NCBI RefSeq assembly: GCF_054482525.1
Contig: NZ_CM137006.1
Reading direction: 5' to 3' (one strand)
Length of the DNA: 64,000 nt
In this document: positions 1 to 64,000 of the stretch, piece after piece
Layout: the number at the start of each line of letters is the position of its first letter
How positions within the stretch are numbered: the first letter of the stretch is position 1
The notes under the pieces: generated by a model
Seen by the model: the letters and a program-made list of their open reading frames with translations, nothing else
The model's database searches: none
Told to the model about the DNA's origin: nothing
Program-made: the position numbers and the translations under genes

Positions 1-1100
1 ACCGTCTCGAAACGTTACCGCTGAAAAAATCCGCAACCATTGCGGTGGTTGGCCCGCTGGCAGACAGCAAGCGTGACGTGATGGGCAGCTGGTCGGCGGC
101 AGGGGTTGCCGATCAATCCGTGACCGTGCTGACCGGGATTAAAAATGCCGTCGGTGAAAACGGTAAAGTGCTGTATGCCAAAGGGGCGAACGTTACCAGT
201 GACAAAGGCATTATCGACTTCCTGAATCAGTATGAAGAAGCGGTAAAAGTCGATCCGCGCTCGCCGCAAGAGATGATTGATGAAGCGGTGCAAACCGCGA
301 AACAATCTGATGTGGTGGTGGCTGTGGTCGGTGAAGCTCAGGGGATGGCGCACGAGGCTTCCAGCCGTACCGATATTACTATTCCGCAAAGCCAACGTGA
401 CTTGATTGCGGCGTTGAAAGCCACTGGTAAACCGCTGGTTCTGGTGCTGATGAACGGGCGTCCGCTGGCGATGGTGAAAGAAGATCAGCAGGCTGATGCG
501 ATTCTGGAAACCTGGTTTGCGGGTACGGAAGGGGGGAATGCAATTGCCGATGTATTGTTTGGCGATTACAACCCGTCCGGCAAGCTGCCGATGTCCTTCC
601 CGCGTTCTGTCGGGCAGATCCCGGTGTACTACAGCCATCTGAACACCGGGCGTCCGTATAACGCCGATAAGCCGAACAAATACACGTCGCGTTATTTTGA
701 TGAAGCTAACGGGGCGCTTTATCCGTTCGGCTATGGTCTGAGCTACACCACTTTCACCGTCTCTGATGTGAAACTTTCCGCGCCGACCATGAAGCGTGAC
801 GGCAAAGTGACCGCCAGTGTGCAGGTGACGAACACCGGTAAGCGCGAAGGGGCGACGGTAGTCCAGATGTACCTGCAGGATGTGACGGCTTCTATGAGTC
901 GCCCGGTGAAACAACTGAAAGGTTTTGAGAAAATCACCCTGAAACCGGGCGAAACTCAGACCGTCAGCTTCCCGATTGATATCGAGGCGCTGAAGTTCTG
1001 GAATCAACAGATGAAATATGACGCCGAGCCTGGCAAGTTCAATGTCTTTATCGGCACTGATTCCGCACGCGTTAAGAAAGGCGAGTTTGAGTTGCTGTAA
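1..1100 (+). CDS. bglX: Periplasmic beta-glucosidase BglX (GH3), C-terminal part; 5' end lies upstream of the window
   Basis: ORF 45-1100 is open to the window edge; translation reads as a GH3 beta-glucosidase C-terminus; synteny with osmF downstream. Confidence 0.85.
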   Translation, partial: RLETLPLKKSATIAVVGPLADSKRDVMGSWSAAGVADQSVTVLTGIKNAVGENGKVLYAKGANVTSDKGIIDFLNQYEEAVKVDPRSPQEMIDEAVQTAKQSDVVVAVVGEAQGMAHEASSRTDITIPQSQRDLIAALKATGKPLVLVLMNGRPLAMVKEDQQADAILETWFAGTEGGNAIADVLFGDYNPSGKLPMSFPRSVGQIPVYYSHLNTGRPYNADKPNKYTSRYFDEANGALYPFGYGLSYTTFTVSDVKLSAPTMKRDGKVTASVQVTNTGKREGATVVQMYLQDVTASMSRPVKQLKGFEKITLKPGETQTVSFPIDIEALKFWNQQMKYDAEPGKFNVFIGTDSARVKKGEFELL

Positions 1101-1112
1101 TGCTTTAGTAAG

Positions 1113-1140
1113 GGCGCGACGTCTGCGCCATTTAAGTATT
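1113..1140 (+). terminator. Possible intrinsic terminator after bglX
   Basis: GC hairpin ggcgc-gacgtct-gcgcc followed by a T-rich tract; read by eye, no folding energy computed. Confidence 0.3.
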
Positions 1141-1248
1141 TATCTGATTCTGCAACTGAATCCGCCCAGACAGGCTAACCCTGTCATTATCAACTATGCT
1201 TTTCTCTTAATTCGCTGAAAACAACAGTAAAAGAATGAGGAAAGCATC

Positions 1249-2166
1249 ATGCCACTCTCAAAGCTCTGGGCAGGTTCACTGGTTATGTTGGCAGCCGTGA
1301 GCCTGCCGCTACAGGCGGCTTCCCCCGTTAAGGTCGGTTCAAAAATCGATACCGAAGGCGCGCTGCTCGGCAATATCATTTTGCAGGTGCTGGAAAGCCA
1401 CGGCGTTCCTACGGTAAATAAAGTGCAATTGGGAACGACTCCTGTGGTGCGCGGGGCGATTACTTCCGGTGAACTGGATATCTATCCGGAATATACCGGC
1501 AATGGCGCGTTTTTCTTTAAAGATGAAAACGATGCGGCGTGGAAAAATGCCGGGCAGGGCTACGAGAAAGTCAAAAAGCTCGATGCAGAGCAAAACAAGT
1601 TAATCTGGCTGACGCCCGCACCTGCGAATAACACTTGGACCATCGCCGTGCGTCAGGATGTGGCAGAGAAAAACAAACTCACTTCGCTTGCTGACCTGAG
1701 TCGTTATCTGAAAGACGGTGGCACCTTCAAACTGGCTGCCTCAGCAGAATTTATTGAACGCGCCGATGCGTTACCCGCGTTTGAAAAAGCCTATGGCTTT
1801 AAGCTCGGTCAGGATCAGTTGCTGTCACTGGCGGGCGGCGATACGGCAGTGACGATCAAAGCCGCTGCTCAGCAAACCTCTGGCGTTAATGCCGCAATGG
1901 CTTACGGTACCGACGGTCCGGTCGCGGCGCTGGGGCTGCAAACCTTAAGCGATCCGCAAGGCGTGCAACCTATCTACGCGCCTGCACCAGTGGTGCGTGA
2001 GTCGGTGTTGAAAGAGTATCCGCAAATGGCACAGTGGTTACAGCCAGTCTTCGCCAGCCTCGATGAAAAAACATTGCAGCAACTGAATGCCAGCATTGCT
2101 GTGGAAGGACTGGATGCCAAAAAAGTGGCTGCCGACTACCTGAAACAAAAAGGGTGGACGAAGTAA
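1249..2166 (+). CDS. osmF: Glycine betaine/osmoprotectant ABC transporter periplasmic binding protein
   Basis: 305 aa with N-terminal signal peptide; first gene of a four-gene ABC transporter block. Confidence 0.85.
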   Translation: MPLSKLWAGSLVMLAAVSLPLQAASPVKVGSKIDTEGALLGNIILQVLESHGVPTVNKVQLGTTPVVRGAITSGELDIYPEYTGNGAFFFKDENDAAWKNAGQGYEKVKKLDAEQNKLIWLTPAPANNTWTIAVRQDVAEKNKLTSLADLSRYLKDGGTFKLAASAEFIERADALPAFEKAYGFKLGQDQLLSLAGGDTAVTIKAAAQQTSGVNAAMAYGTDGPVAALGLQTLSDPQGVQPIYAPAPVVRESVLKEYPQMAQWLQPVFASLDEKTLQQLNASIAVEGLDAKKVAADYLKQKGWTK

Positions 2167-2172
2167 TTTCCC

Positions 2173-3330
2173 GTGACTTATTTCCGTATTAATCCTGTTC
2201 TGGCGCTGCTGCTGTTGCTGACGGCAATCGCAGCGGCGCTGCCGTTTATCAGTTACGCGCCTAATCGTTTAGTTTCGGGTGAGGGGCGTCATCTCTGGCA
2301 GCTGTGGCCGCAAACGATCTGGATGCTGGTGGGCGTTGGTTGCGCCTGGATGACAGCCTGTTTTATTCCCGCTAAAAAAGGCAGCATTTTTGCACTCATT
2401 CTGGCGCAATTCGTCTTCGTATTGCTGGTGTGGGGAGCAGGAAAGGCGGCGACACAACTGGCACAAAATGGCAGTGCGCTGGCGCGTACCAGCCTCGGCA
2501 GTGGTTTCTGGCTGGCTGCGGCGCTGGCATTGCTGGCCTGTAGCGATGCCATCCGCCGAATATCCACGCATCCGCTGTGGCGCTGGTTGTTGCATATGCA
2601 GATTGCCATTATTCCGCTGTGGTTGCTGTACGCCGGCACGCTTAACGATCTCTCGCTAATGAAAGAATACGCCAACCGTCAGGATGTGTTTGACGACGCG
2701 CTGGCACAACATCTGACGTTGCTGTTTGGTGCGGTGCTGCCTGCGTTAGTGATTGGTGTGCCGTTGGGCATCTGGTGCTACTTTTCCACTGCGCGGCAGG
2801 GGGCGATTTTTTCGCTACTCAATGTCATTCAGACCGTGCCTTCGGTAGCGCTCTTTGGCCTGTTGATTGCGCCGCTTGCCGCGCTGGTTACGGCCTTTCC
2901 GTGGCTGGGTAAGCTCGGCATAGCAGGAACAGGCATGACACCCGCACTGATTGCGCTGGTGCTCTATGCCTTGCTGCCGCTGGTGCGCGGCGTTGTAGTC
3001 GGCTTGAACCAGATCCCGCGCGATGTGCTGGAGAGCGCCAGAGCGATGGGCATGAGCGGGGCGCAGCGATTCCTGCATGTTCAGTTACCGCTGGCGTTAC
3101 CGGTATTTCTGCGTAGCCTGCGGGTGGTGATGGTGCAAACCGTCGGCATGGCGGTGATTGCGGCGTTAATCGGCGCAGGCGGTTTTGGTGCGCTGGTTTT
3201 CCAGGGGCTGCTAAGCAGTGCCATTGATTTAGTGTTGCTGGGGGTGATCCCGGTAATTGTTCTGGCGGTGCTGATCGATGCGCTGTTCGATTTGCTTATC
3301 GCACTGCTGAAGGTGAAACGTAATGATTGA
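2173..3330 (+). CDS. yehY: ABC transporter permease
   Basis: 385 aa, highly hydrophobic multi-pass translation; stop overlaps the next gene's start. Confidence 0.85.
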
Positions 3331-4249
3331 ATTTAGCCATGTCAGCAAACTGTTCGGCGCACAAAAAGCCGTTAACGATCTCAATCTCAATTTTCAGGAG
3401 GGGAGTTTTTCGGTGCTGATTGGTACATCAGGCTCCGGTAAATCCACCACTCTGAAAATGATTAACCGCCTGGTGGAGCATGACAGTGGCGTGATCCGCT
3501 TTGCCGGAGAAGAAATTCGCTCGCTGCCAGTGCTGGAGTTGCGCCGCCGGATGGGCTATGCCATTCAATCTATTGGCCTGTTTCCCCACTGGAGCGTGGC
3601 GCAAAACATCGCTACCGTGCCGCAATTACAAAAATGGTCACGGGCGCGGATCGACGATCGTATCGACGAATTAATGGCGCTACTGGGGCTGGAGCCAAAT
3701 TTGCGTGAGCGTTATCCGCATCAGCTTTCTGGCGGTCAGCAGCAACGTGTGGGAGTGGCGCGCGCACTGGCTGCCGATCCGCAAGTCTTACTGATGGATG
3801 AACCTTTTGGCGCACTGGACCCGGTAACGCGCGGCGCGTTGCAACAAGAGATGACGCGCATTCACCGTTTGCTGGGGCGCACTATTGTGCTGGTCACTCA
3901 TGATATTGATGAGGCGCTACGGCTGGCAGAACATCTGGTATTGATGGATCACGGTGAAGTGGTGCAGCAGGGCAATCCGCTGACGATGCTGACTCGTCCG
4001 GCGAATGATTTTGTCCGCCAGTTTTTTGGGCATAGTGAACTGGGTGTCCGCCTGCTTTCGTTACGTAGTGTGGCGGATTACGTGCGTCGCGAAGAACGGG
4101 CAGAAGGTGAGGCACTGGCAGAAGAGATGACGCTACGCGATGCGCTCTCCCTGTTTGTCGCGCGGGGATGCGAGGTGCTGCCGGTGGTGAACACGCAGGG
4201 CCAGCCTTGCGGCACGCTGCATTTTCAGGATCTGCTGGTGGAGGCGTAA
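3323..4249 (+). CDS. yehX: ABC transporter ATP-binding protein
   Basis: Walker [13 protein letters not shown] signature LSGGQQQR and Walker B LLMDEP are visible in the translation. Confidence 0.9.
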
Positions 4250-4253
4250 GCGT

Positions 4254-4985
4254 ATGAAGATGTTGCGCGATCCGCTGTTCTGGCTCATTGCTTTGTTTGT
4301 GGCACTGCTTTTCTGGCTGCCTTACAGCCAGCCGCTGTTTGCTGCCTTGTTCCCACAACTGCCACGACCCGTTTATCAGCAGGAAAGCTTTGCAGCTCTG
4401 GCACTGGCTCATTTCTGGCTGGTGGGAATTTCGAGTTTGTTTGCGGTGATCATTGGTACTGGTGCCGGAATTATTGTTACTCGCCCGTGGGGCGCGGAAT
4501 TTCGCCCACTGGTGGAAACTATTGCCGCCGTTGGGCAGACTTTTCCGCCCGTTGCGGTGCTGGCGATTGCCGTTCCGGTGATCGGCTTTGGTCTGCAACC
4601 CGCGATTATCGCCTTGATCCTTTACGGCGTGCTGCCCGTCCTGCAGGCGACACTTGCCGGGCTGGGAGCGATTGATGTCAGCGTGACAGAAGTTGCGAAA
4701 GGTATGGGAATGAGCCGTGGTCAGCGACTGCGTAAGGTCGAGCTACCGCTGGCGGCTCCGGTGATTCTGGCGGGCGTGCGAACTTCGGTGATTATCAACA
4801 TTGGTACGGCGACGATCGCCTCAACGGTAGGGGCCAGCACGCTGGGTACGCCCATCATCATCGGGCTTAGCGGATTTAATACCGCGTATGTGATCCAGGG
4901 GGCGTTACTGGTGGCACTGGCGGCGATCATTGCAGACCGCCTGTTTGAAAGGCTGGTGCAGGCGCTTAGCCAGCACGCAAAATAA
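4254..4985 (+). CDS. yehW: ABC transporter permease
   Basis: 243 aa hydrophobic permease; last gene of the osmF-yehYXW block. Confidence 0.85.
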
Positions 4986-5073
4986 AGGTATAACCTGCGA
5001 GCATGACGCCACCAATTCCGCCTAACGCCATAAACAGGAACAGGGCGATGACCCCAATTTTAGCTATGCGCAT
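4966..5073 (-). CDS. yohO: Small membrane protein, 35 aa ([35 protein letters not shown])
   Basis: Hand-translated from the minus strand (ATG at 5073, TAA at 4966); too short for the ORF track; single hydrophobic helix; matches my recollection of K-12 YohO between yehW and mlrA. Confidence 0.7.
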
Positions 5074-5132
5074 AATGCACTCCTTATGTTAACGAAAGGA
5101 TTGTACAGTAAAGCGCATTTGTTAACGAATGA

Positions 5133-5864
5133 TTAAATGCCGAGTGGGAAAATATCATGGCCTTGTTCCTGCCAACTGGTAAGTTGCTGCTGTTGGGCAG
5201 AGGTTCGATTTTCACCGCACCACACCAGCAATGTACGGCCTTCGAACAGTTCAGGGCGTAGTTGATTGAGCGAGTGGGCGAGGACATCAATGCGCCATCC
5301 TTGTTGACTGGCAATCCAGCCCTCCAGCCACAGACGGGTGGTATCGTGAATATTCCAGCCAACCACCAGCGCATCTTTACCCTGTTTTTTACGTGCCGAA
5401 GCCAGACAAATGGCGATGTAGTTGATCAGTACGCCGTCGAGGATCGCCAGCAGCGCCTGGAGAGTCGGTTGTTGGCACTGAAGTCGTCGGCGCAGAGGAA
5501 TAAACAGATGCGTGGTGAGTGTCTGGGCGGGGTAATCCTGACCGCGCTCTTTGATCCACGTTCGCAGGCTATGCAGATTGCCGCTTTGCAGGTAAGTCAG
5601 TAATGTTTCTTGCTGATCGCGCCAGCCGTTCTGCACATCAACATTTTCATTACTGAGCAGCATTTTAACTTTGCTGACCTGCACGCCGTTGTCGATCCAG
5701 CGTTTGATCTCGCGGATCCGGTCAATATCGGCATCGTTGAACAGCCGATGGCCGCCGTCTGTTCGTTGCGGTTTCAGCAATCCGTAACGCCTCTGCCACG
5801 CGCGTAACGTGACAGGGTTAATATCACAAAGCAACGCCACTTCACCAATTGTGTAAAGCGCCAT
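5133..5864 (-). CDS. mlrA: MerR-family transcriptional regulator MlrA
   Basis: 243 aa; N-terminal MerR-type HTH (YTIGEVALLCDINPVTLRAWQRRYGLLKP). Confidence 0.9.
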   Translation of the reverse strand: MALYTIGEVALLCDINPVTLRAWQRRYGLLKPQRTDGGHRLFNDADIDRIREIKRWIDNGVQVSKVKMLLSNENVDVQNGWRDQQETLLTYLQSGNLHSLRTWIKERGQDYPAQTLTTHLFIPLRRRLQCQQPTLQALLAILDGVLINYIAICLASARKKQGKDALVVGWNIHDTTRLWLEGWIASQQGWRIDVLAHSLNQLRPELFEGRTLLVWCGENRTSAQQQQLTSWQEQGHDIFPLGI

Positions 5865-6085
5865 CGTCTCACCCTTGCTCGCGAGGTCCCGGTTTAACTT
5901 TAGACGCAGTTTTGCGAACCAGGTAGTTTTGCCCGTTTTTTGTGCATCTATAGGGTGATTTTATTTTTGCCAGGCGATTTTGAGTGATCGTACTCACGAA
6001 TTCTCATTTTTCTGCAAGAGTTCAAAGAAAGTTAAACGCAGGCAATGTATGTTACGCGTTTTAAAGGGAAGTGTGGTTTGCGGGT

Positions 6086-7771
6086 ATGTACGATTTTAAT
6101 CTGGTGTTGCTGCTGCTTCAGCAGATGTGCGTTTTTTTAGTCATTGCGTGGTTAATGAGTAAAACGCCATTATTCATACCGTTAATGCAGGTCACGGTTC
6201 GTCTGCCGCATAAATTTCTCTGCTACATCGTCTTTTCCATCTTCTGCATCATGGGCACCTGGTTTGGGTTGCACATTGACGATTCTATTGCCAATACCCG
6301 TGCGATAGGCGCGGTAATGGGCGGCTTGCTCGGCGGTCCGGTCGTCGGTGGGCTGGTTGGTCTGACCGGCGGGTTACATCGATATTCGATGGGGGGCATG
6401 ACCGCGCTAAGTTGCATGATCTCGACCATCGTTGAAGGATTGCTCGGCGGCCTGGTACACAGCATCCTGATCCGTCGCGGGCGCACTGATAAAGTCTTTA
6501 ACCCCATTACCGCCGGTGCCGTCACGTTCGTCGCTGAAATGGTGCAAATGTTGATCATCCTGGCGATCGCCCGACCTTATGAAGATGCGGTGCGTCTGGT
6601 GAGTAATATTGCTGCGCCAATGATGGTTACCAATACCGTCGGCGCGGCGCTGTTTATGCGTATATTGCTCGATAAACGCGCGATGTTTGAAAAATACACT
6701 TCGGCTTTTTCTGCCACTGCGCTAAAAGTGGCTGCCTCGACGGAAGGCATTTTGCGCCAGGGGTTTAACGAAGTTAACAGCATGAAAGTGGCACAGGTGC
6801 TGTATCAGGAGCTGGATATTGGTGCAGTCGCGATTACCGATCGAGAGAAATTGCTGGCCTTTACCGGAATTGGTGACGATCACCATTTACCCGGCAAACC
6901 GATTTCTTCGACTTACACCTTAAAAGCGATTGAAACCGGTGAAGTGGTCTACGCTGATGGCAACGAAGTACCTTATCGTTGCTCTTTGCATCCGCAATGC
7001 AAACTGGGGTCGACGCTGGTAATTCCGTTGCGTGGTGAAAATCAGCGGGTGATGGGCACCATCAAATTGTATGAAGCCAAAAACCGTTTATTCAGTTCAA
7101 TCAACCGCACGCTGGGCGAGGGGATTGCGCAACTGCTTTCGGCGCAGATCCTCGCCGGGCAATATGAGCGGCAAAAAGCGATGCTCACCCAGTCAGAGAT
7201 CAAACTGCTTCACGCCCAGGTGAACCCCCATTTTTTGTTTAATGCGCTTAACACCATTAAAGCGGTGATCCGCCGCGACAGCGAACAGGCCAGCCAGCTG
7301 GTCCAGTATCTTTCCACTTTTTTCCGCAAAAACTTAAAGCGGCCTTCGGAGTTTGTTACTCTCGCAGACGAAATTGAACATGTGAACGCTTATCTGCAAA
7401 TTGAAAAGGCGCGCTTCCAGTCGCGGTTGCAGGTCAACATTGCTATTCCGCAAGAATTATCCCAGCAGCAATTGCCCGCGTTTACCCTGCAACCGATAGT
7501 GGAAAACGCCATTAAACATGGGACATCACAACTGCTCGATACAGGGCGAGTGGCAATCAGCGCCCGACGTGAGGGGCAACATTTGATGCTGGAGATCGAA
7601 GACAATGCCGGTTTGTATCAACCGGTAACCAATGCCAGTGGGCTGGGGATGAATCTGGTGGATAAGCGTTTACGTGAACGGTTTGGCGATGACTATGGGA
7701 TAAGCGTCGCCTGTGAGCCTGATAGTTACACCCGAATAACGTTACGACTACCATGGAGGGACGAGGCATGA
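6086..7771 (+). CDS. btsS: LytS-type sensor histidine kinase BtsS (YehU)
   Basis: Multi-pass membrane N-terminus plus GAF-like and His-kinase regions; start placed at [10 protein letters not shown] giving 561 aa. Confidence 0.88.
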
Positions 7772-8487
7772 TTAAAGTCTTAATTGTCGATGATGAACCG
7801 TTAGCACGGGAGAACCTGCGCGTATTTTTGCAGGAGCAGAGCGATATTGAAATTGTTGGAGAGTGTTCAAACGCCGTGGAAGGGATCGGCGCGGTGCATA
7901 AACTGCGCCCGGATGTGCTGTTTCTCGATATCCAGATGCCGCGCATCAGTGGTCTGGAAATGGTGGGGATGCTCGACCCGGAACATCGTCCGTATATTGT
8001 TTTTCTCACCGCGTTTGACGAATACGCTATTAAAGCCTTTGAAGAACATGCCTTTGATTATCTGCTGAAGCCAATTGATGAAGCGCGACTGGAGAAAACG
8101 CTGGCGCGATTGCGTCAGGAGCGCAGCAAGCAGGATGTTTCGCTGTTACCGGAAAATCAACAGGCGCTGAAATTTATCCCTTGTACGGGGCATAGTCGGA
8201 TTTATTTGCTGCAAATGAAAGATGTGGCATTTGTCAGCAGTCGGATGAGCGGTGTCTACGTTACGAGTCACGAAGGGAAAGAGGGCTTTACCGAACTGAC
8301 ATTACGTACCCTGGAGAGTCGTACACCACTACTACGCTGCCATCGTCAGTATCTGGTTAACCTCGCGCATTTACAGGAGATTCGTCTGGAAGATAACGGC
8401 CAGGCCGAGTTGATTTTGCGTAATGGCTTAACCGTGCCGGTCAGCCGTCGTTATCTGAAAAGCTTAAAAGAGGCGATTGGCCTGTAA
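7768..8487 (+). CDS. btsR: LytTR-family response regulator BtsR (YehT)
   Basis: Receiver domain ([16 protein letters not shown] ... LFLDIQMP) followed by a LytTR DNA-binding domain; overlaps the btsS stop. Confidence 0.88.
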
Positions 8488-8533
8488 AAGACTGCTAAAA
8501 TGGCTTTTTGCCTCATCAACACCTGAAGGCCTC

Positions 8534-9004
8534 ATGCTAAGTAACGATATTCTGCGCAGCGTGCGCTACATTTTGAAAGCCAATAATAATGACCTGGTGC
8601 GTATTCTGGCGCTGGGTAATGTCGAAGCCACCGCGGAACAGATCGCCGTCTGGCTACGTAAAGAAGACGAAGAGGGTTTTCAGCGTTGTCCGGACATTGT
8701 TTTGTCTTCCTTCCTCAATGGCCTGATTTATGAAAAACGCGGCAAGGATGAGTCTGCTCCGGCACTGGAGCCGGAACGTCGCATTAATAACAACATCGTG
8801 CTGAAAAAATTACGCATCGCGTTTTCGCTGAAAACCGATGACATTCTGGCGATCCTCACCGAACAGCAGTTCCGCGTTTCGATGCCGGAAATTACGGCGA
8901 TGATGCGTGCACCGGATCATAAAAACTTCCGCGAATGCGGCGATCAATTTTTACGTTATTTTCTGCGTGGACTGGCAGCGCGCCAGCATGTGAAGAAAAG
9001 CTAA
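8534..9004 (+). CDS. yehS: DUF1456-family protein YehS
   Basis: Start placed at MLSNDILRSV giving 156 aa; synteny. Confidence 0.8.
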   Translation: MLSNDILRSVRYILKANNNDLVRILALGNVEATAEQIAVWLRKEDEEGFQRCPDIVLSSFLNGLIYEKRGKDESAPALEPERRINNNIVLKKLRIAFSLKTDDILAILTEQQFRVSMPEITAMMRAPDHKNFRECGDQFLRYFLRGLAARQHVKKS

Positions 9005-9013
9005 GACGGGTAT

Positions 9014-9038
9014 GGCGGCCATGCGAAACATGGCCGCC
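9014..9038. terminator. Bidirectional intrinsic terminator between convergent yehS and yehR
   Basis: Perfect 10-bp stem ggcggccatg / catggccgcc with a cgaaa loop. Confidence 0.6.
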
Positions 9039-9044
9039 GACAGA

Positions 9045-9506
9045 TTATTTCACTTCTTTAAAACCAGCGGCTTTCATCACCAGTTCCATTTGCGCCATAG
9101 TGATACCTTTTTTGGCATCTTCAGCAGAAACGTTGATTCCTGAAATACCCTGCAGGGCTTTAAAATCCACTTTTTCCATATCGATAGTCACGTTTTCCTG
9201 CGCGTAGGTATCGGTATAGGTTAATTTTTCTTCAACACCCGCGATATTTTTGTATTTGGCGCTTAACGGCTCAAGTGTCTTGGCAGCGTCTTCTTTGGTG
9301 GTTGCACCAATGGAGGCAAATTGAATTTTGGTTTCAGAAGATTGCTTAAGCACCTTGTCACCTTTGTAGACATAGGTAATGGCAATTTCAGTACCGTTCA
9401 GATTGGCGCTGAATTTTTTCGATTCTTCTTTGTCACCGCAGCCAGCAAGAGAGAAAACCAGAACAGATGCAACAACGAGGGAAAACAGCTTATTGAAAGC
9501 CTTCAT
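9045..9506 (-). CDS. yehR: Lipoprotein YehR (DUF1307)
   Basis: Signal peptide with lipobox (LVVASVLVFSLAGC); start placed at MKAFNKLFSL. Confidence 0.8.
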   Translation of the reverse strand: MKAFNKLFSLVVASVLVFSLAGCGDKEESKKFSANLNGTEIAITYVYKGDKVLKQSSETKIQFASIGATTKEDAAKTLEPLSAKYKNIAGVEEKLTYTDTYAQENVTIDMEKVDFKALQGISGINVSAEDAKKGITMAQMELVMKAAGFKEVK

Positions 9507-9630
9507 GTAAAACTCCATTTTATTTAATCAAGAAACTGGTGACTCTCACCAGGGGCTATATAGGATATGCCTAATACCGTGGCGTGAGCAGTCCGGAACT
9601 GGAGTAGAACTCTTAGTAAAAAGCACTATT

Positions 9631-11631
9631 TCATCCTTGTTGCTGAAGCATGTGGAATAATTGTTCGCAAAGCAAAACACCGTTATTCATTGCTTCTACC
9701 CGTGCCTCGCTTTCTGTATTACAAAATTGTGCCAACACATGTGCCAGCCGATAAAAACCGACCGCGGTGAGGTCATTCGCCAGCAACTCTGCCTGACCAA
9801 TAGCACTCTGTTCCTGATAGCGCCAGCCGTTATGGAGCAGTTGAATAAGTAACGCCTGGCAGCGCATCAGCAACTGATGAGCGGTAGACGGCACAGGCAG
9901 AACGCTGGCAGAAGGTAGCGGTGCCACAGGCGCAGTTTCTGCGTCCAGCGCCCAGGCGCGGGTTTTGGTCATCATTACCCGTGGTTCCAGTGTCAATTGC
10001 CCCTCAACAAAACTGACAAAGCCAGAAACCAGACTCACGGGGTCGTCTGTGTGTTGCAAAAGTGCCGCCATGCGTTCAACGGCAAAAGGCGCGCTGGCTG
10101 AGGCTGGCAGTGATAAAGTCAGCAGATTATCTTCACCTTCGCCGCTGATTACCTGCGCATCCAGCGTCTGGCGGCTGCTATCCCAACCGAGTGAAATACA
10201 CTCAGCGACTGGCAGAATAAATAAGTTATCCACCTGATTAAGAGGCCGTATGCAGGCGGGGGGACGCTGGCGTAAATATTCCCGCAAAGCCACAATGCCC
10301 GACTGGCGCAATGGCGCGCTCAACATTTGCCAGGCGTCTGGCGACAGCGGCACAACGCTGCTTAAGCGGTTGCGGGTAGCTAACAACAGCTCGCCATCGG
10401 CACTGCGTTTTGCTGCTTGTGAAACAATTTGCCCACCTGCCAGTGCGCCAGCCAGAAAACTAAACAGCCGACGCGTCGCTGCCGGTGAGTTTTCCTGTTC
10501 GCTTCTCGGCCAACTACGCGAAAGATGCAAAATACTGCCAGTGTCGGGATCGGTAAACCAGATGCGTAAACCATAATGCTCAATATCCTGCCAGCAACGC
10601 ATACCTAAAGACACCAGCCGCAGATGATCAAGCTTTGCTTCTCCGGCAATGCCAGAGCCAACGACCGTGCGCCACGGCACAGGAGGAACTTCACCAACAC
10701 TGTCGCGCCGGGCCATCTCTTGTGCGCAATTTAATCGACTGTTTAATGCCGCAAGCTGACGTAAGCATTCTCCGACATGATAGTGGCTGGCGCGGGCGTG
10801 GAAGGCATCAACGCTGGCGCGCAGTTGCCGTAGCGATTCACTCACCCAGCGCCAGTTGCAGCGTTCCGCCGCTTGCTGCGCGCGGCTGAAAGCAGCCTTG
10901 TAATGAATAAGCGGCTGGCTGATGCCGCCAAGCCATAACGCCTGGCTTAATTGCTGAACATATTGACGACACGCGTCGCCCTCATCGTTGGCAAACGGAT
11001 CGTCAGATGATGTGACGTGTTCGCTGCGCATCTGCCAGATTAAATGAGTAAATTCCGCTTGCTGCGCTTTGGCCTGGACAAAGGCCTGTACTGCCAGTAC
11101 GACATGTTCGCAAAGTGTGCCGTCAATACAATCACAGCGTGCGAAACGAATGCTGCTGCGGGAATAAAAACGTACATCGCTCATCGGTAAGCGGGCAGAG
11201 GGAATTTCGCCCGGCGTACAGAACAACTCAATGGTGATGCCTTTAGCGACCAGTGTCTGTGCGCGTTTGCGGGTGGCATCGGGCAGGGTAGCCAGTTCTT
11301 CCAGCCAGATTGCCGGATCCCACTCTTCTTCTTTTTCCGTAGGCTGGGTGGTGGCGCAAAGTCGCTGATAACTTAAAACCAGCATCACGCGATGGCGGCA
11401 CATGCCGCTGGCCCCGCAGCTGCATTGAGCCTCTTTCAGTGCCTGACCGTTCGCCAGCTGGGTGCGGACACCGTCACTGAAGGTGGCGATTAAAGCGCCG
11501 TTCTCATGGCTGATTTCCGGGACGTTGCCATTTTCCAGTTCTTTAAGGCTGCGCTTAACAAAACCGGCATTGCTTAACGCCGTCAAAGCTTGTGGTGTCA
11601 GTTCTAATAATTCCGGCCGTAGTGAATTCAT
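9631..11631 (-). CDS. yehQ: SWIM zinc-finger protein YehQ
   Basis: Two CxC...CxH SWIM-like motifs (CSCGASGMCRHRV, CDCIDGTLCEHVV); its ATG overlaps the yehP stop (ATGA); exact start uncertain. Confidence 0.75.
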   Translation of the reverse strand: MNSLRPELLELTPQALTALSNAGFVKRSLKELENGNVPEISHENGALIATFSDGVRTQLANGQALKEAQCSCGASGMCRHRVMLVLSYQRLCATTQPTEKEEEWDPAIWLEELATLPDATRKRAQTLVAKGITIELFCTPGEIPSARLPMSDVRFYSRSSIRFARCDCIDGTLCEHVVLAVQAFVQAKAQQAEFTHLIWQMRSEHVTSSDDPFANDEGDACRQYVQQLSQALWLGGISQPLIHYKAAFSRAQQAAERCNWRWVSESLRQLRASVDAFHARASHYHVGECLRQLAALNSRLNCAQEMARRDSVGEVPPVPWRTVVGSGIAGEAKLDHLRLVSLGMRCWQDIEHYGLRIWFTDPDTGSILHLSRSWPRSEQENSPAATRRLFSFLAGALAGGQIVSQAAKRSADGELLLATRNRLSSVVPLSPDAWQMLSAPLRQSGIVALREYLRQRPPACIRPLNQVDNLFILPVAECISLGWDSSRQTLDAQVISGEGEDNLLTLSLPASASAPFAVERMAALLQHTDDPVSLVSGFVSFVEGQLTLEPRVMMTKTRAWALDAETAPVAPLPSASVLPVPSTAHQLLMRCQALLIQLLHNGWRYQEQSAIGQAELLANDLTAVGFYRLAHVLAQFCNTESEARVEAMNNGVLLCEQLFHMLQQQG

Positions 11632-12764
11632 GACTGAAGATTCTCCGCAAGCCAGGTCGCCAGTTCGCCCGGCGTCATGGCGGCTATTTGTGCGCCGACA
11701 TTAACCAGCGCCTGGGCCGTATCGTGGTCATAGCAAGGTGTTGCGGTGCTATCGAGCGCCGCCAGTCCCAGTACTTTGATGCCGCTCTGGACACACTTTT
11801 TCACCTGATGCGTCAGTAATGATGATGAACCCCCTTCGTAAAAATCGCTCACGAGGATAATGACGCTTTTCGCTGGTTGTTCAATAAGTTGCCGACCATA
11901 TTCCATGGCACTGGCGATATTGGTTCCGCCGCCTAATTGCACTTTCATTAATAACTCTACCGGATCGGCAACGTCTGCCGTGAGATCAACCACGCTGGTG
12001 TCAAACGCCACCAGATGGGTACGAATACCGGGTAACTGCCATAAACAGGTCGCCATCACCGCTGAGTGGATCACCGAGTCCACCATTGATCCGCTTTGAT
12101 CAACCAGTAAGACCAGTTGCCATTGTTCACTGTGGCGCTTAATGCGGCTGTTAAAGCGGGGGGATTCGATATACAACTTGCCGTGTTGCGGATGCCAGTG
12201 TTGCAGGTTGGCGCGCAGCGTACTTTTGAAATCAAAGTTTCGCGCCAGTGGAATAAATGAGCGGCGACGGCGATCGCGGACACCAGAAAAAGCCTGACGA
12301 ACTTCCTTTGCCAGTCGCGCCATAATCTCTTCAACAACCTGGTGCACTATCCGGCGGGCGGCAGCCAGCACTTCGGGATTCATCAGATGTTTAGTGTGCA
12401 AAACGGCGCGTAGCAGGCTTTCAGAAGGCTGCATACGTTCCAGCACGTCGAGATTCGTCACCACATCTTCAATGCCGTAGCGCAGTACGGCATCGCTTTC
12501 CAGCCGCTCGATCACCTGTTGCGGAAACAGCGTGTGAATACTGTTGATCCACTTAGGGGTGGTGAGATTTGAGTCACCTAATCCACCGGAGCGTTCACCA
12601 CGCTGGAGCCGTTCAGGATCGCGCCCATACAGCCACTCCAGCGCGTGGTCTATCTGCCGGGCATTGTCATCCAGCCCACAAAGGGTCGTTTCTGCCGCTT
12701 CGCCAAGAATTAATCGCCAGCGATGTAGCTCACGGGTGGTCAGAAGATCGTTCAGTTCAGACAT
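11628..12764 (-). CDS. yehP: von Willebrand factor A (VWA) domain protein YehP
   Basis: MIDAS-like DQSGSM motif; start placed at MSELNDLL giving 378 aa. Confidence 0.85.
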   Translation of the reverse strand: MSELNDLLTTRELHRWRLILGEAAETTLCGLDDNARQIDHALEWLYGRDPERLQRGERSGGLGDSNLTTPKWINSIHTLFPQQVIERLESDAVLRYGIEDVVTNLDVLERMQPSESLLRAVLHTKHLMNPEVLAAARRIVHQVVEEIMARLAKEVRQAFSGVRDRRRRSFIPLARNFDFKSTLRANLQHWHPQHGKLYIESPRFNSRIKRHSEQWQLVLLVDQSGSMVDSVIHSAVMATCLWQLPGIRTHLVAFDTSVVDLTADVADPVELLMKVQLGGGTNIASAMEYGRQLIEQPAKSVIILVSDFYEGGSSSLLTHQVKKCVQSGIKVLGLAALDSTATPCYDHDTAQALVNVGAQIAAMTPGELATWLAENLQS

Positions 12765-15036
12765 GGAAAACTCCCCAGTGTTGCAGCGATGCCAGTGCCT
12801 GCTGTTCGAGTTGTTGATGATGTGCAATGGCTTGCGGTGGACAATGCAACGGCATTTGCAGCGCTGAAACGGGAAGCTGTGCGAGCTGGTAATGCTCAAG
12901 CACCTGATGCGCCAGCGTCCCGCGTTCTCGTGGTGGTAGCCAGGCCATCGCCGCACGCAAATCGGGCAGGGCGTTAATAAAATCGTCGTCACTCAGTTGA
13001 TTTAAATGACTACTGAAACCGGCGATAAATGCCGGCTGACAGGCCAGTTGATGGCGGGCCAGCGCCAGCAAACCGTGCAGTGCCTCGCCGGATTGTGCCG
13101 GGGATAATTGCGCCAGCATCGTCAGCGCCGCTTCGGCACTGGCGTTGGGATGTTCCAGACGCATCAGTGCGCCAAGAGCCGCGCCGCGATCCAGCGCCGA
13201 GGCATGAATCGCCTGACTGCGGCGCTCAAGTAAGGCTACCGCCGCAGAAAGCGAAACGCCGGGTAAATTAACGCCGCTATGTAGATCGCGCAGGATATGG
13301 CAAAGCGCCTGCCAGCTATGCAGGTGAGCGTGAAACTCCTTTTCCTCCGGTCTGCCGTTGGATTCACACAGCCAGAGTGTGCGATCGATAGCCGCGCATA
13401 ACGTCGTCTGTAATATCTGCGCGCCTTGCATACCGCTAATTTCATCCAGCCGCCATAAGGCGTATAGCACTTCCAGCGCCTGGCCCATTTCGGCAAACTG
13501 ATTTTCCTGGGCGATTAATAATGTAAGTTGCTCCAGTAATTGTTGACTGAAGGACGCCAGACCCGCTAACGCCGCCTGGCTAAGACATGTGGTGATACTG
13601 CCGATTCCACCCGCGTCCAGCATATCGGCTTCTAATTTATTGCGTGCGGCTTCCTGGAGTGTGGCACCAAAGCAGGCGGCCTCAATTAATGCCGCATGTT
13701 GGCTAAGCGGGCGGGTTAATTTCCAGCGTTCTTCACCGTTGCCTGCAAGTGTCAGTGTACTTCCCTGCTGGCGCACAACCCCTGGGATCTCCAGTATTGC
13801 CAGCCGATGTAACACCTGACTTTGCGCTAGTCCATTGGGGTTAAAGCGATTTAAGGTAAGCTCCGCCGGAAGAGAGATTGCGGTACGTTCCAGTTCGCAG
13901 GTGACATCTTTTGGCAGAGGCGGTTGTGGCGTAGAAGGGGCAAGTTTACCGAATCCGTCACCCGCTAATGTGTCTATCAACGTTAGCAGAATCGGATCGG
14001 TATCGGGATGAATAACGCCGCGATAGCTCCACGGCAACGGCGCATTCAGGGCTTCTTTAATCAGCGAGCCTGCTATGGCATCCAGCCAGTCAGTGCGTAA
14101 CGGTAGTGTATGACCGCGCAACTGTGCCAGTGCCATCGCATGCAGATGAGCGGCAGCCATATCCGCTGTTGAAGCAGGCAAGTGGTGCTGGCGCAAACGG
14201 GTAAGAACCGTTTTCAGCAGTTGTTCACCTGCCTGCTGCAAGCCCCACCGCCAGCACCAGTTTTGCCAGACCGGGGCAGGCATACCGGAAAGGTATCCTG
14301 CCAGCACATCAAGGCGCTTTTCACTGTAGGGTGTGAGATAACAACCTGTAACGGCATCATCCAGTAAGAGCAATTCTGGCGTGTTAATTACCTGCGGACA
14401 TTCGCGCCACATTTTTGCCAGTGCCGGAGCGTGCCAGCCACCGCAGACAACTAACACGTCGCCATTATTTTGCTGCATCGCCCATCCAATCCAGCGGGCC
14501 ATAAAGGCTTCGCGCTGACGATTGAGAGCATCTCCGGGGGAGTCGCCCCGCAGTTGGGCAAAATAGTGCGCAAGTGCAGAGGGTAATGCAGTTTGCTGCC
14601 TTTCATCTTCGAACAAGTGATCCCACAGGGTGTCGCTGTTATCCATGCGGGTGGCACGCAGCAGCAAGGTCTGGCTTTCCTCTTGCGTATCAGGCGAATC
14701 GTCCTCTTCTTCACTCTGCGCCCAGCAAGGCAAATCGATGAAGTAAGTTTGTGCCTGAATACGACGAGCGGCTTGTAGCGCCTGCCACTCCGGCGAAAAT
14801 TCAGCAAATGGCGTCCAGGCACCACGCCCGGGGGCCGCACCGTCCTGATACTGGCAATAACTGTAAATAGCTACCGGAAGCTGGTGGGCTAACAACAGTT
14901 CGTCTACCCGGTCATTAAAATCAGCCGGGCCTTCAATCAACACATATCGTGGCCGCTGGCTTTCGATTAACGATTTCACCAGCCGGGCGCAGGCCGGACT
15001 ATGATGCCGGATGCCGACAATTAACGGCTCGCTCAT
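12757..15036 (-). CDS. yehM: Uncharacterised protein YehM
   Basis: Start placed at MSEPLIVGIRHH giving 759 aa; overlaps yehP start and yehL stop. Confidence 0.8.
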   Translation of the reverse strand: MSEPLIVGIRHHSPACARLVKSLIESQRPRYVLIEGPADFNDRVDELLLAHQLPVAIYSYCQYQDGAAPGRGAWTPFAEFSPEWQALQAARRIQAQTYFIDLPCWAQSEEEDDSPDTQEESQTLLLRATRMDNSDTLWDHLFEDERQQTALPSALAHYFAQLRGDSPGDALNRQREAFMARWIGWAMQQNNGDVLVVCGGWHAPALAKMWRECPQVINTPELLLLDDAVTGCYLTPYSEKRLDVLAGYLSGMPAPVWQNWCWRWGLQQAGEQLLKTVLTRLRQHHLPASTADMAAAHLHAMALAQLRGHTLPLRTDWLDAIAGSLIKEALNAPLPWSYRGVIHPDTDPILLTLIDTLAGDGFGKLAPSTPQPPLPKDVTCELERTAISLPAELTLNRFNPNGLAQSQVLHRLAILEIPGVVRQQGSTLTLAGNGEERWKLTRPLSQHAALIEAACFGATLQEAARNKLEADMLDAGGIGSITTCLSQAALAGLASFSQQLLEQLTLLIAQENQFAEMGQALEVLYALWRLDEISGMQGAQILQTTLCAAIDRTLWLCESNGRPEEKEFHAHLHSWQALCHILRDLHSGVNLPGVSLSAAVALLERRSQAIHASALDRGAALGALMRLEHPNASAEAALTMLAQLSPAQSGEALHGLLALARHQLACQPAFIAGFSSHLNQLSDDDFINALPDLRAAMAWLPPRERGTLAHQVLEHYQLAQLPVSALQMPLHCPPQAIAHHQQLEQQALASLQHWGVFHV

Positions 15037-15046
15037 GCATCTTTCC

Positions 15047-16135
15047 TCACGGCAGGCGGTGGCGAGCTTGATAATAAGCCTGCCAGTGAGCTTCTTTATG
15101 TGTGGCGACGCGCTGTTCGAAGTAACGGCGCAGACGCGCGCGATCTTCTTCGTTATCTTTGACGATGGTTCCGGCAATACAGTCCACCAGGTCGGCAGGC
15201 TCCCCCGCGCGATTCGCTAAAAACCAGGCGCGGACACCCACAGCATGGGCCACGTTAACGGCTTCAGCGGTGGACATAATCGCTGTCAGTGTATCCATTG
15301 ACGTTTTCTTTTCGCCGTTGGCACGCAGATCGCGGAACGTGCGCACCAGTAATTCCAGTACCGTGTCAGGCACTTTATGCGGAATACCGCTATGGGCCAG
15401 CAAACGCGCCGAAGCACTGGCGACCAGTTCCAGCTCCTGGGCGAAATCCATAATCGGAAAGACAGTTTCAAAATCGAAGCGACGCTTTAGCGCAGCACTC
15501 ATTTCATTGACGCCGCGATCGCGGGTATTGGCAGTGGCAATAATATTAAAGCCTTCTCGCGCATAGAGCTGACTGGCTTCACCAGTGAGTTCCGGCACCG
15601 TCATTACCCTGTCAGAAAGCATACCTAACAGACAGTCTTGTACTTCCAGCGGTGTACGCGTTATCTCTTCAAAACGGACAATTTTGCCGTCGCGCATTCC
15701 CTGGTAAAGCGGGGCTGGGACCAGCGCTTCCGTTGACGGACCATGGTTGATAAGCAGGGCGTAGTTCCAGCCGTACTTGATTTGATCTTCAGTGGTAGAT
15801 GCGCCGCCCTGGATGGTTAACCCGGCATCGCCGCTAATAGCGGTTGCCAGTAATTCAGACAGGAGAGATTTTGCGGTGCCAGGTTCCCCCACCAACATCA
15901 AACCGCGCCCGGTTGCGAGAGTGACTAACATGCGTTCGACAGCGGAGGGGCTAATCACGACTTTACGGCTAATATTTTGTGCTTCGTCGCCAAGGATAAA
16001 AGCGCGGGCCGCAGGCAAACTTAACTGCCAACCTGGCGGGCAAGGTGCGTTATCATTTTGTTTTAATTTTGCCAGTTCATCGGCGTATAACACAGCGGCA
16101 GGCGGACGCTGCAGATGATTATTCTGCGGTGACAT
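15047..16135 (-). CDS. yehL: MoxR-like AAA+ ATPase YehL
   Basis: Walker A GEPGTAKS and AAA core; start placed at MSPQNNHLQ giving 362 aa. Confidence 0.85.
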   Translation of the reverse strand: MSPQNNHLQRPPAAVLYADELAKLKQNDNAPCPPGWQLSLPAARAFILGDEAQNISRKVVISPSAVERMLVTLATGRGLMLVGEPGTAKSLLSELLATAISGDAGLTIQGGASTTEDQIKYGWNYALLINHGPSTEALVPAPLYQGMRDGKIVRFEEITRTPLEVQDCLLGMLSDRVMTVPELTGEASQLYAREGFNIIATANTRDRGVNEMSAALKRRFDFETVFPIMDFAQELELVASASARLLAHSGIPHKVPDTVLELLVRTFRDLRANGEKKTSMDTLTAIMSTAEAVNVAHAVGVRAWFLANRAGEPADLVDCIAGTIVKDNEEDRARLRRYFEQRVATHKEAHWQAYYQARHRLP

Positions 16136-16567
16136 ATATTCATCCCTGAAATGTATTAATGAAATAAACGATATTTTACGCGCAATAAATGTTTGGCGCA
16201 TTAGTTGTTTGAGCGAAAAATATCTGGAAAGCAGATCACAGTAAATAAAAAAACCTGCTGGTGAGGCAGGTTCTTTGATTTACTACTTTCAGGCCTAACA
16301 CCACGGCCTGTGCAACATCGTGTTCCAACGAACGAATTATAACCATCGGTGGACCCCGTTGCAATTAAGATAATGAGATTTATAATCCTGACTGTTGGGA
16401 CGTTGCGCCGGATCGAACCCATTTCAAGTCCTGGCTACCGGACGGGTGGTGCCGCAGGTAGTGCCCTGATCCGGAGTGCAACATCGTGGTCCAACATACG
16501 TAAACCAGTATCGACAGGCAGTGTAAGGGTAAGGTGCTGGTGTTGCGCTCCTTAATAAGGAGAGCGA

Positions 16568-16657
16568 ATGGACACGCTGACACAAAAGTTAACCGTGCTC
16601 ATTGCTGTACTGGAGCTATTAGTGGCTCTGTTACGGTTGATTGATTTGTTGAAGTAA
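16568..16657 (+). CDS. zorO: Type I toxin ZorO, 29 aa (MDTLTQKLTVLIAVLELLVALLRLIDLLK)
   Basis: Hand-translated; SD aaggagag upstream; hydrophobic helical peptide matching my recollection of ZorO from E. coli O157. Confidence 0.75.
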   Translation: MDTLTQKLTVLIAVLELLVALLRLIDLLK

Positions 16658-16680
16658 TGGGCAAATTGAAACGCAACTAA

Positions 16681-16703
16681 GGGGGAAAACCGCTTCCCCC
16701 TTT
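16681..16703 (+). terminator. Intrinsic terminator of zorO copy 1
   Basis: gggggaa-aaccgc-ttccccc hairpin followed by ttt. Confidence 0.7.
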
Positions 16704-17176
16704 AATAAAATGATTACATCTTCCATTAATTCACCCGATAACTTTTTTCATATTTATAAATTCATCGATTTTATAATCAACGTACTATTTGGCCGGGATG
16801 TGAATAATCATGGTGGGCTATTGGCGAAAAATATCTGGAAAGTAGATCGTAGAAAATAAAAGAACCTGCTGGTGAGGCAGGTTCTTTTATTTACTACTTT
16901 GATGTTAAGTTACTGATAGTGCAACATGGCATCTCAACGAACGAATTATAACCACCGCTGGACCGTGTTGCAATTAAGATAATGAGATTTATAATCCTGA
17001 CTGTTGGGAAGTTGCGCCGGATCGAACCCATTTCAAGTCCTGGCTACCGGACGGGTGGTGCCGCAGGTAGTGCTCTGATCCGGAGTGCAACATGGCGACT
17101 CAACATACGTAAACCAGTATCGACAGGCAGTGTAAGGGTAAGGTGCTGGTGTTGCGCTCCTTAATAAGGAGAGCGG

Positions 17177-17266
17177 ATGGACACGCTGACACAAAAGTTA
17201 ACCGTGCTCATTGCCGTACTGGAGCTATTAGTGGCTCTGTTACGGTTGATTGATTTGTTGAAGTAA
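17177..17266 (+). CDS. zorO: Type I toxin ZorO (second copy), 29 aa, identical peptide
   Basis: Same ORF, SD and terminator context as copy 1. Confidence 0.75.
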   Translation: MDTLTQKLTVLIAVLELLVALLRLIDLLK

Positions 17267-17289
17267 TGGGCAAATTGAAACGCAACTAA

Positions 17290-17312
17290 GGGGGAAAACC
17301 GCTTCCCCCTTT
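17290..17312 (+). terminator. Intrinsic terminator of zorO copy 2
   Basis: Same hairpin as 16681-16703. Confidence 0.7.
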
Positions 17313-17387
17313 AATAAAGTAATATTCTATTAGTTGGTTGAATATATTCTGTAGTTTACGATTAAAAATTGCTATTACAGTTTCAGG

Positions 17388-17639
17388 TTATTCACCTCGT
17401 AATTTCCGCTCATCAATACACTCATCTCTTATATAAATCAACGCATCATTTATTAGCGGGTCAACATCCTCTCGATCACGTTGATGAAATGTTGGACGTA
17501 GCCGGAACCGTTCCAGTCGGTAAACGGAACCTGTAAATAATTCAGAGCATTTATGGATCTCAAGTCTGAAGGAAAACGGATCTTCAGGTACAGGGACCTC
17601 ATAATTGTAAATAGCGACCAGCTCTTTTTGCACGCTCAT
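17388..17639 (-). CDS. Small hypothetical protein, 83 aa (position matches K-12 yehK, not confirmed)
   Basis: ORF only; no motif recognised. Confidence 0.35.
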   Translation of the reverse strand: MSVQKELVAIYNYEVPVPEDPFSFRLEIHKCSELFTGSVYRLERFRLRPTFHQRDREDVDPLINDALIYIRDECIDERKLRGE

Positions 17640-17699
17640 CGCTTTTCCCGATGGTAAGTCGTGTTGATAACGGGCAGTCGCATCACTGCCCGTTGTGTT

Positions 17700-20600
17700 T
17701 TAATGGAAAATGACGTCGGGTGCGCTTAACGCCTCACTCAAATCAAACACATCAAGTTCGGCAAAAGTGACAGATTTATTGTCACGGTATACATGAAGAG
17801 AACGGAAGCTCATTAGCGCTTTGCTATCAACATTGTAGTGGTTAAAACCGGATGAAAACTTAAGGACCAGCCGGTACTCGCCCAGGTCATAGACAAATGC
17901 GTTCTCATAGCCTGACTCCCAGCCTTTGTATCGCATTCCCATAAGTTGCCCAACGGTAGCAGATTTACCTTCCCAGCGATTCAAACTATTACTGGCTGAC
18001 TCGTCAGGCGTGAGCAGTACTGTGCGCCGTGCCAATTGGCGAAAAGGCGGCATAATTTCGTAATCGGCAAAAAGCTGTGCAAACTCACTGCGCATTTCTG
18101 CTGCCATTTCTAACGGGTGGGCAATGCCAATCAGAGCATCGGCAGGCAGGTCAATTGGCTCATCTTGCTCATTGCAGAACTCCCCCTCAGCGGCCACACG
18201 AAAGGCGTTGAGTAAACGACGCGGTTCATTTGCCGGATAAACACCCCATATTAATCGCTGAGTAACCAGACGGGTAAAGGGATGATTAACAAACAGAGAA
18301 TGAAAATCTGCCAGCGACCAGCGTCGGGTGGTGCGCAGGGCAGTTTCAAGACGCGGGAGCAGGTTTTTGCTCACCTGAGTGGCATCTTTTTTTAGCCCTT
18401 TTAGTCGGGCCAGTGCCTCGGGTGCTTTCAGTTGATCGTCATCGGCGCGCAACCGGGGAACGCTTTTCTGGCGAACGTTTTGCTGATCAAAGATAACCGG
18501 GTTAAGGTTTTCATCGAAGCGAACGGTAAATTGCCGTGGACCAAAATCAAAAATCAACGCCTGCGGATCATCAAGACCCAGTGTTGGGACTAATCTGTCC
18601 GCTAACTGTTCCTGGCTTAGCCCTCGATTTTCTGCGACCACCTGAAGAAATTCCGCCGCGTTATCACGTAAGGGGCGGGATTTCGCCCGTTGCGATATAT
18701 GATGCAGCTGTATCAGTGCCATATCATTATTCATCTGAGTAAGGATGTTCAGGCCGCTGACGGCACGGGCAGATTTGCCTTCCTGTGGCCAGGCAAGGAT
18801 CTGTGTTGTTAGATCCCGTGCCGTGCTTTCGTCGCCAAAGAGACTTAACGCCAGAAATGCCCAGTTGTCTTTTGCGGGAGCACCAGCTTGTTGCCACGCG
18901 GTGAAAAGATCCCAGGCAAAGGCTGCCAGCGTTTGCGGCTGGCAAAACGTTTTCAGCTGTTCCAGTCCGCTATAAAAACGTCCGCCCTGGGTAAAGCGCA
19001 GCATTTCGCCGATAATTTCCAGAGCGTCATCAGTAACAGGTTGATTATTCGTGATAAGGCGCGGCCTGGACCACATTGCCGGCTGCCAGAAATCAGGGGC
19101 TTTTGGAATGCGTGTCGGGTAAATCTCTATTGGACTCTGTTTAAGTAATTGCTCCAGGGCAGGCCATACATCTTTACGCTGCCAGCGGTTTGCCACGGTT
19201 TGCAGTAACTCGCCATGTCCCTGTTCGTAAAGTAAACGCAGGGCAAGTAATGCAGCTTCGCTATTATCGCTGGATTTGGTGAAGACAAGAGGGATAAGTG
19301 CAGTAGCTGTATGTTCCGGCCATTGTAAAATCCACTGGCGGGCCAGATCTCGCTGCGCCGCGAAACGTCGCCAGACGCGGGCAACGGGCAGGGCCAGTTC
19401 GGTTGCGCCGAAATTTAAAATTAACGGAAATGTTTCTTTTGGACGATGTGAAAAAGCCAACAGCAGACCTGGTAGAGCATCCAATCCGAAGATACTGAGA
19501 AAATAGTCCTCACCCGCAGACAGATGCTTTTTCTCATTGATACGTAGCCAGAAAGTCAAAGCCATCTCACGCGGCAACTGCGCCAATAAATACAGGTTCC
19601 AGATACTCTTTTCCCGACGATAGCGTGAGTAGCTGTCATTTTCCCATATGTTAATTAACACTTCTACGTGACCGCTGTGAAGCGCCTGTTCTGCTAATTG
19701 AGCTTCCGGGGAGCTCCAGCCATTCATGATCTCTTCAACCCGCCCTGGGTAGTAATGCCACTGAACAATGAGTGAATTGCGTGCAGCATCCAGTTTTCCG
19801 GGGAGTATATAATTCAAAAACAGCCATACATCATCTCCAAAACCCAGCTCCTGTAGTACAACTCGTCCACTTTTTTGTTCCATGCGTTCCGCAAGAGATT
19901 CCGTGCTGAAATAACGGGCAGACGCAGTGGCGGCAAGCCTCTCTCGTTCGCCTGGTTGCCAGTAAACTTGCGGCGTTAATTCGAACGGTGCCAAATCAAG
20001 ACGTGGAACTGTCATTTTTTTCTTACTACGCCACGGTGGTGAAACGAGGATTTCAGGCATTTGGCTGTTATCGGTGCTATCAATAACCGTTTTGGACGGT
20101 GCCGATAAATAACTATTCAGCATTGCCCGGGCTTGAGTACTTAACCACGGCATCACCTCTTCTGCCAGTTGTGGCTGCGATGCCATCAGCGTTTGTAACA
20201 GCGTACGCCAGTATTCATCGCGTGCTTTTTGCTGTGCAGGCAGCTTTTTGTCTTCAATGATTGGATAACCAGGGCGCGCAGGTGGTTCTTTTAACGCCAG
20301 CAGTTCTGCTAATGCGGCGAGCGTCGCATGGGGGAAGTTTTTACTGTATTTAGCCACACGTTGCAGGCTGGGTTTGTTTTTATCAGCAACTAACAGCAAG
20401 GTGCGGATGACTTGCGGATGGTTAATTTGTACCAGCAGACTGCCGCAATCTTCTTTATGGGCATACATCGCGAGGCGCGGAACGGCTGCCAGTCCTTGTT
20501 CGCGCAAAAGGGCGGCGCAGGCCGCGTAGCCGAAGCGGTTTTCTTGTGACATGTAGCTGGCTTCGCGATCGCTAAATACGTCCAGGCCCCAGTATCGTTC

Positions 20601-21332
20601 GAGTTTTTTTACCGCCGTATTATCAGTAGCAACGACCTTTAACCACTCCTTTGAATGGAGACTTGACCGGGAGCTTTCAAAACTGGCGAGTTCATTGGCT
20701 ATTTCAGGTTTTTCCGGGAGGATCAGCGCAATAAAAGGACGGCGAATTTTGGGTATTCCTGGCAGTGCGGCAATGAGTTTATCGGCACAACGCTGCCAGC
20801 AACTTTCCTCTGCCAGCGACAGATGCTTACGCAAACGGAGATCGAAATCGTTATAGGTCGCGGAGCCATAACCGTAGCTATAGTCCTCGTCCTGATACTG
20901 CAAAGTGACGACCAGTGAGTCACTCTCATAACGCCGCGCAATGCACTGACGCGATATCACTACATCCGTCGCATATTCCAGCCCCTCTTGTTGCACGATT
21001 TCATCAAGTAACTGCTGGCTGTCATTTTGCGCGATACAGATCAGAGCCGCCATGGTAAGGGCTGGGATTGACGGTTTATGCTCGCCAGTCAAATTGATTG
21101 CCTGCTGGATGGCGGACTGCCACTCCAGTGAGCATTTATCATAATTCCAGGTGATATTTTCCTTCTGGCCTGCTTGTTGTAGTAATTCATCTCCCAATGT
21201 CTGGATGAGACTTCCAGTGATAACGGACACTGGTTCGCCCGGCCAGCGACGATGACTGAGCGGCGTTTTGCCTTTTTTATATTTCAGTTCCAGTTGGGCG
21301 TTATCCGCCAGCCACGGTAATTCCTTGTCCAT
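17700..21332 (-). CDS. yehI: Large DUF4132-family protein YehI (1210 aa)
   Basis: Length and synteny; clear paralogy to the adjacent molR ORF across most of its length. Confidence 0.85.
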   Translation of the reverse strand: MDKELPWLADNAQLELKYKKGKTPLSHRRWPGEPVSVITGSLIQTLGDELLQQAGQKENITWNYDKCSLEWQSAIQQAINLTGEHKPSIPALTMAALICIAQNDSQQLLDEIVQQEGLEYATDVVISRQCIARRYESDSLVVTLQYQDEDYSYGYGSATYNDFDLRLRKHLSLAEESCWQRCADKLIAALPGIPKIRRPFIALILPEKPEIANELASFESSRSSLHSKEWLKVVATDNTAVKKLERYWGLDVFSDREASYMSQENRFGYAACAALLREQGLAAVPRLAMYAHKEDCGSLLVQINHPQVIRTLLLVADKNKPSLQRVAKYSKNFPHATLAALAELLALKEPPARPGYPIIEDKKLPAQQKARDEYWRTLLQTLMASQPQLAEEVMPWLSTQARAMLNSYLSAPSKTVIDSTDNSQMPEILVSPPWRSKKKMTVPRLDLAPFELTPQVYWQPGERERLAATASARYFSTESLAERMEQKSGRVVLQELGFGDDVWLFLNYILPGKLDAARNSLIVQWHYYPGRVEEIMNGWSSPEAQLAEQALHSGHVEVLINIWENDSYSRYRREKSIWNLYLLAQLPREMALTFWLRINEKKHLSAGEDYFLSIFGLDALPGLLLAFSHRPKETFPLILNFGATELALPVARVWRRFAAQRDLARQWILQWPEHTATALIPLVFTKSSDNSEAALLALRLLYEQGHGELLQTVANRWQRKDVWPALEQLLKQSPIEIYPTRIPKAPDFWQPAMWSRPRLITNNQPVTDDALEIIGEMLRFTQGGRFYSGLEQLKTFCQPQTLAAFAWDLFTAWQQAGAPAKDNWAFLALSLFGDESTARDLTTQILAWPQEGKSARAVSGLNILTQMNNDMALIQLHHISQRAKSRPLRDNAAEFLQVVAENRGLSQEQLADRLVPTLGLDDPQALIFDFGPRQFTVRFDENLNPVIFDQQNVRQKSVPRLRADDDQLKAPEALARLKGLKKDATQVSKNLLPRLETALRTTRRWSLADFHSLFVNHPFTRLVTQRLIWGVYPANEPRRLLNAFRVAAEGEFCNEQDEPIDLPADALIGIAHPLEMAAEMRSEFAQLFADYEIMPPFRQLARRTVLLTPDESASNSLNRWEGKSATVGQLMGMRYKGWESGYENAFVYDLGEYRLVLKFSSGFNHYNVDSKALMSFRSLHVYRDNKSVTFAELDVFDLSEALSAPDVIFH

Positions 21333-21341
21333 GCTCTTTCC

Positions 21342-24300
21342 TTATTCAAACAGGGCTTCAATATCGTTAATTAGCTCGCTGGCGGTGATGGCATCGAGTA
21401 CGGAGAGCTGCGCTTCCTGTGTTGAATTACTCCTCCAGCCATAGCTTTCTGCTTTGCCTTCCCATAGCCACAGCTTGCTTAAGATTTGCTCGGCACTCAG
21501 TTCGGCTGGTGACATACCCACCGCAAAACCTTCATCGATTTCCATGATTAACGACCAGCGGCCCAGAGGTTTGATCATCCAGCCGATCCAGCCTGCATCC
21601 AGCGGGGTGCCCTTTATCCAACCTTTATTCGCCAGTCCCATGACCCGACCGCTCGGGCATTTTCTGCCTGCCCAGCGGATCAATTCGCTGGCATTGCGCT
21701 CGGTTTCTGTCAGGGCGTAACTGTTACGGTCGAGCTGGCGAAACGGCGGTAGCAGTTCGTAGTCGGCAAAAAGCTGACCAAAGGCGGCAGCATCCGTGGG
21801 TGATATTTCCAGAACGTGAGGAATACCAACAGAGATATCGCCTTCCGGCGGGGTGAAAAGATCATCGTCAGCGGTGCTGTAGCTGTTATCTTCCGCCACG
21901 CGAAAGCAAGCCAGTAGCTCGTTTTCGGCGCTATAAACGCCCCAAATCAGACGGCGGGTTAAGTGACGAACCAGCGGATGCTCAACCAGGAAGAGCTGAA
22001 AGTTTTCCGGCGACCAGCGGCGGCGCAGGCACATGGCGGATTCCAGCCTTGCTACCTGCTGGGCGGCGACGGTACGCGCATCTTTTTTCAGCAATTTGTA
22101 GCGGTTAACAGCATCGTTCGCCTGTGATTCATCATCGCTTTTATTGGGTTTAGGTAAGTCTTTCAGGCGGCTGCCGGAAACATCGCGCACAAACGGTTTT
22201 AAGGTTTCATCAAAGCTGACGGTGAACTGCCGTGGGCCAAAATCCAGCAGCAGCGAACCGTTATCATCCAGACCGAGATCCGGTGCTAACCGGTCTTCAA
22301 GTTCCGCCACCGTGAGTTCGCGGCTCTCGGCAATGTCGGCAATTTTTTCTTTCGCCCGCTCCTGTAAGGCTTTGAATTTCAGTTTCTGGGCGATGCCGTT
22401 AAGCTGCATCAGGGCGATATCGCTGCCGATAGCAGCGAGAATATCCAACCCAACGGTGGCACGTTTATGCTGAGATTCGCCAGGCCAGGCGCGGATTAAT
22501 GGCGTCAGTTTGCGGGCGGCGTCATCGTTACCGAGAACGCCTAACGCAGTGAACGCCCAACTCTCTTTCGACGGCGCGCCAGCGGTCTGCCAGGCGGTAA
22601 ACAGATCCCAGGCAAATTCAGCCAGTGAGTCGGCGGTACAGGCATCTTTCACCTGCAATAATCCCGGATACAGCGCCTCCTCCTGATGGAAGCGGAGCAT
22701 TTCACCGAGGTGCTGGAGTGCGCTATCGGGCAGTGATTGGGCGCTTGCTTTTAATACCGGGCGGTTCCAGAGCGATGGCTGATAAAAGGCCGGAAGAGTG
22801 GGGATTTTTGTCGGGTGATTATCTAAGGGATCGAGCGCAAGCAGAGCGTTCACCGCGTCTGTTACTTCCGGCTGGTTATAACGCCGGGCGATTTCTTGCA
22901 GTAATGGCTGATGACCGTTTTCGGTAAGCATACGCAAGGCAGCGCGGGCGTTATCCTGTGCTTCACCGGATTTGCCGAGCGCCGAAGGTAGCAGGCCGGT
23001 AATGGCGTGTTCCGGGTATTTCAGCAGCCAGGTGCGGGCGTCTTGTCGTAGGGTTTTGAGTTTGTTGAAGGCGCGGGCGATCAGTGGCGCTAATTCGATA
23101 GCCGCAAAATATTGTGCTACAGGCAGAGCTTCTTGTGGATAGCGTGAAAAGGAGTGAATAAAACCCTGTAACCCAGTGAGTTGCAGGTGCGTCATGACAA
23201 ACTCGACACCGACGTGTGGCTCTTTACTGAGGACATTCCACGCCTGCGCTGTCTTTTCGATAGGCAGGGTGGCTAACATGTAAAGCTGCCATTCCCGTTG
23301 ATAGGAGTGCCAGAAGGTTTTAAATTCGCTGATCAGCGCGGAATAATGTCCCCTTTGCCAGAGATCTATAGCAGCATCAGGCGCTTTCATATACTGGCCA
23401 TTATTCCAGCGATTGAAACCCAGACGTGCCAGGTAGTTCTGAATATCCTCTTTTTGGCCGATGTCTATTTGATGTGCGTGCCAGCGATGCCTTGCATGAA
23501 TCTCTTTTTCTGCCGTCTCGGTCAATGTGCAGCATGACTCCAACGATAATGGCGTTAAATCCAATACCGGTATAACAGATTTTTTCTTTTTCGAAAGCCA
23601 GGGCGGTGAGACTAATACGGCAGGCAGTAGATCGGCGCAGGCATGGTTTGAGGGCTGTGTCAGTTGTTGCAGGCATGCTTTCAGCACTGCAACTGCGGGT
23701 GTTGAGAGCCAGGGAGTGACCTGTTCTGCTAGTGCCGGTTGCGAGATAAGCATCGTCATTAGCATAATGCGCCAACTATTCTCTTCTTTTTGCGCAAGAA
23801 GTTCCGCCAGTGCCGCCAGTGCCGTGTGTGGGAACGCAGCGCAAGCCTTAGTCATTCGTTCATGGCAGCGTTTAGTTTTGCCAGACACACGTATAAGTAG
23901 CATTAATGCTTGTGGGTGATTGATCTCTGCGAGAATACTTCCGCAAAGATCAGCATAAGCATAGGGGGCGAAGCGAGCGATTCCGGCAATCCCTTGCTCC
24001 TGCAAAACGGTGACATTCCAGATGCAACCATGGTAATAGTCATTAAAAAGGTCGTACGCGCAATAAGATTCCAGTGCTTTGAGCAAGGAAGATTCTTGTA
24101 CAACAAGTTTCAGCCATTCAACAGTTTGGATATTTTTCTGCTCCAGTAACCGTCGTGCGATTTCTTCTGCAATCTCCGGGCGTTCCGGTAGCATTAGCGC
24201 TACCATCGGTTGTTGAACGGGAGGAATATCAGGCAAAGCTGTAATGAATTTATCTACACAGCGTTGCCACAAAGTTTCTTCTGCTAGAGCCAAATGTTTA

Positions 24301-25091
24301 CGCAGTCGAACGTCAAAGGGGGTAACACAATGTGCATGGTTTAATAATGGCTGAAAAGTAATGTGTATGCTTATTCTGTGATAAGTGCAATCGAACGAGA
24401 TATATTGCATGGCAATAAACATATCCACGGCAAATTCTAGTCCGTAGACATAGACAATTTCATCCATGAGTTCAGGGCATTCGTCCCAGAATTTACGTGA
24501 AACCAGAACAACCTGTACAGCCAACGCAGCAGGAGAAAGTGGACCATTAGCGAGAGCTTCATTGATATTCTGCTGCCAGTTAGCAGAACATGCACTGAAA
24601 TCGTATGTTGTTATTTTTCCTGATAGATTATGAATATCCTGACCTAAATTCATAAGGAGGCTGTCTTGTGGTTCGCTTACAGCATCCCCAGGAAAACGTC
24701 GGGAAGGTAAGGCCTCCTGAGACTTTTTCTCCGATAGATGGATAGTGGAATCATCTGTCAGCCACGGGCATGGTGTCTCAGCAGGTTCAGCAACCATACT
24801 TTGGTCAAATACGACTGTGGTTTCTGCCACGCCAGTTGTATCTACTTCGATCGTTTCTATTTTGATTGCGGGTTGGGATGGCGAAGATAATTCTTCCACA
24901 TACCCCTTCTTCACCTTCTCCGCAATCAGCTTCAGTCCCGCTTTTTCCGCCGCTGCTGCATCCGCAAAGCTTTTTACCTGGTTTTGCCCTTTGGTGCCAA
25001 CTTTTCCCCAACAGATATGCAACTCGTTTCCCTGTTGCTCCACCGCCCAGAATTTATGTGATTTTTCGTCCTGAAAGATAAAGTGCCTCAT
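21342..25091 (-). CDS. molR: Intact MolR: N-terminal WGR domain plus DUF4132 region (1249 aa)
   Basis: N-terminal FWAVEQQGNELHICWGKVGTKGQ is WGR-like; remainder is paralogous to YehI; uninterrupted here. Confidence 0.8.
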   Translation of the reverse strand: MRHFIFQDEKSHKFWAVEQQGNELHICWGKVGTKGQNQVKSFADAAAAEKAGLKLIAEKVKKGYVEELSSPSQPAIKIETIEVDTTGVAETTVVFDQSMVAEPAETPCPWLTDDSTIHLSEKKSQEALPSRRFPGDAVSEPQDSLLMNLGQDIHNLSGKITTYDFSACSANWQQNINEALANGPLSPAALAVQVVLVSRKFWDECPELMDEIVYVYGLEFAVDMFIAMQYISFDCTYHRISIHITFQPLLNHAHCVTPFDVRLRKHLALAEETLWQRCVDKFITALPDIPPVQQPMVALMLPERPEIAEEIARRLLEQKNIQTVEWLKLVVQESSLLKALESYCAYDLFNDYYHGCIWNVTVLQEQGIAGIARFAPYAYADLCGSILAEINHPQALMLLIRVSGKTKRCHERMTKACAAFPHTALAALAELLAQKEENSWRIMLMTMLISQPALAEQVTPWLSTPAVAVLKACLQQLTQPSNHACADLLPAVLVSPPWLSKKKKSVIPVLDLTPLSLESCCTLTETAEKEIHARHRWHAHQIDIGQKEDIQNYLARLGFNRWNNGQYMKAPDAAIDLWQRGHYSALISEFKTFWHSYQREWQLYMLATLPIEKTAQAWNVLSKEPHVGVEFVMTHLQLTGLQGFIHSFSRYPQEALPVAQYFAAIELAPLIARAFNKLKTLRQDARTWLLKYPEHAITGLLPSALGKSGEAQDNARAALRMLTENGHQPLLQEIARRYNQPEVTDAVNALLALDPLDNHPTKIPTLPAFYQPSLWNRPVLKASAQSLPDSALQHLGEMLRFHQEEALYPGLLQVKDACTADSLAEFAWDLFTAWQTAGAPSKESWAFTALGVLGNDDAARKLTPLIRAWPGESQHKRATVGLDILAAIGSDIALMQLNGIAQKLKFKALQERAKEKIADIAESRELTVAELEDRLAPDLGLDDNGSLLLDFGPRQFTVSFDETLKPFVRDVSGSRLKDLPKPNKSDDESQANDAVNRYKLLKKDARTVAAQQVARLESAMCLRRRWSPENFQLFLVEHPLVRHLTRRLIWGVYSAENELLACFRVAEDNSYSTADDDLFTPPEGDISVGIPHVLEISPTDAAAFGQLFADYELLPPFRQLDRNSYALTETERNASELIRWAGRKCPSGRVMGLANKGWIKGTPLDAGWIGWMIKPLGRWSLIMEIDEGFAVGMSPAELSAEQILSKLWLWEGKAESYGWRSNSTQEAQLSVLDAITASELINDIEALFE

Positions 25092-25189
25092 TCTGCATCC
25101 CTGTAATTTTATCCAGTTGAATGCTGATGCTACCAGTATTTATGCGGGTTAGAGAGAGACAAAATCGCAAGAAAACAACTTTAGGAATT

Positions 25190-25220
25190 TATAAAGAAAA
25201 GGCGCTGTCGATACAGCGCC
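25190..25220 (-). terminator. Intrinsic terminator of metG
   Basis: Minus-strand hairpin ggcgctgt-atcga-cagcgcc followed by a T-tract. Confidence 0.6.
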
Positions 25221-25231
25221 TTGAAAGGAGA

Positions 25232-27265
25232 TTATTTCACCTGATGACCCGGTTTAGCACCGGCATCCGGGCTTAGCAGGAAAATATCTTTCCCGCCAGG
25301 ACCGGCAGCCATCACCATGCCTTCGGAGATACCGAAGCGCATTTTACGTGGTGCCAGGTTAGCCACCATAATGGTGTGACGACCAATCAGTGCCTGCGGA
25401 TCCGGGTAAGCAGAACGAATGCCGGAGAAGACATTGCGTTTTTCACCGCCGAGATCCAGCGTCAGGCGCAGCAGTTTGTCAGAACCTTCAACAAACTCTG
25501 CGTTTTCAATCAGTGCCACGCGCAGGTCAACTTTGGCGAAGTCATCAAAGGTGATAGTTTCCTGGATTGGATCGTCAGCCAGCGGGCCAGTTACCGGCGC
25601 GGCAGCGGCTTTTACTTCTTCTTTAGATGCTTCCACCAGTGCTTCAACCTGCTTCATATCGATGCGGTTATACAGCGCCTTGAACGGATTCACTTTATGG
25701 CCCAACAGCGGTTGCTGGATACCATGCCAGGTCAGTTCTGTATTGAGGAATGCTTCTGCACGCTCGGTCAGTTTCGGCAGTACCGGCTTCAGGTAAGTCA
25801 TCAGCACGCGGAACAGGTTGATGCCCATCGAGCAAATTGCCTGCAGGTCGGCATCGCGGTCTTCCTGTTTCGCCACCACCCACGGAGCCTGTTCATCGAC
25901 ATAGCGGTTAGCCAGATCAGCCAGCGCCATAATTTCGCGTACTGCTTTACCAAATTCGCGGCTTTCCCACGCTTCACCAATCACTTCAGCGGCATCAGTG
26001 AAGGTTTTGTACAGTTGCGGGTCAGCCAGTTCGCTTGCCAGCACACCGTCAAAACGCTTGTTGATAAAGCCAGCGTTACGGGAGGCCAGGTTAACCACTT
26101 TATTCACGATATCGGCATTCACGCGCTGAACGAAATCTTCCAGGTTGAGATCGATATCATCAATGCGCGAAGAGAGTTTCGCAGTGTAGTAGTAACGCAG
26201 GCTGTCAGCGTCAAAATGATTCAGCCAGGTGCTGGCTTTAATAAAGGTGCCGCGAGACTTGGACATCTTCGCGCCGTTCACCGTCACATAGCCATGAACA
26301 AACAGGTTAGTCGGCTTGCGGAAGTTGCTGCCTTCCAGCATGGCAGGCCAGAACAGGCTGTGGAAGTAAACGATATCTTTACCGATGAAGTGGTACAGCT
26401 CGGCGGTGGAATCTTTCTTCCAGTATTCATCGAAGCTGGTGGTGTCGCCGCGTTTGTCGCACAGATTCTTGAAGGAACCCATGTAGCCAATCGGCGCGTC
26501 CAGCCAGACGTAGAAATATTTGCCCGGTGCGTTCGGAATTTCAAAACCGAAGTACGGCGCATCGCGGGAGATATCCCACTGTTGCAGGCCAGATTCAAAC
26601 CACTCCTGCATTTTGTTTGCCACCTGCTCCTGCAACGCACCGCTGCGGGTCCATGCCTGCAACATTTCGCTGAAAGAGGGCAGATCAAAGAAGAAGTGTT
26701 CAGAATCACGCATTACCGGCGTAGCACCAGAAACCACCGATTTCGGCTCGATCAATTCAGTCGGGCTGTAGGTCGCGCCGCAGACTTCGCAGTTATCGCC
26801 GTATTGATCCGGGGATTTACATTTCGGGCAGGTGCCTTTCACAAAACGGTCCGGTAGGAACATGCCTTTTTCCGGATCGTACAGCTGAGAAATAGTGCGG
26901 TTTTTAATAAAACCGTTTTCTTTCAGGCGAGAGTAGATAAGTTCTGACAACTGGCGGTTCTCTTCGCTGTGCGTCGAGTGATAGTTGTCATAGCTGATGT
27001 TAAAGCCTGCGAAATCAGTCTGATGCTCCTGACTCATTTCGCCAATCATCTGCTCCGGGGTGATACCGAGCTGCTGAGCTTTCAGCATGATCGGTGTACC
27101 GTGGGCATCGTCGGCGCAGATGAAGTTGACCTCGTGGCCGCGCATTCGCTGGTAACGGACCCAGACATCAGCCTGGATGTGCTCCAGCATATGGCCGAGG
27201 TGGATTGAGCCGTTAGCGTACGGCAGTGCGCACGTCACCAGAATTTTCTTCGCGACTTGAGTCAT
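25232..27265 (-). CDS. metG: Methionyl-tRNA synthetase
   Basis: Class I HIGH (ANGSIHLGH) and KMSKS motifs; start placed at [10 protein letters not shown] giving 677 aa. Confidence 0.95.
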
Positions 27266-27396
27266 AGTAGGCATTACTTCTTAATAGTGAAAAGGGGTTA
27301 GATAGTACCAAATGGGAAAATGTTAAGTAAGTACTTCTCTATATTCTTCAGGTAAACTATCAGCTGATGGTTTATCTATACAAAAAAGGAGTCGGG

Positions 27397-28506
27397 ATGA
27401 ACGAACAATCCCAGGCCAAATCACCAGAAGCCTTGCGCGCAATGGTCGCCGGGACACTGGCCAATTTTCAGCACCCAACCCTGAAGCATAACCTCACCAC
27501 GCTGAAAGCGTTGCACCATGTCGCCTGGATGGACGACACGTTGCATGTGGAACTGGTTATGCCATTCGTCTGGCATAGCGCGTTCGAAGAGTTAAAAGAG
27601 CAATGTAGCGCCGAACTGCTGCGCATCACCGGGGCGAAAGCTATCGACTGGAAACTGTCGCACAATATCGCCACCTTAAAACGCGTGAAGAATCAGCCGG
27701 GAATTAACGGCGTGAAGAACATCATTGCGGTCAGCTCCGGTAAAGGCGGCGTGGGTAAATCCTCCACGGCGGTAAACCTGGCGCTGGCACTGGCGGCGGA
27801 AGGGGCGAAAGTCGGCATTCTGGACGCCGATATCTACGGCCCATCAATCCCCACCATGCTGGGCGCAGAAAATCAGCGTCCAACTTCGCCGGACGGTACC
27901 CATATGGCACCGATTATGTCTCATGGACTGGCAACCAATTCAATTGGTTATCTGGTCACTGACGACAATGCGATGGTGTGGCGTGGTCCGATGGCGAGCA
28001 AGGCGTTAATGCAGATGTTGCAGGAAACCTTGTGGCCGGATCTCGACTATCTGGTGCTTGATATGCCGCCAGGCACCGGTGACATTCAATTGACACTGGC
28101 ACAAAACATTCCAGTAACTGGCGCGGTAGTGGTCACCACCCCGCAGGACATTGCGTTGATCGATGCGAAAAAAGGCATTGTGATGTTCGAGAAAGTCGAG
28201 GTTCCGGTGCTCGGTATTGTCGAGAACATGAGTGTGCATATTTGCAGTAACTGTGGTCACCATGAACCGATTTTCGGTACCGGTGGTGCAGAGAAACTGG
28301 CCGAGAAATACCACACGCAGTTGCTGGGGCAGATGCCGTTACACATCTCCTTACGTGAAGATCTCGATAAAGGCACGCCAACGGTTATCAGCCGTCCGGA
28401 GAGCGAATTTACCGCTATCTACCGCCAGCTGGCTGACCGCGTTGCAGCCCAGCTTTATTGGCAGGGAGAAGTCATTCCTGGCGAGATTTCCTTCCGCGCG
28501 GTCTGA
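27397..28506 (+). CDS. mrp: Fe-S cluster carrier ATPase Mrp/ApbC
   Basis: P-loop GKGGVGKS; start placed at MNEQSQAKSP giving 369 aa; divergent from metG. Confidence 0.9.
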   Translation: MNEQSQAKSPEALRAMVAGTLANFQHPTLKHNLTTLKALHHVAWMDDTLHVELVMPFVWHSAFEELKEQCSAELLRITGAKAIDWKLSHNIATLKRVKNQPGINGVKNIIAVSSGKGGVGKSSTAVNLALALAAEGAKVGILDADIYGPSIPTMLGAENQRPTSPDGTHMAPIMSHGLATNSIGYLVTDDNAMVWRGPMASKALMQMLQETLWPDLDYLVLDMPPGTGDIQLTLAQNIPVTGAVVVTTPQDIALIDAKKGIVMFEKVEVPVLGIVENMSVHICSNCGHHEPIFGTGGAEKLAEKYHTQLLGQMPLHISLREDLDKGTPTVISRPESEFTAIYRQLADRVAAQLYWQGEVIPGEISFRAV

Positions 28507-28768
28507 CGCGCATTAACCTTTTTGGTTGTTTTTCATACACCGCAGAGATGTTACATTGATGCGGTGTATTTGTTTTTGCCGCATTAATGAACACTTATTT
28601 AATGCTGTGAATATTCTGCGGACCTTCGTCCGAAACTCTATAAAGTCGATTGATCGTACAGGCAATGCTTCATTATCATCCTTCGTGGCTGTGTAGTGGA
28701 TGTACAGCTATAGTTTGTTATGCACTCATTCTATCCAGGCATAACCTTTACTACAGGGATAACGTTCA

Positions 28769-29050
28769 ATGAATAAGTACTGGCTGTCAGGAATTATTTT
28801 TCTTGCCTATGGAATGGCTTCTCCCGCGTTCTCTTCACAGACTGCCACATTAACGATTAATGGCAGGATCAGTCCCCCAACATGCAGTATGGTTATGGTT
28901 AATGGTCAACCTCAACAGCATTGTGGTCAGTTAACGTATGATGTTGATACCCGTCATCAGGTTTCTTCGCCAGTCAAAGGTGTAACGACAGAAGTGGTTG
29001 TTGCAGGTAGCGATAGCAAACGTCGAATCGTGTTAAATCGCTACGATTAA
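28769..29050 (+). CDS. yehE: Small secreted protein YehE
   Basis: 93 aa with signal peptide; sits upstream of the yeh fimbrial operon. Confidence 0.7.
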   Translation: MNKYWLSGIIFLAYGMASPAFSSQTATLTINGRISPPTCSMVMVNGQPQQHCGQLTYDVDTRHQVSSPVKGVTTEVVVAGSDSKRRIVLNRYD

Positions 29051-29345
29051 TTTGCCACCCTGGTTTTTTAATCGGATTTAGAAAGCTGAAATCATTCGTG
29101 TGAATGATTTCAGCTTTTTTATTGATATCAATAATACCATTTACAAAAATCTGCATTAATTAATAGATGTGATAAATATTTAATATGCTTAAGTATTTGT
29201 TGTATTTATATTGCAATAGTTAATTTGTTTTAAATCAATAAAACAATATGTTTACATTGCGGCAACTTTTTTGATGTGAGAAATTTGTTTCCAAGAGATA
29301 CAGACTCTTAACAACCAAAAAATAAATTTTATTAAGGAACATATT

Positions 29346-29888
29346 ATGAAACGTTCAATTATTGCTGCCGCTGTCTTTTCTTCTTTTTTTATGAGCGCTG
29401 GGGTATTTGCCGCAGACGTTGATACCGGAACATTAACCATTAAAGGGAATATTGCAGAATCTCCGTGTAAATTCGAAGCGGGTGGCGACTCAGTAAGTAT
29501 TAATATGCCAACTGTACCAACCACTGTCTTTGAAGGTAAAGCTAAATACTCGACCTATGATGATGCAGTCGGTGTAACCAGCAGCATGTTAAAAATTAGC
29601 TGTCCGAAAGAAGTTGCTGGTGTAAAACTCTCGTTGATTACCAACGATAAAATAACCGGAAACGATAAGGCGATAGCCAGTAGCAACGATACCGTGGGGT
29701 ACTATCTCTATTTAGGTGATAACAGCGATGTCCTGGATGTTTCTGCACCTTTTAACATTGAGAGTTATAAAACAGCGGAAGGTCAATATGCTATTCCGTT
29801 TAAAGCAAAATACCTGAAGCTGACAGATAATTCAGTGCAATCAGGTGATGTGTTATCTTCTCTGGTTATGCGTGTGGCGCAGGATTAA
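29346..29888 (+). CDS. yehD: Fimbrial major subunit (chaperone-usher pathway)
   Basis: Signal peptide, fimbrial-subunit size; followed by chaperone and usher genes. Confidence 0.85.
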   Translation: MKRSIIAAAVFSSFFMSAGVFAADVDTGTLTIKGNIAESPCKFEAGGDSVSINMPTVPTTVFEGKAKYSTYDDAVGVTSSMLKISCPKEVAGVKLSLITNDKITGNDKAIASSNDTVGYYLYLGDNSDVLDVSAPFNIESYKTAEGQYAIPFKAKYLKLTDNSVQSGDVLSSLVMRVAQD

Positions 29889-29924
29889 TAAATAAAATTT
29901 CAAGTTTCTCCAGGTAATAAACAT

Positions 29925-29950
29925 GGCCGCTATCCCCATGGCGGCCTTTT
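29925..29950 (+). terminator. Stem-loop after the major subunit gene (possible attenuator)
   Basis: ggccgc ... gcggcc stem followed by tttt. Confidence 0.45.
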
Positions 29951-29968
29951 AATTTAAGAGGCATTAAG

Positions 29969-30643
29969 ATGAAAGGATTATTAGCTTTACTCATTTCTTC
30001 TATGGTCCTTCCTGCACATGCCGGTATTGTTATCTACGGGACGCGTATTATTTACCCGGCAGAAAATAAAGAAGTGATGGTGCAGTTGATGAATCAGGGA
30101 AACCGTTCTTCGCTGCTGCAGGCGTGGATTGATGATGGTGATACGTCGTTACCACCAGAAAAAATTCAGGTTCCTTTCATGTTAACGCCACCAGTGGCAA
30201 AAATAGGGGCAAATTCCGGGCAGCAAGTAAAAATCAAAATTATGCCGAATAAACTGCCCACTAATAAAGAGAGCATTTTTTATCTGAATGTTCTGGATAT
30301 TCCACCAAATAGTCCAGAGCAAGAGGGCAAGAATGCACTGAAATTTGCAATGCAAAACAGAATAAAATTGTTTTACCGGCCTGCGGGTATTGCACCGGTA
30401 AATAAAGCGACATTTAAAAAGTTACTGGTAAATCGCAGTGGCAATGGATTGGTGATAAAAAATGACGCAGCAAATTGGGTGACGATTTCGGATGTCAAAG
30501 CTAATAATGTCAAAGTCAATTATGAAACTATTATGATTGCCCCCTTAGAAAGTCAGAGTATTAATGTCAAAAGTAATAATGCGAATAACTGGTATCTGAC
30601 CATTATCGATGACCATGGCAACTATATTAGTGACAAAATTTAA
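29969..30643 (+). CDS. yehC: Periplasmic fimbrial chaperone
   Basis: PapD-like chaperone translation; RBS aagagg upstream. Confidence 0.85.
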   Translation: MKGLLALLISSMVLPAHAGIVIYGTRIIYPAENKEVMVQLMNQGNRSSLLQAWIDDGDTSLPPEKIQVPFMLTPPVAKIGANSGQQVKIKIMPNKLPTNKESIFYLNVLDIPPNSPEQEGKNALKFAMQNRIKLFYRPAGIAPVNKATFKKLLVNRSGNGLVIKNDAANWVTISDVKANNVKVNYETIMIAPLESQSINVKSNNANNWYLTIIDDHGNYISDKI

Positions 30644-33139
30644 TTGCAGGAGCTGCCTATGTTGAGAATGACCCCACTTGCATCAGCAATCGTAGCGTTA
30701 TTGCTCGGCATTGAAGCTTATGCAGCTGAAGAAACCTTTGATACCCATTTTATGATAGGTGCAGTGAAAGATCAGCAGGTTGCAAATATTCGTCTTGATG
30801 ATAATCAACCCTTGCCGGGGCAGTATGACATCGATATTTATGTCAATAAGCAATGGCGCGGGAAATATGAGATTATTGTTAAAGACAACCCGCAAGAAAC
30901 ATGTTTATCAAGGGAAATTATCAAGCGGTTAGGCATTAATACCGATAACTTTGCCAGCGGTAAGCAATGTTTAACATTTGAGCAACTTGTTCAGGGTGGG
31001 AGCTATACCTGGGATATCGGAGTTTTTCGTCTCGATTTCAGTGTCCCGCAGGCGTGGGTGGAAGAACTGGAAAGTGGCTATGTTCCACCGGAAAACTGGG
31101 AGCGGGGTATTAATGCGTTTTATACCTCTTATTATGTGAGTCAGTATTACAGCGACTATAAAGCGTCGGGTAATAGTAAGAGTACATATGTACGTTTTAA
31201 CAGCGGGTTAAACTTACTGGGGTGGCAACTGCATTCTGATGCCAGTTTCAGTAAAACAAATAGCAATCCAGGGGTGTGGAAAAGCAATACCCTGTATCTG
31301 GAACGTGGATTTGCCCAACTTCTCGGCACGCTTCGCGTGGGTGATATGTACACATCAAGCGATATTTTTGATTCTGTTCGCTTCAGCGGTGTGCGGTTGT
31401 TTCGTGATATGCAGATGTTGCCTAACTCGAAACAAAATTTTACTCCACGGGTGCAGGGGATTGCTCAGAGTAACGCGCTGGTAACTATTGAACAGAATGG
31501 TTTTGTGGTTTATCAGAAAGAGGTTCCTCCTGGCCCGTTTGCGATTACAGATTTGCAGTTGGCCGGGGGTGGAGCGGATCTTGATGTCAGCGTGAAAGAG
31601 GCGGACGGTTCGGTAACCACCTATCTGGTGCCTTATGCAGCGGTGCCGAATATGCTGCAACCTGGCGTGTCGAAATATGATTTTGCGGCGGGTCGTAGCC
31701 ATATTGAAGGGGCGAGCAAACAAAGTGATTTTGTCCAGGCGGGTTATCAGTATGGTTTTAATAACTTATTGACGCTGTATGGTGGATCGATGGTCGCGAA
31801 TAATTATTACGCGTTCACTTTGGGGACTGGCTGGAATACACGCATTGGTGCCATTTCCGTCGATGCCACGAAGTCGCATAGTAAACAAGACAACGGCGAT
31901 GTGTTTGACGGGCAAAGTTATCAAATTGCCTACAACAAATTTGTGAGCCAAACGTCGACGCGTTTTGGTCTGGCGGCCTGGCGTTATTCGTCGCGTGATT
32001 ACCGGACATTTAACGATCACGTTTGGGCAAACAATAAAGATAATTATCGCCGTGATGAAAACGATATCTATGACATTGCCGATTATTACCAGAACGATTT
32101 TGGCCGTAAAAATAGCTTTTCTGCCAATATGAGCCAGTCATTGCCAGAAGGCTGGGGTTCTGTGTCCTTAAGTACGTTATGGCGAGATTACTGGGGGCGT
32201 AGCGGCAGCAGTAAGGATTATCAGTTGAGTTATTCCTACAACCTGCGACAGATAAGCTATACCCTCGCGGCAAGCCAGGCTTATGACGAGAATCATCATG
32301 AAGAGAAACGTTTTAATATTTTTATATCGATTCCCTTTGATTGGGGTGATGACGTTACGACGCCTCGTCGGCAAATATATATGTCTAACTCAACGACGTT
32401 TGATGATCAGGGTTTTGCCTCAAATAATACGGGATTATCAGGAACCGTTGGAAGCCGGTATCAATTTAACTATGGGGTCAACCTGAGTCATCAGCATCAG
32501 GGAAATGAAACGACAGCTGGAGCGAATTTAACCTGGAACGCGCCGGTGGCAACGGTGAATGGCAGTTATAGTCAGTCGAGTACTTATCGACAGGCTGGAG
32601 CCAGTGTTTCAGGGGGCATTGTCGCCTGGTCGGGTGGCGTTAATCTGGCGAACCGTCTTTCCGAAACGTTTGCTGTGATGAATGCGCCAGGAATTAAAGA
32701 TGCTTATGTCAATGGGCAAAAATATCGCACAACAAACCGTAATGGAGTGGTGGTATACGACGGAATGACACCTTATCGGGAAAATCACCTGATGCTGGAT
32801 GTGTCGCAAAGCGATAGCGAAGCAGAATTACGTGGCAACCGGAAAATTGCCGCCCCTTTTCGCGGCGCGGTTGTACTGGTTAATTTTGATACCGATCAGC
32901 GCAAGCCCTGGTTTATAAAAGCGTTAAGAACGGATGGGCAACCATTAACGTTTGGTTATGAAGTCAATGATATCCATGGTCATAATATTGGCGTTGTCGG
33001 CCAGGGAAGCCAGTTATTTATTCGCACCAATGAAGTACCGCCATCGGTTAATGTAGCAATTGATAAGCAACAAGGACTTTCATGCACAATCACCTTCGGT
33101 AAAGAGATTGATGAAAGTAGAAATTATATTTGCCAGTAA
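30644..33139 (+). CDS. yehB: Outer-membrane fimbrial usher
   Basis: 831 aa usher-like beta-barrel protein; synteny. Confidence 0.9.
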   Translation: MQELPMLRMTPLASAIVALLLGIEAYAAEETFDTHFMIGAVKDQQVANIRLDDNQPLPGQYDIDIYVNKQWRGKYEIIVKDNPQETCLSREIIKRLGINTDNFASGKQCLTFEQLVQGGSYTWDIGVFRLDFSVPQAWVEELESGYVPPENWERGINAFYTSYYVSQYYSDYKASGNSKSTYVRFNSGLNLLGWQLHSDASFSKTNSNPGVWKSNTLYLERGFAQLLGTLRVGDMYTSSDIFDSVRFSGVRLFRDMQMLPNSKQNFTPRVQGIAQSNALVTIEQNGFVVYQKEVPPGPFAITDLQLAGGGADLDVSVKEADGSVTTYLVPYAAVPNMLQPGVSKYDFAAGRSHIEGASKQSDFVQAGYQYGFNNLLTLYGGSMVANNYYAFTLGTGWNTRIGAISVDATKSHSKQDNGDVFDGQSYQIAYNKFVSQTSTRFGLAAWRYSSRDYRTFNDHVWANNKDNYRRDENDIYDIADYYQNDFGRKNSFSANMSQSLPEGWGSVSLSTLWRDYWGRSGSSKDYQLSYSYNLRQISYTLAASQAYDENHHEEKRFNIFISIPFDWGDDVTTPRRQIYMSNSTTFDDQGFASNNTGLSGTVGSRYQFNYGVNLSHQHQGNETTAGANLTWNAPVATVNGSYSQSSTYRQAGASVSGGIVAWSGGVNLANRLSETFAVMNAPGIKDAYVNGQKYRTTNRNGVVVYDGMTPYRENHLMLDVSQSDSEAELRGNRKIAAPFRGAVVLVNFDTDQRKPWFIKALRTDGQPLTFGYEVNDIHGHNIGVVGQGSQLFIRTNEVPPSVNVAIDKQQGLSCTITFGKEIDESRNYICQ

Positions 33140-33154
33140 TAGTCAGGTGGTTCT

Positions 33155-34189
33155 ATGAAAATTCGCATAATGCTATTTATATTAATGATGATAGTTATGC
33201 CTGTGAGCTATGCGGCATGTTATAGTGAGTTATCTGTTCAGCACAATTTGGTTGTTCAGGGGGATTTTGCACTTAGTCAAACACAAATAGCGACATATGA
33301 GCATAATTTTAATGATTCGTCATGCGTGAGTACAAATACTATCACCCCTATGAGCCCATCGGATATTATTGTTGGACTTTATAACGATACCATTAAATTA
33401 AATTTACATTTTGAATGGACCAATAAAAACAACATCACGTTGTCAAATAATCAGACCAGTTTCACCAGTGGTTATTCGGTAACGGTGACACCTGCGGCCA
33501 GTAATGCAAAAGTGAATGTTTCTGCGGGGGGCGGCGGTTCAGTGATGATTAATGGTGTTGCGACATTATCCAGTGCTTCATCATCGACACGCGGGAGTGC
33601 TGCAGTACAATTTTTACTGTGTTTATTAGGTGGCAAGTCATGGGATGCATGTGTAAATAGCTACAGAAATGCATTGGCACAAAATGCAGGTGTCTATTCC
33701 TTTAATCTGGCATTGTCATATAACCCGATAACCACAACCTGCAAACCGGACGATTTATTAATTACTTTAGAGAGTATTCCCGTTTCACAATTACCAGTCA
33801 CAGGTAACAAAGCAACAATAAATAGTAACAAAGGGGATATTGTTCTGCGTTGTAAAAACTTATTAGGTCAACAAAATCAAACATCACGGAAAATGCAGGT
33901 GTATTTATCAAGTTCTGACTTGTTAAACAACAGCAACACGATACTTAAAGGTGCAAAAGATAATGGCGTAGAATTTGTTCTTGAAAGTAATGGTTCGCCA
34001 GTCACACTTTTAAATATCACTGACAGCAGTAAAGGATACACAAATTTAAAAGAAATTGCGGCGAAGTCAAAACTTACAGATACAACGGTTTCAATTCCGA
34101 TAACAGCCAGTTACTACGTCTACGATACAAACAAAGTTAAATCCGGCGCACTGGAGACAACCGCATTAATCAACGTGAAATACGACTAA
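33155..34189 (+). CDS. yehA: Fimbrial adhesin-like protein
   Basis: 344 aa with signal peptide; terminal gene of the operon. Confidence 0.8.
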   Translation: MKIRIMLFILMMIVMPVSYAACYSELSVQHNLVVQGDFALSQTQIATYEHNFNDSSCVSTNTITPMSPSDIIVGLYNDTIKLNLHFEWTNKNNITLSNNQTSFTSGYSVTVTPAASNAKVNVSAGGGGSVMINGVATLSSASSSTRGSAAVQFLLCLLGGKSWDACVNSYRNALAQNAGVYSFNLALSYNPITTTCKPDDLLITLESIPVSQLPVTGNKATINSNKGDIVLRCKNLLGQQNQTSRKMQVYLSSSDLLNNSNTILKGAKDNGVEFVLESNGSPVTLLNITDSSKGYTNLKEIAAKSKLTDTTVSIPITASYYVYDTNKVKSGALETTALINVKYD

Positions 34190-34245
34190 TAACAAGCAAG
34201 ACGAGCAAGTGGTTAATAATAAAAAATAATAAGGTGTCTGCATTT

Positions 34246-34272
34246 CCCCCTCATGATGAGGGGGCTTTTTTT
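34246..34272 (+). terminator. Intrinsic terminator after yehA
   Basis: ccccctcatgatgaggggg hairpin followed by cttttttt. Confidence 0.7.
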
Positions 34273-34609
34273 AGCGATGATAAAAAATCTCACCGTCGTA
34301 GGCTTTAACGATTTTACCGTCGGTGTCGCTGATCAACACATATGCGCCACCCATATAGGTCCAGTGCGTCCCGGCATCAGGCGCGGGCAGGTTACGTAAC
34401 TGCCACTGCTTAATGTTGTACTCATCGGTGCGGTACATCTCTGGGACGGTATCGCCTGGTTTGAAATGCTTAAAGTCAGCAATGAAACTACTTAACTCAT
34501 ACTTAGAAATTCCCGAGGTATTGGTCGAACCCGCGGTGGCTGGTGCGGCCCAGGCGGCACTGGTAACCAGCAAAAGCGCACCCAGCAACATCTTATTTTT
34601 AATGGTCAT
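34271..34609 (-). CDS. rcnB: Periplasmic Ni/Co homeostasis protein RcnB (YohN)
   Basis: Start placed at MTIKNKMLLGALLL giving 112 aa with signal peptide. Confidence 0.85.
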   Translation of the reverse strand: MTIKNKMLLGALLLVTSAAWAAPATAGSTNTSGISKYELSSFIADFKHFKPGDTVPEMYRTDEYNIKQWQLRNLPAPDAGTHWTYMGGAYVLISDTDGKIVKAYDGEIFYHR

Positions 34610-34827
34610 AAACTCTCCACTTTGGGGATCTGTAATATCAGTCGCATATCTTTCCTGCCATACAATATAACTGACAAGCGATATTTTGTTAGTGATCCCA
34701 TGATTTCGTAAAAAGTGTAAATGAAAGGATGCCCTAAAAGCATCCTTAGCGAGCAGAGAGTCAGCGGAAATAGCTGATTTAAGAATCATCCTGGGCTGAA
34801 GATAACATGCAAGCCTAAAGGATAGAG

Positions 34828-35661
34828 TTATCGCATTATGCCCATAAAGCCATGCACACCCATATACACACCAACTAAGCCAATCAACAGACTGGAAAAA
34901 TAGGGGGCGCGTTTAGCGAGAGTGTTAAATCCGCTCCAGCGTTTTGCGACCTGCTGAACGCTGATTGCTGCGCCAACGCCTACGGTGACCAGCGTTAACG
35001 CCAGGCCGATGCTGAAACTGACGACCAGTGTTGCGCCCAGTGTCAGGGCTTTCAACTGAATGCAAATCAACAGCACGGTAATTGCTGCCGGGCAGGGGAT
35101 AAGGCCACCGGTTAAGCCAAATAACAAAATTTGCCAGTTGGTGACCTCTCTACCATCAAAGCGTCGTTTAATGTCATTGGCATGGGCTCGTGCATGAGCA
35201 TCCTGATACTCCCCATGTTCGTGATGGTGATGATGTCCATGGTCGTGGTGATCTTCGTGATCGTGATGATGATGGTGATGATGCTCATGATCATGCCCGT
35301 GCATATTCTCCAGCCAGTTGCGTTCGCCGCGCCAGGTACGCCAGAACATCCAGAACGCGGTGCCAATAATGATCACCGCGGAAATCAACTGGAGCCACGG
35401 TTCTGCTGATTGAGCAGTAAAGCGCTTACTGATCACCATCCCGCCAAAGGCAATCAACCAGACCACCGCGGTATGCGAAATGGTTGCTGCCAGTCCGAGC
35501 ATCACCGCCTGTTTAATGGTGCCTTTGATGGCGATGATAAACGCCGCCATCATCGTTTTTGAGTGCCCTGGTTCCAGGCCATGAAGCGCACCAAGTAAGA
35601 TGGCGCTGGGGATGAAGAACCAGGCGTTTCCTTGCTGAAGAAGAGTGGTAAATTCGGTCAT
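34828..35661 (-). CDS. rcnA: Nickel/cobalt efflux protein RcnA
   Basis: Membrane protein with a long His-rich loop (HGHDHEHHHHHHHDHEDHHDHGHHHHHEH). Confidence 0.9.
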   Translation of the reverse strand: MTEFTTLLQQGNAWFFIPSAILLGALHGLEPGHSKTMMAAFIIAIKGTIKQAVMLGLAATISHTAVVWLIAFGGMVISKRFTAQSAEPWLQLISAVIIIGTAFWMFWRTWRGERNWLENMHGHDHEHHHHHHHDHEDHHDHGHHHHHEHGEYQDAHARAHANDIKRRFDGREVTNWQILLFGLTGGLIPCPAAITVLLICIQLKALTLGATLVVSFSIGLALTLVTVGVGAAISVQQVAKRWSGFNTLAKRAPYFSSLLIGLVGVYMGVHGFMGIMR

Positions 35662-35697
35662 GATAATAATTCTTAGTATTAATTCGGCAATCCGATT

Positions 35698-35731
35698 CTA
35701 CTCCCCCCCAGTACCTGATACTACCCCCCAG
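35698..35731. promoter_or_regulatory. RcnR operator sites in the rcnA-rcnR intergenic region
   Basis: Two TACT-(C/G)6-AGTA inverted-repeat sites (35698-35711 and 35717-35731), matching the known RcnR operator pattern. Confidence 0.65.
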
Positions 35732-35781
35732 TAGATTAATAGTGCTATGATTTTTCATGTTCTTGTTAACCAGGTGTTGCC

Positions 35782-36054
35782 ATGTCTCATACCATCCGTG
35801 ATAAACAGAAACTGAAAGCGCGTGCCAGTAAGATTCAGGGCCAGGTCGTGGCGCTCAAGAAAATGCTCGACGAGCCGCACGAATGCGCTGCAGTTTTACA
35901 ACAGATTGCTGCTATCCGTGGCGCGGTAAACGGTCTGATGCGGGAAGTGATTAAAGGTCATCTGACGGAACACATCGTTCACCAGGGGGATGAGCTAAAA
36001 CGTGAAGAAGATCTGGATGTCGTTCTGAAGGTGCTGGATTCTTATATCAAATAA
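35782..36054 (+). CDS. rcnR: Ni/Co-responsive repressor RcnR (CsoR/RcnR family)
   Basis: 90 aa; divergent from rcnA. Confidence 0.9.
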
Positions 36055-36142
36055 TTTATTAACGCTATTGTAAAACTGCCGTTTTTCCTCGTTTACAACG
36101 GGTGCGCTGGACATTACCATCCTCCTCTGCGATTTATCATCG

Positions 36143-36224
36143 CAACCAAACGACTCGGGGTGCCCTTCTGCGTGAAGGCTGAGAAATACCCGTATCACCT
36201 GATCTGGATAATGCCAGCGTAGGG
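36143..36224 (+). repeat. attL-like direct repeat: orphan copy of the 5' 82 nt of the thiM TPP-riboswitch leader
   Basis: 82/82 identity with 44023-44104, checked by eye. Confidence 0.85.
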
Positions 36225-36307
36225 GGCCAAAATAGTCTTGAAAATTATGTGGTTGTATCTCTTTTTGACCATAAATCATGCTGTTAAGGTACAAAAAGGG
36301 GTCGTTT

Positions 36308-37615
36308 ATGAGGTCAAGAACTCTCCCATACACATTTCAGCGAAACGGTAATTACTATCTACAAATCCGGCTTTCGGATGGTCGGATATACAAAAAATCA
36401 CTTTTTACTGACAGTTATCGCGAAGCATCGGCGTTGATGATTGGCCTTACTCCGCACATTCCTTTCGTTAAATCACTCGCTACTCCGTTGCCGCAATTTA
36501 ATAAGTTTGTTTCAAACTTGATCGCTTCGTCACGTAACGTAATGATTCCGTTGCCACTCCCTCAGCAATTGAACAATATTTCTAAAGAAGTTTTGCAGCT
36601 TCAACCACCAGCCAAACCGGAAAAGGTACTAACACTTGCTGATGCGTGGGCTATGTACAAGGAGGAAAGAGGTCGAAATTGGACAAAATCGATCTCAATA
36701 GCAAATGAGCGTTATATGGAGGTATTGCTTGTTGTCTTGGGAAAAGAAACAGACGTAACGGCAATCACCAAACAAGATATTAAGCGAGTAATGGAAACTG
36801 TCGAAAACTTACCAAAGCGTGTAGTGCAACCGTATAGGTCAATGACTATTCAGCAACTAATCGAATGTGATGATGTGCTGCCAGAGGATTTAGTTGGTGC
36901 TGAGGCTGTACATAAGCACCTTAAAATCTACAAATCGTTATTCAAAACATTTCTGACTGAAAACAAAGATATTCTATCTAAGTCTCCGACTGATGGAATA
37001 GTAGCGGCACCATCCAAAGCTAGGTTTGGTGCATACAGTGCAGCAGAAATGAAAAAATTTGTAGGATGGGCACTAAAGCAGCCTGATGGATGGCAGAAGT
37101 GGATCACTTTGTTGTTGGCGTACACAGGAGCCAGAAGAGGTGAGATTGCTAAACTGGAGAAGTCGCAGATCAAATTTGATGAAGATAGCCAGCGGCACTA
37201 TCTTCTGATCGCGGAAAGAAGGCTGGGTAAAACTGAGAATGCTACAAGACAGGTAGTGATTCATCCCAAACTGATTGAGTGGGGGTTTCTGGATTTTGTT
37301 AACCGCCAATGGAAAGAGAAAATCTTTTCGGAAGTCTCAGGTCGAAATATGTCAAAGATAGGTAAAGTTCTTTCAGATGTTCGTGATCAGCTTGATATTC
37401 CTTATCTTGATGATTATGGGCAGCGGCGCTTGGTGCATAGTTTCCGGCATACTATGATTTCTACTTGTTTAGCTGGTTGGGTGAGTAATTTGGCGCATCT
37501 GCAACAGGTGGTAGGTCATGAAAAGAGTGGAGTAGGGATTACCCAGCGTTATCTGCACACATTCCCACTTTCCACCGTTTGTTATGTGATCGATGGTCTT
37601 TGTTGGGAGACTTAG
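36308..37615 (+). CDS. Tyrosine recombinase/integrase
   Basis: Catalytic residues in TGARRGE, HSFRHT and ITQRYLH; start may be 36278 or 36308. Confidence 0.85.
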   Translation: MRSRTLPYTFQRNGNYYLQIRLSDGRIYKKSLFTDSYREASALMIGLTPHIPFVKSLATPLPQFNKFVSNLIASSRNVMIPLPLPQQLNNISKEVLQLQPPAKPEKVLTLADAWAMYKEERGRNWTKSISIANERYMEVLLVVLGKETDVTAITKQDIKRVMETVENLPKRVVQPYRSMTIQQLIECDDVLPEDLVGAEAVHKHLKIYKSLFKTFLTENKDILSKSPTDGIVAAPSKARFGAYSAAEMKKFVGWALKQPDGWQKWITLLLAYTGARRGEIAKLEKSQIKFDEDSQRHYLLIAERRLGKTENATRQVVIHPKLIEWGFLDFVNRQWKEKIFSEVSGRNMSKIGKVLSDVRDQLDIPYLDDYGQRRLVHSFRHTMISTCLAGWVSNLAHLQQVVGHEKSGVGITQRYLHTFPLSTVCYVIDGLCWET

Positions 37616-37743
37616 TTATTCGTGTATCCTTCTTAGTGTATAACCAGCTAATAATTTGTAGATTTTTATTGTCTGAGATCAAAAATTTTCACAACTAATT
37701 TACAATAATAACTTAAGATGAATTTAGGCTTAGTGAGTCTTCT

Positions 37744-38469
37744 ATGGTTAAAAATTTAGGCAAAAAATACAAGTATGGCGATCAACCGATAAGAGCTATT
37801 ACCATACAGATAATTGCTAATCAGTTTGGTGGGGCTGCAACGGCTAAGCAGGTAGATGATTATCTTAGAAAGCTATTTCCATCTTATAAAGATAATACTT
37901 GGCTCAATTTAATTGCTAATACAGTTAATTGTAAGCGGAGCTACTGGAGTTTCAACAAAACTGCCCGACGAACTGATGATGTAACTCATCGGCATCATAA
38001 GTATGACCGATTGTTCAAGCGTGGAAATATTTTTGAAATCTATCAACCATCTGTGCACGGTATTTGGGAATTATACCAGGATTTAGAAGGGATGTGGCGT
38101 TATCGTCAAGTAAAATCGGTTTTCGAAGAAGCTGTTGAGACGGCTGCAAAATTATCTTCAGTGGAACGAAAGCAAATTTTAGCGACAGAAAGTAAAATCC
38201 CGGAACTAATCGAAGTAACAACACGAGTTTATAAACGAAGCCCATATGTAGTTGCTGAAGTTCTTTTGAGAGCAAATGGAAAATGTCAATATTGTAAGCG
38301 AGATGCTCCTTTTCTAAAGGAAGATGGTACTCCATTTCTAGAAGTTCATCATATTGAGTGGCTTTCAAAGGGGGGGGAGGACTCTGTGGAAAATGCTATT
38401 GCATTATGTCCTAATTGCCATAGACAAGCCCATTATGGCGATCTGACATTACTACCTGTTAATAAATAG
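37744..38469 (+). CDS. HNH nuclease with McrA-like C-terminal domain and unrecognised N-terminal domain (candidate type IV restriction enzyme)
   Basis: C-terminus CQYCKRDAPFLKEDGTPFLEVHHIEWLSKGGEDSVENAIALCPNCHRQAHYG closely parallels the McrA HNH motif as I recall it. Confidence 0.7.
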   Translation: MVKNLGKKYKYGDQPIRAITIQIIANQFGGAATAKQVDDYLRKLFPSYKDNTWLNLIANTVNCKRSYWSFNKTARRTDDVTHRHHKYDRLFKRGNIFEIYQPSVHGIWELYQDLEGMWRYRQVKSVFEEAVETAAKLSSVERKQILATESKIPELIEVTTRVYKRSPYVVAEVLLRANGKCQYCKRDAPFLKEDGTPFLEVHHIEWLSKGGEDSVENAIALCPNCHRQAHYGDLTLLPVNK

Positions 38470-38546
38470 GCTTGATGAAAGTTCTATTTCTATATTTTTC
38501 AATATACAAATTTCCCCAAAAACGGCGTGAATATCACGCCGATCAA

Positions 38547-38894
38547 TCATACTTCAGAACACATACTCAATGTGTAAACAGCCATCTCCCCATCGGGATT
38601 AGAAGGGCGTAATACAAATATCGGTATACTGCCATTGTCAATGTATGTGGCTGCAACCCCTCCGTCAGGTGTAGCATACATCTTTGCGATGCTTTTTTGA
38701 CCTACAAAATCAAGTCTCCAAGTTTTACCGCCAAGATTTATGGTCATTTTTTTATCTTGTATATCAAAAGTTGAATCTACAGAAACTTTCTGACTTCCCG
38801 AGTCAATATGACCTTCCTGTATTGCTTTACAGGAAAAGGTTGTGGCGTGGCCCATCACTGGAATTAACAAAGCGGCAAATACTAGTTTTTTCAT
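38547..38894 (-). CDS. Small secreted protein, possibly lipoprotein (about 115 aa)
   Basis: Signal peptide MKKLVFAALLIPVMGHA; no recognisable domain. Confidence 0.5.
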   Translation of the reverse strand: MKKLVFAALLIPVMGHATTFSCKAIQEGHIDSGSQKVSVDSTFDIQDKKMTINLGGKTWRLDFVGQKSIAKMYATPDGGVAATYIDNGSIPIFVLRPSNPDGEMAVYTLSMCSEV

Positions 38895-39004
38895 TTGTCT
38901 CCCTTGGTGTGTCAAATGGATGGTGATGCTAATAATACATGATTGATTCAAAATGTCACGATTAGTGCGTGGTTAATTGGTGCGTCAAATTGCATCTTTG
39001 TGCC

Positions 39005-39469
39005 ATGCGAAAGAATCTGAGATACCTTTTTGGACAACGAGTAAAAGAGTTCCGTATAGCTATTGGCTTAAGCCAAGAGGCCTTTGCAGATCGGTGTGGT
39101 TTTGCACGTAGTTATATGAGTCGAATTGAGCGTGGTTGCTCTAATGCATCTCTTGATGCAATTGAGGTTCTGGCTGACGCTTTGCGTATTGAGCCTTGGC
39201 AGTTACTGGCTTCTGATTCAAGGAAACCTGATGATCAGGAGGTACTTGTTCCTTATGCTGCAGATGGGTCGTGTTTTCATCCAGGATTGGCAAGTACTCG
39301 CGATGGTTCGTTTAGAGTAGGGGAAAAATCAGCCCAGAAACGTTTCAGTTCGTTCAATGAAGCTCTCGAATACCTTCGTGGAATGGAAACCGCGAAGTGG
39401 CGTAGGCCTAATGCTAGTGGTAATTGGGGAATTGTATCTGCGGTTAAATGGGATCGACTGAATCAATAA
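39005..39469 (+). CDS. XRE-family HTH protein with about 80-aa C-terminal domain of unknown function
   Basis: N-terminal HTH (LSQEAFADRCGFARSYMSRIERG); start placed at MRKNLRYL. Confidence 0.65.
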   Translation: MRKNLRYLFGQRVKEFRIAIGLSQEAFADRCGFARSYMSRIERGCSNASLDAIEVLADALRIEPWQLLASDSRKPDDQEVLVPYAADGSCFHPGLASTRDGSFRVGEKSAQKRFSSFNEALEYLRGMETAKWRRPNASGNWGIVSAVKWDRLNQ

Positions 39470-39635
39470 GATATCAGTAATTTTCGGGCCACTCCACAAG
39501 GCAATAAGTGGCTTAGTGGTGATTATCGAAGGGGAATACAAGCGAGCACCTAGGCACCATTGCAAGAACCGCTCAACGCTGAGATCAGCAAGCCCCGATT
39601 TTTGCCGACCGTCCCTGTCAAATATCAAGGAGGCA

Positions 39636-40187
39636 TTACGCCACCTGCTCTTTCTTGATACGTTGCACCGTCTGCGTGCTGACACTGAAATCTTTTGCTA
39701 CGCTCCGAATTGAGCCACCATTCGCGAGAGCGGCAGCAATTCCCGCTCGATCAATTGCTTTTCCATTACCACGTTTTGCTATACGTCCAGCGGCCTTGGC
39801 TGCGGCGATCCCTTCACGTTGACGCTCAAGCATCATTTCACGTTCCATTTGTGCCACTGCTGCAAGAACTGTGAGCATCATATTCCCTGCGGGAGAGTTC
39901 TTTCCTGTCTTAAAGTCTTCTTTATGGAAATGCACAGACACGCCGCGCTTTGTTAATTGCTCTACAGTTGCCAGAAGGTCGGCTGTATTACGACAAAGGC
40001 GATCAATACTATGGACGTGTAACACGTCACCCTCCCGCACATAGTTCATCATTGCCTCAAACTGTGGGCGCTGAGTGTTCTTGCCTGACGCTTTATCTTC
40101 AAAGACTTTATCAAGAGTTACTCCTGCTAATTGACGGTCTGTGTTTTGTTGCACAGTCGATACCCTAATGTATCCAATATTAGCCAT
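39636..40187 (-). CDS. Serine recombinase (resolvase/invertase family)
   Basis: N-terminal IGYIRVSTVQQNTDRQ with catalytic Ser; C-terminal HTH. Confidence 0.85.
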   Translation of the reverse strand: MANIGYIRVSTVQQNTDRQLAGVTLDKVFEDKASGKNTQRPQFEAMMNYVREGDVLHVHSIDRLCRNTADLLATVEQLTKRGVSVHFHKEDFKTGKNSPAGNMMLTVLAAVAQMEREMMLERQREGIAAAKAAGRIAKRGNGKAIDRAGIAAALANGGSIRSVAKDFSVSTQTVQRIKKEQVA

Positions 40188-40674
40188 CTTCTTTTTTCTT
40201 CTGTATTGATTTGTGTGTAGTGATTATTGAACGTGTTGATTAGGTGTGTAAAGTACTTTTTTCACTACGAAATTCGAAGTTTTTTAGTGTGGTGATTTAG
40301 CCTGCCTTATCACTACACTTCTTGCATGAGAATCATGTAGTTACATTTTGGTAAAATTAGCAAGCTATTAAATTGTGTGTTTATTTTGAAAAAATAATTT
40401 TTGTTGCATTAAAGAAAACTTGTTCGACAAATAATAGGTTGATTTTTGATCAATAATTTCTGATAGTGCTCTGTAAGCCGCATTACACAAGGCGCAGCGA
40501 AAGTGATGTAAAAGTGAAGAAAGCTAACATTGCACTTTTAAACTACTTTTCATTGAATTTTTTAGTATGGAATTACACAGGAATAAGTTAGGGATATTCT
40601 ATGATTTACACAGGGAATATAGGGGGATTATGGTATTACACAGAGTGAGTGCTATGTGATGATTGGTAGTAACG

Positions 40675-40782
40675 GTAGGTCACTGTGAACTAGGGGGGTA
40701 GGTCACTGTGAACTAGGGGGGTAGGTCACTGTGAGCTAGGGGGTAGGTCACTGTGAACTAGGGGGTAGGTCACTGTGAACTA
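40675..40782. repeat. Iteron array: five tandem 22-23 bp repeats (gtaggtcactgtgaactaggggg) next to an AT-rich tract
   Basis: Contiguous direct repeats with no spacers, followed by ataagactataataagactattaataaaacta. Confidence 0.8.
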
Positions 40783-41883
40783 CAATAAGACTATAATAAG
40801 ACTATTAATAAAACTATATTAGATTATTAATTAGATCATAATAATAATATTCTTTATATCTATATATATATGATCTTTTGCCTTCCGGCGTTAGCTTCAC
40901 TCTCTGGCAAGCAGCCTTACTCCGCTACCTTTCGGGCTACGTTGGCTGGCCCGTTCCGCTCACACCGAAAGCAAAGCGTTACTTTCTTCGTGTAACTTCG
41001 TTGGCGGTAACGCCCACGAAGGAATACTATTGCGCTGTGCGCAGTAAGAGTAATCACCTAACCAATCATCTGATTGCTTACGTGTTAACTCTCTCTAACT
41101 CTTAATTACCCTCCTACATTTAATAACTCTCGTTATTCTCTGTAGTTGTGTAATTACTCGAAGAGAGAGCGGCTAAAGCTCAATTACACTCTGCTTTCCT
41201 CGTGTAATTTCACTAAGCCTCAATACAATTTCACTTCCTACATTCTGTAGTCGTGTAATTGTTTTCGGTGGAAAAGCCAGAGGCGACACCGAAAGAGAAT
41301 TCTGATCTTATTAATCTTATCTATCTTAGTTATCTTACTTACTTTATCTACTTTATTATTAATAATAGCTTTATAAGCTCTCTGTGTAGCTCTCTGACGC
41401 AAGAAACAGAGTTCAGGAAGGGAATCACCTTAGAAAAGTGTTCTTTGCGTCATAATGTGTTTTATGAAGGATTCAGAGGTGTTTCATAACAGAGATGTAT
41501 AGAGGATACTTTAGGTAATTAAAAATAAGGGGTCTAAATGCTTCTCTAACAGCATTAAGCAGGGTAGAGAATGGAAACCGCTTTGCCTACATATATAAAC
41601 TCACTACAGGGCTTTACAGAGCGTTTTATAAAGTGACTCTCTGTTTTATATCTACCATCACCTTTTCATATACCTAACAAATACAAAATAAGCCCCTTAA
41701 ATAAGCCTCTGGCGAGCTAAACAGCCATTACATAAGAGAATGTATTGCTTTTATCAAAACCTCGTTAGAACGCGTTTTAGAGCGTTTTAGCGGATAATGA
41801 AGAATAGCACTACACAGGAGAGCACGAATTGCTAAGAAAAAATGTAACTACATGAAAAAGATCAGATTTTTTGTGAAAAGGTA

Positions 41884-41912
41884 TTGACAAACGTCTCTTT
41901 CTGTGCAATAAT
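41884..41912 (+). promoter_or_regulatory. Candidate sigma70 promoter for the downstream operon
   Basis: TTGACA, 17-bp spacer, then TGcAATAAT extended -10. Confidence 0.45.
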
Positions 41913-42038
41913 AGGTATTAGAGGGACAGGAATAGATTCTTATCCTCTAAATAATTAAACCAATGCACCGCACTTTGAAGCCCAAGGCTTGTAAGGTGTG
42001 TTTTTTCTTTTAACCAAATAGAATAAGGAGGCTAATTA

Positions 42039-42227
42039 ATGAAATATTTTACTCCACAGGATGTAGTAGAAGCCTGGAAACGTGGTGAGATCAACCGCTT
42101 TAAAGTAAGGATGTATAGAAACACCGCTCGCCGTTGTGGTTATCCAGAGCGTGAAAAATGTTTTGACGATGCACTAAAAATTATTGATGAACTGCGTAAA
42201 GCTGAGAAAGAAGCAGAGAAAAAATAA
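42039..42227 (+). CDS. Small hypothetical protein (62 aa)
   Basis: Strong SD aggagg; first gene of a tightly packed operon. Confidence 0.55.
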   Translation: MKYFTPQDVVEAWKRGEINRFKVRMYRNTARRCGYPEREKCFDDALKIIDELRKAEKEAEKK

Positions 42228-42249
42228 TAGACAAGAGAAGGAGAAAACT

Positions 42250-42417
42250 ATGAGCGAAACTAAGAAACCAATTCCGCGCACTTACCTACACGTTGACCCT
42301 GAAATCTTCAAGGTTTTATTTGCTGAAGCCAAGAAAAGGCAAATTATGGTCAGTGATTTGATGTTAGAAATCATTACTGAAGCAGCAGAGAACATCAAAC
42401 AAAAAAAGGGTAAGTGA
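42250..42417 (+). CDS. Putative ribbon-helix-helix DNA-binding protein (55 aa)
   Basis: SD aaggag; beta-strand RTYLHVDPEIF followed by two helices, typical of CopG/Arc-type RHH. Confidence 0.55.
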   Translation: MSETKKPIPRTYLHVDPEIFKVLFAEAKKRQIMVSDLMLEIITEAAENIKQKKGK

Positions 42418-42468
42418 TCCTCATTCACTTTAGTAGCGCATTAAGCGTGATTTATAAGGAGATTTTTA

Positions 42469-43158
42469 ATGATTAATCAACTAACTTTTACAAAACACTA
42501 TGACACGTTTGATAATGTATCAAAGATTTATTCTGATAAATTCCCTCAAGGAAAAGATTTAGATCTATTACATATTGTGCTTTATTTTCGATTCCTTAGT
42601 TATCAGGAAAACAACCTTAATTGTTATGAAAGTCACGAAACATTAGCTAAGATTTTTAAGTCTTCAGCGTCAACAATTAAACGTAAGATAAACGATCTTA
42701 AAGAGATGGGATTATTAGAAACATCCCCACATCCTGATCCGTATATTTCATCTTTGATTTACAATGCTCTCCCTCTCACAGATGCACATATTACTCCCCC
42801 AGGAGAATCATCACTCTCTGATCTTTCTGAGGCAGAAGAAGCACAGGAACAACCTAAAGGCCATAAACAGCCTTCTTTTGATGTTCTTGATGATTGGGAT
42901 ACGCCTTTACCCTGGGAGACGGAAGAAACACCTGTTTCATCAAGTGAAAAAGTAGCTAATGATAATGAGGAGGATGTGTTAGAGAATTTTGCCTCTCTTA
43001 TCATCCAGGAGAAACACACAAGAACAGGAGGAGCATCATTTATTGAGTTTGCAAATTCACTAGCTTGTAGATACGGGCTAAAACGACCAAATGGTATTGA
43101 GGCATATTTTTCTAAGAATTACCCAAATATATACGATGACTTTGATATTCCATTTTAA
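42469..43158 (+). CDS. HTH protein with acidic linker and SSB-like C-terminal tail (229 aa); possible replication or recruitment protein
   Basis: SD aaggag; HTH-like ETLAKIFKSSASTIKRKINDLKEMGLLE; acidic low-complexity middle; C-terminus YDDFDIPF resembles the E. coli SSB tip DFDDDIPF. Confidence 0.6.
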   Translation: MINQLTFTKHYDTFDNVSKIYSDKFPQGKDLDLLHIVLYFRFLSYQENNLNCYESHETLAKIFKSSASTIKRKINDLKEMGLLETSPHPDPYISSLIYNALPLTDAHITPPGESSLSDLSEAEEAQEQPKGHKQPSFDVLDDWDTPLPWETEETPVSSSEKVANDNEEDVLENFASLIIQEKHTRTGGASFIEFANSLACRYGLKRPNGIEAYFSKNYPNIYDDFDIPF

Positions 43159-43169
43159 TAAGGAGGGTT

Positions 43170-43415
43170 ATGATTCAATATTTAGTAAAAAATCAAGTAG
43201 ACAGAATTCAGTGTAATGACACAGGAAAACGCATCTACGAGACACTTGTTTACCTCTATAAAGGAAAGCCAACACCGCTAAAATATAGCGATGTGTTACA
43301 TCGAGCAGGTTGCTCTGAGTCAGGTTTAAAATTCTGGCTGAAACAGCTATCAAATTTCGGTGTTATTGAAATGAAAGAGCTGTCTTTTTCTACATTCAAC
43401 CTCAAGAAGTTATAG
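43170..43415 (+). CDS. Small winged-helix-like protein (81 aa)
   Basis: SD aaggagg; last gene of the operon. Confidence 0.5.
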   Translation: MIQYLVKNQVDRIQCNDTGKRIYETLVYLYKGKPTPLKYSDVLHRAGCSESGLKFWLKQLSNFGVIEMKELSFSTFNLKKL

Positions 43416-43580
43416 AAAATAGAATTCATCTATTCCACGCTCTAATTCTATTTCTCTGTTTAATATAAAAGGAAAACATTATTATGGTAATAGCTATGTG
43501 GTGGTTGTTGTTTTTTATGCTCGTAGAAACATATGCAAGTAAGTCTGGAAAACAAAAATAATATATTGATGATTTGTTTT

Positions 43581-43820
43581 TTATAACTTCGTGGTGTCAA
43601 GTCCAGCAGCTTTGAGTCGCTCGGTAAGATTTCTCATTTTGCTGAACTCTGTACCAAAGCTGGCTTTAAGTCCTACACCTTCACAAAACTCTTTTGCCGT
43701 AACCTTTTTCAGATGGTCAGCATATTTGATCATCTGGAGGTGCATTTCCATCGTTTGGCTATTTCGTGGTGCGCTGCTAATGGCTTGCTTAATGTTCTCG
43801 TAGATCTGGGTTTCTGTCAT
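43581..43820 (-). CDS. Small helical hypothetical protein (79 aa), convergent with the operon
   Basis: ORF only; low-GC context. Confidence 0.45.
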   Translation of the reverse strand: MTETQIYENIKQAISSAPRNSQTMEMHLQMIKYADHLKKVTAKEFCEGVGLKASFGTEFSKMRNLTERLKAAGLDTTKL

Positions 43821-44022
43821 TTTTTATCTCACCTATCAAATTTAGATAAATAATATAAATTAGCAAATTAAGATAATCAATAGTTTTTATCATCTGAATG
43901 ATAGATGTTAAATGTTTCTTTTTCATTTCTGATATGGGGTACAAAATGGGGTACACAGAGAAGAAGCAATTAATGGAGGCGAGCTTGCATCTGCAAGCCA
44001 CTTCCCCTAAGCTGGCACAAAA

Positions 44023-44166
44023 TATAGAGATTCAACCAAACGACTCGGGGTGCCCTTCTGCGTGAAGGCTGAGAAATACCCGTATCACCTGATCTGGATA
44101 ATGCCAGCGTAGGGAAGTCACGGACCACCAGGTCATTGCTTCTTCACGTTATGGCAGGAGCAAACT
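44023..44166 (+). promoter_or_regulatory. TPP riboswitch (thi-box) in the thiM leader
   Basis: Contains ctgagaaatacccgtatcacctgatctggataatgccagcgtagggaa immediately upstream of the thiM start codon. Confidence 0.9.
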
Positions 44167-44955
44167 ATGCAAGTCGACCTGCTGAGTTCCGCGCAATCTG
44201 CGCACGCGTTACACCTTTTTCACCAACATTCCCCTCTTGTGCACTGCATGACCAACGATGTGGTGCAAACCTTTACTGCCAATACCTTGCTGGCGCTCGG
44301 TGCATCGCCAGCGATGGTTATCGAAACCGAAGAGGCCAGTCAGTTTGCGGCTATCGCCAGTGCGTTGCTGATTAACGTTGGCACGCTGACGCAGCCACGC
44401 GCACAGGCGATGCGTGCCGCCGTTGAACAGGCAAAACGCTCTCAAACACCCTGGATGCTTGATCCAGTAGCGGTGGGTGCACTCGATTATCGCCGCCGTT
44501 TTTGTCTGGAACTTCTGTCTCATAAGCCAACCGCCATACGTGGTAATGCTTCGGAAATCATGGCATTAGCTGGCGTTGCTAATGGTGGACGGGGAGTGGA
44601 TACCACTGACGCCGCAGCTAACGCGATACCCGCTGCACAAACACTGGCACGGGAAACTGGCGCAATCGTCGTGGTCACTGGCGAGATGGATTATGTTACC
44701 GATGGACATCGTATCATTGGTATTCACGGTGGCGATCCGTTAATGACCAAAGTGGTAGGAACTGGCTGTGCATTATCGGCGGTTGTCGCTGCCTGTTGTG
44801 CGTTACCAGGCGATATGCTGGAAAATGTCGCATCTGCCTGTCACTGGATGAAACAAGCCGGAGAACGCGCAGTCGCCAGAAGCGAGGGGCCAGGCAGTTT
44901 TGTTCCACATTTCCTTGATGCGCTCTGGCAATTGACGCAGGAGGTGCAGGCATGA
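44167..44955 (+). CDS. thiM: Hydroxyethylthiazole kinase
   Basis: 262 aa; matches ThiM as I recall it. Confidence 0.92.
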
Positions 44956-45752
44956 AACGAATTAACGCTCTGACGATTGCCGGTACTGATCCGAGTGGTG
45001 GTGCGGGGATTCAGGCCGATCTTAAAACCTTCTCGGCACTTGGCGCTTATGGTTGCTCAGTGATTACTGCACTGGTGGCGCAAAATACCCGTGGCGTACA
45101 GTCGGTGTATCGCATTGAGCCTGATTTTGTCGCCGCCCAGCTCGATTCGGTGTTCAGCGATGTGCGAATCGACACCACTAAAATCGGTATGTTGGCGGAA
45201 ACCGATATTGTTGAAGCGGTGGCAGAACGGTTGCAACGTTATCAGATCCAAAACGTGGTACTCGACACCGTTATGCTGGCAAAAAGCGGCGACCCGCTGC
45301 TTTCACCTTCGGCGGTTGCTACGCTGCGCAGTCGATTATTGCCACAGGTTTCATTAATAACGCCAAACTTGCCCGAAGCTGCTGCCTTGCTCGACGCGCC
45401 ACACGCGCGCACCGAACAGGAAATGCTGGAACAAGGGCGATCGCTGTTGGCGATGGGCTGTGGCGCAGTGCTAATGAAAGGTGGTCATCTGGATGATGAA
45501 CAAAGCCCGGACTGGCTGTTTACCCGCGAGGGTGAACAACGGTTTACGGCACCGCGCATTATGACCAAAAACACCCACGGCACTGGTTGTACACTCTCTG
45601 CGGCGTTGGCTGCACTACGCCCGCGCCATACAAACTGGGCAGACACCGTCCAGGAGGCAAAAAGCTGGCTTTCATCGGCGTTAGCCCAGGCCGACACGCT
45701 GGAAGTTGGTCACGGTATTGGTCCGGTTCACCACTTCCACGCCTGGTGGTGA
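44952..45752 (+). CDS. thiD: Hydroxymethylpyrimidine/phosphomethylpyrimidine kinase
   Basis: 266 aa; overlaps thiM stop; PfkB-type kinase. Confidence 0.92.
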
Positions 45753-45807
45753 GCACCTTACTATAGCTGCTTTGGTTATTGTCAGCCTTTGGCGCTGACA
45801 TTCAGGG

Positions 45808-46635
45808 ATGAAACCAATGCAGCTGAAAATCACCAGTCGAAAAAAATTCACCGCTTTATTATGCTCTCTTGGGCTAATTTCCATCGTTGCAATTTATCCG
45901 CGTCAGACGGTGAATTTTTTCTATTCGACAGCAGTTCAGATTAAAGACTACATCCACTTCTACGGTTATCGCCCGGTTAAATCTTTCGCTATTCGCATTC
46001 CTGCCAGTTACACCATTCATGGTATTGATGTTTCACGCTGGCAGGAGCGAATCGACTGGCAGCGGGTGGCAAAAATGCGCGATAACGGTATTCGCTTGCA
46101 GTTTGCCTTTATCAAGGCGACGGAAGGCGAAAAGCTGGTGGACCCCTATTTTTCGCGTAACTGGCAACTAAGCCGCGAAAATGGCCTGCTGCGCGGGGCG
46201 TATCATTATTTTTCCCCGTCGGTATCCGCTTCAGTTCAGGCGAGATTATTTCTGCAAACGGTGGATTTCTCACAAGGCGATTTCCCTGCCGTGCTGGACG
46301 TAGAAGAACGGGGAAAATTATCGGCAAAAGAATTACGCAAGCGGGTAAGTCAGTGGCTAAAAATGGTCGAAAAAAGTACGGGGAAAAAGCCGATTATTTA
46401 CTCAGGAGCCGTTTTTTATCACACGAATCTGGCGGGCTATTTCAATGAATATCCGTGGTGGGTGGCTCACTACTATCAACGTCGTCCGGACAATGACGGA
46501 ATGGCCTGGCGCTTCTGGCAGCATTCCGACCGTGGACAGGTAGATGGCATCAATGGTCCGGTGGATTTTAATGTATTTAATGGCACGGTGGAGGAGTTGC
46601 AGGCATTCGTTGATGGGATTAAAGAAACGCCTTAA
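45808..46635 (+). CDS. yegX: GH25-family lysozyme-like protein YegX
   Basis: 275 aa; synteny. Confidence 0.8.
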   Translation: MKPMQLKITSRKKFTALLCSLGLISIVAIYPRQTVNFFYSTAVQIKDYIHFYGYRPVKSFAIRIPASYTIHGIDVSRWQERIDWQRVAKMRDNGIRLQFAFIKATEGEKLVDPYFSRNWQLSRENGLLRGAYHYFSPSVSASVQARLFLQTVDFSQGDFPAVLDVEERGKLSAKELRKRVSQWLKMVEKSTGKKPIIYSGAVFYHTNLAGYFNEYPWWVAHYYQRRPDNDGMAWRFWQHSDRGQVDGINGPVDFNVFNGTVEELQAFVDGIKETP

Positions 46636-46686
46636 ATAAGAAGCAGTGATATACTCCCACCAGACTCCCTGGCAGGAAAAAGACAA

Positions 46687-47433
46687 ATGGAACAAGCGCA
46701 TACCCAGCTGATTGCCCAACTGAACGAACGTATTTTAGCGGCGGATAACACGCCGCTTTATATTAAGTTTGCCGAAACGGTAAAAAATGCCGTGCGCAGC
46801 GGGGTGCTGGAGCATGGCAATATTTTGCCCGGTGAGCGTGATTTAAGTCAGTTAACCGGCGTTTCGCGCATTACGGTGCGCAAGGCGATGCAGGCGCTGG
46901 AAGAAGAGGGCGTGGTGACGCGTTCGCGTGGTTACGGTACGCAGATCAACAACATCTTCGAATACTCGTTGAAAGAAGCGCGAGGTTTTTCTCAGCAGGT
47001 GGTATTGCGCGGGAAAAAGCCCGATACACTATGGGTTAACAAGCGTGTCGTGAAATGTCCCGAAGAAGTCGCGCAGCAGCTAGCGGTCGAAGCAGGAAGT
47101 AATGTCTTTTTGCTTAAGCGTATTCGCTATGTCGATGAAGAAGCGGTATCAATTGAGGAATCGTGGGTTCCTGCGCATTTAATTCATGATGTTGATGCCA
47201 TCGGAATTTCTCTTTATGACTACTTCCGCAGCCAGCACATTTACCCACAACGTACGCGTTCCCGCGTTAGCGCCCGGATGCCGGATGCCGAGTTTCAGTC
47301 ACATATTCAGTTAGATAGCAAAATACCGGTGCTGGTGATCAAGCAAGTGGCGCTTGACCAACAGCAACGGCCTATTGAGTACAGCATCAGCCACTGTCGC
47401 AGCGATCTATACGTTTTTGTGTGCGAGGAGTAG
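46687..47433 (+). CDS. yegW: GntR-family transcriptional regulator
   Basis: N-terminal GntR-type HTH. Confidence 0.82.
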   Translation: MEQAHTQLIAQLNERILAADNTPLYIKFAETVKNAVRSGVLEHGNILPGERDLSQLTGVSRITVRKAMQALEEEGVVTRSRGYGTQINNIFEYSLKEARGFSQQVVLRGKKPDTLWVNKRVVKCPEEVAQQLAVEAGSNVFLLKRIRYVDEEAVSIEESWVPAHLIHDVDAIGISLYDYFRSQHIYPQRTRSRVSARMPDAEFQSHIQLDSKIPVLVIKQVALDQQQRPIEYSISHCRSDLYVFVCEE

Positions 47434-48372
47434 TTCCTCGCGCGTTGGCGCACAATCACCGCCCCGATGCCCGACAACCCACGACGCCACTGCATTGCCC
47501 AGTAATACGGCATCCGCCAGTGGCAGACCAGAGGCTAGCCCGGCAAGTACGCCACCTGCATGACTGTCGCCCGCCCCAATGGTGTCTACAACTTGCGTTG
47601 GAAATGCCGGAATGCAGCCAGAAGCGTCGTTGCTGAAATACCATGCGCCCTCTTTATCGAGACGAATGATCAACGGCGCGGCAAATTTCTCCTGCCATTG
47701 CTTGCCAAGTGTTGTTATCTCTGCGGATAAAGCAAAACGTTCGGCGGCAATCTCAGCCTCCTGACGATTGAGTGACACTAAAGGTCGACAGGTCATGATC
47801 CGCGCCAGCAATGCATCCGGGATATCGCCAATACGTGGGCCAAAATCGATAAACGGCGTCACGTCTTGCAGCTTTTCCAGCCATTCCACTAATAATTCGC
47901 CGCAGGGCGAGGCCAGTTGATAACCGGAAAAATAGAGCAGGCTGCCAGGCGCAACGGTTAATCGCGCCAGCCACTGGCGATTCCACTGATTTTCCACACC
48001 GCTGAATGACATAAAAGTGCGTTCGCCATCCGGCTCAACCAGCGCCAGACACCAGCCGTTATCACCTTCGGCGTTATCGATCAGGCTGATTAAGTCCTCT
48101 TTTGCCATCCGGTTGCGAATAATCTCCGCCCACACCCCCTGACCGAGCGGCAAGGCATTACCCGCTTCGATGCCGAGGCGCTTTAATGCCACGGCAATAT
48201 TCAGTGCACAGCCGCCAACGTTAACGCTCTGCTGTTTCAGTTCGATATCGCACCCACGCCAGGGGAGGGCATAAGCGTCGGCGATCACATCAATGACCGC
48301 CGCGCCGACGACCATCACCGGCTGACGCGTGGCTAATTCAGGCAGCAGCGTGTGTAATCGAGCGCCGCTCAT
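47407..48372 (-). CDS. yegV: PfkB-family sugar kinase
   Basis: 321 aa; GAGD motif near C-terminus. Confidence 0.82.
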   Translation of the reverse strand: MSGARLHTLLPELATRQPVMVVGAAVIDVIADAYALPWRGCDIELKQQSVNVGGCALNIAVALKRLGIEAGNALPLGQGVWAEIIRNRMAKEDLISLIDNAEGDNGWCLALVEPDGERTFMSFSGVENQWNRQWLARLTVAPGSLLYFSGYQLASPCGELLVEWLEKLQDVTPFIDFGPRIGDIPDALLARIMTCRPLVSLNRQEAEIAAERFALSAEITTLGKQWQEKFAAPLIIRLDKEGAWYFSNDASGCIPAFPTQVVDTIGAGDSHAGGVLAGLASGLPLADAVLLGNAVASWVVGHRGGDCAPTREELLLAHKNV

Positions 48373-49373
48373 ATCGCCTCCCGTTGTTGGCGATACTTCG
48401 CCAGCGCCGTGGCATAGCGGTTGAAATCAAGCTGATTTACTGCATCCAGTTCCGCCTTTAACGCAGGATCGATAGCGTTAACGCCATGCAACGCGCCACA
48501 AATTGCCGTCGCCATAGCACCGATGGTGTCTGTGTCGCCGCCAAGGTTAGCGCACAGGACGGCGCAACGGTTCGGGTCGGTTTGTGCCAGTTCAACCAGC
48601 GCAATGGCGCACGGAACGGACTCAATAGTGCTGGTACCTGCGCCAACGACCTGGTAAAGCTGTTCGCTGGCGGATTCGGTGCCGTCGGCATTGCGCACAA
48701 TTTTCAGCGCAATCTCCAGACGTGCTGCCAGTGAGGCGCTGAAGGTAGTGATGCGTTTTTGTTGAGCATGTCGCGCAATTGAAGGCAGTGAATCAACAAT
48801 TGCTGACCAGCTTTCTCCGTCAATGGCACGAGAAATCGCCCATGCGATGACTACCGCCCCCGCAACCGCCAGATCGGATTTATGTGTCGGGCTGGAGGCC
48901 AGCGCCACATCATCAATAAAGGAATCAACATCACGCGCCGGAAGCAAACAACCTAATGGCGAGACGCGCATCGCTGCGCCGTTGGTCACGCCGTTATTTT
49001 CCAGTTCAGCAACGGGTTTACCGTCGCGAATGGCGTTAAGCGCAATCTTCGAGGTCGGACCTAGTACGTTTTTGTTAAAGGCGTCGAAACGCAGCGCCCA
49101 GTCGAGAATATTACGCCCAATCAGATCCGGATCGATCTTGCCTTCACGTTCCAGTAACGCATCCGCCAGACACAGCGCCATCGAGGTATCGTCGGTGAAT
49201 TCGGCGCGGTTAAAATAACAGGCTGCGTTATTCTCCTTTGGCCCAGGCAGAAAACGGTCAATCCAGCCAAAGTGCGCTTTGACGCGACTGCGCGGCCAAA
49301 GCTCGGAGGGCATCCCCATCGCATCCCCTAACGCCTGCCCATAAAGAGCACCGAGAATACGTTCTGTTTTCAT
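48369..49373 (-). CDS. yegU: ADP-ribosylglycohydrolase-family protein
   Basis: 334 aa; overlaps yegV and yegT boundaries. Confidence 0.82.
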   Translation of the reverse strand: MKTERILGALYGQALGDAMGMPSELWPRSRVKAHFGWIDRFLPGPKENNAACYFNRAEFTDDTSMALCLADALLEREGKIDPDLIGRNILDWALRFDAFNKNVLGPTSKIALNAIRDGKPVAELENNGVTNGAAMRVSPLGCLLPARDVDSFIDDVALASSPTHKSDLAVAGAVVIAWAISRAIDGESWSAIVDSLPSIARHAQQKRITTFSASLAARLEIALKIVRNADGTESASEQLYQVVGAGTSTIESVPCAIALVELAQTDPNRCAVLCANLGGDTDTIGAMATAICGALHGVNAIDPALKAELDAVNQLDFNRYATALAKYRQQREAI

Positions 49374-50647
49374 TTAACTTCCCCTTGTGTCAACGCAATA
49401 TCGCGATCATCGACCTTGATAGCCGTAATTTCGTTGTCGGATTCGCGGAAAAAAATCATGAACAGCACGGCGATAATGGCAATCATCACCGCGCCAAAAG
49501 TCCACATCCCGGACCAGTTGAAAGTCAGTCCGTTTACCGGTTCCTGATAAGCGAACATCTTTTCCATCATCACACCGCCAAGACGATAGCCGAGCAAACT
49601 GCCGAAGCCCTGGCAGCAGAGCGTGATCAGCCCCTGCGCGGCGGTACGCATATGCACGGGGGCTTTTTTATCGACATAGATGTAAGCGGTAACGTAGTAA
49701 AAATCGTAACTTACGCCGTGAAGCAAAATGCCGAGGAACAGTAACGCGTAGGTGAAATATTCATCCGCACTACCGTAAATAAAGAAGCCATAGCGGATCG
49801 CAGCGGTGACCAGACCAAGTAATAATACCTTTTTGATACCAAAGCGTTTGGTAAAAAACGGCAATGCCAGCATAAAGAAGATTTCAGAGAACTGGCCGAG
49901 CGTCATCCAGCCAGTGGCGTTTTTCATGCCAACTTCGGTCAGATAACCGTTGGCAAAGATGTAATAGAACGCCAGTGGCATTGCAAACAGAAATGAACAG
50001 AAGAAAAAGACGAGGAAGTTTTTATCGCGCAGCAGGATCAGCGCATCCAGGCCGAGCATGACTTTAATGTCCATTTTGCCGGTGCTTTTTGGCGGCGTGT
50101 CGGGCAGGAAAAACGCAAACACACCGAGCAGAGCAGAACTTCCGGCGGTAATCAGCAGCGGGATGTTAGTCGGAGAGATATCGGCATAACCCAGCATTTG
50201 CGGCAAAAATCCACATGCCAGACCAGAGGCAATCCAGCCGATAGTGCCCATCACACGAATGCGTGGGAAATCACGCTCCACATCCGGCACGTTGGCAAAA
50301 GCGATACTGTTAGTCAGCGCAATGGTCGGCATATAGGTTAGCGAGTAGGCCAGCAGTAACGGGAAGAACCCGGCAAAAGTGGTCTGTTGCGCAGCGAAAT
50401 ACATCAGTACCGCGCCAGCGAACATCAATACCGCCAGCACTTTCTGCGCCGAGAAAAAGCGGTCAGTGATGGAGCCAACCAGAATTGGCGACAGGATCGC
50501 CGCAATGGCGGTACAGGCATACGACCAGCCAATTTCTCCGGCACTAAAACCACTTTTACTTAACCACAGCCACAATGGCACAAACCACGCGCCCCAGATA
50601 AACCATTCAACAAACATCATGAACGACAGCTTTGCTGTTGTTTTCAT
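49370..50647 (-). CDS. yegT: MFS-type nucleoside transporter
   Basis: 425 aa polytopic membrane protein. Confidence 0.82.
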   Translation of the reverse strand: MKTTAKLSFMMFVEWFIWGAWFVPLWLWLSKSGFSAGEIGWSYACTAIAAILSPILVGSITDRFFSAQKVLAVLMFAGAVLMYFAAQQTTFAGFFPLLLAYSLTYMPTIALTNSIAFANVPDVERDFPRIRVMGTIGWIASGLACGFLPQMLGYADISPTNIPLLITAGSSALLGVFAFFLPDTPPKSTGKMDIKVMLGLDALILLRDKNFLVFFFCSFLFAMPLAFYYIFANGYLTEVGMKNATGWMTLGQFSEIFFMLALPFFTKRFGIKKVLLLGLVTAAIRYGFFIYGSADEYFTYALLFLGILLHGVSYDFYYVTAYIYVDKKAPVHMRTAAQGLITLCCQGFGSLLGYRLGGVMMEKMFAYQEPVNGLTFNWSGMWTFGAVMIAIIAVLFMIFFRESDNEITAIKVDDRDIALTQGEVK

Positions 50648-50903
50648 CTTTTAATTCCTTCATGACAGGTAATGTAAGGTACGCGATGACAATACCATTT
50701 AATAATACCTTTTAAATACCTTTGCGGTGAAAACTTGACCGCGCTAACATTTTTTCTGATGAATCGAGCCAACAGAAAACGCTGAAAAAACATCCAAAAG
50801 ATGGAAAAACTCGCCTGTAACGACCAGGATTATGATTGCCCGCAAAAGGTGGGCCAGGACAATCCATAGCCGATATCCAATCGGAATTTACGGGAGCATA
50901 GTA

Positions 50904-51956
50904 ATGACAGATATTGCGCAGTTGCTTGGCAAAGACGCCGACAACCTTTTACAGCACCGTTGTATGACTATTCCTTCTGACCAGCTTTATCTCCCCGGAC
51001 ATGACTACGTAGACCGCGTGATGATTGACAATAATCGCCCGCCAGCGGTGTTACGTAATATGCAGACGTTGTACAACACCGGGCGTCTGGCTGGCACAGG
51101 ATATCTTTCTATTCTGCCGGTTGACCAGGGCGTTGAGCACTCTGCCGGAGCTTCATTTGCCGCTAACCCGCTCTACTTTGACCCGAAAAACATTGTTGAA
51201 CTGGCGATCGAAGCGGGCTGTAACTGTGTGGCGTCAACTTACGGCGTGCTGGCATCGGTATCGCGGCGTTACGCGCATCGCATTCCATTCCTCGTCAAAC
51301 TTAATCACAACGAGACGCTAAGTTACCCGAATACCTACGATCAAACGCTGTATGCCAGCGTGGAGCAGGCGTTCAACATGGGCGCGGTGGCGGTTGGTGC
51401 GACTATCTATTTTGGCTCGGAAGAGTCACGTCGCCAGATTGAAGAAATTTCTGCGGCTTTTGAACGTGCGCACGAGCTGGGCATGGTGACAGTGCTGTGG
51501 GCCTATTTGCGTAACTCCGCCTTTAAGAAAGATGGCGTTGATTACCATGTTTCCGCCGACCTGACTGGTCAGGCGAACCATCTGGCGGCAACCATAGGTG
51601 CAGATATCGTCAAACAAAAAATGGCGGAAAATAACGGCGGCTATAAAGCGATTAATTACGGTTATACCGACGATCGCGTGTACAGCAAGTTGACCAGCGA
51701 AAACCCGATTGATCTGGTGCGTTATCAGTTAGCTAACTGCTATATGGGCCGCGCAGGGTTGATAAACTCCGGCGGTGCTGCAGGCGGTGAAACTGACCTC
51801 AGCGATGCAGTGCGTACTGCGGTTATCAACAAACGCGCTGGCGGAATGGGGCTGATTCTTGGACGTAAGGCGTTCAAGAAATCGATGGCTGACGGCGTGA
51901 AACTGATTAACGCCGTGCAGGACGTTTATCTCGATAGCAAAATTACTATCGCCTGA
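50904..51956 (+). CDS. fbaB: Class I fructose-bisphosphate aldolase
   Basis: Start placed at [10 protein letters not shown] giving 350 aa. Confidence 0.9.
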
Positions 51957-52041
51957 TACGCCTTATACGAACAGCACTACCCCGTATGACGGAAAAGGCG
52001 TTTACGTCGCATCCGGCATAAAAACACGCGCACTTTGCTAC

Positions 52042-52069
52042 GGCTTCCCTATCGGGAGGCCGTTTTTTT
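52042..52069 (+). terminator. Intrinsic terminator after fbaB
   Basis: ggcttccc-tatc-gggaggcc hairpin followed by gttttttt; a REP-like palindrome lies just upstream. Confidence 0.55.
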
Positions 52070-52129
52070 GCCTGTCATTCTGATTAATTTTCGAATTGTC
52101 GTTTTTGTGATCGTTATCTCGACATTTAA

Positions 52130-53065
<936 letters not shown>

Positions 53066-53066
53066 T

Positions 53067-54329
<1,263 letters not shown>

Positions 54330-54338
54330 GGACGGTAT

Positions 54339-54791
54339 ATGACTAACCTGTTTGTTCGTAGCGGAATTTCTTTTGTCGATCGTAGCGAAGTTTTAACCCA
54401 TATCGGTAATGAGATGCTCGCGAAAGGTGTGGTTCATGATACCTGGCCACAGGCATTAATTGCCAGAGAAGCAGAATTCCCTACCGGGATAATGCTTGAG
54501 CAGCACGCCATTGCAATACCGCATTGTGAGGCGATTCATGCTAAGTCGTCAGCCATTTATCTGTTAAGGCCAACAAATAAAGTTCATTTTCAGCAAGCGG
54601 ATGATGATAACGACGTGGCGGTATCGTTGGTTATTGCGTTAATTGTGGAAAATCCGCAGCAGCAATTGAAACTTTTACGCTGTTTATTTGGCAAGTTACA
54701 ACAGCCCGATATCGTCGAGACACTAATCACTCTTCCTGAAACCCAGTTAAAGGAATACTTCACAAAGTATGTTTTAGATTCAGACGAATAA
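54339..54791 (+). CDS. gatA: Galactitol PTS EIIA component
   Basis: 150 aa. Confidence 0.9.
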   Translation: MTNLFVRSGISFVDRSEVLTHIGNEMLAKGVVHDTWPQALIAREAEFPTGIMLEQHAIAIPHCEAIHAKSSAIYLLRPTNKVHFQQADDDNDVAVSLVIALIVENPQQQLKLLRCLFGKLQQPDIVETLITLPETQLKEYFTKYVLDSDE

Positions 54792-54821
54792 ATCCCTCTG
54801 TAACAATAAAAAGGACTATTT

Positions 54822-55106
54822 ATGAAACGCAAGATTATTGTCGCTTGCGGAGGCGCGGTTGCGACCTCCACGATGGCGGCGGAAGAAATTAAAGAGTTGT
54901 GTCAGAGTCATAATATTCCTGTTGAATTAATCCAGTGTCGGGTTAATGAAATAGAGACCTATATGGATGGCGTGCATTTGATATGTACTACCGCCAAAGT
55001 TGACCGTAGTTTTGGCGATATTCCGTTAGTTCACGGCATGCCTTTTGTTTCTGGTGTCGGTATCGAAGCATTACAAAATAAAATTCTGACTATCTTACAG
55101 GGGTGA
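54822..55106 (+). CDS. gatB: Galactitol PTS EIIB component
   Basis: 94 aa; active-site Cys near N-terminus ([12 protein letters not shown]). Confidence 0.9.
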
Positions 55107-55109
55107 CCT

Positions 55110-56465
55110 ATGTTTTCAGAAGTCATGCGTTATATTCTCGACCTCGGCCCTACGGTGATGCTGCCGATTGTCATCATTATTTTTTCTAAAATATTAGGCA
55201 TGAAGGCAGGCGATTGCTTTAAAGCGGGTCTGCATATCGGGATTGGCTTTGTTGGCATTGGCCTTGTGATTGGCTTAATGCTGGATTCCATTGGTCCGGC
55301 GGCGAAAGCGATGGCGGAAAATTTCGACCTGAATCTGCATGTGGTCGATGTCGGTTGGCCGGGCTCTTCACCAATGACCTGGGCGTCGCAAATTGCGCTG
55401 GTGGCGATTCCGATTGCGATTCTGGTTAACGTGGCGATGCTACTGACCCGTATGACGCGGGTGGTAAATGTTGATATCTGGAATATCTGGCATATGACCT
55501 TCACCGGCGCATTGCTGCATCTGGCAACCGGTTCATGGATGATAGGGATGGCGGGTGTGGTAATTCACGCGGCGTTTGTTTATAAGCTCGGCGACTGGTT
55601 TGCCCGCGATACCCGAAATTTCTTTGAGCTGGAAGGCATTGCTATCCCGCACGGTACGTCGGCGTATCTGGGGCCGATTGCGGTGCTGGTGGATGCTATC
55701 ATCGAAAAAATCCCAGGCGTTAACCGTATTAAATTTAGCGCCGACGATATTCAGCGCAAATTTGGCCCATTTGGCGAACCTGTCACCGTGGGCTTTGTGA
55801 TGGGGCTGATTATCGGCATCCTCGCGGGTTACGATGTCAAAGGTGTATTGCAGCTGGCGGTAAAAACGGCGGCAGTTATGCTGCTGATGCCACGGGTGAT
55901 TAAACCCATCATGGATGGTTTAACGCCTATCGCTAAGCAGGCCCGTAGTCGTTTACAGGCGAAGTTCGGCGGTCAGGAGTTCCTGATTGGCCTTGATCCG
56001 GCGTTGCTGCTGGGGCATACGGCGGTGGTATCGGCAAGCCTGATTTTTATCCCGCTCACCATTTTTATTGCTGTTTGTGTGCCGGGTAATCAGGTGCTGC
56101 CGTTTGGCGATCTTGCCACCATCGGCTTCTTTGTGGCGATGGCAGTTGCCGTGCATCGAGGAAATCTGTTCCGCACCTTAATCTCGGGTGTCATCATTAT
56201 GAGCATCACCCTGTGGATCGCGACGCAAACTATTGGTTTGCACACCCAACTGGCGGCTAATGCTGGGGCGTTAAAAGCCGGAGGTATGGTGGCTTCAATG
56301 GATCAGGGCGGTTCTCCCATTACCTGGTTACTGATTCAGCTTTTCTCCCCGCAAAATATTCCCGGTTTCATTATTATCGGCGCAATTTATCTTACCGGTA
56401 TTTTCATGACCTGGCGTAGAGCGCGTGGTTTTATTAAACAAGAGAAAGCCGTTCTCGCAGAATAA
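55110..56465 (+). CDS. gatC: Galactitol PTS EIIC permease
   Basis: 451 aa polytopic membrane protein. Confidence 0.92.
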   Translation: MFSEVMRYILDLGPTVMLPIVIIIFSKILGMKAGDCFKAGLHIGIGFVGIGLVIGLMLDSIGPAAKAMAENFDLNLHVVDVGWPGSSPMTWASQIALVAIPIAILVNVAMLLTRMTRVVNVDIWNIWHMTFTGALLHLATGSWMIGMAGVVIHAAFVYKLGDWFARDTRNFFELEGIAIPHGTSAYLGPIAVLVDAIIEKIPGVNRIKFSADDIQRKFGPFGEPVTVGFVMGLIIGILAGYDVKGVLQLAVKTAAVMLLMPRVIKPIMDGLTPIAKQARSRLQAKFGGQEFLIGLDPALLLGHTAVVSASLIFIPLTIFIAVCVPGNQVLPFGDLATIGFFVAMAVAVHRGNLFRTLISGVIIMSITLWIATQTIGLHTQLAANAGALKAGGMVASMDQGGSPITWLLIQLFSPQNIPGFIIIGAIYLTGIFMTWRRARGFIKQEKAVLAE

Positions 56466-56512
56466 TTTTTACCTGAGGGGGAGTTTATCCCCCTTAACAA
56501 TCAGGAGTTTTT

Positions 56513-57553
56513 ATGAAATCAGTGGTGAATGATACTGATGGTATCGTGCGCATTGCAGAAAGCGTCATTCCTGAAATTAAACATCAGGATGAGGTACGGG
56601 TAAAAATTGCCAGCTCGGGCTTATGTGGTTCCGATTTACCCAGGATATTTAAAAATGGTGCACATTATTATCCAATAACGTTAGGCCATGAATTTAGCGG
56701 CTATATTGATGCGGTGGGATCCGGTGTTGATGATTTACACCCTGGCGATGCGGTTGCCTGTGTGCCGTTATTACCCTGTTTTACTTGTCCAGAGTGTTTG
56801 AAAGGGTTTTATTCCCAGTGCGCAAAATATGATTTTATTGGCTCGCGGCGTGATGGTGGATTTGCTGAATATATTGTCGTTAAGCGAAAAAATGTCTTTG
56901 CTCTACCCACGGATATGTCTATTGAGGATGGGGCTTTTATTGAGCCGATTACCGTTGGCCTGCATGCTTTTCATTTAGCGCAAGGTTGTGAGAATAAAAA
57001 CGTTATTATTATTGGTGCCGGAACCATTGGCCTGCTGGCTATTCAGTGCGCTGTCGCGCTGGGAGCAAAGAGTGTGACGGCTATCGACATTAGCTCAGAA
57101 AAACTGGCACTGGCAAAATCTTTCGGTGCGATGCAAACATTTAACAGCCTTGAAATGAGCGCGCCGCAAATGCAGGGCGTTTTACGCGAGCTGCGCTTTA
57201 ATCAGCTTATCCTCGAGACGGCTGGCGTCCCGCAAACCGTCGAACTGGCGGTAGAGATTGCCGGGCCTCATGCCCAGCTGGCGCTGGTGGGCACGTTGCA
57301 TCAGGATTTGCATTTAACATCGGCAACGTTTGGCAAAATATTACGTAAAGAGCTGACGGTTATCGGCAGTTGGATGAACTACTCCAGCCCTTGGCCGGGG
57401 CAGGAGTGGGAAACGGCGAGCCGGTTGCTGACAGAACGTAAGTTAAGCCTGGAGCCATTAATCGCTCACCGTGGAAGCTTTGAAAGCTTCGCCCAGGCGG
57501 TGCGTGACATCGCTCGTAATGCTATGCCGGGCAAAGTGTTGCTCATTCCCTGA
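56513..57553 (+). CDS. gatD: Galactitol-1-phosphate 5-dehydrogenase (Zn-dependent MDR family)
   Basis: 346 aa; Zn-ADH motifs and GAGTIG Rossmann motif. Confidence 0.92.
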   Translation: MKSVVNDTDGIVRIAESVIPEIKHQDEVRVKIASSGLCGSDLPRIFKNGAHYYPITLGHEFSGYIDAVGSGVDDLHPGDAVACVPLLPCFTCPECLKGFYSQCAKYDFIGSRRDGGFAEYIVVKRKNVFALPTDMSIEDGAFIEPITVGLHAFHLAQGCENKNVIIIGAGTIGLLAIQCAVALGAKSVTAIDISSEKLALAKSFGAMQTFNSLEMSAPQMQGVLRELRFNQLILETAGVPQTVELAVEIAGPHAQLALVGTLHQDLHLTSATFGKILRKELTVIGSWMNYSSPWPGQEWETASRLLTERKLSLEPLIAHRGSFESFAQAVRDIARNAMPGKVLLIP

Positions 57554-57652
57554 AACTGCGGGCCAGCGTGATGCTGGCCCGGTATTGTGCAAAACAGATC
57601 ATTCACCAATGGTCCCCCTTCGTTTACACTAGCCACAATTGAATATGGGTAA

Positions 57653-58432
57653 ATGACGATGAATTCATTCGAGCGAAGGAATAAGATCATCCAATTAGTG
57701 AATGAACAGGGAACCGTGCTTGTTCAGGATCTGGCGGGAGTATTTGCTGCCTCGGAAGCGACAATCCGTGCCGATTTGCGCTTTCTCGAACAAAAAGGCG
57801 TAGTTACGCGCTTTCATGGCGGTGCGGCGAAAATAATGTCCGGTAATAGTGAAACCGAGACCCAGGAAGTTGGGTTTAAAGAGCGATTTCAGCTCGCCAG
57901 TGCGCCAAAAAACAGAATAGCGCAGGCGGCAGTCAAAATGATCCACGAAGGGATGACCGTTATTCTCGACAGCGGAAGTACCACAATGCTTATCGCCGAA
58001 GGTTTAATGACCGCCAAAAATATCACGGTGATTACCAACAGTCTCCCGGCGGCGTTTGCCCTTTCCGAAAATAAAGACATTACTCTGGTCGTCTGTGGTG
58101 GCACCGTCCGCCATAAAACGCGCTCGATGCATGGTTCCATTGCCGAGCGTTCATTGCAGGATATTAATGCCGATTTAATGTTTGTCGGTGCTGATGGTAT
58201 TGATGCGGTTAATGGTATTACGACCTTTAATGAAGGTTATTCGATTAGCGGGGCGATGGTCACAGCCGCAAATAAAGTGATTGCCGTTCTCGATTCATCG
58301 AAATTTAATCGTCGCGGTTTTAATCAGGTACTGCCAATCGAAAAAATCGACATTATTATTACCGACGATGCTGTGTCAGAGGTGGATAAACTGGCATTGC
58401 AGAAGACACGGGTGAAATTAATTACGGTGTAG
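57653..58432 (+). CDS. gatR: DeoR-family repressor of the gat operon (uninterrupted here)
   Basis: N-terminal DeoR HTH; start may be 57653 or 57659. Confidence 0.85.
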   Translation: MTMNSFERRNKIIQLVNEQGTVLVQDLAGVFAASEATIRADLRFLEQKGVVTRFHGGAAKIMSGNSETETQEVGFKERFQLASAPKNRIAQAAVKMIHEGMTVILDSGSTTMLIAEGLMTAKNITVITNSLPAAFALSENKDITLVVCGGTVRHKTRSMHGSIAERSLQDINADLMFVGADGIDAVNGITTFNEGYSISGAMVTAANKVIAVLDSSKFNRRGFNQVLPIEKIDIIITDDAVSEVDKLALQKTRVKLITV

Positions 58433-58513
58433 TATTGCTCTGTATGCCGGATAAAGTTTTTACACCGCATCCGGCATTACGGATTCTCCCTGGTTCAAGA
58501 GAGAATAGTGTGA

Positions 58514-59413
58514 TTAACGCAACAATGGGCAATCTGGTGGTAATCGACAACGCAACGCCGCCGGAAGTATTTCAATATGAAAGTTTTGCCCACTCAACGG
58601 TTCGCCATCAAGATTAAAAGTGATTTCGTGTGGGGCTTGTATATCAAACCACGACGAAGCACCTTCGATAATATTCGGGTTATCTTCGTCAGATTTTAAG
58701 GTTGATACGAGAGCTGGAAGAATTTCATCGCCGGTAAAAATGCGCAGTTGCAGCAGGCCATCGTTAATTAACGCGTTCGGGCACAATTGCTGACCGCCAC
58801 CGGCCTGACGCCCGTTACCAATACCAATGACCAGGGCGTCACCTTGCCAGTGAAAGTTTTCACCGCGGATCTCACAACGGTCCGGTTGCAGAGTATCCAT
58901 GCGCATTAAGCCATGAATGATGTAAGAGACGCCACCCAGCGCGGCTTTTAATTTTTCCGGCGTTTCTGTGGTAATACGCGTCCCAAATCCGCCTGTCGCC
59001 ATATTAATAAAACAGGTTTGTTTATTGACCTGCGCCATATCTATCGCAATGGCGTTACCGGCAATTGCCAGTTTCAGCGCCTTATCCAGTGCCTCAGGAA
59101 TCCCTACACTGGTGGCAAAATCATTGGCGGTTCCTAATGGTAAAATTCCCAGCGCGGGTATGTCATCCCCCTCACACTGAATCAACGCCGTAGAAACTTC
59201 ATTAATGGTGCCATCGCCACCACCGGCAATCACCGTTGCGACGCCCAACTTCCGTGCCTCCTCTACATATCGTGCGGCATCGCCTTTCTCCCAGGTGACC
59301 CGCACATGGATCGTCATTCCTTCCTCACGCAACAGCATAATTGCTTCGCGCAAGGGTAGATTGTCAGTACTTTTGCCATTAAGAATCAGTAAGCTGGCGG
59401 GAAATTCTGCCAT
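58514..59413 (-). CDS. yegS: Lipid kinase YegS (DAGK-catalytic family)
   Basis: 299 aa; GGDGT motif. Confidence 0.9.
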
Positions 59414-59827
59414 GATCGTATGTGCCTTTATGATTGGTCTGTAGACAGTGTAGAGCAGAAAACAAAAGGTGGAGTCAGAACAGGATGAAAATCGGAGGAT
59501 AAAAAGTCAGTTCAAGTATGGAGGATTCAGTGGTTACCACCAGGAGCTTGCAATGGGAACATCGAATATTAACGGTAGCCACCAGTAAATTTCAAAAAAG
59601 AGCAAATACCTAATATTCAACTAAACAGTGGCATCTTCAATATCTTATTCTAAATATATTAAAGCCCTCATGGGGATACCTGGGCAGGGCTTCATGTTTG
59701 TAATTCCTACTTATGTAGGAAATGTTGTACAGAACATTTATTATAATCCTATTCAATTATAATAATCATGCCATTATTATATTTTAACACCAGAGCGTGT
59801 CGTTGGTATTTAATGGGGGAAGGTGAG

Positions 59828-60145
59828 ATGAAAAAGATAGCTGCTATATCATTAATTAGTGTTTTTCTTATGTCTGGGTGTGCTGTACATAATGATGAGA
59901 CAAGTATCGGTAAATTTGGTCTTGCATATAAAAGTAATATTCAGCGTAAACTCGATAACCAATACTACACCGAAGCCGAAGCTTCTTTAGCCAGGGGCAG
60001 AATTTCTGGTGCAGAAAATATAGTAAAAAATGATGCAGCTCATTTCTGTGTTACTCAGGGCAAAAAAATGCAGATAGTTGACCTGAAGACAGAAGGTGCA
60101 GGATTACATGGCGTCGCTCGTCTGACATTCAAATGTGGAGAGTGA
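59828..60145 (+). CDS. yegR: Small lipoprotein YegR
   Basis: Start placed at MKKIAAISLISVFLMSGC giving 105 aa with lipobox. Confidence 0.75.
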   Translation: MKKIAAISLISVFLMSGCAVHNDETSIGKFGLAYKSNIQRKLDNQYYTEAEASLARGRISGAENIVKNDAAHFCVTQGKKMQIVDLKTEGAGLHGVARLTFKCGE

Positions 60146-60315
60146 GAATATTTTTTGGTAAGCGTCAAACATCCGCGTTCTGGTTGTGCTTAGCCGGAAC
60201 CTGTGCGAGCACGATGCCGTTACGTGAAAGGCATCGTGCTATGAAGGGAGATTCTATCGATGTGGTCAATGGAAGACGGTCACCTGGGATCAATCCGTCT
60301 CTATGGTTTATGCAC

Positions 60316-60342
60316 AAAAAATAAGCCCGTGTAAGGGAGATT
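60316..60342. repeat. P2-type attachment core (27 bp), left junction of the prophage
   Basis: aaaaaataagcccgtgtaagggagatt matches the phage P2 att core as I recall it; the integrase gene follows. Confidence 0.7.
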
Positions 60343-60421
60343 TAGGGTGTCACCAGTAGGGGCTTTCAACGGTACAATGCGGGTTTGAGCGGCATAAATT
60401 ACCACTGAAAGCCCTTAAACG

Positions 60422-61435
60422 TTACTCTACTGTGGACACTGTGTGGACACTCTCGGCCTCAGTACCACCTCTTAGCGGATTAAGAGAAATGGCGTCCTGA
60501 AGGTACTCTGGCGCAAAATGAGCGTAAACCATAGTTTGTTCAATCCGCGTGTGACCTAGTATCCGTTGTAGCGTGATAATACTTCCTCCATTAATCATGA
60601 AATGAGTGGCAAAGCTGTGCCTTAGTGCATGTGTGGCTTGCCCCATTGGCAAATCCGGTTTTATTGCTTTCATTGTTCGTCTGAAGCGAGGGTAATCAGC
60701 ATCAGGGAATAAAAAACCTCGTTTGTTATCCGCGATCATTTTGGCAACAGCCTCTGAGATCGGGACGGTGCGTGGTTTGTTTGTTTTCGTTTTAACAAAC
60801 GTGACGCGGTTATGGATGATATTTTCTGCTTTCAAACGAGCTGCTTCTCCCCAACGTGCGCCTGTACTCAGGCAAAGAATCGCAATCTTTTTGTTGTCGC
60901 CGTCAAGTGCTGCAAGCAGTAAGGCAATTTCTTCCTGTGTGAGATAGCCTGTTTCTGGTTTTTCCTCCTTAAGCCTCTTTGTCCCTCTGATAGGGTGCTC
61001 ACCAAAGAATAACTCCGCTTCAATCAGGGCTGTAAACATGCCGCTAATACATGTTAAATCACGATTGATACTCGAAGGTTTAATACCCTGACTTCTTCGG
61101 GTGGCGCAGTACTGGCTGATAAGGGATTTCGTGATTTGAAATGCGCATGGGTCATTCGTTATTTTTGTGAAGATTTCAATTTTTCCAAGATTAGATTTCC
61201 CATGCTCTTCGTGTTTACCCTTTAAATCCCACCAGATCTGTGTCAGTTCCGACAGACGTCGTTTGTCTGTTGGTTTTGATAGCCATTCTTTATTGTGGTG
61301 GTTGTACAACGTGTATTTTTCGAAAGCGACAGCTTCGCTTTTCTTATCAAACTTCCTACGGATGCGTTTTCCGTTACGTCCAGTAGGGCGGATGTCCACT
61401 TCATATCGACCATCATCGAGTTTTTTGATTGCCAT
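60422..61435 (-). CDS. int: P2-type tyrosine integrase (337 aa)
   Basis: Catalytic motifs HALRHSFAT and MVYAHF; adjacent to the att core. Confidence 0.9.
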   Translation of the reverse strand: MAIKKLDDGRYEVDIRPTGRNGKRIRRKFDKKSEAVAFEKYTLYNHHNKEWLSKPTDKRRLSELTQIWWDLKGKHEEHGKSNLGKIEIFTKITNDPCAFQITKSLISQYCATRRSQGIKPSSINRDLTCISGMFTALIEAELFFGEHPIRGTKRLKEEKPETGYLTQEEIALLLAALDGDNKKIAILCLSTGARWGEAARLKAENIIHNRVTFVKTKTNKPRTVPISEAVAKMIADNKRGFLFPDADYPRFRRTMKAIKPDLPMGQATHALRHSFATHFMINGGSIITLQRILGHTRIEQTMVYAHFAPEYLQDAISLNPLRGGTEAESVHTVSTVE

Positions 61436-61550
61436 CAGAAAACCCTCCGAGTGGTACTTTTTTTTGCTACTACTAATCGCTTTTTTCGTGGTGGCTGAAA
61501 TTTAGCCACCAATAGTAGGCACTTGTGATGAATATATTCACGATAAATTG

Positions 61551-61850
61551 TTAACCAGTCTTTTGACCGGAGTGGGGCGACGTTGTTTCGTTTTGCCCAA
61601 AGTGTGCGAGAGCGGGCGCAATTTGCCCGGCTTCTGGAGCTACCTGATCAGTCATGAACCACAAAGTATATTTAGTAAATCTGGGATGTTGTAAGACCTT
61701 CATTATGGCTTCAACTCCAGCGTTTTTTGACCGGCTCTCATAGCTCGAAAGTGAGCTGTAGGCTACACCAGTTAATTCACTGAATTCTTTACGGTTTAAC
61801 CTTTCAGATTCACGGATTAGCTTCAACTTCTCCGAAACGTCTATTGACAT
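61551..61850 (-). CDS. P2 C-type immunity repressor (99 aa)
   Basis: Start placed at MSIDVSEKLK; HTH; divergent from cox. Confidence 0.75.
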   Translation of the reverse strand: MSIDVSEKLKLIRESERLNRKEFSELTGVAYSSLSSYESRSKNAGVEAIMKVLQHPRFTKYTLWFMTDQVAPEAGQIAPALAHFGQNETTSPHSGQKTG

Positions 61851-61971
61851 AATTACTCCGATTGCGTAATTTCTTGCTGATAGTGTGAAATATTGTGCTT
61901 CTGGAGTTATCCTTTTAGGCAATAATTAGCCATTAGGAGCCATTAGAAGCACTAAGGGAGAATCGTAGCAG

Positions 61972-62247
61972 ATGAATAGACAGCTTGTAAGCGTGACTGA
62001 TGCCGTGCCTTATCAGGAGTTTGCAAAACTCATTGGTAAAACTCCAAGAGCTGTAAGAGGCATGATTGAGAAAGGGAAATTACCAGTTATTGAGATTACT
62101 GACCCTCAGTCAGTATCGGGGCGTGCTGGTGAATATTGGGTATACCTTCCGGCATGGAATAACGGACTAAAACTGGCTTATGAAAGCCGTCCTAAAGAAA
62201 TTCGTGACGGCTGGTTGATGTGGTTAGGTCTCGGTGAACCACGTTAA
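61972..62247 (+). CDS. cox: P2 Cox-like excisionase/repressor (91 aa)
   Basis: Size and position; first gene of the early operon. Confidence 0.8.
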   Translation: MNRQLVSVTDAVPYQEFAKLIGKTPRAVRGMIEKGKLPVIEITDPQSVSGRAGEYWVYLPAWNNGLKLAYESRPKEIRDGWLMWLGLGEPR

Positions 62248-62257
62248 GGAGAACCGT

Positions 62258-62428
62258 ATGAATGAGCCTCGTTGTATTGCTCAGTTATTGCGTAACGAAA
62301 GCCCTAGGGCGATTGACTTCACCATCACCCACGGTAAGGGGCGTAAGGGAATCATTATCCGCACCAAAAAACAGAGTCCGTTAAAAAAGGCTCTGACCTT
62401 TCTGAAAAGCCGGAGGGTCTGGAAATGA
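62258..62428 (+). CDS. P2 orf78-like small protein
   Basis: SD aaggag then ATG at 62258; position in the early operon. Confidence 0.55.
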   Translation: MNEPRCIAQLLRNESPRAIDFTITHGKGRKGIIIRTKKQSPLKKALTFLKSRRVWK

Positions 62429-62925
62429 CAGTGATGACGCTCAATCTCGTTGAAAAACAGCCAGCAGCTATGCGCCGGATAATTGGTAAGCATCTGGCCG
62501 TCCCTCGCTGGCAGGAGACATGCGATTATTATAATCAGATGATGGAACGCGAACGGCTAACGGTTTGCTTCCATGCGCAGTTAAAACAGCGTCACGCAAC
62601 GATGCGTTTTGAAGAAATGAACGACGTCGAACGTGAACGGCTGGTTTGTGCAATTGATGAACTGCGTGGGGCATTCTCAAAACGCCGTCAGGTCGGTGCA
62701 AGTGAGTATGCATATATTAGCTTTTTAACTGTCAGTCAGCGCCGTACTTTATTTATGCATGCCGGATTGACTGAAAAAGAATTCAACCAGCCATACTGGC
62801 GAATTAATGAAGAATCATGTTACTGGCGTGATGCCTTATTCCGTGCATTACGTGAATTATTCAGCCTGTTTGAGTATGCACCGACAATTCTGACGTCGGT
62901 AAAACCAGAGCAATATCTGCATTAA
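62425..62925 (+). CDS. P2 B-like replication protein (166 aa)
   Basis: Size and position match P2 gene B. Confidence 0.75.
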   Translation: MTVMTLNLVEKQPAAMRRIIGKHLAVPRWQETCDYYNQMMERERLTVCFHAQLKQRHATMRFEEMNDVERERLVCAIDELRGAFSKRRQVGASEYAYISFLTVSQRRTLFMHAGLTEKEFNQPYWRINEESCYWRDALFRALRELFSLFEYAPTILTSVKPEQYLH

Positions 62926-62988
62926 GTAATTAACCAGAGTTTTTAACGCACTTAATTGTGCGGGGCTTCTTTTTGCCTGGAGAAAGTC

Positions 62989-63213
62989 ATGCATACAGTT
63001 TCTGAAAATCAGTGCGGTAAATACGCATTACTGCTGCAACAGGCCAGAACCGAAGCACAGGCCGACGCAGCGACGCGCTTTTCTTCTCATCTTGACGCCA
63101 TGATTCGCCACATCACAAAGGCGGAGTTATCCCGCGTAGAGATAGTCGAGCTGCTCAGTCAGGAGTCGGAAAAATTTCACAATATCGGATTGTCTCGCGG
63201 GGAGGTGCTTTGA
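62989..63213 (+). CDS. P2 orf80-like protein (74 aa)
   Basis: Position; start placed at MHTVSENQ. Confidence 0.55.
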
Positions 63214-63512
63214 TGTCCTGTTCTCATTCAGTTGTATTACTGAATAACGCCTTAAAAATCGCCGTTATGAAAAATGGCGATTTGTCTCTTATTCAACTTT
63301 GTCTTGATAAAGAAAAACGCGACATCACTGAATCTGTTATCGCGATTTATCAGAATGAATTAAACCTCCTGTCTGATGTGGTCAATTTACTTGTTAAACG
63401 CGCTGTATTCCACAAGCAAATTTCCTCAGTGGATGAACTGACAAAATTAACGACAGAACTTGCCAGTTATTGCGCTGATGTATCCAGGAAACTTAACGAT
63501 AAAAGGAGCTGA
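63210..63512 (+). CDS. P2 orf81-like protein (100 aa)
   Basis: Position; overlaps neighbouring stop/start. Confidence 0.55.
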
Positions 63513-63514
63513 TA

Positions 63515-63739
63515 ATGCCGGATAACGTAGATTTTATTCAGGAACAACAGGCTGAATTACTGGAGCGCCAGATTAACGCGGCAAGGGTAAAACATTGCGG
63601 TGCTTCTGCGCTGGTTTGCGAAGAGTGTGACGCGCCAATACCTGCTGCCCGTCGTGCGGCTTATCCGTCAGCCACGCGTTGTGTTTCCTGTCAGTCAGTC
63701 TTTGAAGCAAAAAACAAACATTACCGGAGAACGGCATGA
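63515..63739 (+). CDS. P2 orf82-like C4 zinc-finger protein (TraR/DksA-like), 74 aa
   Basis: CEECDAPIPAARRAAYPSATRCVSC zinc-finger motif. Confidence 0.6.
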   Translation: MPDNVDFIQEQQAELLERQINAARVKHCGASALVCEECDAPIPAARRAAYPSATRCVSCQSVFEAKNKHYRRTA

Positions 63740-64000
63740 GTATTCGTATTGAAATTGGCGAACGTTATGTCGTTACCAGTGACAGCTTTCAGTTTATTCT
63801 CCACGAGAAAAAGAGAGCGGAAAGCGGTAAAAACGCCGGTCAGGAATGGCTGTCGGTGGTTGGTTATTACCCGAAATTAAGCCAGCTCGTTTCCGGCCTG
63901 ATGCATCACGATATTCTGACCGGAAGCGCAAAGTCTTTTGCTGATTTAAACGTGCAGGTTGAGCAACTCAGCAAGCGTTGTTCAGAGGCTTTTGGCTCAT
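63736..64000 (+). CDS. P2 orf83-like protein, 3' end outside the window
   Basis: Hand-translated from ATG at 63736 (MSIRIEIGERYVV...); no stop before the window end. Confidence 0.5.
   Translation, partial: MSIRIEIGERYVVTSDSFQFILHEKKRAESGKNAGQEWLSVVGYYPKLSQLVSGLMHHDILTGSAKSFADLNVQVEQLSKRCSEAFGS

What the first reader, a model, noticed from the sequence alone, without database searches (positions are those of the whole stretch)
42039..43415. Low-GC four-gene operon with consensus Shine-Dalgarno sites, an RHH regulator and a protein ending in an SSB-like tail
All four genes have AGGAGG-type RBSs at ideal spacing and sit in low-GC DNA, suggesting a foreign donor. Gene 2 looks like a ribbon-helix-helix regulator. 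Gene 3 (229 aa) combines an N-terminal HTH, an acidic disordered middle and a C-terminus YDDFDIPF that mimics the SSB C-terminal tip, which docks PriA, RecQ, ExoI, the chi subunit and other partners. It could recruit host SSB partners to the island origin or act as a decoy. I do not recognise this combination as a described system.
Basis: partly seen in the sequence, partly recalled or inferred. Interest (0 to 1): 0.7.

Follow-up and report, generated by a model that had tools for sequence, protein, structure and literature searches.

The report
Satellite-island replication initiator with SSB-like tail
The four genes are the replication module of a small mobile island inserted next to E. coli thiM, and its origin-binding initiator ends in a conserved copy of the tip that host SSB uses to dock replication and repair enzymes, which suggests an untested way of recruiting the host replisome.

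Summary
Four tightly packed, low-GC genes (42039-43415) carry unusually strong Shine-Dalgarno sites. Gene 3 is a winged-helix domain, a disordered acidic linker, a small helical domain and the tail YDDFDIPF.

The operon lies in a 7.9-kb island bounded by an 82-bp duplication of the thiM TPP riboswitch. Upstream is a plasmid-like origin with no DnaA box: five 22-bp iterons, 11-bp AT-rich repeats and a hairpin-rich block.

Gene 3 resembles phage and plasmid replication initiators only weakly (PHROG, Foldseek RepA_N/DnaD). Across 22 related islands, three N-terminal domain types each pair with their own iteron type, whatever the C-terminal type. The [IL]-P-F tip survives at 25-40% identity and on different C-terminal domains.

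Best reading: an iteron-binding initiator whose tip mimics SSB-Ct to recruit host SSB partners. Partner binding is inferred, not shown. The ribbon-helix-helix call for gene 2 is unverified.

Side finding: virulent Justusliebigvirus phages fuse captured copies of this initiator's DNA-binding domain to a GIY-YIG-type nuclease domain. One copy is 100% identical in DNA over 385 nt. This parallels ICP1 Odn against the Vibrio PLE satellite and suggests the islands parasitise phages.

The parts
36143..36224 (.). attL: left copy of the 82-bp perfect direct repeat. It lies in a partial TPP riboswitch copy (36146-36241).
   Evidence: the repeat finder family D2. Rfam TPP 61.3 bits. RefSeq annotates two TPP riboswitches.
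36278..37615 (+). Island tyrosine integrase.
   Evidence: ORF. RefSeq product 'tyrosine-type recombinase/integrase'.
37744..38469 (+). HNH protein resembling a type IV methyl-directed restriction enzyme; probable defence cargo.
   Evidence: PADLOC mREase_IV, 1.3e-23. NCBIfam HNH hits.
39005..39469 (+). XRE-family HTH regulator with an extra C-terminal region; candidate island master repressor.
   Evidence: NCBIfam and PADLOC XRE / control-protein hits.
39636..40187 (-). Small serine recombinase (183 aa), divergent from the origin region. Related islands have a short tyrosine recombinase at this position, so a multimer-resolvase role is likely.
   Evidence: NCBIfam resolvase/invertase hits. Same position in relatives.
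40333..40349 (.). Left copy of a 17-bp perfect inverted repeat (TCATGTAGTTACATTTT, dyad ATGTA-GT-TACAT). Its partner is at 41839-41855.
   Evidence: the repeat finder I8. No inverted junction in 5,426 genomes.
40671..40787 (+). Iteron array: five copies of GGTAGGTCACTGTGAACTAGGGG at 22-23 bp spacing.
   Evidence: the repeat finder D1. TRF period 22, 4.8 copies, 96% matches. Iteron type co-varies with gene 3 N-terminal type in 22 loci.
40779..40870 (.). AT-rich stretch with about six 11-bp repeats (ACTATAATAAG); putative DNA-unwinding element.
   Evidence: TRF. Sequence.
40870..41110 (.). GC-richer block of hairpins, including the palindrome TGCGCTGTGCGCA (41031-41043). The palindrome is present once, in the same orientation, in 16 related loci that together cover all three iteron types. 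Function unknown; a single-strand initiation site is one possibility.
   Evidence: DNA folding z = -3.1 (+ strand) and -4.1 (- strand). Pattern search. Alignment A5.
41839..41855 (.). Right copy of the 17-bp inverted repeat, 29 bp upstream of the operon's -35 box; candidate operator.
41884..41912 (+). Best sigma-70-like promoter in the region: TTGACA, 17 nt, AATAAT, with TG before the second hexamer (11 of 12).
   Evidence: Promoter scan.
42039..42227 (+). Gene 1, 62 aa, conserved, function unknown.
   Evidence: Homologues at the same position in divergent elements. No family hit.
42250..42417 (+). Gene 2, 55 aa. Its strand-helix-helix pattern is compatible with ribbon-helix-helix, but this is unverified.
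   Evidence: Homologues. No Pfam hit. MazE7 at E = 0.045.
42469..43158 (+). Gene 3, 229 aa: putative replication initiator.
- Winged-helix DNA-binding domain, nt 42496-42801.
- Invariant LPLTDAHITPP, nt 42769-42801.
- Acidic disordered linker, nt 42802-42963, holding a degenerate internal SSB-Ct-like motif at nt 42877-42915.
- Four-helix C-terminal domain, nt 42964-43140.
   Evidence: Pfam HTH_36, 4.8e-5. PHROG replication-initiation families, best 1.9e-9. Structure model. Foldseek top hits RepA_N initiators 4pql/5kbj/4pt7 and DnaD-N 2v79. Alignment A1.
43132..43155 (+). SSB-Ct-like tip YDDFDIPF, the last 8 codons of gene 3.
   Evidence: Sequence. Conservation of [DE]-F-[DE]-[IL]-P-F. Compare SSB-Ct MDFDDDIPF (PMC3159472).
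43170..43415 (+). Gene 4, 81 aa, small probable winged-helix protein. It lacks the last ~11 residues present in relatives.
   Evidence: Homologues of 89-95 aa. Weak ArsR/PefI/CodY winged-helix hits. No Pfam hit.
43581..43820 (-). 79-aa 'HTH-like' protein of unknown function; last gene of the island.
   Evidence: PHROG 30666, 1e-56. RefSeq name.
44033..44114 (.). attR: right copy of the 82-bp repeat, inside the complete thiM TPP riboswitch (44036-44132).

Best explanation
The four genes are the replication module of a 7.9-kb integrative island inserted in the thiM TPP riboswitch. The island belongs to a family of 8-13 kb phage-satellite-like elements in Escherichia and relatives.

Proposed mechanism:
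1. A strong promoter at 41884 drives genes 1-4.
2. The gene 3 product binds the five upstream 22-bp iterons through its N-terminal winged-helix domain and opens the adjacent AT-rich repeats.
3. The island has no DnaA box, helicase, loader or primase, so the initiator must bring in outside replication proteins.
4. It does so through short linear motifs on its disordered linker and C-terminal domain. The main one is the terminal [DE]-F-[DE]-[IL]-P-F tip, which copies host SSB-Ct (DFDDDIPF).
5. Several tips held side by side at the iterons would imitate an SSB-coated gap and attract proteins with an SSB-Ct pocket. Candidates are PriA (then PriB/DnaT/DnaC-DnaB), the chi subunit of the clamp loader, or DnaG.
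6. Genes 1, 2 and 4 are small accessory or regulatory proteins of the module.

Shown here: the island and its att sites, the origin anatomy, the domain architecture, co-variation of N-terminal domain and iterons, and conservation of the tip.

Inferred: initiator activity, and every protein partner of the tip.
For: Island context:
- 82-bp perfect att repeats, integrase, two TPP riboswitch copies.
- The operon matches 708 of 5,426 complete E. coli genomes, and the origin-plus-operon segment also lies in ~12-kb thrW islands with a capsid gene.

Origin:
- Iterons at 22-bp phasing followed by 11-bp AT-rich repeats.
- No DnaA box between 40188 and 42038, either with one mismatch to TTATCCACA or with TTWTNCACA.

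Gene 3 as initiator:
- Nine of its ten best PHROG hits are replication-initiation or DnaD-like families, best 1.9e-9.
- Pfam HTH_36.
- The longest Foldseek alignments are to RepA_N initiators and a Rep-DNA complex (4pql, 5kbj, 4pt7) and to DnaD-N.

Specificity coupling:
- In 22 loci, N-terminal types A/A', K and I go with iteron types A, K and I. This holds in mosaics whose C-terminal domain, gene 4 and hairpin block come from another backbone (L025, L028, L030).
- Genes 1-2 and the promoter region, which lie between the two swapped patches, stay 93-98% identical.

Tip:
- 125 of 159 retrieved sequences and 17 of 17 complete IMG/VR homologues end in [IL]PF. Many of the remaining 34 retrieved sequences are fragments.
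- 14 of 16 divergent full-length representatives end in F, and 11 of those end in PF.
- The tip is kept on different C-terminal domain types (P0132/P0157; L007 type).
- Several homologues also carry an internal PDFDDLPF or PDLDDIPF in the linker.
- The features needed for SSB-Ct docking are a terminal Phe, a penultimate Pro (ssb113 is a Pro-to-Ser change) and preceding acidic residues (PMC3159472). The Pro and Phe are the most conserved residues of the tip, and acidic residues precede them in most members.

Independent sign that the N-terminal domain targets island DNA: phages fuse it to a nuclease domain.
Against: - Similarity to known initiators is weak: Foldseek E about 0.02, no Pfam RepA_N hit, and NCBI names the protein a transcriptional regulator.
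- Iterons plus a winged-helix protein would also fit a repressor and its operators.
- The C-terminal domain has no recognisable fold relative.
- In the models the residues just before IPF are helical and abut a folded domain, whereas the SSB tip sits at the end of a long flexible linker.
- Some family members lack the tip or have a degenerate one: P0143 and P0150 lack it; P0130 ends GTPF, P0128 DIKF and P0135 YIAF.
- This island has lost the structural genes of its larger relatives, and gene 4 is shortened, so the module could be decaying.
- No binding or replication experiment exists, and no paper in the searched library describes such a tip on an initiator.
Confidence: 0.6

Rival explanations
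1. Gene 3 is the origin-binding initiator, but its tip does not dock host SSB partners. Instead it binds a protein of the helper phage or another island protein such as gene 4, or it is simply part of the C-terminal fold. The likeness to SSB-Ct is then convergent or coincidental.
For: - The tip follows directly on a predicted helix of a folded domain.
- Gene 4 type always goes with the C-terminal domain type.
- PLE RepA, the closest functional analogue, is thought to recruit the phage's own replisome (PMC8263062).
- Phages of the genus implicated here carry many replication genes of their own.
Against: - The tip is kept on different C-terminal domains, which argues against a purely structural role.
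- The conserved positions are those that matter for SSB-Ct docking.
- In the two thirds of phage inny that were scanned, only two short ORFs (43 and 67 aa) end in LPF and neither has an acidic run before it, so no phage SSB-like tip was seen for it to imitate.
- The link between gene 4 and the C-terminal domain is explained equally well by shared backbone ancestry.
Confidence: 0.2
2. The tip is a decoy. The protein titrates SSB-interacting enzymes such as PriA, RecQ, ExoI and chi away from host or phage DNA. This would interfere with helper-phage replication or protect island DNA, rather than assemble a replisome on the island.
For: - Satellites commonly interfere with their helpers; PLE is an example (PMC8263062).
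- The operon has very strong translation signals, which suits an abundant protein.
- Some homologues carry two SSB-Ct-like motifs.
Against: - A decoy needs no sequence-specific DNA-binding domain that co-varies with iterons next to an AT-rich element.
- No defence-family signal was found for the operon.
- The island has no other candidate initiator.
Confidence: 0.1
3. Gene 3 is only a transcriptional regulator, as NCBI annotates it. The repeats are operators and the operon is a regulatory cassette. Any replication of the island is driven from elsewhere.
For: - The source name is 'transcriptional regulator'.
- The best PDB sequence hits are MarR/ArsR/GntR-type regulators.
- The evidence for initiator homology is weak.
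Against: - The repeats form a phased array beside AT-rich 11-mers, 1.1-1.2 kb upstream of the operon promoter, which is not an operator layout.
- PHROG hits are almost all replication initiators.
- The disordered linker with conserved terminal motifs is typical of a recruiting protein.
- The island has no other replication gene, yet it carries a resolvase-like recombinase as plasmids do.
Confidence: 0.1

Closest known systems
PLE RepA and its iteron origin (Vibrio cholerae phage satellite), with the ICP1 counter-weapon Odn
   Same: - An initiator whose N-terminal DNA-binding domain co-varies with the iterons in a non-coding region.
- A C-terminal part shared across specificity types and thought to recruit the replisome.
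- Replicon modules swapped between elements.
- A lytic phage that fuses a captured copy of the initiator's DNA-binding domain to a GIY-YIG-superfamily (T5orf172-type) nuclease domain.
(PMC8263062; here.)
   Different: - No detectable sequence match to Pfam RepA_N.
- Different host and a different phage genus.
- The phage protein here carries two captured DNA-binding domains.
- An SSB-Ct-like tip did not come up in the PLE paper passages read here.
- Nothing here has been tested experimentally.
RepA_N-family plasmid initiators of Gram-positive bacteria (PDB 4pql, 4pt7, 5kbj) and the DnaD N-terminal domain (2v79)
   Same: A winged-helix N-terminal domain that binds iterons, plus a separate C-terminal domain. 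These entries give the longest Foldseek alignments of the gene 3 model, 113-117 columns for the RepA_N entries. From my own knowledge, not checked here: the C-terminal domain of these proteins deals with host replication proteins.
   Different: The match is weak (E about 0.02, TM about 0.45 on the target) and there is no Pfam RepA_N hit. The C-terminal domain is unrelated and has no fold match.
C-terminal tip of E. coli SSB (SSB-Ct, MDFDDDIPF)
   Same: An acidic run, an aromatic residue and a terminal I-P-F with a free carboxylate, attached to the rest of the protein by a disordered linker. The penultimate Pro and the terminal Phe are the critical residues in SSB (PMC3159472) and are the best-conserved residues here. 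The PMC3159472 methods list a T4 gp32 carrying the SSB-Ct, which suggests the tip can be grafted onto another protein.
   Different: Gene 3 has no OB fold and is not an ssDNA-binding protein by any test here. A small folded helical domain sits between the linker and the tip. The acidic run is shorter (DDFD against DFDDD).
Replication proteins that recruit partners through short terminal motifs: RK2 TrfA with its beta-clamp motif, and the T7 gp4 acidic C-terminal tail that resembles the gp2.5 tail (recalled from my own knowledge, not checked here)
   Same: An initiator or helicase carries a short linear motif that copies the docking motif of another replisome protein.
   Different: The motif and the presumed targets differ. 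The gene 3 tip does not fit the clamp motif QL[SD]LF.

Membership tests
Iteron-type replication initiator (works like plasmid Rep, lambda O, PLE RepA) | Sequence-specific winged-helix DNA-binding domain related to known initiators | tested here: inconclusive
   PHROG replication-initiation families, best 1.9e-9. Pfam HTH_36, 4.8e-5. Foldseek RepA_N/DnaD-N hits at E about 0.02. All are weak to moderate.
Iteron-type replication initiator (works like plasmid Rep, lambda O, PLE RepA) | Array of phased direct repeats beside an AT-rich unwinding element, close to the initiator gene | tested here: met
   Five 22-bp repeats at 40671-40787, followed by 11-bp AT-rich repeats up to about 40870.
Iteron-type replication initiator (works like plasmid Rep, lambda O, PLE RepA) | Initiator specificity domain and iterons change together between related replicons | tested here: met
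   Three N-terminal domain types pair with three iteron types in 22 loci, including mosaics.
Iteron-type replication initiator (works like plasmid Rep, lambda O, PLE RepA) | Origin plus initiator support autonomous replication | not testable with these tools
   Needs a mini-replicon experiment.
Pfam RepA_N (PF06970) | Significant match to the family profile | tested here: not met
   The Pfam scan of gene 3 lists no RepA_N hit even at E <= 10. Not filed as a member.
Bacterial SSB | OB-fold ssDNA-binding core | tested here: not met
   The model is a winged helix plus helical bundle with no OB fold. No SSB family hit.
Bacterial SSB | C-terminal acidic tip ending I-P-F | tested here: met
   YDDFDIPF at the C-terminus, conserved in the family.
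SSB-Ct mimic (binds SSB-interacting proteins) | Physical binding of the tip to the SSB-Ct pocket of PriA, chi, ExoI, RecQ or another partner | not testable with these tools
   No complex-prediction or binding assay was available.
Ribbon-helix-helix regulator (gene 2) | Match to an RHH profile or fold | tested here: inconclusive
   No Pfam hit for gene 2 or three homologues. MazE7 antitoxin at E = 0.045. The sequence pattern is compatible by eye only.
Phage satellite (PICI, cf-PICI, P4-like, PLE) | Integrase, own replicon and no full set of virion genes | tested here: met
   Larger relatives carry only a capsid protein (lambda E type), a tape-measure-like protein and a Dit-like protein.
Phage satellite (PICI, cf-PICI, P4-like, PLE) | Induction, replication and packaging that depend on a helper phage | not testable with these tools
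   Only indirect evidence: 385 nt of 100% DNA identity between gene 3 and a Justusliebigvirus-like contig, and nuclease fusions in those phages.
Phage satellite (PICI, cf-PICI, P4-like, PLE) | Hallmark genes of a named family (AlpA and Pri-Rep for PICI; Sid/Psu/Delta/alpha for P4; portal, protease and terminase for cf-PICI) | tested here: not met
   None were found by PHROG or NCBIfam in the window island or in the APEC O1 element.
Anti-phage defence or toxin-antitoxin operon | Match of the operon's proteins to known defence families | tested here: not met
   PADLOC gives nothing for genes 1, 2 and 4 and only generic winged-helix hits for gene 3. The neighbouring HNH gene does match a type IV restriction enzyme.
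Invertible DNA switch (Hin/Gin type) | Both orientations of the segment between the inverted repeats occur in nature | tested here: not met
   A synthetic inverted junction has no full-length match in 5,426 complete genomes.

The most novel reading that the evidence does not exclude
The initiator displays an array of SSB-Ct mimics at its iterons. A DnaA-box-free origin then looks like an SSB-coated gap and assembles a PriA-type restart primosome, or tethers chi/Pol III or primase directly. This would be a route of helicase loading not described for any replicon.

The replicon would belong to an undescribed family of E. coli satellites of virulent Justusliebigvirus phages. Those phages fight back with Odn-like nucleases built from captured initiator domains, which drives the swapping of iteron and N-terminal-domain specificities.
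Probability: 0.3. Interest if true: 0.85.

Novelty: new variant of a known kind. Interest (0 to 1): 0.68.

Why it matters
How plasmids and satellites without a helicase loader get a helicase onto their origin is known for only a few model replicons. An initiator carrying the universal SSB docking tip would show that this hub motif can be moved onto a double-strand origin-binding protein to capture host enzymes. It would also give a simple genetic handle: one Pro-to-Ser or Phe deletion.

The element is common. The operon matches about 13% of complete E. coli genomes. It carries defence cargo and appears to be in an arms race with virulent coliphages of a kind used in phage-therapy collections. 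That would make it a second, independent example of the PLE/ICP1 type of conflict, this time in a tractable host.

Tried and rejected
- **Invertible segment.** The 17-bp perfect inverted repeats next to a serine recombinase suggested a 1.5-kb switch containing the origin. A synthetic inverted junction found no genome with that arrangement, so I rejected it. The sites may be operators.
- **DnaA-dependent origin.** No DnaA box lies in the non-coding region.
- **Fold of the C-terminal domain.** A separate model (pLDDT 89) gave no PDB match better than E = 2.
- **Genes 2 and 4.** Pfam found nothing significant, either alone or through homologues. PDB profile searches gave only weak hints.
- **Defence or toxin role of the operon.** PADLOC was negative.
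- **Plasmid origin.** The origin region and gene 3 each match only two PLSDB records. One is an island copy inserted in an IncF plasmid. The other is a 4.9-Mb record that looks like a chromosome.
- **Known RNA.** Rfam finds only the two TPP riboswitches.
- **Phage SSB as the model for the tip.** Two thirds of phage inny has no protein ending in an acidic run followed by [IL]PF. The middle third was not scanned.
- **Functional link between gene 4, the C-terminal domain and the hairpin block.** These co-vary, but two shared backbones explain it, so I claim no coupling.
- **Literature.** Searches for an SSB-tip mimic on an initiator, or for satellites of Justusliebigvirus, found nothing relevant.
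- **IMG/VR.** The hits are mostly predicted proviruses in isolate genomes, so they do not show packaging.
Full report
**1. What is there**

The window is E. coli chromosome. The finding lies between rcnR and thiM, in a low-GC stretch (0.35-0.38 against about 0.52 in the flanks).

Four + strand ORFs occupy 42039-42227, 42250-42417, 42469-43158 and 43170-43415, with gaps of 22, 51 and 11 nt. RefSeq annotates the same four genes as hypothetical proteins in strain PCN033 and others.

Their Shine-Dalgarno matches to TAAGGAGGTGA are 8, 6, 7 and 8 nt long, with 3-7 nt to the ATG. Most of the 33 neighbouring genes have 3-5 nt, and only thiD reaches 8.

Gene 3 ends NIYDDFDIPF. Among 247 six-frame ORFs of 40 aa or more in the window, it is the only one ending in an acidic stretch plus PF.

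**2. Context: a small integrative island**

An 82-bp perfect direct repeat (36143-36224 and 44033-44114) brackets 7.9 kb. Both copies lie in TPP riboswitch matches. The right copy is complete and serves thiM.

Inside the repeats, in order, are:
- a tyrosine integrase (36278-37615);
- an HNH protein matching type IV methyl-directed restriction enzymes (PADLOC 1.3e-23);
- a small secreted-looking protein;
- an XRE regulator;
- a 183-aa serine recombinase on the minus strand;
- 1.85 kb without genes;
- the four-gene operon;
- a 79-aa HTH-like gene.

Sixty-four complete E. coli genomes carry at least 80% of this island. The operon itself matches 708 of 5,426 genomes, 210 of them over at least 80% of the query.

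In APEC O1 and others, the same non-coding region and operon sit in a ~12-kb element at tRNA-Thr. That element continues into four small genes, a lambda-E-type major capsid protein, a 609-aa tape-measure-like protein, a Dit-like protein and an integrase. Metagenomic and genomic relatives have the same order.

The window's island is thus a shortened member of a family of 8-13 kb elements that have a replicon and a few virion genes but no portal, protease or terminase. Gene 4 in the window lacks the last ~11 residues seen in relatives.

**3. The non-coding region is an origin**

- It holds five copies of GGTAGGTCACTGTGAACTAGGGG at 22-23 bp spacing (40671-40787; TRF 4.8 copies, 96% matches).
- About six 11-bp AT-rich repeats follow directly.
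- Next comes a block of hairpins at 40870-41110. DNA folding gives z = -3.1 and -4.1 on the two strands.
- The block includes the palindrome TGCGCTGTGCGCA, present once and in the same orientation in 16 related loci.
- No DnaA box occurs anywhere between 40188 and 42038.
- The best promoter-like site in the region (TTGACA, 17 nt, AATAAT, with an upstream TG) is at 41884-41912, 126 nt before gene 1.

**4. Gene 3**

Sequence and structure evidence:
- Pfam gives only HTH_36, at 4.8e-5.
- PHROGs gives fifteen weak-to-moderate hits. Nine of the best ten are replication-initiation, O-like or DnaD-like families, best 1.9e-9.
- A search of 1.84 billion representative proteins found only 39 relatives.
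- An AlphaFold model built on 16 of them shows a confident winged-helix domain (aa ~10-110), a disordered acidic stretch (117-165) and a confident four-helix domain (166-224).
- Foldseek against the PDB gives no strong hit. The longest alignments are to RepA_N plasmid initiators, including a Rep-iteron complex (4pql, 5kbj, 4pt7). DnaD-N (2v79) is also listed, among many MarR-type regulators.
- The C-terminal domain modelled alone (pLDDT 89) has no fold relative.

The strongest evidence that the protein acts on the repeats is comparative. Across 22 loci there are three N-terminal domain types, starting MINQLTF (A), MSKIKLIR (K) and MIKNIKT (I). There are also three repeat types: TAGGTCACTGTGAACTA, GTAACGATnnGTTACA and CCTAGGAAATGATTTCC.

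Type goes with type, including in three mosaics where the C-terminal domain, gene 4 and the hairpin block belong to another backbone (L025, L028, L030). The two swapped patches are separated by the promoter region and genes 1-2, which stay 93-98% identical. They must therefore have been exchanged together by selection, not by linkage. More distant relatives have yet other repeat arrays at 22-bp phasing. This is the pattern described for the PLE satellite replicon (PMC8263062).

**5. The tail**

E. coli SSB ends MDFDDDIPF. Docking of its partners needs three things (PMC3159472):
- the terminal Phe side chain and carboxylate;
- the penultimate Pro, whose change to Ser is the ssb113 defect;
- the preceding Asp residues.

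In the gene 3 family:
- 125 of the 159 retrieved sequences end in [IL]PF, and many of the rest are fragments.
- All 17 complete IMG/VR homologues end in [IL]PF.
- Among 16 full-length representatives at 21-48% identity, 14 end in F and 11 of those in PF, usually preceded by [DE]-F-[DE].
- The tip is kept on C-terminal regions with no evident similarity to each other: type A ...YFSKNYPNIYDDFDIPF, the L007 type ...LREKSEIYDSIPF, and the P0132/P0157 type ...EDEFDPIPF and ...GEFEDLPF.
- N- and C-terminal types are shuffled in all combinations seen.
- Several homologues carry a second, internal copy in the linker (PDFDDLPF, PDLDDIPF, PDLDDLPF). The window protein has a degenerate version, FDVLDDWDTPLPW.
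- An invariant LPLTDAHxxPP closes the winged-helix domain.

The protein thus looks like a DNA-bound hub of short linear motifs.

What the tip binds is not shown. I could not run complex prediction or binding assays, and literature searches found no initiator described with such a tip.

Points against a strict SSB analogy:
- The residues before IPF are predicted helical and abut a folded domain.
- A few members lack the tip or have a degenerate one.

**6. Most likely mechanism**

The island encodes no helicase, loader or primase and its origin has no DnaA box, so the initiator must import them. The simplest reading is that iteron-bound initiators present several SSB-Ct-like tips next to the melted AT-rich repeats. 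These would attract proteins with an SSB-Ct pocket. PriA is the obvious route to DnaB loading without DnaA, and chi or DnaG are alternatives. The neighbouring hairpin block could serve as a single-strand initiation site, but that is speculation.

My probabilities:
- about 0.8 that the operon is the replication module and gene 3 its initiator;
- about 0.85 that the tip is a functional motif;
- about 0.5 that it binds host SSB partners.

Rivals are a phage or island partner for the tip, a decoy function, and a purely regulatory protein.

**7. Genes 1, 2 and 4**

All three are conserved in position across divergent elements but match no family.
- Gene 2 has a strand-helix-helix pattern compatible with ribbon-helix-helix. 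Its best PDB sequence hit is MazE7 at E = 0.045, so the assignment stays unverified.
- Gene 4 gives weak winged-helix hits.
- Gene 4 type follows the C-terminal domain type of gene 3, but shared backbone ancestry explains this.

**8. A phage counter-weapon**

The only phage among 50,697 records with a gene 3 relative is the virulent Justusliebigvirus 'inny'. Its gp184 (368 aa) has three parts:
- a first winged-helix domain 88% identical to the type K initiator N-terminus;
- a second one 75% identical to type I;
- a C-terminal domain matching PHROG 'endonuclease' (3e-19) and Pfam MUG113 (5e-4), with T5orf172 weakly. T5orf172 belongs to the GIY-YIG superfamily.

It has no IPF tail.

A 97-kb metagenomic viral contig is 98-99% identical to inny on the side that is present, across the neighbouring genes up to gene 184. 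The contig ends inside its gp184 homologue. In place of the first domain it carries a sequence 100% identical in DNA over 385 nt to the window's gene 3 (aa 1-128).

This is the architecture of ICP1 Odn, which uses a captured PLE RepA domain to cut the PLE origin (PMC8263062). It implies three things:
- these phages meet these islands in the same cells;
- the N-terminal domain targets island DNA;
- specificity swapping in the islands may be driven by this pressure.

I found no paper linking this phage genus to satellites.

**9. Verdict**

The element is best filed as a new variant of a known kind: an iteron replicon of a satellite-like island whose initiator carries an SSB-type docking tip. Partner binding, replication and helper dependence remain to be shown.

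Noticed in passing
L008:2914-4017 (phage inny MN850601, gene inny_184); L027:8001-8511 (IMGVR_UViG_3300045988_074297): Virulent Justusliebigvirus phages encode a protein made of two captured island-initiator DNA-binding domains (88% and 75% identical to two island types) fused to a GIY-YIG-superfamily nuclease-like domain. A near-identical metagenomic phage has swapped the first domain for one that is 100% identical in DNA over 385 nt to the window's gene 3. This looks like an E. coli counterpart of ICP1 Odn.
   Followed up: partly
window 40333-40349 and 41839-41855: A 17-bp perfect inverted repeat with an internal dyad (ATGTA-GT-TACAT) flanks the whole origin region beside a serine recombinase. 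No genome shows the inverted arrangement, so its role (operator, resolution site or other) is unexplained.
   Followed up: partly
window 40870-41110, palindrome at 41031-41043: A hairpin-rich block lies next to the AT-rich repeats. A ~50-nt stretch around TGCGCTGTGCGCA is conserved across otherwise different origin cores. It could be a single-strand initiation, nicking or packaging signal.
   Followed up: partly
window 42877-42915, and homologues P0129, P0151, P0157, P0128, P0132: A second, internal SSB-Ct-like motif (PDFDDLPF / PDLDDIPF) sits in the disordered linker of several gene 3 homologues and is degenerate in the window protein. An invariant LPLTDAHxxPP (nt 42769-42801) is also of unknown function.
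   Followed up: no
window 36143-36224 and 44033-44114; L012: The thiM TPP riboswitch is used as an attachment site. The island duplicates 82 bp and leaves a complete riboswitch in front of thiM. A distant family member in another genome is inserted at the same place.
   Followed up: partly
window 37744-38469: The island carries an HNH protein matching type IV methyl-directed restriction enzymes, which is probable anti-phage cargo. In the annotated PCN033 locus (L001), the coordinates to the left of the origin are shifted by 23 nt relative to the window. That is about one iteron length, so the strains may differ in iteron copy number.
   Followed up: no
L002:10200-22300 (APEC O1) and L003, L009, L010, L014: The larger ~12-kb relatives at tRNA-Thr encode a lambda-E-type capsid protein, a tape-measure-like protein and a Dit-like protein, but no portal, protease or terminase. 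They fit none of the named satellite families (PICI, cf-PICI, P4-like, PLE).
   Followed up: partly
L002:12338-12404; L003:12296-12361 and 12481-12570: Some type A islands also carry short arrays of the type I repeats, and L003 also carries type K repeats. These may be relics of specificity swaps or sites for cross-talk between co-resident islands.
   Followed up: no
L007 (plasmid NZ_CP126938.1, 33359-45658): A copy of the element, with its origin region interrupted by an IS3-family insertion, sits on a conjugative IncF plasmid of an avian pathogenic E. coli strain. This gives the family a second route of spread.
   Followed up: no

Follow-up and report, generated by a model that had tools for sequence, protein, structure and literature searches.

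An integrative island at the thiM TPP riboswitch of Escherichia coli PCN033 and its probable supply of a promoter and 5' aptamer half to thiMD

The thiMD genes of E. coli PCN033 are separated from their native promoter by a 7.8-kb island that ends within the thiM TPP riboswitch. The right end of this island probably supplies both an outward promoter and the 5' part of the aptamer, with thiMD read through a riboswitch that is chimeric and complete. In the arrangement that we propose, the right end would carry an rptR-like autorepressor gene read leftward from an AT-rich promoter and operator (43821 to about 43900), arm-type repeats for the integrase (43934-43955) and an outward promoter within its last ~50 bp, with transcription starting at about A44019. 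The attP of the island would carry a copy of the thiM leader together with most of the aptamer, and strand exchange would take place near the 3' end of an 82-bp identity, at about 44100-44112. The resulting riboswitch would draw its 5' part from the island and its 3' P1 strand and expression platform from the host, and the 5' UTR of thiMD would measure ~148 nt after integration, compared with 150-151 nt natively. The native promoter, its start site and the host 5' half of the aptamer would be stranded at attL, where they would face int. If this arrangement holds, an operon can stay expressed after a mobile element has inserted into its riboswitch, because the element brings a surrogate promoter together with the missing half of the aptamer.

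The island and its target site

We analyzed a window of 64,000 nucleotides (contig NZ_CM137006.1 of RefSeq assembly GCF_054482525.1). A query covering 43400-44250, and with it the right junction, was 100% identical to the E. coli PCN033 chromosome. The insert occupies 36225-44032 (7.8 kb), between rcnR (35782-36054) and the plus-strand genes thiM (44167-44955) and thiD (44952-45752), and is bordered on each side by one copy of a perfect 82-bp direct repeat, at 36143-36224 (attL) and 44033-44114 (attR). When the right junction was used as a query, island-free genomes matched exactly from 44033 on (query position 634). Additionally, when 36000-36224 was joined to 44115-44300 to rebuild the empty site, the resulting sequence was found uninterrupted in 4728 of 5426 complete E. 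coli genomes, indicating that the boundary of the repeat is real and not due to chance. The right arm of the island is present in 565 of the 5426 genomes (~10% of complete E. coli), among them O157:H7/O55:H7, laboratory strains of E. coli B and GF3-3.

The integrase gene, which encodes a tyrosine recombinase, lies on the plus strand at 36308-37615 and starts 84 bp from attL. This assignment is given by Pfam (PF00589, E 8e-7), by phrog_1 integrase (E 9e-27) and by the RefSeq annotation. Islands with other cargo and integrases 74-78% identical occupy the same site, including a different-cargo island whose integrase is 78% identical to this one. Taken together, the sequence evidence indicates that 36225-44032 is an integrative island with the thiM TPP riboswitch as the target of its tyrosine recombinase. 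The remaining content of the island includes an HNH protein, an XRE-type regulator, a serine invertase, a Rep-like HTH protein and five iterons of 22-23 bp at 40671-40787, and its last plus-strand genes span 42039-43415. Searches of PLSDB plasmids, IMG/VR and JGI metagenomes yielded neither an attP junction nor a circular form; absence from these databases does not amount to immobility. A phage or satellite origin was considered and dropped, since a tblastn search with the integrase gave no match among 50,697 phage records. Our literature search found no earlier description of integration into a riboswitch or of an island targeting a riboswitch aptamer. The sole trace of the site was a row for an 'rcnR-thiM' island in the supplement of Hochhauser et al. 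2023, a survey of defence islands, given without hotspot number or type of mobile element.

The thiM TPP riboswitch region begins with the 82 bp of the repeat. At attR the aptamer is complete: it extends over 44036-44132 on the plus strand, matches positions 1-105 of Rfam model RF00059 at 71.2 bits and is annotated as a riboswitch feature in RefSeq, and the expression platform continues from it to the start codon at 44167. The attL repeat holds the 5' part of the aptamer, also on the plus strand, where RF00059 matched 36146-36241 at 61.3 bits with two non-canonical pairs in P1. Both copies thus score above the gathering threshold of the model (54.3).

Because the two copies are identical in PCN033, we turned to relatives in which they differ. 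In Lelliottia, attR combines the P3 sequence CCCTTCCACGTGAAGG with the island leader CAATCAACATG, and attL, the host copy, combines the P3 sequence CCCCATCGCTGATGGGG with the host leader. E. coli GPEC548 has an attR copy distinct from the native one, with differences in the leader and at a single base of the P3 loop. By homology, the attR copy in PCN033 would be largely island-borne, up to about 44100. An island in the strain 'ExPEC' (from mussels), with an integrase fragment 74% identical to the integrase studied here, represents another form of the junction: its attL and attR share only the 13-bp sequence AATGCCAGCGTAG, no 5' aptamer half is present at attR, and the riboswitch is destroyed. 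As this short-core relative shares only AATGCCAGCGTAG, strand exchange in PCN033 most likely takes place at the corresponding positions, 44100-44112. The 82-bp 'repeat' is thus most likely an attP-borne mimic that rebuilds the aptamer. The short-core, aptamer-destroying form was found in 12 genomes, compared with 565 for the restoring form, and offers a natural contrast for gauging the value of the restoring cassette to the host.

Compared with the thiM riboswitch of island-free E. coli, the attR copy is likewise complete, and the sequence from 44033 to the ATG is identical to that of island-free strains. The differences concern the promoter, which is a weaker match to the consensus, the first ~14 nt of the leader and, by homology, most of the aptamer, all of which would be island-derived here. 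The island leader is without the native 5' hairpin CUGCGAU-UUAUC-AUCGCA. In minimum free energy folds, the leader downstream of the 5' hairpin adopts the same structure with either 5' end. Thus, these folds and alignments give no sign of changed TPP sensing, while promoter strength or control at the level of the promoter may differ.

Promoters and start sites at the two ends

In K-12, the thiM start was mapped by 5' RACE and is listed as 'B2104 -151 Tctgcgatttatcatcgcaac' (Mendoza-Vargas 2009, PMC2760140 Table S1). This tag occurs once in the window, at T36126; with the empty site restored, its distance to the ATG is exactly 151 nt. The native thiM promoter lies just upstream on the plus strand at 36092-36120, with a -35 element TTTACA (36092-36097), a 17-bp spacer and a -10 element TACCAT (36115-36120), and scores 11.7 bits with the position weight matrix (PWM). 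In the promoter scan, no further consensus-like site on the plus strand appeared between rcnR and the repeat, nor did any promoter-like plus-strand site between the core and int. The native start is 17 nt upstream of the 82-bp repeat, and the -35 and -10 elements also lie outside it. Thus, the native start and promoter remain at attL after insertion, 7.9 kb from thiM and aimed at the integrase gene. Additionally, the 82 bp leave no room for a promoter, since only ~10 nt of the repeat precede the P1 strand of the aptamer. A preliminary description of this junction had named a start with its promoter wholly within the duplicated 82 bp as the arrangement that would speak against island-derived transcription; the K-12 start and the promoter at 36092-36120 place both elsewhere.

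Start sites in an island-carrying background come from published work on O157:H7 EDL933. Sheet 3 of Table S5 in the Cappable-seq study of that strain lists thiM starts (EDL933_RS15540) at 137, 148 and 201 nt before the ATG (Zehentner et al. 2023, PMC10469882). EDL933 and PCN033 differ at one position in the last 57 bp before the repeat. Mapped through the EDL933 sequence, the listed start at -148 corresponds to A44019, and the secondary starts at -137 and -201 correspond to 44030 and 43966, all on the plus strand; these sites were measured in EDL933. All three of the listed positions fall within island-derived DNA. With the native start left behind at 36126, the listed EDL933 starts support the proposal of the preliminary description that any promoter now driving thiM must lie in, or read through from, island sequence. 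Its further suggestion, that thiamine-responsive regulation could be altered, is neither strengthened nor weakened by the analysis. The island-driven start, as listed at -148, is 2-3 nt from the native start position, and the DNA upstream of 44033 is unrelated. For MG1655 the same sheet gives a start-to-ATG distance of 150, taken from RegulonDB, and the authors count thiM among the genes with a conserved start (148 compared with 150 nt; PMC10469882). The start was thus scored there as conserved though the promoter DNA is unrelated. Our literature search produced no usable start-site map for BL21 or E. coli B.

The outward promoter that we propose lies on the plus strand at 43985-44013 and consists of a -35 element TTGCAT (43985-43990), a 17-bp spacer and a -10 element TAAGCT (44008-44013). 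It is the best plus-strand candidate of the PWM scan in 43821-44045, with a score of 7.2 bits that is below the median best score of shuffled sequences (9.6), and it agrees with the consensus at six of 12 positions, three in each hexamer. The consensus promoter scan reported no plus-strand site in the spacer. Since the consensus and PWM scans are insufficient alone, the case for a promoter here is built on the published start sites. The A at the listed -148 start is 6 nt after TAAGCT, within the 5-9 nt expected after a -10 element. We infer the assignment of TTGCAT and TAAGCT as -35 and -10, and the promoter used in EDL933 would probably also fire in PCN033. A palindrome, GCTTGC-ATCT-GCAAGC (43983-43998), overlaps the -35 element, and GGCACAAAAT (44014-44023), which spans the start site, resembles the arm repeat GGTACAAAAT.

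To collect such junctions next to thiM riboswitches in other genera, we scanned one genome per species for the exact pattern. Matches came from Pluralibacter, two Enterobacter, Atlantibacter, three Citrobacter, Lelliottia and Pantoea. A tenth match was left out of the alignment; it lies on a 307-bp low-coverage contig of an Alkalicoccobacillus assembly, and its sequence is E. coli B-like. Across the 14 aligned loci, from 8 genera, the TTGC of the -35 element, the 17-bp spacing and the -10 element TAA(G/T)CT are invariant, which includes the A at position 2 and the T at position 6 of the -10. The palindrome is conserved in its stem (GCTTGC-N4-GCAAGC), while the four loop bases vary. We also considered that the island promoter might be a thiM promoter captured from another genus; a single Pantoea representative carries it, next to apbC/metG and without arm repeats, and this copy looks more like a remnant than like the origin. 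In islands of the GPEC548 type, the right end consists of a plus-strand helicase gene followed by an intrinsic terminator (GGAGCTTAACGGCTCC then T7), three GGTACA arm repeats and the conserved block. With the terminator placed before the arm repeats, the thiM transcript of these islands must start in the last ~110 bp, and read-through is unlikely.

Several E. coli lineages have lost the native promoter while keeping the right end of the island. O157:H7 (BB24-1, EDL933) retains a 2.3-kb remnant with three minus-strand genes, including an rptR homologue, and is without int, the attL copy and the native promoter. E. coli B and GF3-3 are independent cases in which only remnants of the island are left and the native promoter is gone. 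In all three, the remnant is placed between rcnR (or IS1) and thiM. In GF3-3 the -35 element is the point at which similarity to the island sets in, all sequence upstream having been replaced by an unrelated insertion. Thus, the conserved block is kept beside thiM in O157:H7/O55:H7, E. coli B and GF3-3 despite the loss of int and attL. The native promoter was gone in all four of the right-arm strains examined, and its region is missing from 445 of the 5426 genomes. The promoter DNA of K-12 should therefore not be assumed in work on thiM regulation, in reporter designs or in comparisons of start sites across strains.

The rptR-like gene and the arm-type repeats

The small gene that the preliminary description placed at the right end of the island, encoding 79 amino acids on the minus strand at 43581-43820, is present there. 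It is annotated by RefSeq in PCN033 (WP_000141032.1, HTH-like domain protein), and its product matches Pfam HTH_73 (E 1e-30). The gene is convergent with the plus-strand genes at 42039-43415 and divergent from thiM. Its product is homologous to an HTH repressor, with 71% identity (E 4e-32) to PDB entry 9r2z ('Transcription factor'). This entry is RptR, the homodimeric repressor of the EPEC RRDM defence island; RptR recognizes 9-bp units that carry TAGCTA or TAGATA and are arrayed in tandem in its own promoter, and it needs two sites for full repression (Zhang et al. 2025, PMC12255303). Glu25, Glu58, Lys61, Leu69, Ala72 and Leu74, the conserved residues named in that study, are all present in the translation.

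The preliminary description had the ~200 bp between this gene and the thiM side as AT-rich DNA of the island that ends exactly at the attR repeat, at 44022. The spacer is island-derived and does end at the repeat, but its last position is 44032, 10 bp further on; TATAGAGATT (44023-44032) lies outside the repeat, and the spacer (43821-44032) measures 212 bp. AT-richness applies to the gene-proximal half, with 19% GC in 43821-43930 compared with 45% in 43931-44032 (32% for the whole spacer and 48% for the window). Within the AT-rich half, four tandem 9-bp units, TTTAGATAA ATAATATAA ATTAGCAAA TTAAGATAA, occupy 43841-43876, which is 21-56 bp before the start codon of the rptR-like gene, and mark a likely operator and promoter region of the RptR type. 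The promoter scan also returned a minus-strand promoter-like site, TTGATT-17-TATATT, at 43880-43852. The AT-rich half is thus best read as the rptR-like gene's own promoter and operator, directed away from thiM.

The resemblance to RptR of EPEC extends from the protein (79 aa, 71% identity, the named conserved residues kept) to the operator, where RptR has tandem 9-bp units with TAGATA 31-58 bp before its start codon, compared with 21-56 bp here. The two differ in the number of canonical sites. A search of 43821-43930 for TAGCTA, TAGATA, TATCTA and TATATA found only TAGATA at 43843-43848, a single canonical 6-bp site in PCN033 compared with the two needed for full repression in this family. 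In contrast, the O157 allele has two sites, TAGATA and TAGCTA, with one unit between them. Additionally, Type I restriction-modification genes adjoin 54 of 117 RptR homologues, and other contexts are also reported (PMC12255303). In the PCN033 island no hsd genes were found by Pfam, RefSeq or phrog annotation, and the PCN033 gene differs from RptR in being without obvious downstream cargo.

Between the putative operator and the proposed outward promoter lie two direct repeats of ATGGGGTACA (43934-43955, plus strand, 12-bp spacing), which are predicted arm-type integrase sites. A similar sequence, GGTACAAAAAGGGGTC, is found at the other end of the island (36289-36304). Two to three copies of the arm repeats (or GGGGTCA variants) occupy the same place in 10 related loci, and in O157 one arm-repeat unit has been deleted.

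Competing explanations and known parallels

Transcription of thiMD could reach the riboswitch from further away. Under this explanation, thiMD in PCN033 would be expressed mainly by read-through, either from the rightward genes at 42039-43415, antisense across the rptR-like gene, or from the native promoter at attL across the whole island, and the last 50 bp would not be a promoter. The poor consensus match of the proposed promoter would fit, as would the finding that no intrinsic terminator was predicted in PCN033 on either strand of 43300-44200, and read-through is therefore possible in this strain. However, it cannot explain O157 or the GPEC548 type. O157:H7 has lost the native promoter and all genes of its remnant are oriented opposite to thiM, yet the published table lists capped 5' ends at -148, -137 and -201; in GPEC548-type islands a strong intrinsic terminator immediately precedes the arm repeats. 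Read-through from attL would, in addition, have to cross 7.9 kb that include two opposing genes. We therefore consider read-through quite unlikely as the main source of thiMD transcripts. A further proposal is that the island carries a portable cassette of promoter plus half-riboswitch that performs a reciprocal promoter swap, in which the island promoter takes over TPP-regulated thiMD while the host thiM promoter, its start and an 82-nt aptamer fragment become fused to int. If it were correct, int expression, and hence the stability of the island, would depend on different promoters in the circular and the integrated state, and the aptamer remnant might make int responsive to thiamine status. 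We regard this swap as unlikely. The AGUC that could restore P1 at attL in PCN033 is conserved in neither GPEC548 nor Lelliottia, and, with P1 broken and AGUC unconserved, regulation of int by the attL remnant is itself unlikely.

The conserved 50-60 bp before attR could instead serve only recombination, as a binding site for integrase or host factors, with the starts of EDL933 representing incidental weak initiation. In that case thiMD expression would be reduced or deregulated in carriers of the island. The EDL933 study reports many 'non-canonical' start sites (PMC10469882), and those of thiM would be of this kind. The position of the block between the arm-type repeats and the core, in the arm/core region of attP, agrees with a role in recombination, as do the resemblance of GGCACAAAAT over the start site to the arm repeat GGTACAAAAT, the overlap of the palindrome with the -35 element and a PWM score that is not significant. 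Against this, three lineages without int, attL and the native promoter still keep the block, with no use in recombination left; the similarity retained in GF3-3 starts right at the -35 element; and the main start listed for EDL933 is 2-3 nt from the native one. ThiD, the HMP-P kinase, is required for the de novo thiamine pathway, so some promoter for thiMD is required, which also counts against a block that serves only recombination. We thus judge this explanation very unlikely. The explanation that we hold to be highly improbable is that the 82-bp repeat is a plain duplication of host sequence, with the island supplying only what lies upstream of 44033. It draws on the 100% identity of the two PCN033 copies, whose origin cannot be read from the window alone. 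However, both Lelliottia and GPEC548 show differences between attR and the host copy at attL, located in the leader and P3, and the core of the 'ExPEC' relative, 13 bp in length, sits at the 3' end of the 82 bp. To our knowledge, tyrosine recombinases do not duplicate 82 bp, and long identities of this kind are carried in attP, which likewise counts against a host duplication.

Supply of both a promoter and the 5' aptamer half by the island thus remains the preferred explanation, and its logic would be that of target-restoring integration. Islands and phages that integrate at tRNA and tmRNA genes or at icd (phage 21, e14) restore their target from attP. The PCN033 island resembles them in that a long attP-attB identity rebuilds the target, int lies next to an att site and elements with differing cargo share the site. 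Those elements replace a 3' end and leave the host promoter in place, whereas the island here replaces the 5' end of a cis-regulatory RNA. Because it is the 5' end that is replaced, a promoter must be brought by the island.

The closest parallel appears to be that of SXT/R391 elements in prfC, and the new feature here would be a riboswitch aptamer as the target. Hochhut and Waldor are said to have found in 1999 that SXT brings a replacement promoter and 5' sequence, and that prfC stays functional. SXT/R391 elements integrate by means of a tyrosine recombinase in the 5' end of prfC (PMC4344509), and in both cases the 5' end of a host transcription unit is the target of a tyrosine-recombinase element. 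The part replaced is a non-coding riboswitch aptamer here and an N-terminal coding segment in prfC, and the island differs further in its size (7.8 kb) and in carrying no conjugation genes. The features that define the SXT-prfC type can each be traced at thiM: the native promoter is separated from the gene, a working promoter is supplied (as judged from the start sites tabulated for EDL933) and the 5' part of the target is supplied (as judged from relatives).

A second parallel concerns the promoter itself. In ICEclc, Pcirc is an outward promoter at the end of the element that drives int only in the circular form. By analogy, the promoter proposed here would likewise sit at the island end opposite int and point across att, and in a circular island, transcription from it would cross the 82-bp core and enter int. 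It differs from Pcirc in that it appears to serve the host in the integrated state.

Palindrome and arm-like sequence at the proposed outward promoter

At the right end of the island, a palindrome, GCTTGC-ATCT-GCAAGC (43983–43998), overlaps the -35 element of the proposed outward promoter toward thiM. In other genera the loop of this palindrome is free to vary. The stem shows few changes (GCGAGC, GTAAGC), and in a plus-strand RNA these would preserve G-U pairs. The palindrome could serve as a site for a protein, or could form an RNA hairpin within the longer thiM transcript that starts at position -201 relative to the ATG. Slightly downstream, GGCACAAAAT (44014–44023) spans the -148 start site and is similar to the arm-type repeat GGTACAAAAT (43938–43947). 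Because of this similarity in sequence, integrase binding at GGCACAAAAT might interfere with the outward promoter.

Native leader and aptamer copy at attL

On the attL side (36092–36310), the native thiM promoter, the start mapped by 5' RACE (36126) and the 82-nt aptamer copy lead directly into the integrase gene, whose start codon is the plus-strand ATG at 36308. Between the native thiM promoter and this ATG there is no further plus-strand promoter-like site. The aptamer remnant at attL still scores 61.3 bits in Rfam, yet two of its P1 pairs are broken. At its 5' end the native thiM transcript has a 6-bp hairpin, CUGCGAU-UUAUC-AUCGCA (36126–36146). This hairpin is missing from the island-derived leader, and its absence could affect mRNA stability.

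Related islands and remnants

A related island in the E. coli strain 'ExPEC' (NZ_CM172609.1, 935–1110 and 5900–6210) carries an integrase fragment that is 74% identical. Its common core is only 13 bp, AATGCCAGCGTAG, corresponding to 44100–44112 of the window. The 5' half of the aptamer is not restored in this island and therefore the thiM riboswitch is lost there; this short-core type occurs in 12 of 5426 genomes. E. coli B C2566 (7389–16100 of the comparison locus) has neither the yeh and rcn genes nor the native thiM promoter, and an IS1 lies at the border of the region that holds them in other strains. A tetR(B)/transposase insert, apparently what is left of a Tn10, interrupts the rptR homologue beside thiM in this strain. 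Pantoea sp. BAV 3049 has an island-type promoter block and leader immediately upstream of thiM (3951–4400), with integrase and arm repeats absent from this locus, followed by two small genes and then apbC and metG. Either this block is a deep remnant, or it hints at the origin of the cassette.

Island cargo and other features of the window

Five tandem 22–23-bp iterons, GGGGGTAGGTCACTGTGAACTA (40671–40787), stand upstream of a Rep-like HTH_36/phrog_270 gene (42469–43158), an arrangement that suggests a replication module of plasmid type in the island. The supplement of a pan-genome defence survey (Hochhauser 2023) lists 'RM_type_IV' in an 'rcnR-thiM' island of 7,956 bp and 8 genes; the 241-aa HNH protein (37744–38469) is probably the protein behind that entry. 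By RefSeq annotation, other islands at the thiM site carry NACHT and RelA/SpoT genes, or ImmA/IrrE, 'beta family' and sce7726 genes. Elsewhere in the window, two OrzO-P antitoxin RNAs on the minus strand (16247–16322 and 16858–16931) each match Rfam RF02083 at ~90 bits and point to a tandem zor-orz type I toxin-antitoxin locus.

Follow-up and report, generated by a model that had tools for sequence, protein, structure and literature searches.

The left arm of a P2-family prophage adjoining yegR combines P2 integration functions with a non-P2 immunity module

The last 3.7 kb (positions 60316 to 64000) of a 64,000-nucleotide stretch of contig NZ_CM137006.1 (assembly GCF_054482525.1), here termed the window, almost certainly represents attL together with the arm for lysogeny and early replication of a temperate prophage of the P2 family (Peduovirus). 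The left junction and early-gene arm occupy the classic P2 site adjoining yegR and look intact as far as the window extends. P2 integration joined to non-P2 immunity is a form of mosaicism that P2-like coliphages are already known to show. The visible part amounts to 3.7 kb of an expected 31 to 34 kb, with attR, gene A (the start of which would be at approximately 64001), cos, the lysis genes, ogr, and all structural genes lying beyond the window.

A 27-bp att core, AAAAAATAAGCCCGTGTAAGGGAGATT, was found on the plus strand at 60316 to 60342 and matches the annotated attP core of P2 (AF063097, positions 24356 to 24382) at 27 of 27 positions, with no mismatches. In Escherichia coli SCU-102 the corresponding locus is unoccupied, carrying yegR, the core, cyaR, and yegQ with no phage. 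Positions 1 to 60342 of the window share 99.99% identity with this strain (100.0% over host DNA from 39001 to 60342), and the match breaks off exactly at 60342, the last core base and the last base common to attL and the empty attB of SCU-102. The 170-bp host B arm between yegR and the core (60146 to 60315) does not differ from that of the empty-site strain and contains neither D' nor ogr, and int follows the core. Within this arm, a 15-nt run, TCGATGTGGTCAATG (approximately 60256 to 60270), exactly matches the P-arm Int site of P2. In a four-way alignment, the window passes from the host B arm to the P2 P' arm at the core, which is the true host-phage junction, and the earlier claim of a P2-like left arm integrated next to yegR is borne out. 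The preliminary description had allowed that the core match might be coincidental, in which case the phage genes would have arrived differently, for example by homologous recombination or at another insertion point. No evidence supporting this was found and its probability is negligible; the match is the only one within the window when up to three mismatches are allowed, 0 of 100 dinucleotide-shuffled sequences contained the 27-mer, and P2-identical P' arm sites flank the core. Coincidence was rejected on the position of the SCU-102 breakpoint.

At the same locus, K-12 has the order yegR, D' (yegZ, a fragment of D), ogrK, core, and cyaR, annotated as the cryptic prophage PR-X, in agreement with the earlier remark that only ogrK/yegZ remnants persist there. 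PR-X has its att core and its location between yegR and cyaR in common with the window. However, what remains in K-12 is the right end of the prophage alone (D', ogr, P arm, and core), whereas the window holds the left end (core, P' arm, and int onwards). A PR-X-type remnant was rejected for the window, as the distance from yegR to the core is the 170 bp of the empty-site strain and int comes next.

The P' arm (60343 to 60456, plus strand) matches P2 with 100% identity over both the annotated Cox-binding region, which maps to approximately 60359 to 60432, and the Int P' arm site, which maps to approximately 60430 to 60456. Two exact copies of the arm-type repeat TGTGGACA are located at 60431 to 60438 and 60442 to 60449; the arm-site consensus for P2 Int is tgTGGaCa (PMC3448106). 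These sites accompany a P2-type tyrosine integrase, with int (60422 to 61435, minus strand) encoding 337 amino acids that are 100% identical to P2 Int and contain the Pfam domains Int_N and Phage_integrase. As far as can be read from the sequence, the prophage has exactly the P2 specificity of integration, with Int, core, and P' arm all 100% identical. By established P2 biology, the prophage would have been inserted through Int-catalyzed site-specific recombination between phage attP and locI, the favored site in E. coli, located between yegR and yegQ/trhP, where the 27-bp core would overlap the 3' terminator of the small RNA gene cyaR. In the K-12 annotation, the end of cyaR falls inside the core region. 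A search of 59400 to 64000 with Rfam found no RNA families.

Nine open reading frames follow the core, colinear with P2 (int, C, cox, orf78, B, and orf80 to orf83), and none contains an internal stop. The preliminary description had considered this set canonical in order and size, which holds for the order and for most of the sizes; the exceptions are orf81, which is one codon shorter, and orf83, which is interrupted by the end of the window. Early operon synteny is retained from cox through orf78 (62258 to 62428; 56 amino acids, 100% identical to P2 Orf78), the replication gene B (62425 to 62925; 166 amino acids, 98.8% identical to P2 gpB), orf80 (62989 to 63213; 74 amino acids, DUF2732, 98.7%), orf81 (63213 to 63512; DUF5405, 88%, with 99 amino acids in place of the 100 in P2), and orf82 (63515 to 63739; 74 amino acids, a DksA/TraR C4 zinc finger protein, 100%) to orf83 (63736 to 64000; DUF5405, 98.9% over the first 88 of 91 codons), all on the plus strand. 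In the gap between B and orf80, a terminator-like hairpin with a T run (62947 to 62972, plus strand) occupies the same position as the putative terminator annotated in P2. Pfam matches over the left arm comprised integrase, HTH_3, Phage_Cox, DUF2732, DUF5405, and zf-dskA_traR, and PF26815 (Phage_RepB) is recorded on homologues of B. As in P2, replication would be driven by B together with A.

Prophages sharing the site between yegR and trhP and having left arms of 99.8% identity were found in E. coli strains ECE313 (NZ_CP196255.1), GZ2408C (NZ_CM172481.1), and LR-71-1; these strains differ in their host backbones, which are approximately 98% identical to that of the window. The prophages of ECE313 and GZ2408C are full length (approximately 31 to 33 kb), bounded by yegR and trhP, and end in D, ogr, core, and trhP. 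These relatives bear on whether the visible arm belongs to a P2-like remnant that is defective or truncated, exceeding the K-12 one in size but no longer functional as a phage, a reading that we consider possible but rather unlikely. It is consistent with the window stopping before gene A, with the decay seen at the same locus in K-12, and with the damaged GZ2408C copy, in which A carries a frameshift and the hotspot contains IS1 and IS200-family elements. Against it, all nine visible open reading frames are intact, att, P' arm, and Int show no difference from P2, and the ECE313 prophage has no gene flagged as a pseudogene or as interrupted. Furthermore, SCU-102 differs by only approximately 7 mismatches over 60 kb and its site is cleanly unoccupied, implying that integration was very recent or that a prophage was excised precisely.

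DNA identity to P2 is 95 to 100% outside positions 61630 to 62110 and falls to approximately 50% inside them, thereby delimiting the immunity module (approximately 61630 to 62110). The switch is of the P2 type, with a short C gene divergent from cox, and not of the 186 type with CI and Apl. The immunity repressor encoded by C (61551 to 61850, minus strand; 99 amino acids) shares 65% identity with P2 C; the N-terminal helix-turn-helix part has diverged and the C-terminal third is conserved. The protein nonetheless matches the solved P2 C structures (2XCJ and 2L49) end to end (E = 2.5e-39 for 2XCJ). Cox (61972 to 62247, plus strand; 91 amino acids), the Pc repressor and excision directionality factor, is 84% identical to P2 Cox, with the substitutions in the N-terminal half, and matches PF10743 and the solved P2 Cox structure 4LHF end to end. 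Between the two genes, the Pe/Pc switch spacer (61851 to 61971; 121 bp) is approximately 48% identical to that of P2 and 7 bp longer. If the switch works as in P2, C and int would be transcribed leftwards from Pc, and C would repress the rightward early promoter Pe and so maintain lysogeny. In established P2 biology, P2-type C is not RecA-cleavable, so neither UV nor mitomycin would be expected to induce the prophage. The product of cox, which opens the Pe operon, would repress Pc and direct excision by binding the P' arm. Cox has an altered N-terminal half beside an unaltered P2-type binding region at att, which makes excision proficiency an assumption.

P2 immunity class I is characterized by the P2 C protein and by the O1/O2 direct repeats GTTTAGAT, which flank the Pe -10 element. 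This half-site is absent from both strands of 60301 to 64000, with both P2 copies missing, and the window prophage falls outside class I on both counts. The identities of 65% for C, 84% for Cox, and approximately 50% for the module, with the loss of GTTTAGAT, lead us to predict that the prophage is heteroimmune to P2. In the N-terminal part of C, the operators, and the N-terminal part of Cox, the window prophage departs from P2, and its immunity module is another allele. The preliminary description had made no mention of the non-P2 type of C, cox, and the operator region. That the element might be P2 itself, of immunity class I, and not a heteroimmune relative is very improbable. Int, Orf78, and Orf82 show 100% identity with their P2 counterparts and most of the arm is at 95 to 100%, but megablast splits the P2 alignment into two segments that together cover 92% of the query, and P2 sensu stricto was rejected at the sequence level because C, spacer, and operators differ. 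The published immunity classes (I to X) were reportedly defined by Karlsson in 2006 (J Bacteriol), and a 2011 follow-up lists the classes with no sequences in its text.

Several elements of the switch region could be placed. The Pe -35 hexamer TTGACA is conserved at 61844 to 61849, within the start of C, and two GCCATTAG repeats set 10 bp apart (approximately 61930 to 61947) line up with the annotated Pc region of P2. Neither Pe nor Pc was picked up by a consensus promoter scan, and the single product of a repeat finder run for operators was an imperfect 11-nt repeat that extends into C. When the region was compared with that of a Klebsiella phage having a 78% identical C, conservation was confined to the Pe -35 element and the Pc/Cox-box side and did not include the operator positions. 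A 6-9-6 inverted repeat, AATTAC-N9-GTAATT, spans 61851 to 61871, between the -35 and presumed -10 elements of Pe; as a guess only, it may be a candidate operator.

Among the closest known elements is Escherichia phage vB_EcoM-720R8 (ON470606.1), which covers 100% of 60316 to 64000 at 98.3% identity, encodes a C repressor 100% identical to that of the window, and has the same arrangement and integration adjoining yegR; it differs in orf81 (303 nt, compared with 300 nt in the window). Deposited as a partial genome, this record is itself a prophage with yegR, yegS, and gatR in its flank. P2 (AF063097/NC_001895, at locI) likewise shares the gene order from int to orf83. A P2-like prophage left arm at yegR is already known and is common in E. 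coli: 738 of 5,426 complete genomes (approximately 14%) harbor a left arm of the P2 type in this position, counted as genomes holding at least 80% of a query of yegR plus the left arm. Among the complete-genome matches listed, the left arm is present at 99.3 to 99.8% identity, with at least 61 records at 99% or more. Megablast against the 5,426 genomes returned none identical across the junction, the best values being 98.7% over the junction with the arm and 99.8% over the arm by itself. Of 20 contigs with the exact orf81 or YegR protein, none exceeded 98.2% identity over the last 14 kb of the window. Elsewhere in the window, a plasmid search with 40188 to 42038 gave partial matches only.

The variable cargo hotspots had been placed outside the window by the preliminary description, and their positions in related prophages with matching left arms agree: one separates A from the portal gene, and the other separates the tail-fiber genes from the sheath genes. 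The first, the A-to-Q hotspot described in PMC9122126, would begin approximately 2.3 kb past the end of the window. ECE313 carries a reverse transcriptase as cargo, and GZ2408C an AAA ATPase, a DUF4435 protein, and a restriction endonuclease. At least five different cargos were seen among prophages with 99.8% left arms or the exact orf81 protein of the window, and the cargo of the window prophage is therefore not predictable from its left arm. We regard it as improbable that either hotspot holds an uncharacterized anti-phage system or that the immunity type has an operator layout unlike the P2 direct repeats.

P2-like prophages at the yegR site, mosaic immunity modules, and defense-gene hotspots have already been documented (PMC3448106, PMC9122126), with the cargo hotspots of P2-like phages published by Rousset in 2022, and the finding matters little beyond correct annotation. 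Over the stretch seen, the source strain and SCU-102 form a natural near-isogenic lysogen/nonlysogen pair, since a shared backbone with approximately 7 mismatches in 60 kb is followed by presence of the prophage in one and its absence in the other. This pair could serve for testing lysogenic conversion or a cargo defense phenotype.

The window contains a single copy of the 27-bp sequence AAAAAATAAGCCCGTGTAAGGGAGATT, located at 60316 to 60342 (plus strand) and identical (27/27, 0 mismatches) to the annotated P2 attP core (AF063097, 24356 to 24382), as the preliminary description had stated for the left end of this P2-like prophage. No matches to the 27-mer were obtained in 100 dinucleotide-preserving shuffles with up to three mismatches permitted. 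Escherichia coli SCU-102 (NZ_CP051753.1), in which the site is empty, matched a 25-kb query ending at 64000 with 100.0% identity over 39001 to 60342, the match breaking off exactly where the core ends; in SCU-102, ACACAGGCTAAGGAGG (cyaR) comes immediately after the core and is followed by yegQ/trhP, with no phage genes at the site. When the window was aligned jointly with SCU-102, K-12, and P2, it followed the host until the core and the phage-side P' arm of P2 thereafter. Positions 60316 to 60495, which take in the annotated P2 Cox-binding region and Int P' arm site, were 100% identical to P2, and the P' arm carried two exact copies of the arm-type repeat TGTGGACA at 60431 and 60442 (the arm-type Int site consensus is tgTGGaCa [PMC3448106]). 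A coincidental core match, the alternative raised in the preliminary description, is ruled out by the SCU-102 breakpoint, the shuffles, and the switch to the P2 P' arm in the alignment; the core is a real host-phage junction.

The P2 att core also overlaps, on the opposite strand, the 3' terminator of the small RNA gene cyaR (60316 to 60342 compared with K-12 cyaR). At attL only the 27-nt core portion of this terminator is kept and the other hairpin arm is absent; the intact cyaR of the lysogen should lie at attR, beyond the window.

The nine open reading frames to the right of the core were compared individually with P2 proteins, and none contained internal stops. On the minus strand, int (60422 to 61435; 337 amino acids [aa]) was 100% identical to its P2 counterpart and C (61551 to 61850; 99 aa) 65% identical. 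These were followed by cox (61972 to 62247; 91 aa, 84%), orf78 (62258 to 62428; 56 aa, 100%), B (62425 to 62925; 166 aa, 98.8%), orf80 (62989 to 63213; 74 aa, 98.7%), orf81 (63213 to 63512; 99 aa compared with 100 in P2, 88%), orf82 (63515 to 63739; 74 aa, 100%), and orf83 (63736 to the window end; 88 of 91 codons, 98.9%). Gene order and sizes were thus canonical, as described, except that orf81 differs by one codon and orf83 is cut by the window end; gene A is expected to start at approximately 64001, outside the window. Pfam returned Int_N and Phage_integrase, HTH_3, Phage_Cox, DUF2732, DUF5405 (twice), and zf-dskA_traR, and full-length matches were found between C and the P2 C structures 2XCJ and 2L49 and between Cox and 4LHF.

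Identity to P2 was 95 to 100% throughout the left arm except at approximately 61630 to 62110, where it was approximately 50%. Within this block fall the N-terminal two-thirds of C (the immunity repressor), the N-terminal half of cox, and the C-cox spacer between them (121 bp, compared with 114 bp in P2). The P2 operator half-site GTTTAGAT, present as O1 and O2 in P2, was absent from both strands, while the −35 sequence of Pe (TTGACA, 61844 to 61849) was kept. As judged from sequence, the phage therefore combines P2 integration specificity with a different immunity allele. Such mosaicism is known in P2-like coliphages, with immunity classes I to VII and the later additions VIII to X (PMC3448106). 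The C protein was identical to that of ON470606.1 (vB_EcoM-720R8), itself a prophage flanked by yegR, yegS, and gatR; the next closest C proteins, from Klebsiella phages, shared 78% identity. Within the 99 aa of C, Pfam identified only a helix-turn-helix (HTH) domain, with no peptidase domain found. SOS induction would not be expected, by analogy with P2, and the inducibility test previously proposed should therefore be read in that light.

At the same locus in MG1655, yegR is followed by yegZ (a D-fragment pseudogene), ogrK, and a core overlapping the cyaR 3' end, with the yegZ-ogrK region annotated as cryptic prophage PR-X. The alignment showed that K-12 retains the host-side B arm and approximately the first 18 nt of the left core copy, joined to the D fragment and followed by ogr, the P arm, a full core, and cyaR; annotation and alignment thus bear out the claim that K-12 carries only ogrK/yegZ remnants. 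The B arm (60242 to 60315) itself resembles a phage P arm, as its 15-nt run TCGATGTGGTCAATG equals the P2 Int P-arm site and contains the arm-type TGTGGTCA, and TGAAGGGAGATT (60242 to 60253) is similar to the core 3' end. Since this sequence is common to the empty-site strain and K-12, the "unoccupied" attB may itself be the attR left behind by an earlier P2-like prophage.

Among 5,426 complete E. coli genomes, 738 contained ≥80% of a query running from yegR through the left arm. Left-arm matches at ≥99% identity numbered 61 records, the best reaching 99.8% over all 3,658 bases. Two genomes among the close matches, ECE313 and GZ2408C, were inspected in full. The ECE313 prophage (approximately 31 kb, yegR to trhP) had no genes flagged as pseudogenes or interrupted and carried a reverse transcriptase gene between A and the portal gene. 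The GZ2408C prophage (approximately 33 kb) had a frameshifted A; between A and Q it encoded an AAA ATPase and a DUF4435 protein and contained insertions of IS1 and IS200-family elements, and between the tail-fiber assembly and sheath genes it encoded a restriction endonuclease. Further contigs, with either this left arm or an identical orf81 protein, contained, between A and Q, DUF676/CTD8 with MC4 and a 655-aa protein; a DNA methylase with HEPN and GmrSD_N; a methylase with HATPase_c_3; an AAA_13 protein; or an ASCH-domain gene only. The cargo is thus highly variable and not predictable from the left arm; the A-to-Q interval is known as a defense hotspot (Rousset et al. 2022, PMC9122126).

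Two further elements were observed in the window. A 7.9-kb island (36143 to 44114) of 36 to 45% GC, versus approximately 53% in its flanks, is bounded on each side by one copy of a perfect 82-bp direct repeat that corresponds to the 5' part of the thiM TPP riboswitch (Rfam TPP matches at 36146 to 36241 and 44036 to 44132). It encodes a tyrosine integrase (36308 to 37615), an HNH endonuclease (37744 to 38469), an HTH protein (39005 to 39469), a serine resolvase (39636 to 40187, minus strand), a 229-aa HTH_36 protein (42469 to 43158), and an HTH_73 protein (43581 to 43820, minus strand). The island is shared with SCU-102, other strains having GmrSD or DUF262 genes at the same spot, and it looks like an integrative element targeting the thiM riboswitch. 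Within it, 40188 to 42038 (1.85 kb; longest open reading frame ≤76 aa) contains five tandem 22- to 23-bp iterons (GGGGGTAGGTCACTGTGAACTA; 40671 to 40787) and, adjoining the resolvase gene, a perfect 17-nt inverted repeat (40333 to 40349 and 41839 to 41855) with 1,489 nt between copies. This segment may act as a replication origin or may be invertible; searching plasmids with it gave partial matches only. Two minus-strand OrzO-P antitoxin RNA matches (RF02083; 16247 to 16322 and 16858 to 16931, 92 and 90 bits) lie inside two imperfect direct repeats of approximately 500 bp with approximately 92% mutual identity; they mark the tandem type I toxin-antitoxin locus zor-orz, which in this window lies between yehI and yehL.

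By established P2 biology, Int would recombine attP with locI, the preferred E. coli site; C, transcribed from Pc along with int, would repress Pe and so keep lysogeny; Cox, from Pe, would repress Pc and direct excision at the P' arm; and B and A would replicate the genome. Window positions 1 to 60342 shared 99.99% identity with SCU-102 (approximately seven mismatches), which originated from a human rectal swab in California; the source strain is near-clonal with it over the visible 60-kb backbone, and the prophage difference begins at 60343. The region 60316 to 64000 is an ordinary, already known feature, correctly recognized in the preliminary description. The existence of a near-clonal relative with an empty site points to recent integration or precise excision, which favors a functional Int/att system but falls short of proving an intact phage.
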